Origin: a virus | IMG/VR virus record: IMGVR_UViG_3300008516_000159 | Strand: one strand, 5' to 3' | DNA: 64,000 nucleotides | Shown here: in pieces, positions 1 through 64,000 of the stretch | How the letters are laid out: each line of letters begins with the position of its first letter | How positions within the stretch are numbered: the stretch's first letter is position 1 | Made by a program: the position numbers and the translations under genes | Notes under the pieces: generated by a model | What the model saw: only the letters and a program-made list of their open reading frames with translations | Told to the model about the DNA's origin: nothing | Databases searched by the model: none

Positions 1-59
1 ATGGATTGCGCGACTGTATATAATATCGCCGCATAAAGTGCATTTTATACCGCTCACTA

Positions 60-922
60 TCATATTAAAAGCTCCTTGGCGTGTTTCTTTTTTATTAAAG
101 GATCTATTATTTCGTATATTTCTTCAAAATCATCGGCCAACTTGTTGTTAAAATTATAACTCAATGGAACATGGTGAGAGCCTAAATCAAAGTCGTAATG
201 CGCTGGATCATCAGGATTTCCGTTACCGCGGATTTTAACAAAGCTTATTTTGCCAGCCTTCCAGCGGCCGCTCCATCTCACTAAATAATACGTATACGAA
301 TCAAACTTGAGTTGCGGTTTGATAAGCGCGAAATCTCTGCTACTAATATCTATTTTCTTCAGTTTCATCCTTGTTGCTCTCGCGCAGTATAAAGACTGCT
401 TTTTTGGAGTTGAGCTTCTTTATAAGTTTTTCGTTTTCCACCAACTCGAGACACCGAAAACTTGGGAGCCTTTCCCAATGTTGTCTTTGGAACTTGCCGG
501 TCTTTTTCTTATAGGCAATCATCATCATGCCTTTGTAGTGTAGTTCTTGGGCATACAAGTATATCTCGTCCTTGCGGTCAAGAGGCCAGGCCTTCATGAA
601 CCATTTACCCAAAAGAGAGTTGAGCATTATTTCATTTGCCGTCATATAATAGATACCTCTTCGCGTATTCTCGTTTTGTCAAAGGTCTTGTTTCGTTTCT
701 TGTAAGAGCCCTGAATGTGCTAGCCTTCCACCAGCTATGCTTACTTTCGCAATGGTCTCTCGACATATAGCTATCCATTCTGACAAAATACATAATCCTA
801 CCAGCGTTGGTCTTTCTGTGTCTTAGCACGGTATAGAATTTGCCATTGTCGTTCCATGTTTTATCGGACCACCTGAAATCTTGGCCTGCGTATACACTAC
901 CAACCTTTATTTTTCGTGACAT
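60..922 (-). CDS. three small hypothetical proteins (60-368, 343-645, 632-922)
   Basis: Overlapping, co-oriented ORFs of about 100 aa. Two end in an AKxxL-type motif (HAKELLI, YAKRYLL). Confidence 0.6.
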
Positions 923-1679
923 CCAACACCTTCTTTACCAACTTGACTGTGCGAATGGCTTTGTTTTTATCGCTGACATCAGGAGGCAAATTCGTTATAG
1001 CCTCCATAACCAAGTCAAACATCTCCATTAATTTTTTCGGAGTCCATTCTTCCGTCGGCTCTGTAGGATTTAACAGTCTTTTAGCTCGTTCGGTTCTTTC
1101 TTTTGCCATTCGTAACATTCCTTATACAGCCTCTTATGTATTTTATCGACTTCTTTTCGACACGATTCATACGTTTTGTTTTGCCACGTTTCACACTCTT
1201 TTTTCATGGCTTCAATCTCCGCGGCCGTTGTCCTCTGCGGTTTTTCCAGTGGAGGATTTAATAAGGCTTTTGCTTTTTTTGTTTTTGGTTTGGCCATATG
1301 TAATCAACTACCTCTCGTTTAGTCATCTTTCTCATCGTGGTGTTGCCACAACTCCAGGTTATCATCAAGATACTCTTCAAGGTTAATCTTGATACGATGT
1401 GGTGTTTTCCACATTTCCCAATTTTCTCTTTCTTGATCAAGTGGTTGTCGCGACCGTATGATCTCGCCCCACATTTCTTCCACTTCGCTGGCTGTTTTCT
1501 CTGGCGGGTTCAAAAGGTCTTTAGCTCTTTTTGTTTTCTCTTTTGGCATGACGTCTTATCTCTTTTATAATGTTATTGTCGAACTCATGGGCCATTTCTT
1601 CAGATACAATACGCCGTAGTAATTCTTCGACAGACGGCGGATTGAGAAGCTCTCTGGCTTTTTTTGCTTTTTCTGTCAA
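897..1679 (-). repeat. tandem array of four small paralogous genes sharing N-terminal K-x-[KE]-[KR]-A-[KR]-x-L-L-N-P-[PT]
   Basis: 897-1118 (RTERAKRLLNPT), 1070-1297 (KTKKAKALLNPP), 1319-1549 (KTKRAKDLLNPP), 1521-1679 (KAKKARELLNPP). Confidence 0.8.
1521..1679 (-). CDS. 52-aa protein missed by the ORF track, fourth member of the AKxLLNPP family
   Basis: Hand translation from TTG at 1679: MTEKAKKARELLNPPSVEELLRRIVSEEMAHEFDNNIIKEIRRHAKRENKKS, TAA at 1521-1523. Confidence 0.7.
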   Translation of the reverse strand: MTEKAKKARELLNPPSVEELLRRIVSEEMAHEFDNNIIKEIRRHAKRENKKS

Positions 1680-1918
1680 TTGCTATTATCAACCAGCGAG
1701 ATATCGTTTGTGTATTCAACAGTTACATAATCTTCTGCTTTGGCAACACCAGCAATTATGATCAGAAACACAATAGTCACAACTATAAAAATCCAAGCCT
1801 TTTTCATAATATAGCCTCTTTATTTTCACCCTTATATATGTTATGACGTTTATTGTTTATAATAAGGGTGGACATATTTGAGTGTTAATCTACAACCTTT
1901 CTGATCGTTTACAATATT

Positions 1919-1947
1919 AATATATCATACCTCATGAGTTCTGTAAA
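1919..1947 (-). promoter_or_regulatory. sigma70-like promoter
   Basis: TTTACA-17 nt-TATATT with TG just upstream of the -10, in an intergenic gap. Confidence 0.5.
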
Positions 1948-2469
1948 GGGTTATTTTGTTTCGGGGAGGGGGCACCACTCTGGTATTTCCAAAGATTCTT
2001 CTAACCTCAGATCTTTTTCCGAACGTTTTATTTGACGGGATTTTACGGAGCAAACGTAGCCACTATTCCAGTAACAATCATGAACATCCTCGAACTCAAG
2101 ACATGGGCACTCGTTACAATAGTTGATCTCATATTTGAGTTCTCGGCACATGATAGTTCTCTGCGTGAATTGGTAGAACTATCTTGTCTCGATTATGATT
2201 TCAGATAAGCTTTGATTATACTATTACCAAGTTTTTTTAGGTTCTTTTTCAGATCTTTAATGTGACATATTTTTTGTTTATCCAAGAACACTTCGTCGTT
2301 AGCGACCACAATGTCACCTCTGTATATGGCATCAACTCTATCTCTCGGCGGAGGGGTTTGCCAAGTTTTTCTTTTCCTCTGGCTCAAAGTTGTCGCAGAG
2401 TCTTTTATTCCGAAGTCCGGTTTTATAGGTCCCATTTTTCTCCTCTTTTTATTTAGTCCTGGTGCAAAT

Positions 2470-2889
2470 TCAGGTCCCATTTCCTTCTCTCAACATTAGT
2501 TTTGCCAACTCGCGCTTTGATAAGTCTATGCCACCTGTCAAAGCTACATTTACGTATCTGCCACGAATGAACGCTCCCATTACGGGTTCCTTGAAAAGTT
2601 TATCCTCACAGCTATCAAAACTCACCTGAAACAGCAACATTCCGTTTCTACGAATGAAGTTATATTTATTAGGATCTCTACTCACCAACACACACGCTAC
2701 ATTATTGTAGAACATCCAAATGTTATAAAAGCTTTTAGAAAAAAGCTTTTCTTGTTCGTAATCATACAGCTGCCAGATTGCTTTATATTGATCTGGTTCC
2801 TCGAAGGAGATTGCGTAAAGATCTTTGTCAACTTTCTCTATCAGCTCCGCTTTGAGAATAATCTTGTCATTCTTTTTTAAAGTTTTCAT
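2470..2889 (-). CDS. hypothetical protein with C-terminal KRELAKLML motif
   Basis: 139-aa ORF directly downstream of a sigma70-like promoter. Confidence 0.6.
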   Translation of the reverse strand: MKTLKKNDKIILKAELIEKVDKDLYAISFEEPDQYKAIWQLYDYEQEKLFSKSFYNIWMFYNNVACVLVSRDPNKYNFIRRNGMLLFQVSFDSCEDKLFKEPVMGAFIRGRYVNVALTGGIDLSKRELAKLMLREGNGT

Positions 2890-2898
2890 ACTGGCACC

Positions 2899-2928
2899 AT
2901 TATAATATGGATTTAGCCCTATAGTAAA
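2899..2928 (-). promoter_or_regulatory. sigma70-like promoter
   Basis: TTTACT-18 nt-TATAAT, 10 nt upstream of the ATG at 2889. Confidence 0.5.
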
Positions 2929-2935
2929 GGACTAT

Positions 2936-3361
2936 CTAACCAGTATGGCCGAAACCACCGCTGCTGCGATCTGTTTCGCTTAGGCTCATGTCTGTCGATA
3001 TAGACGGATGAATAACCTCAGCGAATACCATTTGAGCTATGCGATCTCCTGCTCTGATTTTGTATGGTGACGGACTATGGTTAATTATGAGAACCTTGAT
3101 CTCGCCCCTGTAATCACTATCTACGGTTCCGGGAGCGTTGAGGACTGTGAGCCCGTGATTGACAGCCAAACCGCTTCTCGGCCTAATCTGAGCTTCCATG
3201 TTCTGACTCATTGACATTCTGAGACCGGTTGGAACTAGCTTAAAGCGCTCAGCGCCAATCGTTACATCTTCAGAAGCATAAATATCATATCCACTGGAGC
3301 CATCGGTTTGTCTCTCTGGTGCTCTGGCGTTATCATTCAACAACTCAAATTCAACTAGCAT
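2936..3361 (-). CDS. dut: trimeric dUTPase
   Basis: Motifs SGYDI, RSGLA, GTVDSDYRGEI, RIAQ, DRSSGGFGHTG. Confidence 0.97.
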   Translation of the reverse strand: MLVEFELLNDNARAPERQTDGSSGYDIYASEDVTIGAERFKLVPTGLRMSMSQNMEAQIRPRSGLAVNHGLTVLNAPGTVDSDYRGEIKVLIINHSPSPYKIRAGDRIAQMVFAEVIHPSISTDMSLSETDRSSGGFGHTG

Positions 3362-3370
3362 GTCTTCTCC

Positions 3371-3469
3371 TTATTTCTTTTTCTTCTTATGTCTATCTCT
3401 TCTGCGTCGCTTTTTAAGCTTATGGGTTTTCACCTTCTGTCTGTGCCACTTTTTAGCCGAACGCGAAAT
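3371..3469 (-). CDS. 32-aa basic ribosomal protein bS22/mS38 (AURKAIP1/COX24)-like peptide with AUU start
   Basis: (M)SRSAKKWHRQKVKTHKLKKRRRRDRHKKKKK. AGGAG lies 7 nt before ATT and there is no in-frame ATG back to the previous stop. The TAA overlaps the SD of dut. Confidence 0.7.
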   Translation of the reverse strand: MSRSAKKWHRQKVKTHKLKKRRRRDRHKKKKK

Positions 3470-3495
3470 AAGTTTACTCCTTTGTGTGTTATGAG

Positions 3496-3503
3496 TATAT
3501 ATG
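3496..3503 (-). promoter_or_regulatory. CATATATA putative phage-sigma promoter
   Basis: Recurrent intergenic motif, here about 27 nt before the AUU start. Confidence 0.55.
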
Positions 3504-3843
3504 TTTTATACTTGGACTAAAAAATTGTCATTAGAAGGCTGGTAATCTATTAGGATAAAAGCAGAATCATCTCTGAAAGGGTTGATCTCTGTAACATCGG
3601 GACCATGGATTATTATTTCATGCTTTATTGCGATAGGTTTTTTAGTGGAAGGGCCATAGAAAAATTTTGGTCGATTGCTCCTATAATCGACGAGATCAAA
3701 ATTATTTATCTTTATTTCTAGCTCTTTTTCTACTTCTTTTATGAGGAAGTTCCGTATCGATTTTGGCCAACGCCACGATGGTGTGCATATGGATATCAAG
3801 AGAAAGGCTCGTTTCATGTAGGAAGTGCGTTCTGTAGATGTCA

Positions 3844-4137
3844 TTATTTTTCTATCGCCTTACCCTTCTTTTTGCCTCTTTTGAAGTGACGTCTCTTGAG
3901 TTTAGTCAGCGGAAGAACAGTCTCAGTGCTATCTATATTTGTGTCATCCACAAAATCGAACGTTTCATAAAACTTGGTCAGATCTTCATTGCAGCATTTA
4001 GAGTTAGCTATACGAATAGCTCTACCTTCATCACCGCTGCTTCTCAATACGGCGTTTGCTATTTTGACCCACTTCTTCTTTTCGGCAGAACTAAGTCCTT
4101 TCTTGTGCCTGTCTACATCCGACGGTTTCCAGGGCAT
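3844..4137 (-). CDS. small helical phage protein (ChaB-like N-terminus, tentative)
   Basis: MPWKPSDVDRHKKGLSSAEKKKWVKIANAVL...RAIRIANSK. Confidence 0.35.
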   Translation of the reverse strand: MPWKPSDVDRHKKGLSSAEKKKWVKIANAVLRSSGDEGRAIRIANSKCCNEDLTKFYETFDFVDDTNIDSTETVLPLTKLKRRHFKRGKKKGKAIEK

Positions 4138-4428
4138 TTTATTTCTCCTTGTAACTGTGTATCAATTTAATTAGTTCCAGTTTGTGTATTTCTTTCTGTT
4201 CGATCATGTTGAGATCATAGATTATCTTTAGCATTGACTTGGCATAGCGGTAGGGTTGTTTGCGAGTTACTTTAATCATCTCGCTGCCCTCTTTTGGACA
4301 GCGAGATTTCTTTCCAACATATACGCACATTGGGCAATATTTGTAGAGTTTTATTTCCTCCTCTAAAACTTTAGAGGGTTTATCAATCAGTTTCTTTATT
4401 TTTTTACGTCGCTCTTTCTGTTGCTTAT

Positions 4429-4914
4429 TCACATTAGGCAAAAGCTTCTTGGATTATAGTCGTTTGTTTCGTCGGGTTCGTTCGGCATCTGCTGCTCTTT
4501 ATTCTGTGGTGGTTGGTTCGGTCCCGGTTGTCCCCATATGACGTTATGAACCAAGAATATATAGTCCTCATAAGTAGAGGCAGATAACACACTTAAACCC
4601 ATATCTGTATATATTAGAATCGATGCAACAAGAGGGGATTGACCACCGCCAGGGTTTGTCCGGGCGAGCATGATCATTAAATTGCCGAAATATATTTCTG
4701 GCTCGAAAGGTCCCCAAACGTAGTTACCTTGTCCTTGTTTTTCACCATGCGGGTCACCAGTAATGTTGCCCCATTTCATATTCCATGGGCCATCGCAAAT
4801 AATCTCTACGTATATTTCAACATAATGTGTTTCTTCCTTTGCATCCTGTCCAAAGGCAAGAGCAAGAAAGGAAAAAAGAAAAATAAATGTTAATGCGAAT
4901 ATTAGTTTTTTCAC
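4429..4914 (-). CDS. exported protein with signal peptide
   Basis: MKKLIFALTFIFLFSFLALAFG followed by QDA; Pro/Gln/Asn-rich C-terminus. Confidence 0.6.
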   Translation of the reverse strand: MKKLIFALTFIFLFSFLALAFGQDAKEETHYVEIYVEIICDGPWNMKWGNITGDPHGEKQGQGNYVWGPFEPEIYFGNLMIMLARTNPGGGQSPLVASILIYTDMGLSVLSASTYEDYIFLVHNVIWGQPGPNQPPQNKEQQMPNEPDETNDYNPRSFCLM

Positions 4915-4946
4915 GTCTTCGCTCCCACAGCAACGAAGACTACGTT

Positions 4947-5873
4947 CTACCGATCTCCGTTACCGGTTGATTTTAATCGATTATACGTATTTAATACGTT
5001 CTCGGCAAACTCTCTTTGATTTGAATCTAAATCACTAAAGAGCGCTTCTCCATTTTGCCACCACTCTCGTTTTGTTATACTAGGTCCCCAGTTATAAGCT
5101 AATAATACCCATTCTACCCGACCGTCAAACTCATCGAATAAGTGTTTCAAAAACCTTATTTGAAGCTTCTTTGAATAAACCGGATCATATAGCTTATTTA
5201 TATCGTAACCATCAACCTGTAAAAGGCTGAAGTTAGTGTGAGCCCTCGATATTAACTTGGCGGTTAAAGGCATAAACTGACAAATGCCGCGGGCTCCAAC
5301 TGAACTTTTTGCCTTTTTATTATATTCGCTTTCTACACTATCCATAGCTAAAAGCAGAAAAGGATCGATTCCCGCCAAATTTCCTCCAGCATATGACACT
5401 TCGAGATAGCTTTTCATCTCTTTGTCGGTCATTGGAGAAAACTTCTTTTTTTTGATGTTCGCGGCATGTTCTTGATATTTGGAAGTAATTTTCTTTGCGC
5501 CGATTAGCATGAAGTTTTCGAATCGCTTCTTGTCATCAACGTAATATTCGGCGATGAGATTGTCTTTGATGTAAAACGCCGTGTCTATAATAGCCTGCGT
5601 TTCCTCTTGATGCTGAGTGATTAGCGCGTCTTTTTGAACTTCCCATTTGTGCCATCGCCCATAAAATACAGACAATAGTCCAACTATCATAAGAGATAGC
5701 ACAGCAATAACAAGAAAGGAATGTCTGCGATGTTCCTTGAGGCTTTTTTCGTATAGGTCTTTGTTGTGTTTAAGCAAAAGTTGCGCATCAGCCGTCAGAC
5801 CTTTTATAACGGGCCTATGCTCGCTCATTTTTTTCTCCTTGAGAGTCTTAGGTATTTTTCTATTTGACCGCAT
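4947..5873 (-). CDS. membrane-anchored lytic transglycosylase (SLT domain)
   Basis: Catalytic VESEY, GARGICQFMP, AYNWGP. N-terminal TM segment FLVIAVLSLMIVGLLSVFY. The true start may be MSEHRP, which has an AAGGAG SD. Confidence 0.9.
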   Translation of the reverse strand: MRSNRKIPKTLKEKKMSEHRPVIKGLTADAQLLLKHNKDLYEKSLKEHRRHSFLVIAVLSLMIVGLLSVFYGRWHKWEVQKDALITQHQEETQAIIDTAFYIKDNLIAEYYVDDKKRFENFMLIGAKKITSKYQEHAANIKKKKFSPMTDKEMKSYLEVSYAGGNLAGIDPFLLLAMDSVESEYNKKAKSSVGARGICQFMPLTAKLISRAHTNFSLLQVDGYDINKLYDPVYSKKLQIRFLKHLFDEFDGRVEWVLLAYNWGPSITKREWWQNGEALFSDLDSNQREFAENVLNTYNRLKSTGNGDR

Positions 5874-5891
5874 TACTCATATATGTATGTG

Positions 5892-6578
5892 TTATGTAAG
5901 ATACCAAGTTTCTTCTTTTTCCAGGATGGCCATGAGGAAGTCTTTCTTATGCTTCGCGTAAAAGGATAATGTGGCGGGATCTTTGATTATCATATCTCTG
6001 CGGACAATGCTGCCTATCTCACTAAATATTTTCATAGTGCCCGAGCTTTTATAATAATCTTCTGCAGTTTGTTTATTGTAACCAGAGTCTTCTTGTCTGA
6101 GTGATTTTATCATTTTCGTGAGCTCGTCAGACTGCGACCCATGTTTATCCTTTTTATTCAGATAGCTCCAAAAAGATGCTTTATTTTTGAACTTGTGCCA
6201 TGTGTGCTCAAAACCGTCCGTAAAATGTCTGGCACTAGATGAGTTCCACCACAACAAAACATCATTGTGGCTCCATAACAGTTGATTTTTCAGATAGTCA
6301 ACAAGCCATTTTTCTATCCTAAGAGGCATTTTATAATTAGCGCCGTACCTGGCAACTTCAAGGCGAGATATCGGGTAACCGATCTTCATCCATGAAGGCA
6401 CATTGGGAGCGTAAAATTCCTCATTTTGGTAAGAGTGTCCAGTAGCTCTTATGTGACCGTTTTGAAGTAATTTTTCAAAGCTGGTCTTGAGCTTCATTGC
6501 TTTGATTTCGCCAACGATTTCACGTTTAGTGAGACGCTCGTTGTGAAATCTTTCCATAAAATAGTCTTCATCTGTCAT
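5892..6578 (-). CDS. hypothetical protein
   Basis: 228-aa ORF with no recognised motif. Confidence 0.6.
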   Translation of the reverse strand: MTDEDYFMERFHNERLTKREIVGEIKAMKLKTSFEKLLQNGHIRATGHSYQNEEFYAPNVPSWMKIGYPISRLEVARYGANYKMPLRIEKWLVDYLKNQLLWSHNDVLLWWNSSSARHFTDGFEHTWHKFKNKASFWSYLNKKDKHGSQSDELTKMIKSLRQEDSGYNKQTAEDYYKSSGTMKIFSEIGSIVRRDMIIKDPATLSFYAKHKKDFLMAILEKEETWYLT

Positions 6579-7602
6579 GTTTTTGCTCGTAGTTTACACA
6601 ATATTTTTTCGGGCCCATGTGCATCTTTTTAGAATACAAACATCGGCTATAAGTCTTGCGATAATACCGACAGCTACAACACAGATTCTCCGTCGGTAAC
6701 TCAGTGAATATTGTAAACTCTCTGTCAGGAAAATCGTGATTGAGTGTCTTGATTATCTTGTATGTAAACACCAAAACGTTTTTATGCCTGTCTTCTTTTT
6801 CATATATGAGACGCGTGCCGTCACCAATATAATGCTTTCTCAGTTCGTCTTCCAGCCTACGACCGCCAACGTACTTGTTGTTCAAAAAGTATTTTAAATG
6901 CCCCTTTCTTTGCGTATTGATTGTGACGGTTTGTGTTACGTTGGAATTATTTATTTTATGCTTGATACTTATTGACGCCGAAATCATTTTTTATTGGGTG
7001 GCTCTTCCGCGGCCCTCAAATCTTCCAATTGTTGAAGTGCCTGGCCGTCATATTTAGCAAACAGGTGATATATTAGTTCCAGATTTTTGTTGGCTTTTTT
7101 CAGCTCCAGCAGTATCCCCTTGAGTAGTTCATTATTGTCTGGCATTACAACCTCGCCACAAACTCATTCAAATGAGCCACGCACTTTTGTAATATTTTAT
7201 TGGTTTCTTCAGCTATAACGGGCTGTAGATCCGAATATTCCCCGACAATCAAATCGGCCGTCTTGGCGATAAGAGCGCCGAGCCTGTGAATGTTTGTGTA
7301 GTTGCCTTTGTCGTTTATGGTCTTGCTGGTGACAGTTACCTCTTCTTCGTTGGGATATACACTCGCCTGGGTTACTGGATGTGCATATTCAATTTTGCCC
7401 GCCATATCCTCTTTTAAGACTTCAAGTTTTTCCATCACCTCTTTCATCTGCCTGCCGGCTTCTTCCTTGATGAGTTCAATGGCTTCGGCTTTGGTTATGG
7501 TTTGGGGCTCTTCCGAGTCGGGGGCGTTTTTTATGACAGGCTTTTCGAAGCCCTTGTCTAATATACGACCCTCTATCTCAAGTTGTTTGAGTTCATCACT
7601 CA

Positions 7603-7887
7603 TTATTCATCGTCCTCTACGTTAAAGTTATTGTCCATCTCTTCGAATACTTCATAAAACTCGTGAATGTCATCAAGAGTGACGCCCTTTTTAAACAGGC
7701 TATAGCCGTACTTAAGTAAGCTTACGCGCCAACCTGTTTCGTCAGAAGTGATTTTGAACTCTTCAGTGATCTGCTCATTGATGTCTTTTCTCTCTTGAAT
7801 GAGAGCACTCACGGCGTTAAAACACTTCTTTACTGCCTTTTTTTGTGTTTTATCCATTGTTATCTCCTTGTTAATCTTATATTTCAC
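7603..7887 (-). CDS. T4 DsbA / GapR-like small dsDNA-binding protein
   Basis: Helical pattern LIQERKDINEQITEEF...GWRVSLLKYGYSLFKK...EFYEVFE. Confidence 0.45.
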   Translation of the reverse strand: MKYKINKEITMDKTQKKAVKKCFNAVSALIQERKDINEQITEEFKITSDETGWRVSLLKYGYSLFKKGVTLDDIHEFYEVFEEMDNNFNVEDDE

Positions 7888-7888
7888 C

Positions 7889-9455
7889 TTACAATTTGGT
7901 CATCCTGATTTCCGGATTGTCCGTAAACACTCCAGCAACAATTCCCGTCTTAAGCTTAAAATTATTTCTTTTTATTGTCTTATACGTATTACTCAATCCT
8001 TTTTCGGTACCGCTAACCGACACACTTTCAGGCCCGAACTCCAATCTCATAAAAGTGCGATCAGATGCCCTGTATGTATATATGACTTGGCCGTTCAAAA
8101 GCCAGGAGTCAACTGACATCAGAATATATTTTTTAGCAGGCTCGCTAAGCTTTACGAGAAAGTTTTCTACGCCTGCGCCGGAGCGCCACACGTGGCGGAC
8201 GATATCGCCTTTTTTAAGATTGTCTAGCTCTTTGGCTGTCATTTAGGCGCCACCTTGTCGGTTACTATAACAGGAGGTCCCTCGATATGGATACGCATAT
8301 ACTCATACGCAGCTTGATATTCCCTGTTCTTGTACGGTTTCTTTTTGCGTACTCTTTTTTCTAGATTAAGTATTTGTCCGCCTTTGTAGTTCTTGAGTTG
8401 TTTTTCTGCTCTTTTTTGTATCAACTCTCGTCTATTCATGGTAAATTCCAACTTACATTGACATCATCGGCGGTGAAAACACTAGTTAACATGCCGATCT
8501 TAGATTTTCGAAAATCTTCTGGCTCAATAGAATAAAATTTTTCCGAGGACTCATCGAAAGGTATAGGTAATTTCGGATCTACGTCATACCTCAGGTTAAT
8601 ATGTTTCGGCTTACGATATGTTTGGGACAGAGAGACGCCGGTATAATATAAAAAATATGATTCGCCTCGTTTTGACGAAAGACTAACGCGGTCTTTGCGC
8701 ATGATGCCGAAATTTTCACCGGCTGCGTCAAATGCGAAATACGCTCCCTTGGGTGCATCTACTATTTCTTTTACGGTCATTTTAACATTACCATTTTTCG
8801 ATCTTCGGGTTGTCTCTGAAAATTTTAACAATTGTTTTCATTTCGAATGAAGAAACCTCGACGGCCGATATCTTGTGAAGCCGGTCTAAATCGTCCGATT
8901 CTTTTTCGATTGAGATAATTTCAAAGTCGCCATAAGCGACAGTCGCGAGTCGCCCCTCCTCTGTTCTAAACCTGTATATTACTCGACCCTGCAGGGTCCA
9001 CATCTTCGGGATTTCTTTCCATTTAGCAGATTCATCTAGCTTTATTATGTATTCGTCAACACCCAATGCTGGCACTAGCCATTTATAGAATATCATATCA
9101 TTCTTTTTGAGCTTTTCTATTTCTATCTCGGTCATTACAATAGTTTACCGGTCAAAAAGAGAGTTTTTACAATTTGAGATTTGTTCCTGCTAAACGCATT
9201 TGGATCAACCGAATAGTTTTTAGCGCTACCCAAGTTGACTTCAATAGTATAATATTTAGGAAAAATTAAGTGTGGATCGGGACCATATGACGCTCTTGGA
9301 ACTCTGACCCAGAGGCCAACGTATTCTAGCTGATACCCTTCGGCCTGCTTTTTGTATTCGAACCCCTTTTTGCGCATTATGGCAATATTCTCATCTTTAT
9401 AATTGAATGTGAGAAATGAGCCATCGGGGGTATCTTGTATTTGTTTTATAGTCAT
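7889..9455 (-). repeat. duplicated two-gene module of small beta-barrel-like proteins
   Basis: 7889-8242 resembles 8788-9135 (MT.xE..xLKK[GN]D...KL[SD]E.AK). 8436-8831 resembles 9135-9455 (MT[VI]K[EQ]I.D.P.G.[YF]..F). Confidence 0.7.
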
Positions 9456-10079
9456 TTAGATATCCAGATGGGGTAATACATTCTGTCTTACCAATAAACT
9501 CCTTGGACTATGGCCTACAAACACTCTGTTTTTTAAACCCTCAAACCTTCTGAATTCATTTATCAATTCCCGACCGAACCACTTTTGTTTATTGGCCTTG
9601 AAGTGAGACGGTGTCTCTACCTTCTGCCAGTATGAATACCATCGGTCTACGTATAGATCCTGTCCTAATAAAACAATCTTTTCAAAACCCATCCACAGAG
9701 CCAACTCGGTAGCATATATGGCAGAACTCCCGGCCCTGCGCAATCCTTCCGGACCGAAAAGTCTATTATCTCCCACAGGAAGTCTCTTGACTCTTATCCA
9801 TTTGTACTTGCTGAACTTTGGTAGCGGCGCAAAGTCCATCAAGTTGTAAATATTTTCTTCGTTACCGTTTCTGTCCCAGATCCAATAGTAGTCAGTCCAA
9901 AACGGGATATGAAATACTGATTTATTATAAGAGATGGTGTACTGATCTCTAATTTTGTTCCAATCAAAATCTCTTAATGACGCACCGGTACCGACGATAT
10001 AAACCGTTTTTCCTACGTGTTTATCTTTAAAATCTTCGAATTTCAGATTTTCGTTTAAATGCTTTTGCCTTAGCTCCAT
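9456..10079 (-). CDS. DUF115 / MptE-like (Maf / sialyltransferase-like Rossmann fold) protein
   Basis: GKTVYIVGTGASL, SSAIYATELALWMGFEKIVLLGQDL. Confidence 0.75.
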   Translation of the reverse strand: MELRQKHLNENLKFEDFKDKHVGKTVYIVGTGASLRDFDWNKIRDQYTISYNKSVFHIPFWTDYYWIWDRNGNEENIYNLMDFAPLPKFSKYKWIRVKRLPVGDNRLFGPEGLRRAGSSAIYATELALWMGFEKIVLLGQDLYVDRWYSYWQKVETPSHFKANKQKWFGRELINEFRRFEGLKNRVFVGHSPRSLLVRQNVLPHLDI

Positions 10080-11231
10080 TTATCATTTTTCCTCTTCGAA
10101 AATTGCCGCGAGCGTGAACCTTTTGTATTTATCGTGGAAGCCTTTCGGGGCTTTATCCTTAACAATCTCTTCGATATCCTTTTCTGTGCCCGCGGTCTTC
10201 CGCTTGCTCCCCCAACCGGACATTGGCGCGTTTGGGTCCCATTTAAAACCGGCCTTGAAGCCGGCGTACATGATACGTGTCAGCGCTACAGGATTTCTGT
10301 CGGATATCTTGGCTAAAAAGAAACGTTTATAATCCACACCAACCCGGGCGCCTTCTGAGTAATAGTAATACCTGTATCCCATTAGATTTCCGACACGACG
10401 CTCAGCTGCTCCACGGTCATTTCATCTACCAATAACTCGTCGCTTTCGTAGTGAAACTTCTTGATGTGTCCTGTGAGCGTGAATTTTGGATTTTTATAAA
10501 GCGTGACCCACTTGTCATCCTTTTTGGTGCGGATTACAACTTCATTGTTTATCATTTCTAACTTGGTTTCCATTTTTTATTTATCCCCTGAATCAGACGG
10601 AGTCTCCTTTATATACAGAAAAGTGTGTGGAGAAAAGTGAAAGATCTCACCGAGATGATTTTCTATCGATACAATATTATCCTTGTTATCGACGGACTTG
10701 ACTGCCGAAACTTTGACAATCTCTTGATTGATCAGCTTAACCGTGATATCATTCATTATACTTTCCTATCGGTAAATTCAATCTCGATACAAATCTTCAC
10801 ACGAGCCTCGATACTGTTTGCGATGAGATGCTCTAGATTTTTCCTTTCCCACATCAAGTATTGAGCCATCTTCTTTCTCACGAACATTTCAGCAGGCCCA
10901 ATTTCATCGAACTTATGTTCCTCCGTCAGCTTCGCCGCCTTTTTCATTAATTGTTCTTTTTCTTTTATCATTATTATCTCCAGCGTATAAAGGTTTATTT
11001 AAGATAAGCATATCGTGATCGGCAGTAAACAGATAATGGCCGCTGCCGATGCGCTCGCATTTGTATGTTAACAAAATCATGTTGAGCAGATCGCGCGCGT
11101 CTTCCACATACGATTTGTCGCCTCTCTGAAAGTAAGTTGTCAGGTTGAGAGAGACAACCTCGAGCATATCTTTGATCGTAAAATCAAAGAGTTCGCTTTC
11201 TCTTGGACCCAGTAAATCAGGGATGTTTCCC

Positions 11232-11813
11232 TTATTTGAGGTCATCGCCATAACCGCCAACTTTTAACCTGTCCGCAAAATCAGGAAGGAATATCTTTAT
11301 CCACTCTTTATAACACTCAACTATATTCTGTTTTGTGATAGCGTGGTCAAAGTAAATGCTGTCGAACTTGTCAGCATTATCTTGGCTATTTTGTATCGGA
11401 TATGTCGTTCCATATTCGATTGCCTCCCGACTGTCTGTTTTATATGCCTCATCTGACAACATAGTAAACAGCCATTGCCACTTCCATCGAAACAACCGCG
11501 GTAGTTTTACCATCACATCGACCCAGATGATATCTTCGTCTTCTTTTGTGTCCAACAAATCAAATGGATGATCTATTTGGAGGGATTCGGGGTTTCGTTG
11601 TTCCAACCTGTTCAGATATCTATTGATCCTGCGGTGGAATTTGCGTTCTTTCTTGGCTTGAGTAAGATTGTCGCAGGCTATAAGTTCAACTCTTCTTCTT
11701 GCCACTTTGCCCGTCTTCTTTTTTTCCTCCTCCCAGCTCGCGAATGCTTGTTCCAGGCCCTCGCGAAGTGTCGACTTGTCTTTTTTCAGACTCTTTTTGA
11801 TGGCCCCGGCCAT
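11232..11813 (-). CDS. hypothetical protein
   Basis: 193-aa ORF with a strong AGGAGG SD. Confidence 0.65.
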   Translation of the reverse strand: MAGAIKKSLKKDKSTLREGLEQAFASWEEEKKKTGKVARRRVELIACDNLTQAKKERKFHRRINRYLNRLEQRNPESLQIDHPFDLLDTKEDEDIIWVDVMVKLPRLFRWKWQWLFTMLSDEAYKTDSREAIEYGTTYPIQNSQDNADKFDSIYFDHAITKQNIVECYKEWIKIFLPDFADRLKVGGYGDDLK

Positions 11814-11998
11814 TCTTTCCTCCTATACGAATTTGTTTTTTACCCCGTCTTGGAGGTAGATTTTCCATGACATGTTTTCGAAAAGTTTCGCACATCACAT
11901 AATGATCGCTTAACTCTTCTTCACTTAAGAAAATCGCTCCACAAACACAAACATACTGTTCCATTTCCTGTAGTATATATGTCTCTACAGCAAAGATA

Positions 11999-12289
11999 AT
12001 GCCTGGAGGCGACAATATGCCAGAGAAGAAGGGCTTTTTTAATGATATAGGTAAGCAAATAGTTATTATAATTATATCCCTCCTAATAGGCGGCTCTATT
12101 ACTTTTGTTGCCAACTCCATGAATCTATCTCGGAAGAACCGTGAGAGCATACTTATAATAGAGGAACACATGGCGACTATTGAGTCAGAGATGATAAAGA
12201 CCGGTGCCGCGGCATCGCTCAATGCCTCGGAAGCTCAAAAGATACGCATTGATGTTGCTAAAATAAAAGGTTACTTAGGGATGGACTAA
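11999..12289 (+). CDS. single-TM plus coiled-coil membrane protein (holin-like architecture, tentative)
   Basis: Hydrophobic IVIIIISLLIGGSITFVA followed by a heptad-like helix. Confidence 0.45.
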   Translation: MPGGDNMPEKKGFFNDIGKQIVIIIISLLIGGSITFVANSMNLSRKNRESILIIEEHMATIESEMIKTGAAASLNASEAQKIRIDVAKIKGYLGMD

Positions 12290-12690
12290 TGAAGAAATTA
12301 ATTCTCGCGTTGTTAATGTTTATTTTTGTATGTATGCCGCTGTTTGCAGAAGTTGATCTTGTCGAATATTTGGATGAATTCGGCATAGAGGTGCAAGAGT
12401 GGTTTGCTGTCGAAGGTCTTAATGTTATATACATCGCGGCAAAACTAGGACCTAACGCAAACGACGTAGCCAACAGCACTGTGTATATCATGAACGCCCT
12501 TTCGTATCTAGATGAATATCAGAACTATGGCGTTGTTTTGGCCGACAGACCATGTGCATTGGAGATTGAGTTTGATAATGGGGTCCTGAGGGCGCTTCGA
12601 GAGGCTAAAACCGCTGAGGAGAAGTTGGATATAATACTTGAGTTTTCTCAACCCTATTACATGGACCAACAAAAACAAATGCTATGGTAA
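12289..12690 (+). CDS. exported acidic protein
   Basis: Signal peptide MKKLILALLMFIFVCMPLFA followed by EVD. Confidence 0.6.
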   Translation: MKKLILALLMFIFVCMPLFAEVDLVEYLDEFGIEVQEWFAVEGLNVIYIAAKLGPNANDVANSTVYIMNALSYLDEYQNYGVVLADRPCALEIEFDNGVLRALREAKTAEEKLDIILEFSQPYYMDQQKQMLW

Positions 12691-13060
12691 TATATAATTA
12701 TTCTATATTCGACAAAGTCAAACGTGGAGATGTGATTTATATCTTCGAAGTGGCTTTCGCCGGAGAATTCGAGCTGGATCATTATGAAGAAGATGAAGAA
12801 ATACCTGTTCTTACTGGCATAATAGTAGCAACGGAAAATGGCAAAAAGGACGGCACATTAACCGGGTACAAATTTGAAACTGGAGACGTGATAGATCCTA
12901 GCAAAGACGATTTAGATGAAGTCAGCTTTGCTGAGTTTGAATACTTCTTCAAGGCGGACGTTGATACGGTAGATGTAAAAAAAATAGATCTATTTAATTT
13001 CATTCAAATCAGAGATTATATTGAATTGGATTACAAGAAAGCAATAATTAAATCGATGGA

Positions 13061-13942
13061 TTAAATCCTGAAATGATTATACTTCGTTAAAACCAACTCT
13101 CCCTCATCCTTATTTCTTTTTCCTTCTGTTTCCTCAAACATATAGCCAGGAAAAATAACCTTTTTCATTTTATATGAGAGAAGAATGGCTTCATCACTAT
13201 TCTTAAAAGGATAGTCCGTTGCCACTATGGAGTAATACAGCTTACTGGTGTCCGTGCGACCGTCAAAAATCTCTTCGACATTGTGACACGAATGAGCGAT
13301 AGCCAGTGTCATGCTGTCTTTGACTATTACAACCGCAAAACTGTTGGCATTTTTTACTACCGCCCACGCCAGCTTGTCGTCAAACTCCAGGTCTTCCTTT
13401 ATACGGCTGGTTGTCTGTTCAACAACACCCCATCGAGTCATTGTAAGATCAGTAAAAACAGGCTGCCTAATGTTAGTGGTATATACTTTCAGCAGGGGGA
13501 GGTCTTTTGTGATAAGCCTCATGGCATAGTCTTCTATTGTTGGCGCAATAATAGATTCAGGAACATTTCCGGTTTCAATAAAATAAGTAATCAATCCATT
13601 TCTGAATTCATTGTTGGTAGCGAGGCACTTGCCAGTCAAGCTCAAATTTTGAGTTTCAAGAAGCTCCTGTACAGTATCCACGTGGTCTCTTTTCACACAC
13701 ACAAAAGCGGCAACAGGATTTCCTAACTCGGCCACAGCAAAGGTCTGTTCCTCACCGAACTCGCTGACGATATTGGAGGCCACGTGCATGTTAATTATAT
13801 CATGATAGTTCAGCTTAGGGCCGAATCTGTGCCGTGGAGCGTCGGTGTCGTTTTCCACGTAAAGAGCGGCTGCTTGATGTTCATTCTCGCCATGTTTCAA
13901 TTCAAAGGCTTTTTCGTAATTGAGAGTTAGCTTTTTGTTCAT
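13061..13942 (-). CDS. degenerate PurH AICAR-transformylase-domain homolog (probable pseudoenzyme)
   Basis: LKHGENEHQAAALY matches LRYGENPHQxAAFY; LNYHDI..MHVAS.IV.EF; LAWAVVK; VATDYPF; VIFPG. The catalytic KH of VKHxNPCG appears as EL (AELGNPVA). Confidence 0.7.
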   Translation of the reverse strand: MNKKLTLNYEKAFELKHGENEHQAAALYVENDTDAPRHRFGPKLNYHDIINMHVASNIVSEFGEEQTFAVAELGNPVAAFVCVKRDHVDTVQELLETQNLSLTGKCLATNNEFRNGLITYFIETGNVPESIIAPTIEDYAMRLITKDLPLLKVYTTNIRQPVFTDLTMTRWGVVEQTTSRIKEDLEFDDKLAWAVVKNANSFAVVIVKDSMTLAIAHSCHNVEEIFDGRTDTSKLYYSIVATDYPFKNSDEAILLSYKMKKVIFPGYMFEETEGKRNKDEGELVLTKYNHFRI

Positions 13943-14307
13943 TATCTTCCCCTGTAGCTTTTATTGGTAATACCTATAAAATTAAGCGAGAATAGTGTGC
14001 CTAAAACAAGAGGCACAATGAGTAACGCTTTCGGATAACCAGCATAAGACGCAAAAAATGCCATGAAGAAAAATGCTAATGTCAGTATGCTGTTTAATAT
14101 TGATGACATCATGTTTAGCTCCGCTAAATCATTTGTATCGCCGAATATATATGCTATGAGCAAAAGTAAATAAAAGAAACTAAAAATCCCGGCGATTATT
14201 CCTGCTACTAATAGTGTGTGATTAAAAAAGGAGTAGTAAGCTATAAGAGAGAAAACAACAAAATGAAACACATAGAGGGCTTTTCTTTGTTTTAATTCTT
14301 TGTCCAT
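13942..14307 (-). CDS. multi-pass membrane protein
   Basis: About four hydrophobic segments in 121 aa. Confidence 0.65.
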   Translation of the reverse strand: MDKELKQRKALYVFHFVVFSLIAYYSFFNHTLLVAGIIAGIFSFFYLLLLIAYIFGDTNDLAELNMMSSILNSILTLAFFFMAFFASYAGYPKALLIVPLVLGTLFSLNFIGITNKSYRGR

Positions 14308-14317
14308 ATTATCACTT

Positions 14318-14346
14318 AAAAAAGAAACCCGTGGGCGGCCACGGGT
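14318..14346 (-). terminator. intrinsic terminator after hsp20
   Basis: ACCCGTGG-CCGC-CCACGGGT followed by TTCTTTTTT on the minus strand. Confidence 0.8.
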
Positions 14347-14350
14347 CCTT

Positions 14351-14800
14351 TTATTTGATCTCTATATTTTTTGGTTTTGATTCAGGAGCAATGGGAACCT
14401 TCAGCTGAAGGAGTCCCTTGTCCATATTTGCCTCAAGTTCATCTAAATTGAACTTCGGGGCAATCTTCCAGGCGAACCTGAAAGATCGACGAGCAATACC
14501 CTTTCTGTAGTATCTCCCGTCTTGTGGAGATTCTTCCTCTTTACTTTTGTCATACTCCACAATGAGAGTGTCACCATCCTCGATTCGGAGCGCGATGTCT
14601 TTTTTCCCAAGGCCAACTGCCGCGATATCAATCTCGAGACCAGCTTTAGTCTCTTTGACGTCAACCGGATAGCTGATTTTGGCCTCATCAAGGGTAAAGA
14701 AACCCTCGGAAGAATCGAACAAATCCCTCCACAAAACGTCAAAGGGTTTAAGATTGAAGAAACTGTCTGCTAAATTTAACAACTCTGAAGTCATTTTCAT
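14351..14800 (-). CDS. small heat-shock protein Hsp20 / alpha-crystallin family
   Basis: YPVDVKE, IAAVGLGKKDI, GIARRSFRFAW, ANMDKGLLQLKVP. Confidence 0.95.
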   Translation of the reverse strand: MKMTSELLNLADSFFNLKPFDVLWRDLFDSSEGFFTLDEAKISYPVDVKETKAGLEIDIAAVGLGKKDIALRIEDGDTLIVEYDKSKEEESPQDGRYYRKGIARRSFRFAWKIAPKFNLDELEANMDKGLLQLKVPIAPESKPKNIEIK

Positions 14801-14862
14801 TTACCTCCCTAAGGTAGATAATTATCAAAGACCTTCGTAAGCCGCCCAGGGTCTTACGTGTT

Positions 14863-14870
14863 TATATATG
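14863..14870 (-). promoter_or_regulatory. CATATATA putative promoter upstream of hsp20
   Basis: Recurrent motif, 63 nt before the start. Confidence 0.55.
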
Positions 14871-14877
14871 CCTTGAC

Positions 14878-15138
14878 TTAAAGATGATCGGGCAATTTTG
14901 CACCATAATAGGGGTTCTTTTTTACCCAATCTTTCCGGCCCTTTTTGCGCTCTTTGCCTTCACCATGATATTGGGTGTATGAGTCATTCTTATTAACGAA
15001 TGCACCATGGCCCGTTGATGGCCTGCGCTTCATTTCGGCGCCGCAACTCTCACATACGATCTTTGGATCTTCTTTTATGGAATGTCGCACTTCTTTTTCA
15101 AGTCCACACTCGTAACACTTATAGTCATACGTTATCAA
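14878..15138 (-). CDS. FmdB-family zinc-ribbon protein
   Basis: TYDYKCYECG...VCESCGAEMKR. Likely TTG start overlapping the upstream TGA. Confidence 0.85.
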   Translation of the reverse strand: MITYDYKCYECGLEKEVRHSIKEDPKIVCESCGAEMKRRPSTGHGAFVNKNDSYTQYHGEGKERKKGRKDWVKKNPYYGAKLPDHL

Positions 15139-15606
15139 CTGACAATCTCCGCTATGGTCTTCACCCACGCTTCTTTAGCTTTATCGAAGTCGCTATACTG
15201 CTTCGCGCCTGTTTGTTTGAAGTGTGTTTTATTCTGGCCGTTGAAGTAATGCGTTGTTGTCGCCTGAACGTTCCACGTGTCAGACCCCAATCTTCTGGAA
15301 ATTTCCACCTCTCCTACTCTATTATCGTCCGAGTCCATTACGTGAATGACAAAATCATTTGAACCCGGGCTTTTTGTGTAAAGAGGACTAATCTTAAAAT
15401 TCCTCTCGCTTATGTGGGAAATAGCCTCAATAAGGCTTTTTTGATTTTCTGATCGATTCATAGTTTCGCCACTGAATTAGAGTTTTCCAGAAGCGAACTT
15501 TGTCCCAGAGAGTGGTAATCTTTCTGTTCTTCTGATAAAGCTCGCGAGAGCCGTCTGATCTGGTTTCGATGCACAAATTTGTTCCTCTTAGTGACATTAC
15601 AGCTCC

Positions 15607-16605
15607 TTACACATTAAGAAATTTTGCTTCTTCGCGGGTGATGTAATCTTCGTGCTCTTCTTCCTCACGATAGTTGGTAACTCTATCAATGGCTTTACCC
15701 TTGTATTTATCGATCACCTTGTCGATACTCAAACCTGCCGCAACAGTTATATAGAGAATAGTATCATAGTTGTTTCGAATAATACCCGAAAGGATCCTCG
15801 CACTCTTCGCTCTGCCACTGATCTTTTTGGTTACTTCTACAAGTTTGTTGGCTTCGGCATCAACGTCTGCGTTCTTAATCTTACTGTAGACTGAACGGGC
15901 GATTAAAACGTTCTTTGCTTCGTTGATTCTGCCGTAGCTGATAAACTTGACAGCTTCTTCTTCCAGATTTGAGAAAGAAACATTAACGAAGCCGCCGGCA
16001 TAAGAAATCGAAGTTGTTTCAAGATGGTCGATTGACAGCGGGCTATATAAGCTTGGATCATTAAGCTCGTCGTTCATATTGACGACGCACTTGACGCTGC
16101 CGATGATGTGTTCATTGATATTGGAGAAATCGCGTTCCGCAAACTTGCCAATATCTTCGTTGGAGAACAGCATAATCGAGCACTTGTCCTGAAACTCATT
16201 GAACCTCTGCATCGCTCTGACAGCATTAGCTGTGGCTGGAATCGACTCTGAGAGGAATGGGAGAATGCCGACAAAAAGGATCTTGTTTCTTTGGCGCAAC
16301 AGAGGCATTAGAACCGACTTAATCGAAGAACTGCCGCTGCCACCTCCAAGGGCCGCAAATATAACAACCTTTGTCCTTACGTAGGGCTCAAGTACTTTTT
16401 CTACTTCTTCTTTGTTCTCGCCCCAAATCTTAAGGCCTAGATTATAATTACGACCGGATCCGTCTCTGGAAAGTTCGATGTTGTTGGTTAGTCCAACTTC
16501 ATCTTCGAGTGCGGTGTTAAATGTGATAATTTCATCATCTTTGCTCTTAAAGAGCTCGGCGAGTCGCGAGCCGGTTTGCCCGCAACCCAATAATAAGCGC
16601 TTCAT
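15607..16605 (-). CDS. tubulin/FtsZ-family GTPase (PhuZ/TubZ-like)
   Basis: LLGCGQTGSRL (G1 loop), AALGGGSGSS signature, GILPF..E...A..NA, acidic C-terminal tail. Confidence 0.85.
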   Translation of the reverse strand: MKRLLLGCGQTGSRLAELFKSKDDEIITFNTALEDEVGLTNNIELSRDGSGRNYNLGLKIWGENKEEVEKVLEPYVRTKVVIFAALGGGSGSSSIKSVLMPLLRQRNKILFVGILPFLSESIPATANAVRAMQRFNEFQDKCSIMLFSNEDIGKFAERDFSNINEHIIGSVKCVVNMNDELNDPSLYSPLSIDHLETTSISYAGGFVNVSFSNLEEEAVKFISYGRINEAKNVLIARSVYSKIKNADVDAEANKLVEVTKKISGRAKSARILSGIIRNNYDTILYITVAAGLSIDKVIDKYKGKAIDRVTNYREEEEHEDYITREEAKFLNV

Positions 16606-16634
16606 TTTTTACTCCTTATAGGTGTTCTATATAT

Positions 16635-16642
16635 TATATATG
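16635..16642 (-). promoter_or_regulatory. CATATATA putative promoter upstream of the tubulin gene
   Basis: Recurrent motif, 30 nt before the ATG, with an AAGGAG SD in between. Confidence 0.55.
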
Positions 16643-17559
16643 CGTCTAGACGCCTAAGTTATGTAAATCCTGAGAGCTTTTTTAAAGATATGATTTAGAA
16701 TATCAACTTTAAAAGTAGCAAACTCCGCCGAATTCTCGGCGAACCTTATTCCTTCGACATATTCGTCATTGAATATATCATCTGCTTTTTGTCCGAGGCC
16801 GTGTGGAAAATAGAGCCCGCGGGTATCTTTTCTATAATGAAGCTTAAATGGCGACATTAGCCTTAATCTACTTGATCCTATCGGGACCGGGAGCTCGTCC
16901 CACTCCATGTTGGTAGCGTAATGATAATTAGTAATATTTTTATCATCATATTTACCCAACATTGGTGTTTTTGCTTTATAAAGCTCTGCTCTGTTCGAGT
17001 ATGTTTTCATGGACAGTTCCGATAGTTCTTTTGACGGGCTATAAAATTGTTGGCAAAGTTTCCTCTTGCGTCAGGATCAAAAAGAGCATTAAATAATTCT
17101 AAAAAAAATGATTCAATTTCTGGATCACTTATATAATTAGTTAATACACTTATCCCTTTAGGAGTCACAGCGAAAACTGAAGCTAGCTTATCTGAGCTAC
17201 GAACAAGCGCCAATTTTTTTCTTGCGGTACTGATTGCGACTTCGCCGTTGTGGTTTAGTTGATACGCGTGACTTTTATCCGCCATCTCGGACGTCATCGC
17301 CCATTGCCATTTGAATTGCTTCACCAAAGTTTTAAGCGTATAATGCCTGGCATACGTTTTCATTTCTTTTTAGGGATAAATTTCTCTTTTCTGACAATAT
17401 CGGTTAGATCTTGCTGGATTTTATTCTTTTTCTTCATGGTTCTTTTACGAGTTTTCTCTTCCATCTCGTTAATAACTTCCTGTGCTTCTTCATCGAGCTC
17501 GCGCATAAATTCTTCATAGTCATAGCGCATTTTAATTCGTGGCATGTAGACTCTCCTAC

Positions 17560-18348
17560 TTATCCGGCAGGTATTTCATAAACACTGTCCAGGGTGGACA
17601 AACTTGTTCTAACTTTCAAATCAGGATAAAGATAATATCTTCCCTCTTCGCTTACATAAGAAATGATATCAAGAAAGCCTATATTATATTTGGCAGTGTT
17701 GTATATCTCAAGGTGTTGTTCTTTCCGGACTAACTTACCGGCCGCCGATATGTTTTTATAGAAATCTGTGTTATTAAACTGATCTTGCTCGGTCGTCAAG
17801 AAAGTAATGTTTTTACTGTTGGTTGTGTCCATGAATTCGTCAAAATCTTCCAACACACTTTCGTTCGGATTGCCCAGTTTTGAATTGAAAACAGGAACAT
17901 ACAGAATGGTTGTCAATTTCGAGTTTGCATATCGAATAAGACCCGAAGGTATTTCCATCTGTCGAACTAAACCTGCCAGACTATTGTATTCGTCCGGTCT
18001 GAACGATAAAAGATTGATTTTCAGTTCCGTCAGCCCTATGGAAATCAGTTGATCGAGTAGGGCTTCTTCGAGCAACAGGCCGTTTGTGAGTAAAGAAAAA
18101 TGCTGAAAATAAGGCTGGCCAAGTTTTAACATTTCCAATAAACGAAAAGCATTCATCAAAGGCTCACCGCCGATAAAGGAAACGGCCGAAATGCCGCGGT
18201 TCTTGAAGTGTTCATATATAGTGGCTATTTGCCTTTTGTTGAAAAGATCGTCGGTTTGTGGCAAATGCGTATCAATGTGACAATACTGGCAATTTAAGTT
18301 AGTGTAGCAGCTTGTTATTATGTTTAACTTCTTATTTTTTAAATCCAT
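17560..18348 (-). CDS. radical SAM protein with atypical CX5CX2C motif
   Basis: SCYTNLNCQYCH, FIGGEPL, LLTNGLLL. No SPASM domain. Confidence 0.8.
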   Translation of the reverse strand: MDLKNKKLNIITSCYTNLNCQYCHIDTHLPQTDDLFNKRQIATIYEHFKNRGISAVSFIGGEPLMNAFRLLEMLKLGQPYFQHFSLLTNGLLLEEALLDQLISIGLTELKINLLSFRPDEYNSLAGLVRQMEIPSGLIRYANSKLTTILYVPVFNSKLGNPNESVLEDFDEFMDTTNSKNITFLTTEQDQFNNTDFYKNISAAGKLVRKEQHLEIYNTAKYNIGFLDIISYVSEEGRYYLYPDLKVRTSLSTLDSVYEIPAG

Positions 18349-19518
18349 TATATAGTCCTCTTGTGCTCAAGATCTCCATATTATCTTTGAGCGCCAATAT
18401 ACTTTATTAGTGAATTCCTTCCTTAACTATTATGCCATCATTTCGAAGCTGATCGGATTTACGTTTGAATTCAATAGACGATCTGTCTGTAATCATAAAA
18501 CCGAAGCCTCTGTCAAATTTAAAGTCGTGCTTCGCGAGTACTTTGTCAATCTCTTCAATAACATTGTTTGAGTGGTTCACTCTTTTAACACTTTCTTTAC
18601 TATATGTCTGGTTAGATTTCTAGTAACGGACTTTCTATCACTGAGGTTTCCCAACTTTGTTCCGTCGATGAATATGTCATTGTTGTTATCTATATACATC
18701 CTGCCAATGGACTTCCTATTATCCTGTTTGGCTTTAGACCAATCGCTTGACCAATCGGATATTATACTCGGGTCTATACAATCGCTATGCTTGGCTCCAA
18801 TTTCACAATCTAGTTTCATTTTATTTCCAACATTCTCTTGGCAATAGCTCTTTTTATAATCTTGCCAAGCTTTTTTGGATCAGCATGTCTACTAATAAGA
18901 ACTTTGCCGTCCCAATAGATGTCATCATCTTTTATTTCTATCCGCCAGCTGTTTTTCGGAACGGCCGGGGCCGCGTCGTCGTCGAATGAGAAAACCCCTC
19001 CATCATAATCTACAACTTCCATCAAACGTGGTGTGTCTTCAAGTGTCATTTTATCCCCTCTATATATGTTTTACTCCCCGTATCTATACTCGTCAAAACC
19101 TTCGGTGATATCCTTTTTGATGACAATTTCTATAACTTTGTTTTCAAAGTCGACTTCTATATCAATCCATCCCTTTTCGATATAGCTCCAGCAAAGCTCC
19201 AGTGCATCATTGCGCGTGAACTCGGGATTTATATATTGCAAATGAGGTTCAATAACTCGACAAAACAATAGTTCGTCTATCACCTGAACCTTTTCCGGAT
19301 GTGTCTGAAAAGTGCGCTCTCTTAGAGTCATTTTTTATTGATATCCTCTAGCTCATCCATGAAGTCTTCTAGACCTTTTTCCGCATTATCCTTGGTGACC
19401 TCTATAAGTTTGAGCATTTGATCATGGTTGATTATTTCAGCTCTGTACAGCATTAACGCCATGCCAAGCATGTATGTAAAGAATTCAATTGTCATTTTGT
19501 TCTCCTTCAACCGCGATA

Positions 19519-20208
19519 TTATAAAAGAGCTTCATCTTCGAAGATTTTTTTCGCGAAGATTTTGAGTTTTTCGTTTGTTCTTATTTTGTCTCTAGTAACT
19601 AATAATTTTCCTCTGCTTGCGATCTCCTCTTGTATATCTATGTCTAGGTCCTTGTACATTCCCATGAAAGTTTTAGATATGGATAAAAAGAAAAGAGACA
19701 GCATTCCCTGAATGGCATAATAAATGCCGTCAGACATGACCAAACCATCTGGTATATTTCCAAAAAAATCATCGTAGTTTTGACCAGGATGATCGTCTAT
19801 CCATTCTTGAAACAGCTTCTTGTCTTGAGCCAAAGCATACATTACATCTTTTATCTTATCGCTATCAACCACAATCTTGCGGTTTTGTATATACTCGAAA
19901 TAGTTGCGCATTGCTTTTTGAGTAAGTAACTGATGTGGCCAGATTGTCTTATTTTTACCAAGATGAATTATTTGAGATTCAACATACCATCGCATATTAA
20001 AGTGGCTGTCGTCTTTGACTATGTCATATAGTTTTTCGAATGCTTCCCAATGTTGATGTTTTTTTGGATCTGATCGATTGCAAAAGCGAGACCACTGCTG
20101 TTTGGATGTAGAATCGTGGTTACAGATCCTGTTGTAAAATACGCGCGCCAGGTCATAGATAGTATATTCTCTTGTGTTGAACTTTAAGTCAACTAGATTA
20201 TGAGCCAT
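19519..20208 (-). CDS. hypothetical protein (229 aa)
   Basis: Long ORF with no confidently recognised motif. Confidence 0.6.
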   Translation of the reverse strand: MAHNLVDLKFNTREYTIYDLARVFYNRICNHDSTSKQQWSRFCNRSDPKKHQHWEAFEKLYDIVKDDSHFNMRWYVESQIIHLGKNKTIWPHQLLTQKAMRNYFEYIQNRKIVVDSDKIKDVMYALAQDKKLFQEWIDDHPGQNYDDFFGNIPDGLVMSDGIYYAIQGMLSLFFLSISKTFMGMYKDLDIDIQEEIASRGKLLVTRDKIRTNEKLKIFAKKIFEDEALL

Positions 20209-21135
20209 TTTTAGATTTAAAATTGGGACATTGAATTATTTCTACTTTCGAGCTCTGCTTACATGTGTTTACGCAGCGCTTACACATTTCGTGCTTTTGT
20301 CTCCAATATGTGGTTTTGATTTGTTCTATTGTGACTTTGCTCTTACTCACTCTATTTCCATTATTAATATTTTTTTGGGTCCCAGCGCGGATGAACGAAA
20401 AACGTCGCACTCTCCAAGAGTTTCTGCTGAAATAGTCAAGTCGATTTTTACATCTCTAGGCCCCTTGGGAATTGGGCAGCCAGGGCCTCCTACCGGCATT
20501 AATATGGGATCATATGTTACATTCATTGCGGTTATGTAACCTGTTAATATTACTTTATCCTTTAGAATAGCCTTGGCCACTTTTTTTTTCATATCATCTT
20601 CGGCCATTTATTTAACCTTCTCCCAGTTTTTGGCCGCATAAACCCACTTTAAACCATCATGGAACAAAGCAACATCTGAATATATGTCTGCGTCTTCTGA
20701 TGTACATTGCTCAACGCCTTCTAGAAAACTACCTTCTTGGATCACGTTTATCTGCCAAATGGCCATTTCCATCTTGCCGTACTTGATTCCAAGCAAAGTT
20801 CCATCGCTGCATATTAACAGCACTTCATCGTCGTAGCAATCGACTTCGCCGCGTACATCTCCATCGACTTCTATTAAATCGTCGCTCGTTCCCCATATTT
20901 TAGTCATTTCTCGTGGCCCCTTGTGATTTTTATAGCGTATTAAAATACCTTCTGAAAAAGATACGAAAGCCCGAAAAACGCAGCCGCACATACTATAAAC
21001 GTCGATACCATTATAAATACGGTCACCAAAGCCGCGCTGCTCTTAATAGAATCGGCTACAGTACGATATATGTTTTTGACAGGCGCCGGCCTAGACCAGG
21101 CGCCCGTCTTCAGGAGAGTCTTTGCTGCTTCTTTT

Positions 21136-22110
21136 TTAATCTTCTTTCTCATTCAAGCTCTTTTTGAGAGTACGGATGAGATACTCATTAGCCCAGTTGA
21201 AATCAGGCTTTTTTCGGATTTCGGTTTGAGCGTAAGCCAGTTCAACTTCTTTGTTGTATTCGTCATACATCCGCATAAGTTCGTCAAATGAAACCTCTTT
21301 GTTGCGGATACGGATAATGTCTTCACGAGCCTTGCCTACAATTGGAAAGTCAATTCGGCCTTTCTCAAGTAGCTGACGACCTTCATTGAGCAGGCGAATT
21401 AGATGATAAGCAAACTTAACATCGTAACTGTCGCGACCTTCACCGGTGAAGCCCAGCTCTTTGACTCTCCAACCATACATCCCATATTCACTCTTAATCC
21501 TGTTATATATATGCTCCAGAGGCATGCCCTTGTGAAAGTGCTCCGTATTGCCCTTTTCGCCTTTGTAGAACTTGAGAATATGATTAAGTTCTGAGGCTTC
21601 GAGTTCGGTAATCGGACGATCTTCAACAATCTCTTTCAGATATTTCAGACCAACACCAAGAGAACGAAACCTCTCGCGTTTCACAACCAGATGTTTGCGC
21701 TGGGAATAAGCATACCCAGTAAAAGTGTGGAACACACGGGTGCTGATAATCTTATCATAGTTGTCCATGATTTCCTTGAACTCAGGTTCAAGAAGCAGGA
21801 TGTCCTCGGGTTTAGCGAAAAGCACCTCAACTATATTGGGGTTATTCTGCATCACCAACTTGAGAAACTTTTTGATATTATAAGCTTTGTCATCAACGTC
21901 GCTCTTGACGTTCCGATGTTGAGCACTGGATTTTTTAGTAGATCTGTCGATTTCATCGACGTTCTTGAGGCCAAGGATATACTCCTCATCGGGAATGAAA
22001 ACACCCAGATAGTCTTCATCGGATTCAGGAGTATTGAGACCGTAGAGGTGCGAACCTATTCTGGAACGGAATATGTACTTGTGAACTTTTACTTGATGTT
22101 CTTGAGGCAT
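21136..22110 (-). CDS. Pol-beta-superfamily nucleotidyltransferase (RlaP/YcgL-like)
   Basis: GSHLYGLNTPESDEDYLGVF, NPNIVEVLF, YDVKFAYHLIRLL. Confidence 0.85.
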   Translation of the reverse strand: MPQEHQVKVHKYIFRSRIGSHLYGLNTPESDEDYLGVFIPDEEYILGLKNVDEIDRSTKKSSAQHRNVKSDVDDKAYNIKKFLKLVMQNNPNIVEVLFAKPEDILLLEPEFKEIMDNYDKIISTRVFHTFTGYAYSQRKHLVVKRERFRSLGVGLKYLKEIVEDRPITELEASELNHILKFYKGEKGNTEHFHKGMPLEHIYNRIKSEYGMYGWRVKELGFTGEGRDSYDVKFAYHLIRLLNEGRQLLEKGRIDFPIVGKAREDIIRIRNKEVSFDELMRMYDEYNKEVELAYAQTEIRKKPDFNWANEYLIRTLKKSLNEKED

Positions 22111-22582
22111 TTTAAACTCCTGAATAAATTATAACGCCTTTTCTCGTTGTTGTAAACCCATATCGGCAGCCTTTTTTGATACTTTATTGCGCGCGACAAG
22201 CGCTATAACATACACGGGCAGATAAGCAAAAATAAGCAACCACCATTTATTGGCAGGATAATCTTTTATAATGTGAAGTATAGAACAAGCAATCATGGGT
22301 ATGGCATAGGCGCACACAGAAACTAACGCAATCTTGGTTAATTTCTTCTCAATATTTCTGTAATATATCTCTAATTTGCGCAATGGCAGCATGACCGGAT
22401 CAGCAAGAGCGAGACTCTCTTTGTGTGCTGCGCAAGTAACTCTGTGTGGCTTTTTCCATCTTTTTGTGTCTATGCATGGCTTTCTGTTAAGAACGAATGA
22501 GCAACTCCGGCATGATTTTTCTTGTAGCAGCTTTTTGGCTATTTTTGTTTTTTTTGAGGTTCTTGCGATGTTCATAATGTAT

Positions 22583-22610
22583 AAAAAATGCCCAGGCAAA
22601 AGCCTGGGCA
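22583..22610 (-). terminator. intrinsic terminator after the SSB gene
   Basis: TGCCCAGGC-TTTT-GCCTGGGCA followed by TTTTTT on the minus strand. Confidence 0.85.
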
Positions 22611-22632
22611 CTAGTCCATAGAGAAAATCTTA

Positions 22633-23490
22633 TTATTCGTCTTCGAGTTCAAGCATTAGTTTTTTTTCAAATTCATCTATGTTATCAGAATCGTCTTCGG
22701 TCTCCATTGTTGGAGTAGGCTCTGCTTCTTCTTTCTTCTTTTTTGGTTTTGTTTGAGGTTTCTTTGTGTCTGATTTTTCTTTAACAACGGGCTTCTTTTC
22801 AGAAACAGCCTCTGTTGCTTTATTGTCTTCGCCGTAATACTCTTCGAGGAATTGCTCCAGAGCTTCTTTCATAACATCAGGTTCTTTGAAACTTACAAGA
22901 GTATCCAAATCTTTCACATTAGAAAGGATCTCAGCAATCTCCTCGTTATCATCAGACAGCGCGGATGGGTTTTTCATTGGACGAGAATCATCGTAATTAG
23001 GATAATCGCCTTGTTTCTTTCTTATGAGTTTGAAATCATATCCTTTTTCAACATCATCCAGCGCACCGTATTCTTCATCGAAGTAGTAAGAAAGAACTTT
23101 TTCCCATACCTTTGGACCTGTTATATACTGCTTAACTTCTGTTGGATCTTCTGCTTTGCGATCAACAATGTTATATATATACTTTTTGTTGACTTTGATC
23201 TTTCTGGCTATTTCAGTATCCAACTCGGTGTCTGCTGCGTAACGCCTTTTGGTTTCTTCGCAGATAGGACACCTCTTGCCTTCCGTCAAACGAGGACACC
23301 AGAAAAAGTTGTCTTCACCAAACCTGTGACTTCCTGTTTCCTTGTAGAATACCTCTTTCCCTTCCATTGGCGGTAAAATACGAATGATGTTTTCTTCCTC
23401 TGGGGGATACCAGAATGAGCTTGAGAAGCCGCGATTCTTGTGCTTATCGTACATTTCGCGAAGCTTATCAAGATTTGTGTGTCTTGCCAT
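22633..23490 (-). CDS. T4 gp32-like single-stranded DNA-binding protein
   Basis: FWYP...IRILPP, C..L.....CPICE zinc site, KKYIYNIV, GYDFKL, YPNYDDS, acidic C-terminal tail. Confidence 0.85.
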   Translation of the reverse strand: MARHTNLDKLREMYDKHKNRGFSSSFWYPPEEENIIRILPPMEGKEVFYKETGSHRFGEDNFFWCPRLTEGKRCPICEETKRRYAADTELDTEIARKIKVNKKYIYNIVDRKAEDPTEVKQYITGPKVWEKVLSYYFDEEYGALDDVEKGYDFKLIRKKQGDYPNYDDSRPMKNPSALSDDNEEIAEILSNVKDLDTLVSFKEPDVMKEALEQFLEEYYGEDNKATEAVSEKKPVVKEKSDTKKPQTKPKKKKEEAEPTPTMETEDDSDNIDEFEKKLMLELEDE

Positions 23491-23522
23491 TTTCTTTATT
23501 CTCCCTCGGACTTGGTTTCTTC

Positions 23523-23530
23523 TATATATG
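23523..23530 (-). promoter_or_regulatory. CATATATA putative promoter upstream of SSB
   Basis: Recurrent motif, 33 nt before the ATG. Confidence 0.55.
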
Positions 23531-24168
23531 CCTCATCGGGTTTCTTTTTACGATAGGCGTTCCGGAAGTTGCTCACTGCCGACATGATTCTCTTATCCTC
23601 TGAAGGTTTTTTCAGAACAGGCTCGGCTTTGGCTCTTTCCTCTGTTTTCTTTTTTAAAAACGGAAGTTTCATTTTTTCCTCTCTTGAATATTCTGTTGAT
23701 TTTTTATCAATAAACCGTTTTACTGTAATAAACGGAAGTCCATCGAATAACGCTTCAATAGCGTTTAATTTTATTCTATTTATTGTCTTCATGGACCTCA
23801 AGTACTCCGTCTCTCATCAATCTCTTCATTTCGTGGGTAAACCCATCGACGTCGATTGTTTCACCGGATTTGATTACGTGATTCTTACCCTTAAACCGCA
23901 GAGTAAGTGTGTTTTTGGTGTTGTTAATGAGCGTTATTTTTTCATACTCAAGCAGCGTTTTAGCCACTTTGGTTAGGATCTTCCTTTTGGCCATTCCTTA
24001 GAATCTCCTTGGCTAATAACATTTTCTTCTGGCTCTCTGTTAGCGGGTTGCCGCCCATACTAATAAATACCGGTTTACCATCTGGTCCATGGAACCAACT
24101 AAAAGGAACTTCAATCTGTCTAGCTGTATTCTCCACAATCTTCACCACTCTCTCCTAGAATGTCATTA

Positions 24169-24501
24169 TTATATATGCTTCTTCCACCCCTTTATCAGTT
24201 GATGAAATGGTGCCCATGTTGCCTCGGGTAATATGTCTTTTATCGCCCTCGCTCCTACCGGATTTATCGAATGAACCACTATTTGAGCGTGAATGTCTTT
24301 CTCCGCTATAACCTTGGCCAGTTCACACCCTGTTACTGGTGTGCCCAAATCGTGATCTATAAAAATGATATCGTATTCGTGCTCATCCAACGAAGCAATA
24401 GCCTTCTTTGCGCTGTAGTATATGTGCAGCTCATGACCAGGTAGATACTCTTTGAATGCTTCTTGTCTCTGAGGTGAATCTTCTAATATGAGCACTCTCA
24501 T
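24169..24501 (-). CDS. stand-alone receiver domain, cyclic-phosphate-processing (cREC-like) type
   Basis: VLILED, IFIDHDLG, TG.ELA, VVHSINPVG. Confidence 0.75.
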   Translation of the reverse strand: MRVLILEDSPQRQEAFKEYLPGHELHIYYSAKKAIASLDEHEYDIIFIDHDLGTPVTGCELAKVIAEKDIHAQIVVHSINPVGARAIKDILPEATWAPFHQLIKGWKKHI

Positions 24502-25359
24502 GGTTTCACTCGTGTAACAGTATTTTAGCTTTGTCTTTCTTTCTTTTTGCTCTATGTAGCTCTATTTCGCGCTTGATTTTCTCACGCCAATTCGGTATAA
24601 ACTCATCACACAACGCGTCGACTATTTCCTGTCTTTTGTTTCTGAGCAAATCCAGACAATCACGACAGGCCACGGTACTCTGTGACGAAAAATCGCGATT
24701 TTCGTGGTGTTGCTGGAAAGACTCAAAGACGCTTTGGATTATGTCATCCACGAAGTTTTGTTTATCTTTTTTTCCCAAAAAGCTTTCTGTGGCGGCTTCC
24801 AATTGGTCTATATAATCAGGACTTAATCTGTCTCCGCAAAAATCACAGTAGTATCTAATCATTCCCGGGCCTCAGCAATAATTTCGCATAATATTTTTTA
24901 TACTTCTCTTTAGTGACTTTCCGGTAACCGCGGCCATTGAGCGTCTTTTTTAGATATATATCATGCACATCTCTCGCGAAAGTGCTATGTTTATCAACGC
25001 CTTGAACAAACCACCATGCGGCTTCCTGGGCCGAATCTGAACATTCCCAGTAATCTGTTATGTTAACAAGTGTGTCTTTGTGGATCCAAATAGAATCCAG
25101 TTGTATGTTATTCACCGCCGCTACCAATCCAACACCAGCTTGATTTTAGCCAGTTCTTTTTTCTCCGGTTTTTTACATTTTACTAGTATCCGTTTCATGC
25201 TCCAGGGAGAAATACCGTTTATCGTGCGAGATCGATAGGGATACCTTGAGTTGGTTAGATTATTTCTGCACGCTACATATACATTCCAAAGATCTAAATC
25301 GTCGGATTCTATTTTCAAGACCGCCCCTCCGTCAACGAATATGTCTCCATCGATCAGTT

Positions 25360-27468
25360 TCATATCTCAGGCACCATTATTTTGTTTATAATGAGATCAC
25401 CATCCCGCATCTTGCCCATTTTGAAAACCAAAACTTTATTTTTGATCAGGTTACGAGCACTTTCGTTAAATTGATGCGCAAACAACGGATAACGCCTTAC
25501 TCCGTTCTCATCCCTAATCGATACAAAAGCCATCATGTTGCCGTTTCTATCGCGCTTTCTTGTTACATCAGTTATAATGCCGATCAAAGCCCTACTATCA
25601 AGCATGCTTTTCAGCTGTGCTATCTCATCGGCCTTTTCTTCATACAGTATCATTGATATATCCAATGTCAATAAGTCCTGTAATAACTCCAGCTTTTCCT
25701 GCTTGTTCCAATCTGTTCCTTCCCTGGTCTTGATGAACTGTTCAAATGGAACTTTTGCGCCCTTCTTGCGCCACTCATCATAGTTAGTATACAGCGTCCT
25801 GCGATTGCCGTAAAGCTTATCAAAAGCGCCCGCTTGTATCAAGCTGTCAAGAACCCTCTTGTTTACTTTCGTGCCGGTTTTGTGCTCCTTCAATTTGGTG
25901 AAAAAGTCAGTAATACTCTCATGAGGCGCGTGCTCGGAAATCCATTTAGCGGGAACCACGCCGCAGTTCTTGACATGGCTCAATCCATAAATGACGGTCT
26001 TGTCGTCTATAATGCTAAAGTGCGTTTTACTTTTGTTTACGTCCGGATATAATACTTCTATACCAAGCTGCTTACATTCAGCAGTCAGCCTATCCACAGG
26101 GGTTTTGTCAGAGTTCAACGAGGCGCACATAAACTCAACAGGATAATGGACCTTGAGCCACGCGGTGTAATACGCAATGGTCGCATACGATAAAGAGTGG
26201 CTGCGGTTGAACTGGTAACCGGTCTGTTTGATAAGATATTCCCACAGCAGCCTCGTCTCTTTCTGATTTCTGTTTTTCTTTTGACAGCCCTCGAAGAACT
26301 CCTGCTCCCACTTCTTTTTACCCTTGGTGTCATTCTTGAACTTGGAGTGCCATTTTTCCATATAGCGCCTGAGTGAGTCCGCGCGGCCCAAACTAATTCC
26401 GGATGCCATGTGCGCAATGTTGATGGTTTGTTCCTGGAACACCAATAGACCCAAAGTAGGTTTTAATACCTCTTCTAGAACAGGATGCGCATACTTGATC
26501 TCCTCTTCGCCGTGTCTGCGTTTGATGTAGTTGTTTATAATAGGAATAGAACCTGGCCTGAATAAAGCATTCATGATTACAATATCCTCAAATATTTTAG
26601 GTTTCAGCTTTTGTAAATAACCTTTCATCGATGGACTTTCAAACTGAAACACAGAGGTGGTCAGGCCTTTGCCAAATAATTTATAAACATCTGGAACCTC
26701 GAAGTTTATATTATGTATGTCTATTTCTTTTCCATGCCTCTCCTTTATAAAGTCCAGCGTATCATGAATAATTTTGAGAGTAGACAGTCCGAGTATGTCA
26801 AGCTTCAACAGTTTCATTTCTGCTATTGACTCACCATCAAACTCAGTCAAAAGCATGTCATCATCCCTGTTGTACTGACATGGAATATATTTTTGGACAG
26901 CCTTGTCCGCTATGATGATGGCGGCTGCGTGTTTGCCATAGTTACGCATCTGTCCTAACAGTTTCTCAGCAAACTTGAAGATTTCAGGATACTGGTGATA
27001 AGCGCTGCTTTCGTTCCAGTTAGTTTCGTCTATGTTCTTGGATATAGCAATAGCTTTCTGGGCGGGTATACCATGTATTCTCGCGGAATCCTGAAAAGCT
27101 GACTTGATGGAATAAGTAATGACGTTACACACCTGAGCGACGTTCGTCTGACCAAATCTTCGCTTGATGTAATCAATGACATCACCTCTGCGGGCATCTT
27201 CAAAATCAATGTCTATATCAGGAGCTTTGCCAGATATCGTCAATTTTTCAGGTTCGTCATTTATGGGATCATGATGAATGTATCCCAACAAATACCAAAT
27301 CAGGATATTGGGATGCGGGTCGGTTCCGTTATCAACATCTTTCAAAAGGTTGGTGTGAGTTATGATCTCATATTTCTTGAACTCTTTTAGTTCATAATCC
27401 AATCGCTGGCGATGCTTCTCGTCGTTTATGCCTTTTTCTTTCAACAGGCGGTATAGTTTTTCTTTCAT
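25360..27468 (-). CDS. dnaE: DNA polymerase III alpha, C-terminal part (catalytic palm, fingers, HhH, OB)
   Basis: APDIDIDF, GKHAAAIII, KLDILGL, VFQFES, GYQFNRSH, OB fold. No PHP domain and no GRGS. Confidence 0.95.
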   Translation of the reverse strand: MKEKLYRLLKEKGINDEKHRQRLDYELKEFKKYEIITHTNLLKDVDNGTDPHPNILIWYLLGYIHHDPINDEPEKLTISGKAPDIDIDFEDARRGDVIDYIKRRFGQTNVAQVCNVITYSIKSAFQDSARIHGIPAQKAIAISKNIDETNWNESSAYHQYPEIFKFAEKLLGQMRNYGKHAAAIIIADKAVQKYIPCQYNRDDDMLLTEFDGESIAEMKLLKLDILGLSTLKIIHDTLDFIKERHGKEIDIHNINFEVPDVYKLFGKGLTTSVFQFESPSMKGYLQKLKPKIFEDIVIMNALFRPGSIPIINNYIKRRHGEEEIKYAHPVLEEVLKPTLGLLVFQEQTINIAHMASGISLGRADSLRRYMEKWHSKFKNDTKGKKKWEQEFFEGCQKKNRNQKETRLLWEYLIKQTGYQFNRSHSLSYATIAYYTAWLKVHYPVEFMCASLNSDKTPVDRLTAECKQLGIEVLYPDVNKSKTHFSIIDDKTVIYGLSHVKNCGVVPAKWISEHAPHESITDFFTKLKEHKTGTKVNKRVLDSLIQAGAFDKLYGNRRTLYTNYDEWRKKGAKVPFEQFIKTREGTDWNKQEKLELLQDLLTLDISMILYEEKADEIAQLKSMLDSRALIGIITDVTRKRDRNGNMMAFVSIRDENGVRRYPLFAHQFNESARNLIKNKVLVFKMGKMRDGDLIINKIMVPEI

Positions 27469-27483
27469 ATTGTTATGTATGTC

Positions 27484-29490
27484 TTATGATTTAGTAACGT
27501 CATGTAATACCTTTGCGAGAGTCTCGAGCGTAAACGGTTTCTGTATAACATCCTTGAAACCATAATCTTTGTAGTTGCTCATAGCATTGGATGTAGAATA
27601 GCCGCTTGAAACAATAGCCTTGACCTGCTTGTCTATTTCCAGGAGCCTCTTTATGGTCTCAATACCATCCATACCCCCAGGCATAGTAAGATCTATAACA
27701 ACGGCATCAAAGTGCTTATCTATCATGGAACCCTTGTAGGTCTCTAATGCCGCCTCACCGCACGACACCACGGTAACAGTGTAGCCCAAGTCTTCTATTA
27801 GATCCTTGGCTATCTCTCTAACCGGCGCCTGATCATCTACAAAGAGCACGTTGCCTCGGCCATTTAGGTGTGCATCCAAATCTTCTTCTTTTATTTCTTC
27901 TAAAGTCGTGGGTAAATACAAAAAGAATGTGGAGCCTTTGCCTAACTCGGAATCAACCCACACGCAGCCTTCGTGATTTTTGATAACAGAATAGGCGGTG
28001 GCCAATCCAAGCCCGCTTCCTGCGTGTTTAGTTGTGAAATAGGGATCAAATATTTTGTTGAGGTGTTCCTTTGGTATGCCTATGCCTTTGTCAGCAATCG
28101 TAACTTCCAAATATGCACCCGGCTTTAGATGAGCATCGCAAGGTACGCCCATGGGCGCCTTCACCTCTCTCGCCGCTAATTTTATGACGCCGCCTGTGGG
28201 CATGGATTGCATAGCGTTTATCAATATGTTTTGTATAACCTGAGATATTTGACCAGGATCAATGTGAGCGTTAGGTATGTCTTCTGGTATGTTGTATTCT
28301 ATTTTAGAGTTACAACCACTAGTGGTAAAAGTGGTTGTCTCCATTATAATTTCCTTTATGGATACTGTTCGACGAACTGGCAGACCTCCACTGGAGAATG
28401 TCAACAACTGCTGCGTCAGACTTTTAGCGCGCTTGCAGGCCTTTAGTGCCTGTACAAGTCTGTTTATTACTTCATTTTCCAGTTTTAGATCTGGCTCGTC
28501 GAGAACCTGGTCAGATTTTACATGTCTGCGGCTATGCATCAAAGCCAGTTCGACATTGCCACTGATAGCCGTCAGTATGTTATTGAAATCATGGGCAATA
28601 CCACCGGCCATTACGCCAACTGCTTCCAGTTTTTGGGATTTAGATAACTCCAACTCGGTCTTTCTCTGGAGTGTAATATCTCTAAACACCGCGACAGCAC
28701 CGACAATATCGCCTTCTTTATTTTTGATTGGCGCTGCTGTATTATCGATAAGCCGGCTTTTGCCTCGTTTAGATATAAGAACTACATCTTTTTTAAGTTC
28801 AATAATCTTACCTGTCTCTAGAGCCTTTTGTAACGGGTTAGGGGCCATTGCGTTGGTCTTTTCATCAAACAAATGAATGATGGCATCAAAAGGCTTTCCT
28901 ATCACTTCCTTCTGTTTCCAACCAAGTATGTGTTCCGCCATGCGGTTTAGTATAGTTATTTCGCCTTTGGCACCTACAGCGACAACACCATCGCTGATGC
29001 TCTTCAATGCAATATTTAATCGTTCGGTTTCTTCGGCCAAGGCTCGCTGCGCCTTTACCCTTTCGGTAATGTTGCGATGCTGCACTATAGCATTGACAAC
29101 TTTGTTCTTAATTATAATAGGCGTGATAGTTACATCTAACGCGAGGGCGCTGTGCATCGTAAGGTGTGCGTGTTTTATCTCTGCAGGAGTATAATCTAAC
29201 ATAAAATGCACAGGTTGTTTTTCATAGAAAACCTTATCTATGAGAGGAATCAAATTCTCTTTGTGAAACTCTTCATCCTTGAATAGATTATATACTCCAA
29301 CTACTTGTTCATCCGTGATATCAAACAGATCGCGGTTGACCTGGTTCTGCATAATCATTGTGCCCTTTTCGTCCGACAACCACATACTGTTTGGGCTGTT
29401 TTGTATGATTTTGCCGCAGAACTTATTTATATCTTCTTTTGTGATTTTGTTATTAGTATTTAGTAACAGGTCGTTTTTTCTTTTTCTCAT
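27484..29490 (-). CDS. hybrid sensor histidine kinase PAS-PAS-HisKA-HATPase-REC
   Basis: GIAHDFNNIL (H-box), NILINAMQ, DKGIGI, FDPYFTTK, GSGLGL, VDDQ...IDLTMPG...KPF. Confidence 0.95.
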   Translation of the reverse strand: MRKRKNDLLLNTNNKITKEDINKFCGKIIQNSPNSMWLSDEKGTMIMQNQVNRDLFDITDEQVVGVYNLFKDEEFHKENLIPLIDKVFYEKQPVHFMLDYTPAEIKHAHLTMHSALALDVTITPIIIKNKVVNAIVQHRNITERVKAQRALAEETERLNIALKSISDGVVAVGAKGEITILNRMAEHILGWKQKEVIGKPFDAIIHLFDEKTNAMAPNPLQKALETGKIIELKKDVVLISKRGKSRLIDNTAAPIKNKEGDIVGAVAVFRDITLQRKTELELSKSQKLEAVGVMAGGIAHDFNNILTAISGNVELALMHSRRHVKSDQVLDEPDLKLENEVINRLVQALKACKRAKSLTQQLLTFSSGGLPVRRTVSIKEIIMETTTFTTSGCNSKIEYNIPEDIPNAHIDPGQISQVIQNILINAMQSMPTGGVIKLAAREVKAPMGVPCDAHLKPGAYLEVTIADKGIGIPKEHLNKIFDPYFTTKHAGSGLGLATAYSVIKNHEGCVWVDSELGKGSTFFLYLPTTLEEIKEEDLDAHLNGRGNVLFVDDQAPVREIAKDLIEDLGYTVTVVSCGEAALETYKGSMIDKHFDAVVIDLTMPGGMDGIETIKRLLEIDKQVKAIVSSGYSTSNAMSNYKDYGFKDVIQKPFTLETLAKVLHDVTKS

Positions 29491-29984
29491 GATATTTCAG
29501 AACACGGCACACCATTCTCCATTAGAAATGTTGAGCCGCTTATATCTCTGTCATACGGCTTGTTGAAATATACTTCTTTCACCCCAGCTTGTAATATTAG
29601 TTTTGAGCATGGCATGCATGGGGAATAAGAAATATACAGAACAGAACCTTGAGTTCGCACGCCGTTTTTGGCGGCATATATTAGAGCGTTTGCTTCGGCA
29701 TGAAGCTCGTTCCGTTCGGAAAATATTCTATGTTCTTCTCTGAACAATTCGGAGTTTAGATAATCTTCGAAGGATTTGAATTCATCATAATAATTTAATT
29801 TGTAAACTAGCTTAAAATGTTCTTCGCAATGCTTCTGACCTTCAGGAACACCATTGTATCCCATGGATATTATACGGTTATCCCTAACCAAAAGACCACC
29901 GACTTTAATACGGGCACATGTGCTTCGACTTGCTACAATCTCGGTAATCTCTGAAAATACCTTTTTCCAATCCGGTCTGCTCAT
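29487..29984 (-). CDS. dCMP deaminase (ComEB family)
   Basis: RSTC.R.KVG, GYNG, HAEANAL, SPCMPC. Start trimmed to MSRPDW; ATGA overlap with the kinase gene. Confidence 0.95.
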   Translation of the reverse strand: MSRPDWKKVFSEITEIVASRSTCARIKVGGLLVRDNRIISMGYNGVPEGQKHCEEHFKLVYKLNYYDEFKSFEDYLNSELFREEHRIFSERNELHAEANALIYAAKNGVRTQGSVLYISYSPCMPCSKLILQAGVKEVYFNKPYDRDISGSTFLMENGVPCSEIS

Positions 29985-31962
29985 GTTATTTTCCTTTGCT
30001 TTTGGTGATTTCGACTTTAAACTTCCGACAGTATACAACCGTAAACTCAGACAGTTGTCCACATTCTTTTTTATGCCGGCATTGCCTACACTTTTTTGCT
30101 AACAGCTCATTTGGCGTTTCAGTTCGCTTTTTGCCCATCTGATAAATCCTCCGAAATCAACATCATGGTCGTGTGGAAAATGCGTATCCTCAGAATGCTC
30201 AGCCCAATCTATAGCACATTTTAAATCGTAATCACCATAATGAATGTCTTTTTTCAAACCCCAATTTTCACCATTACAGTAATCTCTATAAGCCATTAAC
30301 ATGACTCTACAAATCGCCATTTTCTGCTTCCTACACTATAACTCTTTACATTAGATATTGAATTACTCCGTCGACTTGAAATGCGCAGGAATTAATATAC
30401 GGACTGAGATAAACTGGAGCTTTATTAAAGTTACCTACCTGGTGTACGCCAATACTTGACGCAACTTTAATTGGCTCGAATTCATCGAACTCCACCATAG
30501 CCTTATAGCCCTCTAAACTAAGAATGATCCAATTCATTTTTAAAAACACCTTCGAAAGAGAATCTCCTATTACATTTCTTACAGAGACAAGAAATCGTGA
30601 GTCTATTCTGATCTACTCCTGTAAAATATGCAACTAAAGTTGTCTCCTCAGACTGTTCTATATCTTTACCATCACAATCTACATAAGCACACTCTTCTAT
30701 TCTGATCATTTACTTTCCGCCTTCTATTCAGGTTCGATTACGACTTGTTCCTCGTGCTTAAACTCAAAAGCAAAGCCACACGTTACGCATTCTGCCCTGT
30801 AACCGGCCGTGAAACAGCCATCATCGGCCAGATAGAACTCATAATCCTCACGCAATGATTCATCAAGCTTTATCGGCTCTCTTGATTCCAACAACAAGGC
30901 TTCATATGCCTCTGGTGTCAATTTTCCATAGCCAGCTCTTGCTTTTTTTGAAAGATCCTCTGCTTTACTTTCTGCCATCTTAAGACACCTTGGGCATGTT
31001 GTCCAATTATCTGCACTCATTTTTCCTCCTTTAGTTTACGTATACAACGGCGCAACCCATAAAACTCGAGTTTACATTCGCAGCAATAAAACAGGCATTT
31101 TCCTTTGCCCCATTCAACCGCGGTTACTGTGTGTCCTTGGTGCTCGCTGTATCGCGCTATATATTTATATTTCATCTTTTGTTTGTCATGTCAATCCCCA
31201 AGGCCATAAACACACCACCAAAAAAGCATCCACCTATAGACAACCAGAGGGCCAGCATCGAGTGGCCCGTTTCTATAAGAGTTGGATCTTTGAGAAAAAC
31301 CCATAATGATATAAATCCAGACCCGCCAAACACGCCACACAGTAGGCAAAGTGGCATAAATATCATTGCCCAATTAATCTTTTCCATCTCACCTTTCCTT
31401 TAGTTCACTAAAAGAAATGTGCTTTTCTTTTAATGCTTCGAGCCTTATTAAAGCTCTATCTGCCGATTTATTATTGCCTGTCCTGTAAGCTGTGCATAAA
31501 TCCTTATAGATGCTAACTTCTTTTTCGAGTCTTTGGATGCAAATGTGGTGTTCTTCTCTCTCTGATAACCACAATCCTTCTTCAGCGGTCCGTAATTCAT
31601 CGTTCTCCAACTGAAGCTTTTGAATACAAGCTTCTGCCTGCTGCAACGCTCCTTCAAGCGCTTGTGCATCTACGCCCGATAAGGGTTTCCGTTGTTTACA
31701 TGCCGCTCGTATTGTCAATTTGTTCATCTTTTTTTTACCTTCAGAGCTCTTTGGATAACGGGGTCGGGAAATCCTCGCCACGAAGAATCTTCTCCATTGT
31801 CTCGACGATGTTTACGCCAATGTGAAATAACACCTAGGTGAATAGTGTTTCTTCTTCCTTCTACAACTTTTCCACATTCCGAACATGTCCAAGTATCTCT
31901 GCACCTACTTTCTTGCAGTCCCACCTTATATTTCCTTATCTTTTTTCAAGGTCTGCTCCATC

Positions 31963-32343
31963 TTATATTTTGTGCAATTCTTCCGCGGAAGGATCGTTCT
32001 TTTCTGAATAATTTGCAAATATTATATATAGCGCGCTTGCCACTGGATGATTCAGGTGATCATCCGCTTCGTAGTATTTATCCACCATATCGATGAGCCA
32101 ATCAAAAGTTGTGTTCGGGGGAAAGATGATGTTAGATATCTCATCGGCTTCTTCTCGGGTCACATAGTCATTACCGAAAAAGAGAAAAACGGATATTTGT
32201 GCACCGGCTGCGTAACCGGCCAGATACGTTGTTTTCATTTCGAGATCCCATCGTCTCCAATCTGTGCCATCCTCCATGAATGAATCTGCAAATAATGGAC
32301 AAGCAATCAGCATTATCATCAATACAAAAATAATCTTTTTCAT
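31963..32343 (-). CDS. exported protein, Rap1a-like fold (tentative)
   Basis: Signal peptide; TYLAGYAAG...LIDMVDKYY...NHPVASAL. Confidence 0.4.
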   Translation of the reverse strand: MKKIIFVLMIMLIACPLFADSFMEDGTDWRRWDLEMKTTYLAGYAAGAQISVFLFFGNDYVTREEADEISNIIFPPNTTFDWLIDMVDKYYEADDHLNHPVASALYIIFANYSEKNDPSAEELHKI

Positions 32344-32349
32344 AGTGTT

Positions 32350-33570
32350 TTATCCTAAGAATTTTATTGTTTTACCGCCTAATCTTTCTGGATTTAAGAA
32401 GCGCTCAAACTGTAACTTGTGTACAATAGGATCAACATCTGTTATGTTCAGGGCATAGGCTATAAGAGATCCTGCTGCGCTTCCCCTGCCAGGTCCTACA
32501 TAAATATTTTCAGACTTGGCCCAGCCAACTATATCTGCCACTACTAAGAAATAAGAAGAAAATCCTGCGCTATAGATGATCTTGAGTTCATAAGCCAATC
32601 TCATCATGTAGGTGTCATTTCGCAAGCATCTCCTATCCAGACCCTCTACGCACTTTTTGCGGAGTATCTCATCAAGGTCGGCGCCCTCGAACTCTGGAAT
32701 AGGAGGCACGATATAATCATGCTGCTTAATATCAAACACCTCTATTTTATCGGCTATCTTTACGGTCGTATCACACCACCCCTCAATGTCCTTTTTATCG
32801 TAGCCGGTGTTTATGCCTTCTCTGATGATTTCTTCTCTTGAGTGCAAATATATATTGTCTTCGTCGAATTGAAGCCCTTTGTCGTCGCCTACTTTACCGC
32901 CAGTATTGACCAACAGCAGTTTGGCGTGATCGTCTTTCTGATCTGCCGTTATATAGTGGGCATCAGCGGTGATAATGGCTGGAACCTTCAACATTTTCCA
33001 GAACTTGTATAGTTTTATTTCTATGGCTTTTAATCTCTCGGTCTGATGTGGTTGAAACTCTATATAAAAGTCATCGCCAAATACATCAAGATACCAATCT
33101 AGGTTCCTCTTGGCCGCTTTTATATCATTGTTTATCAACATGCTTGTTACATCGTTGGCAAGACAGGCGGTTGTGGCTATTATATTTTTACTGTACGCCT
33201 TCAAGGTCTCTCTATCTATACGCGGTCTTTTATAAAAACCATAACGATGACCAATATATTGCATCTGCATTATGTTACGATAACCTTCGATGTTTTTCGC
33301 CAACAGTACAACATGAAAACGTTTTTCTCCCTTTGGTTTGACTTTCAGATCATCAACCATATAGGCCTCAACACCTATCAACGGTTTGATCTTGTATTTC
33401 TCGGCAAGGTGCCAGAACTCATAAACTCCTGACATTGTTCCATGATCGGTTATAGCTAAGGCAGGCTGCCTTAGTTCTTCTGCTACATACTTAAGGCGTG
33501 CTTTTTTCGTCCCTAGCCCATCGAGTGCACTAGAATCGGTGTGTACGTGAAGATTTACGAAGTTATCCAT
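32350..33570 (-). CDS. dnaE: DNA polymerase III alpha, N-terminal part (PHP domain plus palm start)
   Basis: HVHT, ITDHG, GVEAY, DAHY, GPGRGSAAGSL, FERFLNPER, then ends before PDIDID. Confidence 0.95.
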   Translation of the reverse strand: MDNFVNLHVHTDSSALDGLGTKKARLKYVAEELRQPALAITDHGTMSGVYEFWHLAEKYKIKPLIGVEAYMVDDLKVKPKGEKRFHVVLLAKNIEGYRNIMQMQYIGHRYGFYKRPRIDRETLKAYSKNIIATTACLANDVTSMLINNDIKAAKRNLDWYLDVFGDDFYIEFQPHQTERLKAIEIKLYKFWKMLKVPAIITADAHYITADQKDDHAKLLLVNTGGKVGDDKGLQFDEDNIYLHSREEIIREGINTGYDKKDIEGWCDTTVKIADKIEVFDIKQHDYIVPPIPEFEGADLDEILRKKCVEGLDRRCLRNDTYMMRLAYELKIIYSAGFSSYFLVVADIVGWAKSENIYVGPGRGSAAGSLIAYALNITDVDPIVHKLQFERFLNPERLGGKTIKFLG

Positions 33571-33579
33571 TTAGTATAT

Positions 33580-33987
33580 CTATGTCTTGAGTAAGCTTTT
33601 GACACGACATCTTTCGCACATATTGCGCAACCAGCTATGCTTATAATTTTGTACTGCTACTTTTTTAGTCGAACCGCAAATCTCACACGTTTTTGCGCAT
33701 TGTTTTTGAGCCTCGCTGATCAACTCGATTACCTTTACGTACACATCACCGCACTCATGCACATAAACTCTGAGCTCGGCAAACTTTTCTTTTACCTGCA
33801 CAATCTCAAAATCTTTCGGAGGACGAAGGCTATCTATTTTAAGAATTAGGTCCAAAATAATATCAAACCAGCCGTCGCCGCAAGCAAAACCCTCTCTGTG
33901 ACCCATGCGGCTAACCGATTGATCTTCTTTGTGTTCGAAAAAATGTGGAAACCGATCGAATATTTTTTTCTCTAATTTGTCAGTCAC
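33580..33987 (-). CDS. phage hypothetical protein with C-terminal CxxC-CxxC
   Basis: GDGWFDII, QVKEKFAELRVY, TCEICG...CERC. Confidence 0.7.
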   Translation of the reverse strand: MTDKLEKKIFDRFPHFFEHKEDQSVSRMGHREGFACGDGWFDIILDLILKIDSLRPPKDFEIVQVKEKFAELRVYVHECGDVYVKVIELISEAQKQCAKTCEICGSTKKVAVQNYKHSWLRNMCERCRVKSLLKT

Positions 33988-34089
33988 TTTATCTGACCCC
34001 TGGATTTTATTAAGATAAGAATACCAGACCTAACAGTCCCGGTCATAATTATATATGGCCCAAGCGCACATCAAAACAGGAGGAGTTTA

Positions 34090-34707
34090 ATGAGAAGAAT
34101 ACTGTTTTCACTTTTAGCTTTGTTGTTTTTATTCGGTCTCGGTTCCGGATTGTTCGCTCAGAAAGATGCCTATAGATGGTACGTCCGAACTATTGAGCTT
34201 AAAGTTACATTCTGGGAAGATGACGAGCAAAAGACGGAATATCGTGAAGAATATCTCTTATATTTTGGCAACGAAAAGACGTTAGAAGTAGAAGCTCAAC
34301 TCGCAAGATCTAGAATGGGTTTTGGAGCCATGGTGTTCCATCCTATACCAGAAGTGACAGAAAGCATGAGCTTCCAGGCCCCCGAAAGATGGTACGTGCA
34401 ACCATACGACCATAGTAAGCATGATTCTCCTAAATTATATCCATTGTTTGAGGATCGCGTATGGAACAACATGCCGCAGAACATCAAGCTCATCATAATG
34501 GCCCTGGATTACAAAGATGACGATCTTATTCTTATTCATATGAGAGGCAACACTGGCAGCATTAGTATTTGTTACCACCCTAAGTTTGACGAAGACAAGG
34601 AGTTTTATGGGGCAAAATTGGAGCAGCTTTTGGATTATCTAAACAACCTGGAAGATCCTGAGAAAGAAATACCTAATCCAATTTTACCAATTAAGAACAC
34701 AATATAA
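34090..34707 (+). CDS. exported protein
   Basis: Signal peptide MRRILFSLLALLFLFGLGSGLFA; AGGAG SD. Confidence 0.65.
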   Translation: MRRILFSLLALLFLFGLGSGLFAQKDAYRWYVRTIELKVTFWEDDEQKTEYREEYLLYFGNEKTLEVEAQLARSRMGFGAMVFHPIPEVTESMSFQAPERWYVQPYDHSKHDSPKLYPLFEDRVWNNMPQNIKLIIMALDYKDDDLILIHMRGNTGSISICYHPKFDEDKEFYGAKLEQLLDYLNNLEDPEKEIPNPILPIKNTI

Positions 34708-34720
34708 AGATAATTTTGTT

Positions 34721-35344
34721 ATGACTAGAGAAGAGTTTCTGTCCATCGAACATCCATCTATAGAAGAGTACCGCTATTCAGACGTTGTGGTGTACTTTTT
34801 GTGGAATAAACCAAGCAAAAGTAGTATCACCTTGAAAGGCTCAGTATGGATCTACACGGATGGCAACAAAAGCATTGCACTAAAGAACGAAGTATTAAAG
34901 GAGCTTAAAGATCTTGAAGCCGCGGCTTTTTCTATAAGAAAAAAGAATTTAATATTGTTAAACCCCGGTAAAAAATATGTTATAGGTCGACTTTTCGGTG
35001 AAAAGGTGCGACAGGAATAAAATATGAAATCAGCTGACACCATAAGCGATGTCGCAGTCCCGTTTCTTGTTAAAAGCAAAAGCGGTCAAGGCTCTACAAA
35101 AAGCTGGGAATACATATACGTAACAGAGGTCTACGATCGATTAGCCAAGAAAGAAAGTAAAGTCGGGGCTGTTGTGAGACTAATGCGGTTCGGTAGTAAC
35201 GTTGGCGTATTAATAGAAAAGGGTAAAGAAGCTCAATACATGTGGTCACATATATTTTCACCGAGGGCGCAACAGGTTGAGATGAAACGAGGTAAAAAAG
35301 ATCTACTTGTTGACCTTTTCACTTTTCCTGACAGAATGATTTAA
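34721..35344 (+). CDS. two small proteins with the shared C-terminal helix (34721-35020, 35024-35344)
   Basis: End in KKYVIGRLFG and KKDLLVDLFT. Confidence 0.6.
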
Positions 35345-35773
35345 ATTTTTTCTTAACTCCTTCTTCATGCCCAACTGGATTTCCTTGTTGGTCTCGTGTT
35401 CAATTACTTCATAATTATGATCAAAAAACTTGATGTTTTTTACCCAATCATTACGGCTGTCATCTGAGCTTATCATTTTTGCTATATCGGAGCGCTTCTT
35501 TTCCTTGCGCATGTTGTCCATTACATCGCGACGAATGACTTGATAGAAATAAGAAAACGCATACTTGTTTTTGGTGGGATCATACTTGTCCAGCTTTTTC
35601 CAGGAAAGTATAACAGCGCTCTGAATATAGTCATCGCGCTTGGAGTAGGCGATGTCAAAGTGGTGAGTTATCTGGCTGCCCATTTCATAAAAGTTGCTGA
35701 GCAGTTGCTGCATCTTCTCCGGATCCCTTCGGTCATTATAAAGCTTTTCCATTTCCTTCTTGTCAATGTTCAT
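35303..35773 (-). CDS. T4 gp55-like / region-2-only RNA polymerase sigma factor
   Basis: DDYIQSAVILSWKKLDKYDPTKNKYAFSYFYQVIRR...MRKEKK. Confidence 0.75.
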   Translation of the reverse strand: MNIDKKEMEKLYNDRRDPEKMQQLLSNFYEMGSQITHHFDIAYSKRDDYIQSAVILSWKKLDKYDPTKNKYAFSYFYQVIRRDVMDNMRKEKKRSDIAKMISSDDSRNDWVKNIKFFDHNYEVIEHETNKEIQLGMKKELRKNLNHSVRKSEKVNK

Positions 35774-36410
35774 GTTTTCTCCTAGTCTTTTAATAAAAAC
35801 TTAGCTTTTTCTTTCTTAGTTGTAGCCACTTCCCAAAATTTCGCCTCGCACATGTAACTTAGCTGTATTGGAACCGCTCGTGTTCTAGAGCCACTGCCAT
35901 CAGTTGCCTCTAGAATCATCGAGTCCTTGCCTTTTTCCAAGACCTTGTACAGACCTGAGTGCGTTCGAATCAGGTCGCCTTCTTTCATGTTTTTGTACGG
36001 CGACAATTTTCTCATTATGCGATTTGCCGCCTTTTGGGCCTTTGAAGGATTCAACTATTATATCCGCCTTGTCTTTAAAATATGCTTCGAAAGGTCGCCA
36101 AGTGTCTAGGCTCTCTTTTCTTTTTTTCTTTTTCGACAAAAACTATACCCTCCCTAACAATAGCATCTTGGCCGCCATTGCTTTTCCTTTTTTGCATTCT
36201 ACAATAATAACTTCGCGCCTCTCAACCGCCGCGGCGAGCCACTCGACCCCACAAGAGGTAGTGTAACCAGAAGGAAGGCCCTTAGTTTTTACAAGATCTA
36301 TTATTTTTATCGACTCGCCGTCGTTATACCGGTAATCTCCCTCACGGAACCCTGTTACCACATAGTAATCTTTTTGCTCTTTTAAATAAAAAACATCGTA
36401 CCTTTCGGGT

Positions 36411-37484
36411 TCATACATGCTTCAATCTCTCTTTCAATACATTATAACTCGGACCGCTACTCATTGTAAAGCCTTTTTTTTCAGCGGAATCCAGTATTCT
36501 TCCGCGTAGCATTTCTGTTTTGTGATCTGTTTTGACTTTATGATGTTCTACTTCTTTTAATCCTGCCTCATTGGCGTCTTTATATCTGCTGTCCAGCTCG
36601 TAATAACCGACTTCTATTTCAGGCGCGATCTCTTTCATTATTTTGATGTTTTTGATTAAAGTACTGCGGCCAGCCTCATCATTGTCAGGAACAAAAATTA
36701 TTTTTTTAGGATTCTTCTCGGCTATTTTCTTTGCCTGAGGTTTTGATATGGTATTGCCCAATATCGCCACACCGTTTTTAACGGTCATCGCGTCAAATGG
36801 CCCTTCGACTACCACCACCGTACCACCTTCCAGAATACTATCGTAGTTATATACTATCTGGCTTTTCTGTATGCCCTTTGGATTCAAGTATTTCCGATAT
36901 TTGCGTTTTCTTTTATGAACCTTGAAAAACAAATCTTCACCCAACAGGTCGCGGGCCTGGAAGAACACAAGCTCGTGATTCATGTAAAATGGAATGTATA
37001 ACCTGGCCTTGTAATAGTTACTAGGAAAGTACTTCAACCCGAACCTCTTGACTGTTTGTGGTGATATGTTTTTATTGAACAAGAATTTTATGGCCAGCTT
37101 TCCTAACTCGGTTTTATTCGTAATGGTCATCAACCCAGGCGGCTCATTCATCTTTGCCAGTTTTATGACTTTGATTGGTGTTTTATATGGCTTGATTATA
37201 TCCTTGAATGACAGATAACTAAGGTATGTTTTAACTATGTATTCTTGGGCTTGTTTTGTTGACATGTCCAGCAAGTCGCTTACAAAGCCCAAAAAGGTAT
37301 TTGAGTAGCCGGTGTTGAAATCATGTACCACATTCATTGGCACATTTATTGACATTCTAAATCTCGTGTCTGGCTCAAACGGCCCATTGAAACATATTTC
37401 CGTGCCTCTGGGCCCTTCTTTTACTTTGTATTTCTCGAACTGATCATACGCAAATGCTTCCATTACGTTTTGAGGAAAGGTCAA
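36411..37484 (-). CDS. DNA primase (TOPRIM)
   Basis: RLYIPF, FFQAR, KYLNP, VVEGPFDAM, PDND.AG, KDANE. Confidence 0.9.
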   Translation of the reverse strand: MTFPQNVMEAFAYDQFEKYKVKEGPRGTEICFNGPFEPDTRFRMSINVPMNVVHDFNTGYSNTFLGFVSDLLDMSTKQAQEYIVKTYLSYLSFKDIIKPYKTPIKVIKLAKMNEPPGLMTITNKTELGKLAIKFLFNKNISPQTVKRFGLKYFPSNYYKARLYIPFYMNHELVFFQARDLLGEDLFFKVHKRKRKYRKYLNPKGIQKSQIVYNYDSILEGGTVVVVEGPFDAMTVKNGVAILGNTISKPQAKKIAEKNPKKIIFVPDNDEAGRSTLIKNIKIMKEIAPEIEVGYYELDSRYKDANEAGLKEVEHHKVKTDHKTEMLRGRILDSAEKKGFTMSSGPSYNVLKERLKHV

Positions 37485-37487
37485 ACT

Positions 37488-38414
37488 TTACTCCACTTCT
37501 GTGCGTCGCAGGGCCAAATAGTTTGGTTTAATTAACTCAGTAGGGCCGTACCTGGACAGCTTTTCTTGTAGCCATTCTTTTTCAACATCCAGCTTGTTGT
37601 TCAGCTTAAACACAAGATGTTCAAAATCTATTTCCATTATGACTGGCAACATGGCCGCCCAGTGTTTTATGAATTTATCGCCGCGGTAGATATAACTTTC
37701 TGCTTTGTTCCTGATTTCTTCTGAAAGATGTAGTCGGTTTTCTATGAAGTGTCCCGTGTTATAATTCTCACATATATCATAAATAGGGTGATAATCATAA
37801 AACAGGTTCCTGGTGGGGATTTCATAATATATTATTCCCGCAGTACTAATGGTCTTTATAAAACTTAATACATCTAAATCGAGCACAGTTACTTCGGCAC
37901 CGCTTCTTATCTTGTTCTTCAAATCCGCAATAATAAACAAAAACTCATCTTTTGTTAGATTTTCTTTTTCACCGACGTATCCCTCGGTCGATGTATTAAA
38001 CCTGCCGTAAATGGATTGATGTAACATAATCTCAATCATAGCTGAAATAAGAAACGATTTTATATATTCATTATGAATCTTTGTGCTAATGAGTTTATAC
38101 ATCCTATCGAAGAAATTGCAGTCATCATCAGTCCAATAGATATTATAATGCTCGCGAATGTAGTGATCGCTTTTTTTGGTTTCGCTTATCTGCTTCCACA
38201 GAAAGTTGGCATCTTTGAGGGTGTATTTACTATTCGCCACCAAACCTTTAATTTGGTGGTATACAGATTGAGAAATAGCATTGGCGAACAGGCGTATGTC
38301 GCGACCCTTGATGTCTATGATGTTTTGATACTTTGTAGCCAGCAAATCGACAATAATGCGATTGCGTGGTTTTATGCTGCTTAATAGATAATCCATGTTA
38401 TACTGTCCAATCAA
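37488..38414 (-). CDS. catalytically degenerate N6-adenine DNA methyltransferase homolog (M.NlaIII / D12-class-like)
   Basis: Collinear similarity to the family: DLLATK for DLFAG, ANAI for AND, YWTDDD, FLISAMIE, SIYGRF, IYYEIPT for LYLDPPY, DFEHLVF.LNN. Confidence 0.7.
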   Translation of the reverse strand: MIGQYNMDYLLSSIKPRNRIIVDLLATKYQNIIDIKGRDIRLFANAISQSVYHQIKGLVANSKYTLKDANFLWKQISETKKSDHYIREHYNIYWTDDDCNFFDRMYKLISTKIHNEYIKSFLISAMIEIMLHQSIYGRFNTSTEGYVGEKENLTKDEFLFIIADLKNKIRSGAEVTVLDLDVLSFIKTISTAGIIYYEIPTRNLFYDYHPIYDICENYNTGHFIENRLHLSEEIRNKAESYIYRGDKFIKHWAAMLPVIMEIDFEHLVFKLNNKLDVEKEWLQEKLSRYGPTELIKPNYLALRRTEVE

Positions 38415-38773
38415 AACAGATCGTCGCGGCGTTTTTTAATTCGTATTTTATGTAGCGTTCGTGATGCTTGCAACGACGACAGGCCGGAGCCCGATCGCAA
38501 GAAACAATATTTCTTTCATCATCAGTAGGCAGGCACCACATCCAAGTATTGCACGGCTTGTTCATACTTTCTACTATGCGATGAGCGCAATTATCACATG
38601 TGTCGATTAAAAGCGATTTGGCTATTTCGGCTTTAGTCATATAGGTTGTCCGATTCTACCTCCGAAGAGTGTGGCAATGTCGAGAGTCGAGCTCGACCTG
38701 GTCTTGTTTAAGGATCAGCTCCAAGACTGCCTACCTAATATAATTATAACACAGTCCGGAGAAAACGTAAAGC

Positions 38774-39475
38774 CTAAAGTATTATTAGCAATAATAAAAA
38801 GACTCCGCCGACAACGCCAAGACCTAATAATCCAGGTCTCTTTAACTCTTCATCCCACGCTTCCTTTGTTTCCTCAGAAATATCCTTTGGTTCCGTGGGC
38901 GCAAAATCATAGACGGTTACCATTTGTCCTCTACGAACTACAATAGGAGCAAATTTACCTTGTGTGCTGGATACCTCAACCTCGCCCTTGAACACCAGTA
39001 TGTCTGTCTCATCAACCTTGGAATTCACACCATAAACCGTGCCCCTGACACCAGCAAGCACTGTGTTCGTCATTATACAAAAGCCACTGTCCTTATTTAG
39101 TAGCCTTCCTATTTTAGCTTTTACTTGGCCTCTAATTAAAGAAAATATGGCATTTTGTTTTCTTTCCCTGAGGGATAGTTCGAGACTATCCAACTTGAAA
39201 TAGGTGTCGGATGCCAGTTTGATTGTACTGCCATCGGGCATTGTTATGTCACACAAGCTATTATAACCAGTTTTGACAATAGAATTAACTGGCAAATCCA
39301 TGTTGATTCTGGCGGCCTTGATTTTTACAGAGTTCCCGCCATTGTCTCGGAACTCCACATCGACCTCGCCAGACATGTAGGACACATATGGTACCTCTTT
39401 TTCATAATACGCGCCGTAGCCGACACACGTTATGGCAAACATTAGTACTGCCAAAATAATCAAAAGCTTTTTCAT
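38774..39475 (-). CDS. FecR-domain exported protein with C-terminal TM
   Basis: Signal peptide; VKTG..S...I...DGS.IKL.SDT; TVLAGVRGT; V.KGEVEV; hydrophobic C-terminus. Confidence 0.8.
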   Translation of the reverse strand: MKKLLIILAVLMFAITCVGYGAYYEKEVPYVSYMSGEVDVEFRDNGGNSVKIKAARINMDLPVNSIVKTGYNSLCDITMPDGSTIKLASDTYFKLDSLELSLRERKQNAIFSLIRGQVKAKIGRLLNKDSGFCIMTNTVLAGVRGTVYGVNSKVDETDILVFKGEVEVSSTQGKFAPIVVRRGQMVTVYDFAPTEPKDISEETKEAWDEELKRPGLLGLGVVGGVFLLLLIIL

Positions 39476-40139
39476 TTTTTCTTCCTGAACTAAACTTTAG
39501 AAAATCACAATGCTCTTGCGTGAAGCTCTACAAACTCCGCCTGCATCGTGCCAACCTCTTTCTTGAGTTCAGCCACCTCCTCTTTTAATTTCTTGTTTTC
39601 GTCTTCAAGCAAATTTAATCGCCTGTAGATCTCGTCGTGTACTCCACCAGTTGGGGCCATTTTTATATCCTCACCATTTTCCAATTTTTGACATTACTCT
39701 TCAGAAGATGTAACTGTCCAAATCTGCGCAACTGAGAAGTCGCCCTTTCGTCTTTGGCTATGTTTACATCTATTAACCCGTCTTCCCTGGGGTGAAACGT
39801 AAAGAAATGAACAGATCCGCAGTCGCAGCAAGCAAATTTTATATTTTGTGTCAAAGGATCTATTGTATGTGTGTCATCATCGGTAGCTTCTTTATATTTT
39901 CCCATTTTTTATCTCCTCCCGGTATTTGGATGTCCCGGTGCTATTTTTCTGTGTTCGGCTTGTTTTATTATATCGCGGCCGTTCTTCCCCGCGGGTCGTT
40001 TTACAGGTCCATTTTGACTTTTATTCACCCTTTCTTGTTGTTTTGCTCTTCTATATTTTCCAAAGAATTCGATTCTGTTGGCCACAACTAAGCCTCCTAA
40101 AATAAGTTTCTATATTTTCATTTCATGATTACATATTGT

Positions 40140-40747
40140 TTAGTACGCGTTTTTATGACGCCAATTTTGCAGCATACCGGCGCCTGAGCCCTGATACTCT
40201 TTAGACGCATACAGATAAAACACCACGATGTCCCCTATTTCTGTTTCGTAATAAAGAGACAGATCACGAAATTGCCAGTATTGTCCGTTTTCATACTTGA
40301 CTATGACACTCTGGTCGCGCTTGTCTATAATCTCCCCTGTGATTTCATAAGTTTGAAACTTACCATACAAGCTACAACCCATGAGCAAGAACACTATCAG
40401 ACCCATGATGCAACACAACTTGATCATTTTATTTACCATATTTGTTCCTCCGGATTTCTCCCATATGCATAATCCTTTATTTTTCCATTCCGTTTAAAAC
40501 GAATGCTCAAACAGCTATAATCCTCCAATTTAAGATACGTATGAAGATCTAGATTCAGCACCACTTGATCGCCGTCATGAGTTAAGAGAACTATTTTTCC
40601 CCAAAACTCACCCCTCGGGGCATCAATCAGTATCCAGTCTCTCGCGATGATCGTTCCCTGAACTCCTGTCACATATGGTGCTTGATCACACCCAATTGCG
40701 CCGAGAAAAAGGAGAAGTAAACTACCTATTAACAATACTCGCTTCAT
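40140..40747 (-). CDS. two tandem putative lipoproteins (40433-40747, 40140-40439)
   Basis: Lipobox-like GAIG|C and LLMG|C after hydrophobic leaders. Confidence 0.6.
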
Positions 40748-41186
40748 GTTTATTCCTCCGGCTTCACTTTTTTCTTCTTCTTTAGTTCATTTGGTATATA
40801 TATGTTCTTGAGTGCCTGTTGTATGGCCTCTTGTGGGATATGTACTTGTATTTTATCATCTGTTTTACGTACTGGTTTTTTAGTCATCTTTCCCCCAAGA
40901 TAACTACATGACAGAAGCCGAACTTTACAATCTAAAATTACCGGCAGCTTTACATATCCAAGACACGCTTGGAAACCGCGCGCATATCATCAACGTCACG
41001 GCGCGCCGCGTGAGACGCGTGTTTTTCGATGTTCAAACAGTCAGACTTTACAACAGCAACAAAAGATATATTATATTTCACAGTCGAGGCGAATCTTCAG
41101 GAATCGCGGTTCTTGACGGAGAAATTCTGACAGGAACATCGAAGCTATCACATCAGAAAGCCAAGAGGAGCATGATCCTCATGGCC

Positions 41187-42473
41187 TTAGGACGATAACA
41201 ACTGCGTTAATCTGAATGTCCCGTAATCAATATCAAACTCAATCCTCATTGATGATTCGCCGTTTCTATTTTTGGCAACATATAATGTCATTTTGTTCTG
41301 TCCCTTTTGGTCCTGGCTCTGGCTTATCGTCGCAAAAAAATCAAGTATCTGTAATTTAATAATCGAATCTGCGATAAGCGCTCCTGAAATAATCTCCTTG
41401 GTACCGCCTTCTTTATCCATGGACTCTCTGTTGGTTTGTGAAGCTGTAATAATCGGAACTTCCATCTCGACAGCAAGGCCCCTGAGATTTTCATATATGT
41501 TGCCTAACTCCTCATACTTAGAAGAATAAGCATGAGTTGGTTTCATAATGTCTGCATAATCTACGATTATCATATCTGGCGTGAAGCCTTCGTAAACTTT
41601 TAATTTCTCCAAGTGAGCTTTTATAGAATTAACATTGCCACCTCTGGTTGGAAACTCTTTAATGTACAACCTAGCCTGTGTTCTGGCCTGTATCTCATTC
41701 ATTTTCTTTTTGAGTTCAGGTACCTCGTTTTTCAATTGAAGTGATGGTATACGGCTCATACAGGCATCATAACGCATACCGAGCCTTTCTTCGGATATTT
41801 CAAACGTATAGACCGCCACGTTGTAGTTTTTCAATAAAGCATTAGCGCCAACATTAACCAAGAATATAGATTTGCCTATCCCAGGTGGGGCTCCGAAACA
41901 GAATAAGCTTTTCTTTTCGAAACCACCGCCAAGGACCTTATCTATAAACGTCCAGCCGGACGGAACTTTTTCCAGGTGTAATTGATTGATACGTTCGTAT
42001 CGCTCTTCTATTTTCCATATGTCGATGCCAAGATCTATATCAATATTGAATAGTAGTGCGTCTTTGACTAAATCGTTTATTTCATCGAAGCTGTCATTCT
42101 GAAGCAAATCGACGGACTTGTACAAGGCATCCCGCATGCGAGCCTTTTTAGTAAAGCTCTTGACTTCGTCTAGTAGGTATTGTTTGTCTTTCCCGGAAAG
42201 TTCCTGATCATATATTACATCTGCGGCCCTCTTGACTGTATCCTTGTCTAGGTTGACATTCTTGAGTCTGTCAAATAAGATATTTTCGCTTGGAAGTTTA
42301 TTATACTTCTCAAATAATAACTTGAATGTAACAAAGATAGACTTGGTGACGCGATTATCAAAATAATGCGGCTCCAGGCTGTTCAGCATAAGTAGCCAAA
42401 AACTTCTATCGCGTAAGCTGTAGTTGAGTATTTCGAGCTCTAGTTGGTAGCCAAATTGGGGGGATTCTTTCAA
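41187..42473 (-). CDS. replicative DNA helicase (T4 gp41 / DnaB family)
   Basis: APPGIGKS, TFEISE, IKEFPT, IIVDYADIM, TASQTNR, KNRNG. Confidence 0.95.
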   Translation of the reverse strand: MKESPQFGYQLELEILNYSLRDRSFWLLMLNSLEPHYFDNRVTKSIFVTFKLLFEKYNKLPSENILFDRLKNVNLDKDTVKRAADVIYDQELSGKDKQYLLDEVKSFTKKARMRDALYKSVDLLQNDSFDEINDLVKDALLFNIDIDLGIDIWKIEERYERINQLHLEKVPSGWTFIDKVLGGGFEKKSLFCFGAPPGIGKSIFLVNVGANALLKNYNVAVYTFEISEERLGMRYDACMSRIPSLQLKNEVPELKKKMNEIQARTQARLYIKEFPTRGGNVNSIKAHLEKLKVYEGFTPDMIIVDYADIMKPTHAYSSKYEELGNIYENLRGLAVEMEVPIITASQTNRESMDKEGGTKEIISGALIADSIIKLQILDFFATISQSQDQKGQNKMTLYVAKNRNGESSMRIEFDIDYGTFRLTQLLSS

Positions 42474-42500
42474 GGACGTTCCTTGTGTGATTCTTTCATT

Positions 42501-42508
42501 TATATATG
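42501..42508 (-). promoter_or_regulatory. CATATATA putative promoter upstream of the helicase
   Basis: Recurrent motif, 28 nt before the TTG start. Confidence 0.55.
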
Positions 42509-42825
42509 CTTTATCTATGCTTCCAAAGATAACAGAGAAGAGACGTCTATAATGTAGACAAACACCAAAGATAATAAAAAAGAAGGGAGAAAAACATGGA
42601 TCTTACAAATTTGCTCCAAAAACTTCACGACAAGATAGACAAAGAAGCAGCTGACAAAACCAAAGATCGTGGCATATCCGTTTTTGCCGCAGGCGACCCA
42701 GATAAGAGACCGAAGGAGTCTTTTGCCGAACTAGGCAAGGTTGTTACAAAGCCTCAGTCGGGAGAGGTATCCACAGGAAAGTAAATGAAACCGATGGTAG
42801 TGTCGGTTTAAAAAAGGATAAAAAA

Positions 42826-43847
42826 ATGGATTTAGAAAAGTTTCTCAAGAGTCTGAATGAACAAGAACCAACCGTACGAAGAGCTCCGGCCCCTGCGGCA
42901 GTTGCTGGTCCAGCACCGGTTAGACAAGCAACAGTACAGCCAGGGGTTGTTCAACCAGCGGCTCCAGCAAGACAGGCCGCAGCTCCTCCACCTCCTCCTG
43001 CTCCCAAGGCTCAGGGATTTACAGATGCTCAAAAAAAGGAAGTAAAGGCTATCGTAGATAAAGCCATTGAAGATTTCATGAAAGGTCAAGTAGAAAAGGA
43101 ACTCTAATGAAATTCTCTGATATAGTCGAAGCTGGTGTCGACAAGTCTGTCAAAAGAGATGTCAAGCACACAGAAAGAGCAGTAAAACTAGTTGGCAAAC
43201 GCTTGTATGATACAGCCACGCAGGCTTCCTATTATCATAAGAAAATGAAAGAGCTAGAAAGAAAGAGGGCCAGCTTGAAGGACAGGGTGGCTGTTTCTAG
43301 AAAACCCACAAAAGACATAGGGGAAGTAGCAGCACTAGATCATGCCATAAAGGATTATAAGGTAAAGATCAGAGACATGGGAAGTAAAATCGGATCTTAC
43401 CTGGCCGCAATGCCTTTCGGTACCAAAAAACAATACTTGACTACCATTCAGAAAAGATTCCCTGAGATATATACTTTCTTAAGAGTAGAACCAAAACAAG
43501 AGCGCGCCGATCAATTAGCCAGGGACAAAGAGGCGCGGCCAGGAGAACAAGTGGCACCGGAGCAACAGCCTCCTGGCGAACCAAAAGAACTTATTGATAA
43601 AATGAGACGCGAAATAGTCGACCTCAAAAAACAGCTTGCCGACAAACCAGAAGCACAACCCGCAAACGAAATAAGAGACGCTTTAATTGGCACTCTCACA
43701 TCGGATATGTATGGATATGGTGTTCGAGAGAGCGAAGCGTTTGTAGATAAATGGCTCAAGGCCAACCCACCAAAACCAAACGAAAAAATCCAAGATATAC
43801 TACCACGATTTCTTGCCGACATGGCAGAACAAAAAAGCCTCGTTTGA
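42826..43847 (+). CDS. two possible virion-internal proteins (42826-43107 Pro/Ala-rich; 43107-43847)
   Basis: N-termini MDLEKFLKSLNE and MKFSDIVEA resemble T4-type capsid-targeting leaders. Confidence 0.4.
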
Positions 43848-43879
43848 TACATATATAACCAAAAAGAAAGGACATACAC

Positions 43880-44215
43880 ATGATTAAAGATTTCGATGAA
43901 ATTGTTGACGAATGCCGCGAGCTGCACCGCAAAAAGGGCAGCGACTACGCAAACGACAAGGATCCTTACCTCAACTTCAGGATTACCGGGCTGACCGGTA
44001 TATCGACCCGCCTCGTAGACAAAGCCGTTCGACTGTTCAATGTTTGGGAAAATAAAAAAATCAACGTTACCGACGAAACCATAGAGGATACCATCAAAGA
44101 TGTTATCGTTCTCGGCATAATAGCTCTCTCCTGGTTTCGAAACGAAGAGCAGGCTATGAAAGAGGTGCCAAAGCCCAAGGATTCCGGTGGCATCATTCAT
44201 CACGAGGACAAATAA
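43880..44215 (+). CDS. DUF1599 / MazG-like nucleotide-modification-associated all-alpha protein
   Basis: KKGSDYA, GISTRL.DK..RL, ETIEDTIKD. Confidence 0.7.
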   Translation: MIKDFDEIVDECRELHRKKGSDYANDKDPYLNFRITGLTGISTRLVDKAVRLFNVWENKKINVTDETIEDTIKDVIVLGIIALSWFRNEEQAMKEVPKPKDSGGIIHHEDK

Positions 44216-44720
44216 TGAGCAAAGAGATTAGCGAAGCAAGACGAGTAATGAGGGAAGCCTTCGATAAGGACGAGAATTTTAGGTTTGGATATGTAGCCAA
44301 TATATCCTGCCTAATTCACGACAAAATTTCGTGGGATAAAAAGAAATACGCACTGGTGCTGTTAGAGGACAATAAAGCAGGTTGGAGTTGGGCCGCAACA
44401 AACGAGCTGGCAGAAAAGATACTGGATTTAATCTTCTATGACAAAAGAAACTAAAAAAGCTAAAGACATACTCAAAGACAGATCGTTTAGAATAATCTAC
44501 CTTCGTGAAGATGACATTGTATTATACAAAGAAGACTACCCATCGTTTATTCCTAACAAAGGCGACGCGGTTCTACTCGATGGAAAACATTATGTCGTAA
44601 TCGACAGAACATTTTGCCCTGAGGAAAACAATGTATGTATATATGTCAATGATTATAACACTATAGCGACAAAAACAATTAAAGAGATGAAGCCGGTGCC
44701 ATATAGGGGTTCGCTATAAT

Positions 44721-45275
44721 ATGAAATGTGTGCGATGCCAGCTAGGACAAAGCAGGGAAGATAATAACTACGAAACAGTTTGGCATGATGGAAGTCCATC
44801 TGCCAAGATTATGATTGTAGGCGAAGCTCCCGGAAAAGAAGAGGCCGAGACAGGCAAGCCTTTTGTTGGCAGAGCGGGCAAGAAGCTTCGTTCAATACTG
44901 AAAGATTTTGTGGACCTCAAGAAAGATGTGTTCATTACCAATACTGTTCTGTGTAGGCCTCCCAATAATCGCAATCCTGAGATCTCCGAACAAGATGCCT
45001 GTTTTCCTCACCTAGAGGCGATGTTCTTTACCGTCAAACCAAGACTAGTAATGACAGTCGGCCGTGTTTCATCGGATTGGCTACTGAGAATAATTCATAA
45101 AGAATATAAGATATACGAAATGAAAGAGGCTACGTGGAATGATCATTGGTTTTTGTGGCTGCCCCTGTATCATCCCTCTTATCTGTTAAGAAAGCCCACC
45201 GCTGTAGAACCATTCGTAGCTTGTTTACAAAGATATAAAGGAATACTGGACAAGCTACGGACCCATGGCAATTAA
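44721..45275 (+). CDS. uracil-DNA glycosylase family 4 (Fe-S)
   Basis: CxxC, VGEAPG, PFVG.AG, N.V.CRPP.NR.P, YHPSY. Confidence 0.95.
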   Translation: MKCVRCQLGQSREDNNYETVWHDGSPSAKIMIVGEAPGKEEAETGKPFVGRAGKKLRSILKDFVDLKKDVFITNTVLCRPPNNRNPEISEQDACFPHLEAMFFTVKPRLVMTVGRVSSDWLLRIIHKEYKIYEMKEATWNDHWFLWLPLYHPSYLLRKPTAVEPFVACLQRYKGILDKLRTHGN

Positions 45276-45975
45276 ATACTACATCAACTTCGCAGACGAG
45301 TTGTTTATTCTCAAAGAGATAAAACTCGGAATAAGCCGCGTTAATGCAGAGGTAGTGTTTGCCACGGCCGATGTTCTATGGGCTCCTAAACTTCCTGACG
45401 GCAGCATTGGCGTATCAACAGACAACTGGCTCGATCTCTTCAAAGAGCCCAATGGTTTGCAAGATAAAAAGGAAATATTATTGGTAGCAATGGGAATATA
45501 AATGAGCCAAACAAAGTATTATATCAACCTTTCAGACGAAGTTATTATCCTCAGAGAGAAAAAACGCGACGAGAAGCATGTGAATACAGACGTATTATTT
45601 ACCACAGCGACGTCGATTAAATTCAACACACTTGATGACGGTAGTTTTAATGTGGGGGCTGGCCATTGGGATCACTCTTTTAGAGAACCTTATGGAATTA
45701 AAGATAAAAAGATTATACTGCGATATGTAGGAATATAAATGAACTCAGCCAGATACTATATCAATTTTTTACCCCGCGACGTTTTAATCGTCAGAAAAAA
45801 GAAACGTACTAAAGAACGCGTATATACGGATTTGTTGTTCACCTTCGGCGGTGATGTTCATGATTATTATATAACCAGCGATTTCACTGTATTAGTCCGG
45901 GACTGGGATCGATTTTTCACAGAGCCCAAGGGTGTTGAAGATAAAAAAGAGATACTACAAGCCATGGGAATATAA
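45265..45975 (+). repeat. three tandem 78-aa paralogs with an exact 237-bp period
   Basis: Starts at 45265, 45502, 45739 (next gene at 45976). Junction GGAATATAAATG repeated three times. Shared YYIN...KK.IL...GI. Confidence 0.9.
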
Positions 45976-46875
45976 ATGGAAAACACAAGGTACATCTGGA
46001 GAGTATTAAACTTTAGTCCGCCAGAAATAATTTTATACAAAGAAACAAAAGACAATAACTTCAAAGTAGTGTATACTGACGATGATAAGTTCTTTCCTGT
46101 AGGCTTTCAGCACTATAGAAAATTCATATTGCCAGTCGCCTTTACATTTTACCTAGAGAATGAAGACAAAAAAAGAATGATACACCTCAAATTTTCAGGC
46201 GAATTGTGGCCACAAAGTTAAATGGAAACTAAACCCGGTGAAATCAGATATCATAAAAAGCTAGGCATCAAAGTAAAGTACTTGGGCACCCTTGACCATG
46301 TTTGGTATGACGTCAGCGTAAAAATGATACCTCCAGCCGTTCATAAAATGTATGATATAACGAAAACGACAGGAGAAATCCCACAGTGGGAATGGCATAA
46401 ACACTGGACCACTGATGATCCAAAACTTTCTTCTGAAGAGATATTGAGGTCGGTAAAGATAATGAAACTTTTATGGCGGTTAGATAAGATCCCCGATAAA
46501 TACTCTGTTTACTACTTACAGAGGCGGACATGAAAATAGAGCCAGGAACAACAGGATATTATGCGTTCACTGGAAATGGAACATTCGAATGGCACGCACT
46601 ATAAAAATTCGGGTATGGTACGAACAAAATAAAGACAGCTCAATCTTTACTGTCGGCGAAAAAGAACAGGACATGCCGAACGAAAACGTATCGATAAAAA
46701 TATTACTATCCAACGAAACTCAAGCTAGCACCATGGTCGAAAGGGATGTAGCCTGGGATTACGGCTGGTATCCTAAACTTTTAGAAAAAGATAGCCACTA
46801 TACCAGTAATATTAAAAAGATAATCATAAGTAAATCAATATTTAAACCAGAACATAAACTACATGGAGATTTATA

Positions 46876-47604
46876 ATGGATCTCGGTAAAATTAAACCCG
46901 AAAAAATAAAGACAGATTCGGTCGACAAAATAGATGATTTTGAAAACGACCAACTAGGAGCACTAAAACAGAGGAGAGTATGGCTCTCGATGCGCGATGA
47001 AGTAGTTAAAGCTTTAAGACATGCGGAGGCAAAAATCGCGAGGGCCAAAGCTATGAAGAAGCCAATCAAACGTGTTGCAGAATTGGCTAAAGAGATCAGG
47101 GGAGCAAAAAAAGAAGAAGCTAAAAAGAAATCCAGCAAGAACCTCAAGGAATTTATGGAACAATATGTAGGCCAGTTCCAGTTTAAAAAGGGCAATTCTG
47201 CGTTGGGTTTCTCTCGAGGCCACAGCAATTCGATTTATAACAAATATGGCTTTGACCAAGAAAATCTTAAAGTAGAAGATTTGGAAGCCATCAAAGAGTT
47301 TGTTGTTTACGCGAAAGGCCTCGTGAAAAAGGATAATAAAGACGTTCACGCTTTAATGGACGTCTGGACAAAAGCTCTGGATAGGACGATTGCAGATTGG
47401 CCAAAATCATTTGACGATTATGGCAAGGAAATTGTCAGTGAAATACTAGATGCCCTATTTGAGCTCGAAGACACCAGAGAAGAAAAAGAAAAATATATGG
47501 ATAAAGTAGATCTCGTAACCTCTCCTATGAATGATTCGGATTTTGTAGTTGCGAAAAAAGCAACGCCTCCGCTTCAAACCAAGGGAGACTACGAGAAATA
47601 CTAA
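46876..47604 (+). CDS. hypothetical protein (242 aa)
   Basis: Long helical, charged ORF with a GGAG SD. Confidence 0.65.
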   Translation: MDLGKIKPEKIKTDSVDKIDDFENDQLGALKQRRVWLSMRDEVVKALRHAEAKIARAKAMKKPIKRVAELAKEIRGAKKEEAKKKSSKNLKEFMEQYVGQFQFKKGNSALGFSRGHSNSIYNKYGFDQENLKVEDLEAIKEFVVYAKGLVKKDNKDVHALMDVWTKALDRTIADWPKSFDDYGKEIVSEILDALFELEDTREEKEKYMDKVDLVTSPMNDSDFVVAKKATPPLQTKGDYEKY

Positions 47605-48755
47605 TGAACAAAATCAGCCAATACTTACGTAACAAAGAACTTACGCCGTGTGACCTGAAAACTCTGATACATTACATTGAAATAATTAGAGATATCGTCA
47701 ATTTGCCAGATGATATAGATCAGCTATCTGAAATTGCCGGGCTTGTAGCAGAAGAGCCCGGTGATTTGCTTGATGAAGCTGCTAGGAGAGTTGTAATTGA
47801 TGTATTAGATGCTTTAGATCAGGTAGATATTGATAGTGCTATTGCGGAATGTGACAACGATGACAACATTAGTCTTAATAATGGCGACTGGGATTAATAA
47901 CCGCGGCGCTCAATCTTTACGTCCCTCAAAGGCTTGCCGAACAAACATCTTTTTGGCTTTCAAAGGCGTATGGCTAAAGTTGGATAAACGATCTTGATCA
48001 TAATTTCCAGGTAATATCAACCCCTCCTTGTGGCTTGTGTATATGTTTTTAACAACTCTATAAGTGACAAGAGTTTCTATGCCGCTCCCAATCATTACAG
48101 ATATCTTGCCTTTGTCTATCACGACATAAAGCACGTTCTGCATGTTCTCAGCCTCGATATAGGCCGCAAGCACTCTGTAAATTATATCACCTCTTTTAAA
48201 TGGTTTCATGTTTGTTCGCCTTCTATATTGTGCCGAAACGCTCGAAGTATTGCTCCTCTTTTTGCTTTTCTTAAAGTAGAATATACAGTTTGCGTCGGAG
48301 CCTCGTCATAGTCGCCTACTTTTAAGGCCTCCACACCGCTGAGTTTGCATAGCATACTCTTGATGATAGTAAAACCTACTACATCCTGATGGACTTCTGG
48401 GTCGTCTATTCTCACTTTCTCGATCGCGATACCGGTTACAGAAAACTTGGGATGAAAGCTGGCAAATGTTCTGTATGCAACATCACCCTTTTTCATTCTG
48501 AGTACCACCAAAACAATCGACTTATGATAACGAGTTTGACTTCGATTAAGATCTTATAAAGATTATCCGTGTGAGCTTTTGAAAAATCTCCGGGTCCTAA
48601 AGCAAAGCCTTTTGCTTTGGGAGAGGCATACAACGAATCTTTTATACGTAGAGATGCCAACTCTATGCCTTCGGGGCTGTTTAATAGTTCAGCTCTTGAT
48701 ACCTCCAGCATAGACGGCGAAGACGCACTTATTAAATAAACTAAATCTCCTTGTC

Positions 48756-49923
48756 TCATTGTCCCACATCATCTAATGATAGTCTTATAAGCTCTTTTTT
48801 TGCATCCTGAGGATTGTCAGGAAAACGATAGAACTCCATTACAATCAGATTACCTTCTTGATACTCTCCGAAACTCTCGTCGTCTATACTTTGATATATT
48901 ATTTTGGTTATCTCTGCATCAGCATGACGGCTCGCTGGATAAACCTTAAGCATATCTACTTCTAATAACACCGCGACCGCATCCCGCGGATTACCATATA
49001 CATAGTATCGTTTTCCGGGAGTGTCGTCGTAGTAATGTTTGCGCATTAGTTTCACATCAGTGCTCCACCAAAGTTTAAATGAATAAATAACTTTTTGGCC
49101 TCAAGCAAGCTGTCTGGTAACATTTTAATATACGATATATATCTCTCCTTACTGACCTCTATCTTTCTGTCTAGACCTTTGTAAAAAAGCGCTTTATCCA
49201 CCACATATGTTGCGTCACGGCTAGCCACGCTAGTAATTTTTACGCGGAATGCATATTGCTTGTCTTGCTTCGGATGGGCATAAACATACCATCTCATGTC
49301 GCCTTTTTCTGGTCTAGGATATTTAAATAGCATACTGTTCTTCCGCTTATTTTATTGGCCGACATCATCTAACGACAGTCTTACAAGTTCTTTCTTTGCG
49401 TCTTGAGGAGTCTCTGGAAGATGATAGAAAAGTGCCATGAACGTATACCCCTCTTCGTAAACGCTAAATACGCCGGGAGTTTGATATATCACCTTGGTGA
49501 CTTTACAATAAACTTGATCGCTCGTGGGATGGACTTCATGAATCTCTATCTCTAATAATGTAGCACGAGCATCCCACGGATTGCCATACAAATAATATCG
49601 TTTTCCTGGAGTATCGTCAGGATAATACTTGCGCATTAACTTCACATAAATACTCCTTCGAAACGCGCACGAATAAACAGCTGTTTTGCCTCAAACGCGG
49701 TTTCAGGTAAATGTCGCTTCCATGGGATTTCGAATGCTTCCCCAATGCTGCTTGGAGAATTGACGCTATAGATCACTTCTTCAACAGTAACATCGGCCAT
49801 ATCATCACCAACGTCGTCAATCACAACATCTAATATAAATGCTGATGAACGCTCCGCCGAGTGAGCATATACACACCATCTATTTTTGCCTTTTTTGGGT
49901 CTTGGATAATTTAATAATGGCAT
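48756..49923 (-). repeat. duplicated two-gene module (B-A-B-A)
   Basis: 48756-49055 resembles 49352-49645 (MKLMRK.Y.DDTPGKRYY.YGNP...RLSLDDVGQ). 49052-49333 resembles 49642-49923 (YPRP.KG..RW.VYAH). Confidence 0.9.
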
Positions 49924-49945
49924 TCAATATTCCATGACATATAAT

Positions 49946-50297
49946 TGGAGCCGGGGAGGTTCGAACTCCCGTCCCTCGAATATTCACTTTGAAACACTAC
50001 ATGCTTAGCCCTGCTGCGGGATTCGGTTATTAATTCACAGGACGAAACGTCATAACCTAGCCTAACTTGTTTTTCGCTTTTGAATCGGTATTGGCTTCGG
50101 TTCAAATAGCATAGTCTCCGTTTCTGACGCCCTATTTCTCACCAGAGACAATAAGAAATAGAACGGCTGCTTAATTAAGCAGCAAGTGCAAGTGTTTCGT
50201 TAGCAACTATAGTTTGAATGGTCTTTTAAAGAGCCTTACCAAACTCTGCATGCGTCTCAAAGATCATCATCCCAGGTCGAATCCAAATGTCGGCCCC
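49946..50297 (-). ncRNA. ssrA: tmRNA, tag (A)ANETLALAA
   Basis: 5' GGGGCCG and 3' CGGCTCCA acceptor stem with G3:U70. T-arm GGGAG-TTCGAAC-CTCCC. Tag ORF at 50175-50204, preceded by ATAGTT and followed by a stem. Confidence 0.97.
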
Positions 50298-53200
50298 GTC
50301 ATCATTATCTATGTCCTAAAGTGGCTTTAATTATGTTGTATTTAAATCTTTTCTGTTCATTGATCGCGTTCATTATCTTTTTAAGTTCTTCGGTAGTCGG
50401 CCTGACTACGGCACGTCGCGGACTAATCTGTACTCTCTCGGTGCGATCATATCGCCCATAAAGAGAGGCCCACCATTCTGTTCCATATGAAGAAGGCACA
50501 TATGTACCAATTTTAATTACTGCCGGCCACCCATATTTATTACCTGAATCGATTAGATATACAAATAGCTCACGATATTTTGCCGGACCTTTTTGTTTTT
50601 CATCTATTATAATTTCACCAGTTTTGAACTTCATTCATCAACCCATTAAATCAAATATGTCTTGTATAATACTTATTTTTTTACGCGGCGTAGTGCGCCT
50701 GGCGTACGGCTTCAATTGAGGCCACGAATCGATATGAGCAAAACCTTGATAATTAATATTTGTCCCCATTACTTCTGGCTTTCTTCTGGCAGAATATAAA
50801 AGATTCTCGAACTTTTTGCGGCTCGCTCTGCCTATCTGTACCACTAGTCTCACATTGTACGTGCGCGACTTGGACATAAGTACTCCAATGTACAGAAATA
50901 CCCTTCCGGAAGTGTGTTGTTTCCAGACTATTATATCACCCGTTTTAAATTTCAAACCTATATGCCTCTCACGGTCGATATCATTATATGTGTCTCATAA
51001 GAATCGTTACAATATTCTTTTTCAAACGAACGGTTTTTTTTATTTTATCGTTAATCATTTTCATTTCTTTGGCCGTAGGCTTCTCAACTGCCCGACCATG
51101 ACTGATTAATACATATCTTATGTTCCCCAGGCGATCGTCTATAGAAACCCAATCATCTGTACTATATTTTCCGGCAGAAATAAATCCGCCAATTCTTACT
51201 ACATTATGCATAGTTGCTCCTGAATAAATTAAAACAAATATCCCTCGCGATATATTTCGCGGGTCACGCGGCGAAGTGTCTTTTTCATCAATTAATATAT
51301 CGCCTGTCTTAAATTTCATATTTAGGTTCCTTTCGCAGCTCGATCAAACATACTAGCCACGATGTCACCTTTGTGACGTGCTTTGCGGACTTCTTGCTTC
51401 AATCTTTTAAAAAGGTCTAAATCCATTATTTTAGTTGATTTCGTAATATTATTTCCTGAGAACACTACCGTTTTTCGTTCATACGTATCCTTGGTTTTTC
51501 TGGCAATACTGTATAGAACCAGCCAGATACGGTCTCCTTTATGGCTCTTGAGATAGGGGTATATAAAATAATATATCATTTTATTTTTTTGACCTAAATA
51601 TTCTTTCGATAATAAAACGCTTGTCGCCTGTGGCCGAGGCTCTGCCATTGGTTATCTCAAAAAAACTTGGAACGCCTTCGGTGCCGGTTTCGTTAAGTAT
51701 ACCAAAAATCACTTTAACTATTGGCCCTGAATACGCGGTGCGGCCCACAACCTGGACGATATCATTCCAAGTAGTTTTCTCTATAACAGGACTGTATTCT
51801 CTATAATAGAACACTGAACCGATCTGCAATTGGTCAATATCTTCGCTTGACAAATATTTCATTTCACTATATTATTCCCTCGGTAGTAAAATATTCCTTC
51901 ACTACGGTTTTTTTTATCTTGCTGCTTTTTGCCCGCGTCATCTGTTGTTTTAATAACTGCATATCTTCATCTTTTATCAGGCCTCGTATTCCTGCCGGAT
52001 GTATCGCAGCAATACTCAAATCATGACGATCGCCGTATACAAATACCTGTTTTTTATCGAGCCTATGGGCGATGTTAAACCCTACAAACCAATCATCGTG
52101 AGAAGATGTATACAGATATACCCAAAATTCATCATCTAGACGTTCGTATATATAACCCGTTTTAAATTTCAATTTTTATTTCCAACTCGGCGCGGCAAAA
52201 AGACCCGCTATGAACCCTTGCTTGGTGCTGCGCTCGAAGTGTAGTCTGGCTACATAATCTATCACTATGATGTTTTTCTTGATATCCAGCGGCTCTCCTT
52301 CAAAAGCTTCGACCTTAAAAACGCGCATATCGCCTAGCGAAGTTTCCCCAGTACGATAAAAAACTATAAACATTTTTGTTTTTTGTGGACCACTTTTTGA
52401 AAATAATGTATAAAAAATTTCCATTATGATGCCTTTCCAAATACATCTTTCACAAAGCTTTTTTTCGTGCCTTTAGTCATCATTATTGTCGTATGAAAAA
52501 CTGATTCATGATATAATCCTTTGCGCCATTTTTTATCTTGCGCGCTCCACCAAACACGATTGACCTTAAGTTTCCCGCTATCCAACGTCTTAATAACACG
52601 AGCCATAGTTATATGTGGCTGTACTAAATAATAGATTACCATCGTTTGAAGAAGTCCTTGATAAATGTTTGTTTGGTGCCTTTTGTCCAAAAGGCGGGAT
52701 CCGTTATGTCTTTGAGAGGAAAGTCAGTTACCATATGATATATCTTGCCTCCTCTTCTAAAATCTACAGCGTCTATATCGAAGCTTCCCGATCTTTTTTG
52801 TCTTATGATACTATGAAGCGCAATTGTTCTTGACGGTGTCGTTGAGCCAAAATCATAATATAGTTCTAATGCCATTACTTATACATCCTTTAAAAGAACG
52901 CCATTTGGGTCCCACATCTTTTCTCTCAGAGCTTCGCCTTGTTTGTTATAACTGGTGTCAAAATTAATTTGGCCGCTGCTCCAGTATATTTTCCAATCTC
53001 CTACACGAATGCGGCCCCGGGCGTCGTCTTTAAGCTGACCGTATTGAAACACGTTTAGGTTCTCATGAGTTGATAAAAACCATCCGCACCGATAAGGCCC
53101 CTTAAAGCCATTTCGTTGTGATGCGTATATTGACACTCCCTTGCCATGCTTTTCGAAAAAATATTTTATGGCGTTGGTTTTATTCATGTTCTTTCCTTTT

Positions 53201-53308
53201 TATTATCTTTGAAGCATACATACTTAAAAGGTTCCCCAAGATAAATTAAAGAAAAGGTCACTGACCTTCCCTTTTTTTTGCCTAAATTTTTTTTGCTCCG
53301 GAGGTAAC

Positions 53309-55081
53309 ATGCTCTTCTTGGGTGTAGAAATAAAAAACCGTTCAGTATTAGCATCCGGCATTTTAGGCTTATCGGCCGCGGCACTATCAAGAGTTCACAA
53401 AGAAGGAGCTGGCATAGTCACCAGTAAATCTATCGGACCTAAAAAAAGAGCGGGCCACCATGGCCCTGTTGTGTTTGACTGGGGCGAGGGACTGGTGAAT
53501 GCTGTCGGTTTATCTAATCCGGGCATAGACGCTTTTATCACACAATTCGAAAGATGCGATATAAACTTTCCTGTAATCATTTCCATATACGGCTCAATAG
53601 AAGAAGACTTTGAAATCATAGCTGAAAAACTCAAAAGGATCCGTCATGATTTCATAGAGCTTAACCTTTCCTGCCCCAACACATTAACTGAATTCGGCAC
53701 ACCCTTTGCCTACTCTGCTGCGGCAACCGCGGTTATTGTAAATGGGGTCAAGAGAGCGACAGACAAGCCCGTCATCGCCAAACTCAGCCCAAACACAAGC
53801 GAATTGAACAATATAGCCAAAGCTGCTGAGGCAGCTGGAGCAGACGCGCTATGTGTAATGAACAGTGTGGGTCCTGGTATGATTATAGATACCAACACCG
53901 CGGTGCCTGTGCTAGGAAATAAAATGGGCGGTGTTTCAGGCAAGGCTATACTGCCGTTAACTATCAAAAATGTGCATGAGCTATATAAAAAAGTCAGAAT
54001 TCCAATTATAGGCACAGGCGGCGTCACAGATACAGATAGCGCGCTGCAAGTATTAATGGCTGGCGCTACACTATATGGCATCGGCAGTGCGATTTATCAA
54101 AGAGACCTTGGTGTGTTCAAAGAAATAGATAATGGCATTCACCAGTTCATGGTAAACAATAACATAACAGAAAGTGAGGAATTGATTGGTCTATCTCACA
54201 AGCAAGCTATACATTCCTTTTATCAGACGACACATAAAAAACATCACTCCAAAATGGCTGTCCTGCCTATTACCGAAATAGAAAGGGATAATAGTGATAA
54301 AATTATTACCGTATATTTTGATGCTCACGAACTAAAAGAGTACCAGCGAAATCCAACACAGCCATTGCCGGGACAGTTCTACATGTTATGGCTTCCTGAG
54401 GCAGATCAAAAGCCATATTCTGTGTCATACTATAACGACGGACGCATTGGCTTTACGGTCAAACTAAGAGGTTGCTTTTCCAAGAAACTGTTTGAGGCCA
54501 AAGAAGGAGATCCCATAGGATTGTTGGGACCATTGGGCAGTCCATTCGGTCTGGATTATGATAACTATTTATTGGTAGGCGGCGGTATTGGCTGTGCACC
54601 TATGTTGTTTGCCGCGGCAGAGTTATATAAATCTGGTAAAAAGTTCAATCTATTCGTAGGTGCTGAAGAAAAACCATGGCTGAAGTGGGTTGAGCCTCTA
54701 TTAAACAAGACTGTACCGTGTAGTAAAGATTTAATTACGTACTGCACTGAAGACGGCTCGTGGGGCCACAAAGGTATGATAACAGATTGGTTGAAATACA
54801 CAGTCAAACGCGAAAAACCTGATTATACATTATTATGCGGCCCTGAACTGTTCACCAAGAAAGCTATTCACATACTCACAGACATGAAAATGCTTGGTCA
54901 AGCAAGCATAGAGCGCATGATGAAATGCGGCATCGGTATCTGCGGTTCCTGTTCAGTAGATCACACAGGAGATCGCGTCTGCGTTGAAGGACCTATGTTT
55001 GACTTTGATTACCTGCTACAAATGAAAGAGTTTGGTTCTTACTTTATGGATGAAACCGGCGCGGTAATCCAGCAAAGATAA
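53309..55081 (+). CDS. pyrD: dihydroorotate dehydrogenase family 1B fused to its electron-transfer subunit (PyrD-PyrK)
   Basis: NAVGLSNPG, ELNLSCPN, KLSPN, GGVSG, IGTGG, then PGQF, GPLG, GGGIG, MKCGIGICGSC...VCVEGP. Strong GGAGG SD. Confidence 0.95.
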   Translation: MLFLGVEIKNRSVLASGILGLSAAALSRVHKEGAGIVTSKSIGPKKRAGHHGPVVFDWGEGLVNAVGLSNPGIDAFITQFERCDINFPVIISIYGSIEEDFEIIAEKLKRIRHDFIELNLSCPNTLTEFGTPFAYSAAATAVIVNGVKRATDKPVIAKLSPNTSELNNIAKAAEAAGADALCVMNSVGPGMIIDTNTAVPVLGNKMGGVSGKAILPLTIKNVHELYKKVRIPIIGTGGVTDTDSALQVLMAGATLYGIGSAIYQRDLGVFKEIDNGIHQFMVNNNITESEELIGLSHKQAIHSFYQTTHKKHHSKMAVLPITEIERDNSDKIITVYFDAHELKEYQRNPTQPLPGQFYMLWLPEADQKPYSVSYYNDGRIGFTVKLRGCFSKKLFEAKEGDPIGLLGPLGSPFGLDYDNYLLVGGGIGCAPMLFAAAELYKSGKKFNLFVGAEEKPWLKWVEPLLNKTVPCSKDLITYCTEDGSWGHKGMITDWLKYTVKREKPDYTLLCGPELFTKKAIHILTDMKMLGQASIERMMKCGIGICGSCSVDHTGDRVCVEGPMFDFDYLLQMKEFGSYFMDETGAVIQQR

Positions 55082-55088
55082 CTCTGTC

Positions 55089-56121
55089 ATGAGCGCAAAC
55101 GTATACAAAGTAATAGATAGTACCTGGACCTACAGCAGTATTTTTCATGACCGCGGTTCGCGTTCTATTACAAAAGACCAATGGAAGCTTATTCCGAAAG
55201 AGCTGCGCGCGAATATAGAATACTATGACGGCGCAGAGCTGAATAAAATGCCGCAGCGTGTATTTCCTTTTCGTGCAATAATGGAGTTTCAACATCATAG
55301 GGATCCGAATTATTACTTGATACAATATGGTTATGATAAAAAAGATTGGGCATTCATAGGTAAACGTGGTCTGAAAAAATATACCAAACAAGATGCTATA
55401 AAAGAGATGCTAAAAGGAAGCTTGCATATATCATGAGTGCAAAAGTATACAAAATCATAGATAGTAATTGGATCTACAGCAGTATTTTTTATGACCGCGG
55501 TTCGGGCTGTATTACAAAAGACCAATGGAAACTTATTCCAAAAGATTTGCGCGCGAATATCGAATATTATGATGATGCAGAAATGTACAAAATGCCGAAG
55601 TATGTATTTCCTTATCATAAGATAATGGAGTTTAAACACTATAGAGATCCAAATTACTATTTGATACAATACGCTTATGATAAAAAAGATTGGGGATTTG
55701 TTAGTAAAAACGGTTTGCAAGAATATACAAAACAAGATACTGTAAAGGAAATCCTAAAAGGAAATCTCAGGGTCATATGAGCGCTAAAGTGTATCAAATT
55801 GAAGATCGTGGTTATGCATATCCTGCCGTATTTTGGGATCTAGAAGCATGGATAAAAAACCCCGACAGTATACCGCCGGATATGCAAAAACGAATAAAAC
55901 GTAAAGTAGCTCTTGATGAGAAATCTAGGCCGGCTGATGACTGGAAAAACAAAGCATATCTTAGCAGAGGCGAGTTCGTTCATATACTTGATAGTAAGTT
56001 GTTATATTTATTACAAAACCCTTTAGATCCTGACGAATGGTTTTTTATGGACGCTTCGTTTTGCCGAGGCGGTAGCAAACAGGATTATATACACAAAATG
56101 TTTATAGGACAAATAAAGTGA
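55089..56121 (+). repeat. three tandem ~115-aa paralogs with a 344-bp period
   Basis: Starts at 55089, 55433, 55777 with ATGA overlaps. Shared MSA[NK]VY.I.D, YLIQ, KQD.[IV]KE[MI]L. The first two are similar at DNA level. Confidence 0.9.
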
Positions 56122-56486
56122 AATTAGATCGAATATTAAAAGAAAGCGGAATGATACAAGAATCCAGAATAGGTCAGGTTGTCGCGCAATGGAAGGCTGG
56201 CAAACTTGTGCCGGGAAAAATACTACAACAGATAGGTTTGGTTCAGGATGATACAACTGGTCAGCCGTTGACTGGCACGCAGGTTAAGTTGAGAATGGTG
56301 CAGGCTGGTATGAAAGAAAACGATCCTTTAATGCCTGAAATAAAACAGGCTGCTGATAGGGCTTTTGTTAGCAGCGCTGGTAGAGAGGAATATAAACAGG
56401 AAAGAGAAAAAGAACAAAGAAGGATCGGCACCACAATAAAGGGTGCGGCTAAGAGGCAATCAAGACCATTTTTTCAAGAGACCTAA
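56118..56486 (+). CDS. possible virion-internal protein
   Basis: MKLDRILKESGMIQES, containing [IL]-x-E motifs. Confidence 0.4.
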   Translation: MKLDRILKESGMIQESRIGQVVAQWKAGKLVPGKILQQIGLVQDDTTGQPLTGTQVKLRMVQAGMKENDPLMPEIKQAADRAFVSSAGREEYKQEREKEQRRIGTTIKGAAKRQSRPFFQET

Positions 56487-56863
56487 GATATCATGAAAAA
56501 CGGTCTATCTAGCCAATGTTGGATTCTGTATATATGAAAGAATATTGAAAAATAAAGCTTGCGCAAAATAGGATTACTTTTAGAGCCCATTATGGAATCA
56601 ACCTTCCTGTGGGCTCTCATTTGTAAACCACAATAAGTATCCATCCCAAGACCCATTGAGCCTAGTTTTTCAATCTTGGCTGATACATCAGGGTCATTTT
56701 CGCGGCCCTTGTGCTGGTCGAGGTAATCGCACACTTTATCAGACGGCTTGCCTACTATACGATTCCAAATCTTGTCTACTATTTTGCCAAACAGTTTGAA
56801 ACACATATCGCTTCTCCTTGTTATTATAATATCACACACTCCTCTTTTTGTAAAGCATTAATT

Positions 56864-56935
56864 AGCCCCTACTCGGATTCGAACCGAGATAAGATGGTTT
56901 TAGAAACCACCGCCTAACCATTCGGCCATAGGGAC
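56864..56935 (-). tRNA. amber suppressor tRNA (anticodon CUA), Cys-like body, U73
   Basis: GTCCCTA/TAGGGGC acceptor, GTGGT-TTCTAAA-ACCAT anticodon arm, CTCGG-TTCGAAT-CCGAG T-arm. No encoded CCA. Confidence 0.9.
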
Positions 56936-56939
56936 ACAA

Positions 56940-56957
56940 GCCGGTATCTCTACCGGC
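56940..56957 (-). other. perfect 7-bp GNRA hairpin immediately 5' of the suppressor tRNA
   Basis: GCCGGTA-GAGA-TACCGGC, between a CATATATA motif and the tRNA. Confidence 0.7.
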
Positions 56958-56959
56958 TA

Positions 56960-56967
56960 TATATATG
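56960..56967 (-). promoter_or_regulatory. CATATATA putative promoter of the suppressor tRNA
   Basis: Recurrent motif, 25 nt before the tRNA 5' end. Confidence 0.55.
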
Positions 56968-57995
56968 TTACCTCTTCAGTTCCCAAAGACGAATTTTACC
57001 ATCGGTTTCGCCCTTGATAAACATACCGCTTTTGCGTACAGCCTGACACTGCCCTATATTCATACGTTTGACTTCATCGCCTAGCACAAAATCCATGGTT
57101 AATTGAGACCACCGACCTGAGGAAAGATCTTCTCTTATGTGCCAACCATTCTGGATCATTCTGATAACAGAGATCGTGCTGTGCTCGGTTGAATCTTCAA
57201 CAAACTTTTCGACTTCCTTGGCTACTTTCTCGAAGCTTTTGATATAATCATTAATCTTGCTTTTGAGGGTATTGCCTTCGTAGCCTGGGAAATCCAGTCG
57301 TATCTTCGAGTAATCTCCATCATGGTCCCATATCCAACTTTGATAGTCCATGGTTATAATATCCACCTTGCTGCCCCTCGTAGATATCACAAGCTCGTCG
57401 CCTTCAATATACTGATACGCGCCATCCCAGTAGCCAGGCTTTTGCTCCAAATTGAATATCGCACCACCTGGCACCCTGACATAATCTTCGGGGCTTTCTT
57501 TTTGCAATAGCGCAATAAGTTCTTTTACTTTCATACCGTTAACAACTCCTTCGCGGCACACTTGCGAGCTCTAGGGGGAACATAAGGCGCTTCTGCCCAA
57601 ACGATAACTGTTTGTCCTAACTCATTGTGGGTCGTCTTATAACCCCAATTCTTGAGGGTGGTGTGGATATCATTTTCATCGGGCATGTTGTGCTTAGGTT
57701 GTTCAATCTCGTCGCGTGTTCGGCCACGAATTAAGCAATACGCAATGTGCTGATGACGATATAAATGGCTCAAATTCTTGGGACTGCTTTTGTACATCGC
57801 TTCCATTATGTTCCAGTACGCCTCTTTGAGTCTATCCCAAGCGCCGCGGTGGCGCATCTCTCGGGGTAGACCGCAAACACGCTGAAATCTGGAAAGCGCT
57901 CTTTGTTTTTCTTTGTAAATTGGTTTTGCTTCTTTGATTTGGTGAGCGAGCTCTTTGAGCTCTTCTTTGATTTGTAGATATTCTTTCTTTGTCAT
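56968..57995 (-). CDS. two hypothetical proteins (57531-57995, 56968-57561) downstream of the amber leader
   Basis: 154-aa and 197-aa ORFs; the first carries HIAYCLIRGR..EIEQP. Confidence 0.7.
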
Positions 57996-58106
57996 TGTCT
58001 TTCTCCTATTTGATTTTAATTGGCGTGAATAGGAGCGACAATTACGGTGGTAATAAAGCCTATGTCATTCTGCTTTCCTCCTTTTTGTTACATGTTATTA
58101 TATATG
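57993..58106 (-). promoter_or_regulatory. leader with an amber-containing uORF and an SD/AUG-sequestering hairpin
   Basis: CATATATA, then AGGAGG, ATG ACA TAG GCT TTA TTA CCA CCG TAA, then TTGTC-G-CTCCTATT pairing with AATAGGAG-AAA-GACAA(TG). Confidence 0.65.
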
Positions 58107-58690
58107 TCTCATCTATTATCTTTATCGTTGGAAACCTAAAAGCAAAGCTTTGGCGAGATCTCTTTTATTGGCAGGAACTAAACGCTGTGTCTTAAATATA
58201 GCTTCTAAACTACGCTTGTCGGCGAAACAGCCGTCTGTCGAGCCTTCTGAATACATATATTTGAGACGGTATTCGCTGGTAGGCAGATAGAAAGGCTCAT
58301 CCTCTTTGAACAAATGCAATTCTGTTATTTCTGCGATTCGCCACATGTTCGAAACCGCGGATTTATAAATCCCGTTTTTATATGGTTTATTGTCGCTTGT
58401 TATACGTGGCAAATTCATACTGAATAACCGCCTCTTACAGATTTTATGCCGTATGGACTTTCAATCGTTTCTTTTGCCAAGTCGCGGACCTTGCGGGTCT
58501 TGGCGTGGCACTTTATACATTCTGCCACTATCCTTATTCTTCCGCGAGGAGCTTCAGAATGTACCTGTATTTCGCCTCCGCAATATTTGCAAAAGAAAAC
58601 ATATTTCTGTCCCTTGTTAACTGCCACAACTTTCCCTCTTTAATTCAATTTTATCTTGAAACAATACTGTTAAGGTAGGGAGTTAAAAAG

Positions 58691-59062
58691 TTATTTTGAT
58701 TTTGTTTGAAACTTTTCCCATAATGGAACCATATTTTCAAAACACTTCTTACCTTCTTCGCCTTTTGGCCAAAGACCAGGAATAATACGTATTTCTTTAT
58801 TCATAGCAAAAGCCATGCCCATGTCAAAAACGCATCCGCGCGATTGGCCGTCCCAGGCGACAAAAACAACATCTGCTTCTAGAATAGCATGTTTGTTATT
58901 CAAACATATCCTATAGCCAAGAGTTTTATCCTCCTGTTTTGTGTCTTCGACCGGCAGATATACAAAGTGGCCGGCCGCCTCAAGACCCTTTACGAATGAT
59001 TTGACTTCATTCATGAAATCTGGATCCGCATCTTTAATTGGGTGTATCACAAATACTTTCAC
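58691..59062 (-). CDS. nucleoside 2-deoxyribosyltransferase-like (TIR/NDT fold) protein
   Basis: VFVIHP, YLPVED, AILEADVV, SRGCVFDMGMAFA.NK (Asp at the usual catalytic Glu position). Confidence 0.7.
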   Translation of the reverse strand: MKVFVIHPIKDADPDFMNEVKSFVKGLEAAGHFVYLPVEDTKQEDKTLGYRICLNNKHAILEADVVFVAWDGQSRGCVFDMGMAFAMNKEIRIIPGLWPKGEEGKKCFENMVPLWEKFQTKSK

Positions 59063-59585
59063 TTTTTACTCCAACATGTAAGAGCCAGGGGGCGGCACGG
59101 GTTTATCGTTGCCAGCTTCTGCTTTCTTCAATGCACTGTAGAAACTATACCCTCCCAACTTTTGGTAACAATCTTCGTGCATATTATTACCTTGTATTTT
59201 ACGGAACTGCTGGCACACTTCTATTTTCTTGCCGCATACTGAACATCTAATCTTCTTCATTTTTTACTCCTGATAATGAAATGTTATCTCTGAGTTAGAA
59301 CAATTATAAGATCTATTTTCTAAACCAGCTACAACGGGAACCAAAGTAACGCTTCTCCATCTGAGCTCGCTGGCTTTCCTTTGTTTTCTTTTTTTAGTCA
59401 ACACTGCGGCAACATCAAACATAAAATAGCCAAGTGTAGCCGAGAGCACCAGGCTTATATCAAATCCAAAGAACACATGAAAAGGAAGCATCATACAAAA
59501 CAATAACCCGCAAAACACAGTTGCTGTCCTTAGTGTCTCTTTTATGCTATCACTCTTGGTATAAAAAAACATTTTTATCTCCTCT

Positions 59586-59657
59586 TATCCCCGGTAGGAA
59601 TCGAACCTACAATCCAGGTTTAGGAAACCCGCGTTTTTTCCATTAGACTACGGGGAC
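59586..59657 (-). tRNA. tRNA-Arg(CCU)
   Basis: CGGGT-TTCCTAA-ACCTG anticodon arm; GTAGG-TTCGATT-CCTAC T-arm. Confidence 0.9.
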
Positions 59658-59926
59658 TCAAATGTGACCGTTAAGAGTCTTAATCACATTATTAAATAGT
59701 TCTCTGAACTTATCGTCGCCGTTCAAAAGAGCCTTGGCTGCATCTGTTTTTGTTATATCCACGCAGGCTTGCAAAACGGCAGCTAAGGCGGCAATTTTGT
59801 TATTTACGGTAGTATCGTAATCGTGTGATACCTTGAGATTGATTTCTTCGAGCTCGATTTTAGCTGGAGTATATCCACCAGATATTTGAATTTGATGCTC
59901 TTCCATATTTACTCCTTTAATAATGT

Positions 59927-59944
59927 GGGGCCCTTGCGGGCCCC
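59927..59944 (-). other. GC-rich GNRA hairpin downstream of the csp gene
   Basis: GGGGCCC-GCAA-GGGCCCC with no U-tract. Confidence 0.6.
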
Positions 59945-59953
59945 TCTGTTGAT

Positions 59954-60154
59954 TTAAAGAACCGTTACATTTGATGCTTGCAAACCCTTCGGACCCTCTT
60001 TTACGTCAAAAGAAACCTCTTGATCTTCAGCCAATGTTTTAAAGCCTTCGGTGTTAATTTCGGAGTAATGCACGAATACATCATCGCCATCATCCCTACT
60101 GATAAAACCAAAACCTTTCTTTTCATTAAACCACTTTACTCTTCCTTCTGGCAT
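59954..60154 (-). CDS. cold-shock protein (CspA family)
   Basis: [37 protein letters not shown]. Start trimmed to MPEG. Confidence 0.97.
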
Positions 60155-60198
60155 TAAAACTAAAACCTCCAAACTAAAATTGTGGCCAAACTGGCCAT

Positions 60199-60271
60199 TA
60201 TCCCCGGCAGGACTCGAACCTGCGTATATCTGATTAGAAATCAGATGCGTGCTCCACTACGCTACGGGGAC
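60199..60271 (-). tRNA. tRNA-Arg(UCU)
   Basis: TCTGA-TTTCTAA-TCAGA anticodon arm; GCAGG-TTCGAGT-CCTGC T-arm. Confidence 0.92.
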
Positions 60272-60279
60272 TCTAATAA

Positions 60280-60975
60280 TTAATCCCAAAGACTCATGAA
60301 GTGCATAGCAAATAAATCCAATCCCTTTTGGACCCTTTCGTAATATTCCATTTCAAGGTCAAAATTGTAATAAGAAATATCCTCTCCGAGATATTCCCTG
60401 TTTGCATTCTCAGGATCCTCTGGAGGAAGATATGAACTCATGACGTGTTTGTCGTTATCCTCTCCGCACCTGTATGCATAATAAACTGTTCTATTCTCTG
60501 GTGTTTTCTCATGAGGATATTTTAGTCCATATTTTTTTAGCATCCTGTCGCGTTTCTTATCATTAGCTTCGTAGCAAGTAATAAACTCAAACGCAAAAAC
60601 CATCTCATTCAAAACCTCATTCCACGCCTTTTCACCACCACCAGCCATTTTGCCCTTTGCGACAGCATCATCATATTCTTCCTTGGATTCCCACTCCTCT
60701 TCATAATAATCAGAAAAAAAAGAAGGATATCCATGTCGCGGCGCGTTTTTAAAAGCTTGAAGTTTGCCAAGAATGATTGGCGCTAAATGATTAGACAACC
60801 CCCACAGATCACAGTCTGAAGCGTGATATGTTCGAAACGCTCTTTGAGAAAACCATTTTACAGATCTATACGCGAGACCGATTTTTTCGATTTTCCATCT
60901 GATCCTTTTTAAAAAAGAAATCTTGCCAGCTCCCTCCTCTTCAGACAAATAATCCAAAAAGCTTTTCTCTACCAT
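60280..60975 (-). CDS. hypothetical protein (231 aa)
   Basis: Long acidic ORF: DLWGL..HLAPII...W...L.EM..AFE...QKGLDLFA.HF.SLWD. Confidence 0.7.
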   Translation of the reverse strand: MVEKSFLDYLSEEEGAGKISFLKRIRWKIEKIGLAYRSVKWFSQRAFRTYHASDCDLWGLSNHLAPIILGKLQAFKNAPRHGYPSFFSDYYEEEWESKEEYDDAVAKGKMAGGGEKAWNEVLNEMVFAFEFITCYEANDKKRDRMLKKYGLKYPHEKTPENRTVYYAYRCGEDNDKHVMSSYLPPEDPENANREYLGEDISYYNFDLEMEYYERVQKGLDLFAMHFMSLWD

Positions 60976-61174
60976 ATTATAACTCCCAGGACATTATTGT
61001 GTCTGTCGATAGTCCTCATCTGTTTTTAGGAAAACAGCAAGTCCAAATTACTGTCACAAGAATTGCAATACCCGTAGCGCCAAGCAGTAGTTGATTAAAC
61101 AATGATATCATTTCACTGCTTATATCCACATTGTCCTCTTGCTTTGTTATCTGTGTTTCTTTTCTTAAAATATC

Positions 61175-61843
61175 CTAATCATATATATGTGCCGTATCTG
61201 CTAGTTTGTTCCTGATGACAGGCTTGTTCATCCAATGTTCATCTTCTTCGAGCTGCTTAATGAACTCCGCTCTCACCAGCTTACCGCGCTGCTGCTTGCG
61301 ATAATTTTTTATAACTATACCTTCCATCATATCCTTGAAAGAACAATGAGAAGTCATTATAAAGTCATCCAAAGAATTAGTTTCTGTATAACCATAATAT
61401 AAGACAGGCACATGCTGAAAACCGAACTTTTTAACCTCCTGTATTCTATCGCCATGGTCAAGAAACTTTTTACCATTCCATATGTCAAAAACCAAAAAAT
61501 ACGATGGCAATTTATCGTAATCTATATTATGCTGAGCATACATTAATTCGCCGTAAATTATCCAGCCGATTGGAATCTGTACTATCTTTGGCTCATTGTG
61601 TCTTGCCCAATTCCAAAAGAATGAGAACTGTGGATGTATGCTATCCGCAAGACCTCTCCGCTTTTGCAAAGTCCAACCCTGTTTGCTGCGAATTATGCCG
61701 ACATTAGCTCCGTCAACTTTTTCGGTAATCTCAACTCTACCGGTCAAAAGAGCGTTCTGCTCCTGCTTGGACAGACAAAATTTGCCGCGGATCCGGATCT
61801 TAGGCGAAACCACCCTAAATGTCTTTTCGTACTTCAGGTACAT
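61175..61843 (-). CDS. ATP-dependent RNA ligase family protein
   Basis: Motif I EKVDGAN, IYGEL, FLVFDI, EGIVIK, GKLV. Confidence 0.85.
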   Translation of the reverse strand: MYLKYEKTFRVVSPKIRIRGKFCLSKQEQNALLTGRVEITEKVDGANVGIIRSKQGWTLQKRRGLADSIHPQFSFFWNWARHNEPKIVQIPIGWIIYGELMYAQHNIDYDKLPSYFLVFDIWNGKKFLDHGDRIQEVKKFGFQHVPVLYYGYTETNSLDDFIMTSHCSFKDMMEGIVIKNYRKQQRGKLVRAEFIKQLEEDEHWMNKPVIRNKLADTAHIYD

Positions 61844-62106
61844 CTTTAAATGAACCCCTTGAAAGTCCCTAAATTATTTACCATGGACTCGTTAAGTTCG
61901 AAATGTTTACAAGAACCAAATTTATGAATACTCAACTCTCTTGTTGTTTCGCTATGCTTGAGGTGATCATACTTGTGTAGACCACAGGTGCCCCACTCAG
62001 AGTTAGGAAAATTACTGTGCAGACAAAGGCCACACACTTTACAAACTTGATAATCTATTTTCTGAAGCTTAGCGAGTTTATTGGCGTCCATGTTGGCTCC
62101 TTATAT

Positions 62107-62180
62107 TACCCTCGGCAGGACTCGAACCTGCGATCTCTGCGTTCGAAGCGCAGCATCTTAGTCCACTAGACGACGAGGGC
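62107..62180 (-). tRNA. tRNA-Arg(UCG)
   Basis: CTGCG-CTTCGAA-CGCAG anticodon arm. Confidence 0.92.
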
Positions 62181-62350
62181 TCGGTTTAAAATCAGTGCAA
62201 GCTAGCTCCTTTTGGTTGAGGATTGGGATGTTGTGACTGTCACAATGGCCCAATCCATCATCACAGTTCCAGAGTTGAAAGTGCGCGCAACCAGCGCAAT
62301 GACTCTCACCTAGGAGCAGCTCTCTAGCTATTTCAGCTTTCATCTTCATT

Positions 62351-62424
62351 AGGCCAGGACAGGATTCGGACCTGCATCATCTCGGGTTGCAACCGAGCGC
62401 CTAAGCCATTTCAGCCACCTGGCC
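62351..62424 (-). tRNA. tRNA-Cys(GCA)
   Basis: CTCGG-TTGCAAC-CCGAG anticodon arm; U73; T-loop TCCGAAT. Confidence 0.9.
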
Positions 62425-63443
62425 GTTTAATCAGAATCGAGGATATCAACAATCTGCCAGTGACAATACTCATCAAACTGACGAGGTTCTAATATCTTTC
62501 TGGCAGCCGCGGCATCACCCTGCGTAGCTTTTTCGTATATCCTGGATTCCATTTCTTTCAGATCATCAAACAATTGCCAATCCTTATCCAGGTAATTAAA
62601 GCACGCGAGAAAAGCTTTTGCCATCAGCTCTTCTGTTGATGCATCCCAGGCTATGGGAGCAATCTTTCTGTTTTCGTACAAAAGTATCCTGTCCATGTTT
62701 TCTCCTGTCTATCTTCTTTAATTTAACTTCGTCCTCGGCCTTCATCCGCATTAGATTGTCCATTGCCAGACATCTGCCACAAACAACCTTTTTACGGTTT
62801 GCTTGATGCCACCATCGGTTTCCACAGTCGCACTCTATTAAAAGATAATTAACTCTTGAAGACCAGCGAGCATCAATTATAGCCAGCTTTTTCTGCATTT
62901 CTCACAACACCTCACACATCAACCCAGATCTACTTTTTTCCAGCGCGAGTGGAAGTACTTTAATTTCTTTTTCATCTTTCTACACTTCTCACAGTACTTC
63001 GTATACTTATGCACTCCTGGGTGATCCTCGCTACCAGTATATCTTTCTATTGTTGGTATCCATACCCAATCATGTTTACACATCACATATATCCTAGGTT
63101 TCTGATATGCCTGCGTTTTATCGTGGGATATTTTCTTCTTTTCCTTCCCATTTGTTACAATACATTTCCTTTGGAAATGCTTCTTGTTTCAAGTTTCTCT
63201 CGTCGCAAAAGTAGTACAATCCAGATACTGCGAACTCTGTGTGCATGTGACAACAGTTTTTACAAGAACCAGATTTTAGCAATAGTCTTTTTGCTATTGT
63301 TTTTCTTGAAATATTTTTTAACTTATCTATTGTTTTTTCTAATGGTTCAACTGGCCGCAATTCTTGATTCCACAAAACAGGCATTTGCACCTTATAATAA
63401 TTATTGCTATCGTCGCTCATTAAATTCTCAACCTATATTCTTG

Positions 63444-63529
63444 TGCCCGAGGAGAGATTCGAACTCTCACGACCTTCAAGATCACAAGGCCCTCGACCTT
63501 GCGCGGCTACCTAGTTACGCCACCCGGGC
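63444..63529 (-). tRNA. tRNA-Leu(GAG), long variable arm, atypical C33
   Basis: CAAGG-TCGAGGG-CCTTG anticodon arm; variable stem GATC-TTGAA-GGTC. Confidence 0.85.
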
Positions 63530-63868
63530 TATTTCCTCTCTTCTGGATCACCGCAAAATATACAGCAATCACTAGATTCGTGATCGGGATTATAACATTT
63601 GAGAATAATTTTCTCCTTGTTTACAGAGACTACATATTTATTCCCAGACTTATCTGTTTTAGAGAAATAATGGCATATGTGATCTGGACTCTTCGGGCAA
63701 TACCAACAAAGAAATTGACCTCCTGTTTTACCGTAACCACCACGGTAACCACAATGTTTACATTCGGCCCCACCATAAACCTTGCTCTTCATTTCGTGCC
63801 AACATTCACCGCGCAGGATTTTCTTAGCTTTTTCTGTCTTTGGCATGCTCTCTGTTTTATATTTCATT

Positions 63869-63941
63869 TGGAGCTGAGGGGATTCGAACCCCTTACCTAC
63901 TGAATGCCATTCAGCCGCTCTCCCAATTGAGCTACAGCCCC
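63869..63941 (-). tRNA. tRNA-Ala(GGC)
   Basis: G3:U70; GCTGA-ATGGCAT-TCAGT anticodon arm with A32/U38. Confidence 0.93.
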
Positions 63942-64000
63942 TCTATTGACTTAGCAAACGCTTTGCTCTGTGTTTCCTAAATCTTCTCATCTCTCTTTTT

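What the first reader, a model, noticed from the sequence alone, without database searches (positions are those of the whole stretch)
57993..58106. Candidate amber-readthrough-sensing translational switch about 1 kb upstream of the phage's own amber suppressor tRNA
Seen on the minus strand: a CATATATA promoter-like motif, a strong SD (AAGGAGG, 8-nt spacing) and a uORF ATG ACA TAG GCT TTA TTA CCA CCG TAA (M-T-amber-A-L-L-P-P-ochre). Starting at the last base of the TAA is ATTGTC-G-CTCCTATT, complementary to AATAGGAG-AAA-GACAAT, so the stem buries both the SD and the AU of the next start codon (57995). Established: an elongating ribosome protects about 15 nt beyond the start of the P-site codon, and Pro-Pro-stop slows termination. 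Inference: a ribosome stopping at the amber codon would not reach the stem, so the gene stays OFF. A ribosome reading through would park on CCG-TAA, melt the anti-SD arm and switch the gene ON. The window's only CUA tRNA lies downstream on the same strand, after the two genes behind this leader. This looks like an attenuator that reports suppressor-tRNA activity (or RF1 depletion) in a genome that otherwise uses TAG as stop.
Basis: partly seen in the sequence, partly recalled or inferred. Interest (0 to 1): 0.92.

Follow-up and report, generated by a model that had tools for sequence, protein, structure and literature searches.

The report
Stop-codon-readthrough sensor before suppressor tRNA
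A large phage that uses the normal genetic code has a tiny leader gene containing a UAG stop codon, and the gene behind it can probably be translated only when the phage's own UAG-reading tRNA reads that stop through; dozens of unrelated-looking phage loci share this design and I found no published description of it.

Summary
On the minus strand there is a CATATATA motif, a strong SD, and the uORF ATG-ACA-TAG-GCT-TTA-TTA-CCA-CCG-TAA. The uORF abuts a hairpin (-14.7 kcal/mol, z -4.3) that pairs the SD and the AU of the start codon of a 154-aa gene. A 188-aa gene and the window's only tRNA(CUA) follow.

- Homologues of the 154-aa protein at 45-48% identity keep SD-ATG-NNN-TAG...Pro-(Pro)-stop directly before an SD-masking hairpin whose arms have changed on both sides.
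- In 56 of 60 anchored leader lineages, 1-3 TAGs lie in frame before Pro-Pro codons at the 5' edge of the anti-SD arm.
- TAA and TGA are depleted in that frame.
- 33 of 40 loci with enough downstream DNA carry a suppressor tRNA downstream.
- The two loci with a UUA tRNA have TAA as the internal stop.
- A related phage without the leader also has no tRNA(CUA) in the 8.4 kb held.
- TAG is an ordinary stop in this phage group.

Nothing was tested experimentally, and the function of the regulated protein is unknown. This scan has already reported the same element on at least 16 other genomes. I found no paper describing it.

The parts
58099..58106 (-). CATATATA motif, a likely phage promoter element for the leader transcript
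   Evidence: 22 copies in the window against 2.6 expected, mostly 15-60 nt upstream of starts on the coding strand. Function as a promoter is inferred.
58077..58083 (-). Shine-Dalgarno sequence AAGGAGG of the leader ORF, 8 nt before its ATG
   Evidence: Read. An SD before ATG-NNN-TAG recurs in relatives.
58042..58068 (-). Leader ORF ATG ACA TAG GCT TTA TTA CCA CCG TAA (M-T-amber-A-L-L-P-P-ochre)
   Evidence: It is kept in all variants. The changes after the TAG are GCT>GCC, GCT>GCA and CCA>CCC (synonymous) and TTA>GTA.
58060..58062 (-). In-frame amber codon, followed by G: the proposed sensing codon
   Evidence: TAG at codon 3 is conserved in lineages at 45-48% protein identity. In-frame TAGs are followed by a purine in 90 of 97 cases.
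58045..58050 (-). Pro-Pro codons directly before the terminal TAA
   Evidence: Across lineages the CCNCCN codons start a median of 1 nt before the anti-SD arm.
58028..58042 (-). 5' (anti-SD) arm ATTGTC-G-CTCCTATT, starting at the last base of the TAA
   Evidence: Minimum-energy fold.
57994..58010 (-). 3' arm AATAGGAG-AAA-GACAAT, holding the SD AGGAG (58007-58003) and the A and U of the start codon
   Evidence: The SD pairs 5 of 5 nt in the fold.
57531..57995 (-). Regulated gene 'X': 154 aa, basic (pI 9.6), family of unknown function
   Evidence: About 200 remote homologues. No Pfam or PHROG match. AlphaFold model pLDDT 96.4, helical. No convincing fold match.
56968..57534 (-). Second gene, 188 aa, start overlapping the stop of X (ATGA); unknown function
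   Evidence: Small family of 7. Model pLDDT 70 with no fold match. In 30 other loci a PTH2-like gene of 90-100 aa holds this place instead.
56940..56967 (-). Second CATATATA motif (56967-56960) and hairpin GCCGGTA-GAGA-TACCGGC (56957-56940) just 5' of the tRNA
   Evidence: Invariant in the close relatives L001, L002 and L004.
56864..56935 (-). Amber-suppressor tRNA, anticodon CUA, short variable loop, discriminator U
   Evidence: ARAGORN. Rfam tRNA 57.4 bits.

Best explanation
This is a leader-peptide translational switch whose input is readthrough of a UAG codon.

OFF state. The leader mRNA probably starts just after the CATATATA motif. Ribosomes load on the strong SD and begin the uORF. Without suppression they terminate at codon 3 (UAG). 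With ACA in the P site, the ribosome's leading edge reaches only about 58052-58050. That is 8 or more nt short of the hairpin, so the SD and start codon of the 154-aa gene stay paired.

ON state. When the phage tRNA(CUA) decodes the UAG, the ribosome goes on for five codons to CCA-CCG-TAA. With CCG in the P site it covers and unwinds roughly 58042-58032, which is almost the whole anti-SD arm. Pro-Pro before a stop is expected to make it linger. This frees the SD, and the 154-aa gene is translated. The 188-aa gene, whose start overlaps its stop, follows by coupling.

Shown here: the sequence features, the predicted fold, the conservation of the design, and its link to suppressor tRNAs.

Inferred: that the uORF is translated, that this tRNA does the readthrough, that the output goes from OFF to ON, and what the two proteins then do. 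I think they are factors needed or tolerated only while suppression is active, or a feedback on suppression.
For: (1) Anatomy and fold in the window.

(2) Close relatives (about 90% protein identity, four sequence variants) keep ATG-NCA-TAG-GCN-TTA-NTA-CCN-CCG-TAA. Three of the four changes after the TAG are synonymous.

(3) Lineages at 45-48% protein identity keep the design with different sequence.
- L007: GGAGG-7-ATG AGG TAG GCA CGA CCA CCA TAA, then a perfect 12-bp SD-masking stem.
- L013: M-T-amber-T-T-I-P-P-ochre, then a 12-bp stem.
- L089: M-T-amber-S-A-R-G-P-opal, then a 13-bp stem whose flanks changed on both arms.
- All fold with z between -2.8 and -5.7.

(4) Across 64 leader lineages, 60 have a CCNCC anchor. 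In the 20 codons upstream of it, frame 0 holds 94 TAG, 22 TAA and 5 TGA. Frames 1 and 2 hold 18 and 21 TAG, 31 and 55 TAA, 35 and 22 TGA. 56 of the 60 have at least one in-frame TAG with no other stop before Pro-Pro, and 38 have two.

(5) Geometry: the last TAG lies a median of 19 nt (IQR 13.5-24.5) 5' of the anti-SD arm. Pro-Pro starts a median of 1 nt before the arm. The first stop after Pro-Pro is TAA in 35, TGA in 13 and TAG in 4.

(6) At least 4 of 5 SD bases pair to an upstream partner in 60 of 74 family leaders, against 62 of 189 control genes (Fisher 1e-12).

(7) 33 of 40 distinct loci with at least 1.5 kb downstream carry a suppressor tRNA on the same strand within 2.7 kb.

(8) The stop matches the anticodon. 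Both loci with a UUA tRNA have TAA as the internal stop: L069 M-S-G-F-T-ochre-I-F-D-C-R-A-P-P..., and L081 M-I-ochre-I-F-K-P-P-opal.

(9) A related phage (L014-L017) has the same tRNA array and tmRNA and the same upstream gene. There X is joined directly to that upstream gene, with no leader, and no tRNA(CUA) in the 8.4 kb held.

(10) In-frame TAGs are followed by A or G in 90 of 97 cases. From my own knowledge, that is the context that favours amber suppression in E. coli.

(11) TAG is an ordinary stop in the window and in the 189-kb relative G001: 53 of 276 ORFs, and the terminase frame is open.
Against:
- In this window the motif is Leu-Leu-Pro-Pro-stop, not the RAPP/RGPP motif known to arrest ribosomes. 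Any pause may therefore be short, and the switch may rest on passage of the ribosome alone.
- Two close variants carry uncompensated C.A mismatches in the 5' arm (L004: -10.5 kcal/mol; L006: -12.4 kcal/mol), so the stem tolerates some weakening.
- The tRNA has its own CATATATA motif, so the sensor and the tRNA need not share one transcript here.
- Seven of the 40 loci with enough DNA show no suppressor tRNA downstream; one of them has a UUA tRNA 586 nt upstream.
- The lineages are related, so the counts are not fully independent.
- The amino acid carried by the tRNA and the function of the regulated proteins are unknown.
Confidence: 0.7

Rival explanations
1. The leader senses termination efficiency at UAG in general, for example loss or inhibition of host RF1 during infection or near-cognate readthrough, rather than the phage tRNA itself. 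The architecture is the same but the input differs.
For: The design reports only whether ribosomes pass the UAG. Leaders with two or three TAGs would filter out weak near-cognate readthrough either way.
Against: The suppressor tRNA is tightly linked to the leader (33 of 40 loci). The two UUA-tRNA loci use TAA as the internal stop. TAA is read by both release factors, so RF1 loss alone would not open it. The relative without the tRNA also lacks the leader.
Confidence: 0.12
2. The main output is the downstream tRNA, not the proteins. Translation of the genes behind the leader protects the transcript from premature termination or decay, so readthrough feeds back on synthesis of the co-transcribed tRNA.
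For: In most loci the tRNA lies directly after the gene or genes behind the leader, on the same strand. No terminator-like site was found on the minus strand between leader and tRNA in the window.
Against: In the window the tRNA has its own CATATATA motif 25 nt upstream. X is a conserved protein family with a confident fold, so it is not a mere spacer. This reading can coexist with the best explanation.
Confidence: 0.06
3. The TAG is a true stop. ATG-ACA-TAG is a two-codon mini-ORF that acts as a ribosome loading or trapping site, and the hairpin is opened by something else, such as temperature, a protein or RNA processing. The in-frame Pro-Pro-TAA would be coincidence.
For: Two-codon minigenes exist in phage lambda (the bar regions; my own knowledge). 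The window alone cannot tell the two readings apart.
Against: The frame from the TAG to the Pro-Pro codons is kept across 56 of 60 lineages, and TAA/TGA are depleted in that frame only. A 3-nt length difference in L007 keeps the frame. Most changes after the TAG are synonymous. The stop matches the anticodon.
Confidence: 0.06
4. It is an untranslated RNA sensor that binds the suppressor tRNA directly through UAG-anticodon pairing, in the manner of a T-box, and so opens the SD helix.
For: UAG is complementary to the CUA anticodon. Translational T-boxes that mask an SD are known (my own knowledge).
Against: No Rfam family other than the tRNA matches 56700-58300. The leader is only about 75 nt long. 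A strong SD and an ATG sit two codons before the first TAG in most lineages. The triplet-frame statistics and the encoded RGPP/RAPP motifs point to translation.
Confidence: 0.03

Closest known systems
ermC/ErmCL-type translational attenuation (a leader-peptide ribosome position opens an SD-masking hairpin)
   Same: A short translated leader with its own SD. The SD and start of the next gene are paired to an upstream arm that a ribosome on the end of the leader covers. The output is translation initiation.
   Different: ermC responds to a drug-stalled ribosome. Here the decision is whether the ribosome gets past an in-frame stop codon, so the signal is suppressor-tRNA activity. There are two helix arms, not four alternative segments.
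RAPP/RGPP regulatory arrest peptides (ApdA, ApdP, ApcA; SecM RAGP) - PMC7897499, PMC10951233, PMC12992588
   Same: In relatives the leader ends in RGPP (21 of 60) or RAPP (2 of 60) at the 5' edge of the SD-masking helix. [quoted passage not shown]
   Different: The window's leader ends Leu-Leu-Pro-Pro-stop and has no Arg. The published arrest peptides monitor protein export and carry no stop codons before the motif. PMC12992588 does not mention phage, stop codons or suppressors.
trp/his leader-peptide attenuators
   Same: Codons in a tiny leader ORF report the supply of one particular tRNA.
   Different: Those stall at sense codons when the charged tRNA is scarce, and they control transcription termination. 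This one proceeds when a tRNA is present, and it controls translation initiation.
prfB (RF2) autoregulatory frameshift site
   Same: An early in-frame stop codon serves as a natural gauge of the competition between termination and an alternative decoding event (my own knowledge).
   Different: The alternative event in prfB is a +1 frameshift inside the RF2 gene itself. Here it is readthrough by a suppressor tRNA in a separate leader, and it acts through an RNA hairpin.
Engineered UAG leader-peptide switches for genetic code expansion (review PMC6412442, sections 5.3 and 6)
   Same: A TAG placed in a leader peptide makes downstream expression depend on a tRNA(CUA). Multiple TAGs lower the leak from near-cognate readthrough. 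The natural leaders with 2-3 TAGs follow the same principle.
   Different: Those are man-made, built on the tna/trp leaders, and act on transcription. This element is natural, phage-borne and acts on translation.

Membership tests
Leader-peptide translational attenuator (ermC type) | Short upstream ORF with its own ribosome-binding site | tested here: met
   AAGGAGG lies 8 nt before the ATG. SD plus ATG are conserved in relatives, and the triplet frame is conserved. Translation itself was not measured.
Leader-peptide translational attenuator (ermC type) | SD and start of the regulated gene paired to an arm lying within a ribosome's reach from the end of the leader ORF | tested here: met
   Minimum-energy fold of -14.7 kcal/mol, z -4.3, with the arm starting at the last base of the TAA. 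The same holds in six lineages and in 81% of family leaders against 33% of controls.
Leader-peptide translational attenuator (ermC type) | Regulated pausing or arrival of the ribosome changes downstream translation | not testable with these tools
   Needs reporter fusions or toeprinting.
RAPP/RGPP arrest peptides | Arg-(Ala/Gly)-Pro-Pro core at the arrest site | tested here: not met
   The window's leader ends A-L-L-P-P-stop. Relatives carry RGPP (21 of 60) or RAPP (2 of 60), so the wider class overlaps this family but this member does not.
RAPP/RGPP arrest peptides | [quoted passage not shown] | not testable with these tools
   Needs toeprinting or cryo-EM.
T-box riboswitch | Match to the T-box covariance model (Stem I, specifier loop, T-box sequence) | tested here: not met
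   A permissive Rfam scan of 56700-58300 gives only the tRNA.
Stop-codon-recoded phage (TAG read as an amino acid, code 15 type) | In-frame TAG codons inside conserved protein genes, and a higher coding density when TAG is read as sense | tested here: not met
   Window: TAG ends 19 of 135 ORFs, density 0.887 against 0.892, and no domains are joined. Related 189-kb record: TAG ends 53 of 276 ORFs, density 0.864 against 0.878, and terminase has no internal stops.
PTH2 peptidyl-tRNA hydrolase (second gene of the module in other loci) | Match to Pfam PF01981 above its cut-off | tested here: not met
   The window's 188-aa protein has no Pfam match. In other loci the 90-100-aa gene at this place matches weakly: 24.7 and 23.6 bits against a cut-off of 23, with others below it.

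The most novel reading that the evidence does not exclude
The module (leader, X, second gene, tRNA) may be a feedback controller that sets how strongly stop codons are suppressed in the infected cell, a regulated and partial change of the genetic code in phages that still use TAG as a stop. X is basic and has a long coiled coil. It would act on the suppressor tRNA, on its charging, or on termination, giving either a homeostat or a commitment switch. Such a circuit could be the stepping stone from standard-code phages with 'orphan' suppressor tRNAs to fully recoded phages.
Probability: 0.25. Interest if true: 0.93.

Novelty: new variant of a known kind. Interest (0 to 1): 0.85.

Why it matters
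Leader-peptide switches are textbook devices, but none is known in nature that takes stop-codon readthrough, and hence the activity of a suppressor tRNA, as its signal. Only engineered versions exist.

- It would give a purpose and a natural target to the suppressor tRNAs found in phages that are not recoded.
- It would show that phages monitor the decoding state of the cell.
- It would offer a testable route by which stop-codon reassignment can evolve under control.
- It would provide a compact, naturally optimised, low-leak amber-suppression reporter for genetic code expansion work.
- It marks an uncharacterised protein family (about 200 remote homologues) as part of the translation-termination or suppression machinery of phages.

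Tried and rejected
- DNA and protein searches of deposited phage genomes found nothing: blastn with two window stretches, and tblastn with X of the window, L052 and L050. No cultured phage with the module was identified.
- A scan of viral contigs for the exact uORF pattern found nothing.
- Pfam, PHROGs, Foldseek against PDB, VIA-align wide, and the ESM Atlas (by features and by shape) gave no convincing relative for X. The hits were generic coiled coils with Z under 7. The Atlas rows had TM under 0.4, and some of them were winged-helix DNA-binding families.
- The 188-aa protein modelled poorly (pLDDT 70) and had no fold match.
- A complex prediction of X with E. coli RF1 gave no verdict: score 0.01, below the mark, controls not run. 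This says nothing either way.
- No whole genome is held for the window, so I used the 189-kb relative G001 instead.
- I considered that TAG might be a sense codon in this phage. I rejected this on stop-codon usage and coding density.
- I considered a sigma-70-like hexamer pair inside the hairpin (58041-58013, 9 of 12 matches). The number of such matches in the region is no more than chance.
- A first attempt to find loci with the 19-sequence alignment failed for lack of a conserved block. The 4-sequence alignment worked.

Full report
**What is there.** On the minus strand the intergenic 126 nt between a 98-aa ORF (stop at 58122) and a 154-aa ORF (start at 57995) reads as follows.
- CATATATA at 58106-58099.
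- AAGGAGG at 58083-58077, then 8 nt.
- The uORF ATG ACA TAG GCT TTA TTA CCA CCG TAA at 58068-58042.
- From the last A of the TAA, the arm ATTGTC-G-CTCCTATT at 58042-58028.
- A 17-nt loop.
- The arm AATAGGAG-AAA-GACAAT at 58010-57994. It contains the SD AGGAG and the A and U of the start codon.

ViennaRNA gives exactly this stem as the minimum-energy and centroid fold. The values are -14.7 kcal/mol and z -4.33, and none of 200 shuffles folds as well. The stem also appears in the 131-nt context.

The 154-aa gene, called X here, is followed by a 188-aa gene whose ATG overlaps X's TGA. Then come a second CATATATA, a GAGA-tetraloop hairpin, and the window's only tRNA(CUA) at 56935-56864.

**Context.** The window is part of a large phage.
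- It has a split family-A DNA polymerase, a DnaB-like helicase, seven tRNAs and a tmRNA.
- Its own contig is 191 kb in public data.
- It has no relative among deposited phage genomes.
- CATATATA occurs 22 times against 2.6 expected, mostly shortly upstream of gene starts, so it is probably a phage promoter element.
- TAG is an ordinary stop. It ends 19 of 135 crude ORF calls, coding density barely changes if TAG is read as sense, and reading TAG through joins no domains.
- A 189-kb relative (G001, polymerase 74% identical) behaves the same way. There TAG ends 53 of 276 ORFs and terminase has no internal stop.

**Close relatives.** The 90%-identity cluster of X has seven members on short metagenome contigs. 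Four leader variants exist.
- All keep ATG-NCA-TAG-GCN-TTA-NTA-CCN-CCG-TAA.
- After the TAG the changes are GCT>GCC, GCT>GCA and CCA>CCC (synonymous in the read-through frame) and TTA>GTA (Leu to Val).
- Two variants carry an uncompensated C.A mismatch in the 5' arm. They still fold into the hairpin at -10.5 and -12.4 kcal/mol.

**Distant relatives settle the matter.** An exhaustive HMMER search found about 200 remote homologues of X.
- In L007 (48% identity) the leader is GGAGG-7 nt-ATG AGG TAG GCA CGA CCA CCA TAA. It is followed by a perfect 12-bp stem CUUUCUCCUAUU/AAUAGGAGAAAG. A tRNA(CUA) follows after one more gene.
- In L013 (45% identity) it is M-T-amber-T-T-I-P-P-ochre, then a 12-bp stem.
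- In L089 (46% identity, the 189-kb viral contig) it is M-T-amber-S-A-R-G-P-opal, then a 13-bp stem. Its flanks differ from the window's on both arms. A tRNA(CUA) lies 1 kb downstream.
- The one-codon length difference in L007 preserves the frame.
- In L014-L017 (35% identity) the phage has the same tRNA array, tmRNA and upstream gene. X is fused by an ATGA overlap to that upstream gene, there is no leader, and there is no tRNA(CUA) in 8.4 kb.

**Family-wide statistics.** A scan of metagenome and viral contigs gave 73 more loci. These results come from my own scripts.
- Of 40 distinct X genes with at least 1.5 kb downstream, 33 have a suppressor tRNA on the same strand within 2.7 kb. It often lies directly after X or after one more small gene.
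- There are 64 leader lineages, and 60 of them have a CCNCC (Pro-Pro) anchor. In the 20 codons upstream of the anchor, frame 0 holds 94 TAG, 22 TAA and 5 TGA. Frames 1 and 2 hold 18 and 21 TAG, 31 and 55 TAA, 35 and 22 TGA.
- 56 of the 60 have at least one in-frame TAG and no other stop before Pro-Pro, and 38 have two. Typical peptides are MT*IGFT*IRGPP..., ML*IGKRLDMG*VAKLKPP-ochre and MR*IRYPP*VRGPP....
- In-frame TAGs are followed by A or G in 90 of 97 cases. From my own knowledge, that context favours suppression over termination.
- At least 4 of 5 SD bases of X pair to an upstream partner in 60 of 74 leaders, against 62 of 189 control genes from the window and G001. Fisher's test gives 1e-12, and the mean pairing probability is 0.85 against 0.53.
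- The last TAG lies a median of 19 nt (IQR 13.5-24.5) before the anti-SD arm. The Pro-Pro codons begin a median of 1 nt before the arm. The first stop after Pro-Pro is TAA in 35, TGA in 13 and TAG in only 4.
- The two loci whose tRNA has anticodon UUA have TAA, not TAG, as the internal stop. L069 reads M-S-G-F-T-ochre-I-F-D-C-R-A-P-P.... L081 reads M-I-ochre-I-F-K-P-P-opal, and its terminal stop is TGA, which an ochre suppressor does not read.
- In one distant subgroup there is no separate ATG. The upstream gene ends in TAG and the frame continues ...*IAQLPDT*VIRGPP....

**Mechanism.** The ribosome's leading edge reaches about 11-15 nt beyond the first base of the P-site codon (established knowledge).
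- With UAG in the A site (P site ACA, 58065) the edge reaches about 58054-58050. That is short of the stem at 58042.
- With UAA in the A site (P site CCG, 58047) it reaches about 58036-58032. That unpairs the lower stem and most of CUCCU, and leaves too few A-U pairs to hold the SD.

Pro-Pro before a stop slows the ribosome (established). In relatives the motif is RGPP (21 of 60) or RAPP (2 of 60). [quoted passage not shown] The window's own motif is Leu-Leu-Pro-Pro-stop. It is not a member of that family, and its pause may be brief.

**The regulated genes.**
- X is basic (pI 9.6; family median 9.4). It models with pLDDT 96.4 as a long helical hairpin plus a small C-terminal part.
- X has no Pfam or PHROG family and no convincing structural relative.
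- In 30 loci the gene between X and the tRNA is a 90-100-aa protein weakly matching the peptidyl-tRNA hydrolase family PTH2. Scores reach 24.7 bits against a cut-off of 23.
- The window's clade has an unrelated 188-aa protein of unknown fold at that place.
- The suppressor tRNAs themselves are very diverse.

What the proteins do once made is open.

**Known or new.** The Rfam scan finds nothing but the tRNA. Five full-text literature searches and a reading of the main paper on recoded phages found no natural leader of this kind. The nearest thing in print is the engineered use of TAG in leader peptides. That work includes the trick of multiplying TAGs to cut leak (PMC6412442).

Notes of this scan show that other agents have already reported the same element on at least 16 other genomes, with RAPP/RGPP arrest peptides as the closest known. 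I took that lead, checked the papers and counted the motifs myself.

**Verdict.** The element is real, conserved and very probably a readthrough-dependent translational switch. It is a known architecture with a new natural input. The proof still needed is experimental.

Noticed in passing
window, 22 sites, e.g. 58106-58099, 56967-56960, 42508-42501, 24177-24170 (minus strand): CATATATA is about 8 times over-represented (22 against 2.6 expected). It mostly lies 15-60 nt upstream of gene starts on the coding strand, so it is probably a phage-specific promoter element.
   Followed up: partly
window 32350-33570 and 25360-27468 (minus strand): The family-A DNA polymerase (phrog_405) is split into an N-terminal 406-aa ORF and a C-terminal 702-aa ORF about 5 kb apart, with other genes between them. 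In the relative G001 the C-terminal part matches in two pieces about 0.5 kb apart.
   Followed up: no
window 49946-50297 (minus strand); L014:7148-7495; G001 108175-108519: The phage encodes a tmRNA (tag ANETLALAA or ADENLALAA) a few kb from the suppressor-tRNA module. Read-through ribosomes that reach mRNA ends would need such rescue.
   Followed up: no
window 56940-56957 (minus strand): A perfect 7-bp hairpin with a GAGA tetraloop sits between the second CATATATA and the 5' end of tRNA(CUA). The whole stretch is invariant in L001, L002 and L004. It may be a processing or attenuation signal for the tRNA.
   Followed up: partly
L046:1060-1329, L050:4173-4472, L069:4164-4463 and about 27 more loci: A conserved 90-100-aa PTH2-like (peptidyl-tRNA hydrolase 2) gene lies between X and the suppressor tRNA in most distant loci. 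It is absent from the window's clade.
   Followed up: partly
L013:377-384: In this relative a CATATATA motif lies inside the loop of the SD-masking hairpin. A transcript started there would lack the anti-SD arm and escape the switch.
   Followed up: no
L044 against L082 (leader peptides): Two closely related leaders differ at the second amber position: TGG (Trp) in L044 and TAG in L082. This is a single-base change and a weak hint at most about which residue is tolerated there.
   Followed up: no
window 47800 onward (plus strand): After AGGAGA comes ATG TAT TAG ATG CTT TAG ATA AGA TAG ATT, three in-frame TAGAT repeats. It lies inside ORF 47604-47897 in another frame and is probably chance.
   Followed up: no
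L044, L082, L088, L057, L072: In these loci the X reading frame runs 36-38 nt into the 5' part of the tRNA(CUA) gene, so the gene and the tRNA overlap.
   Followed up: no
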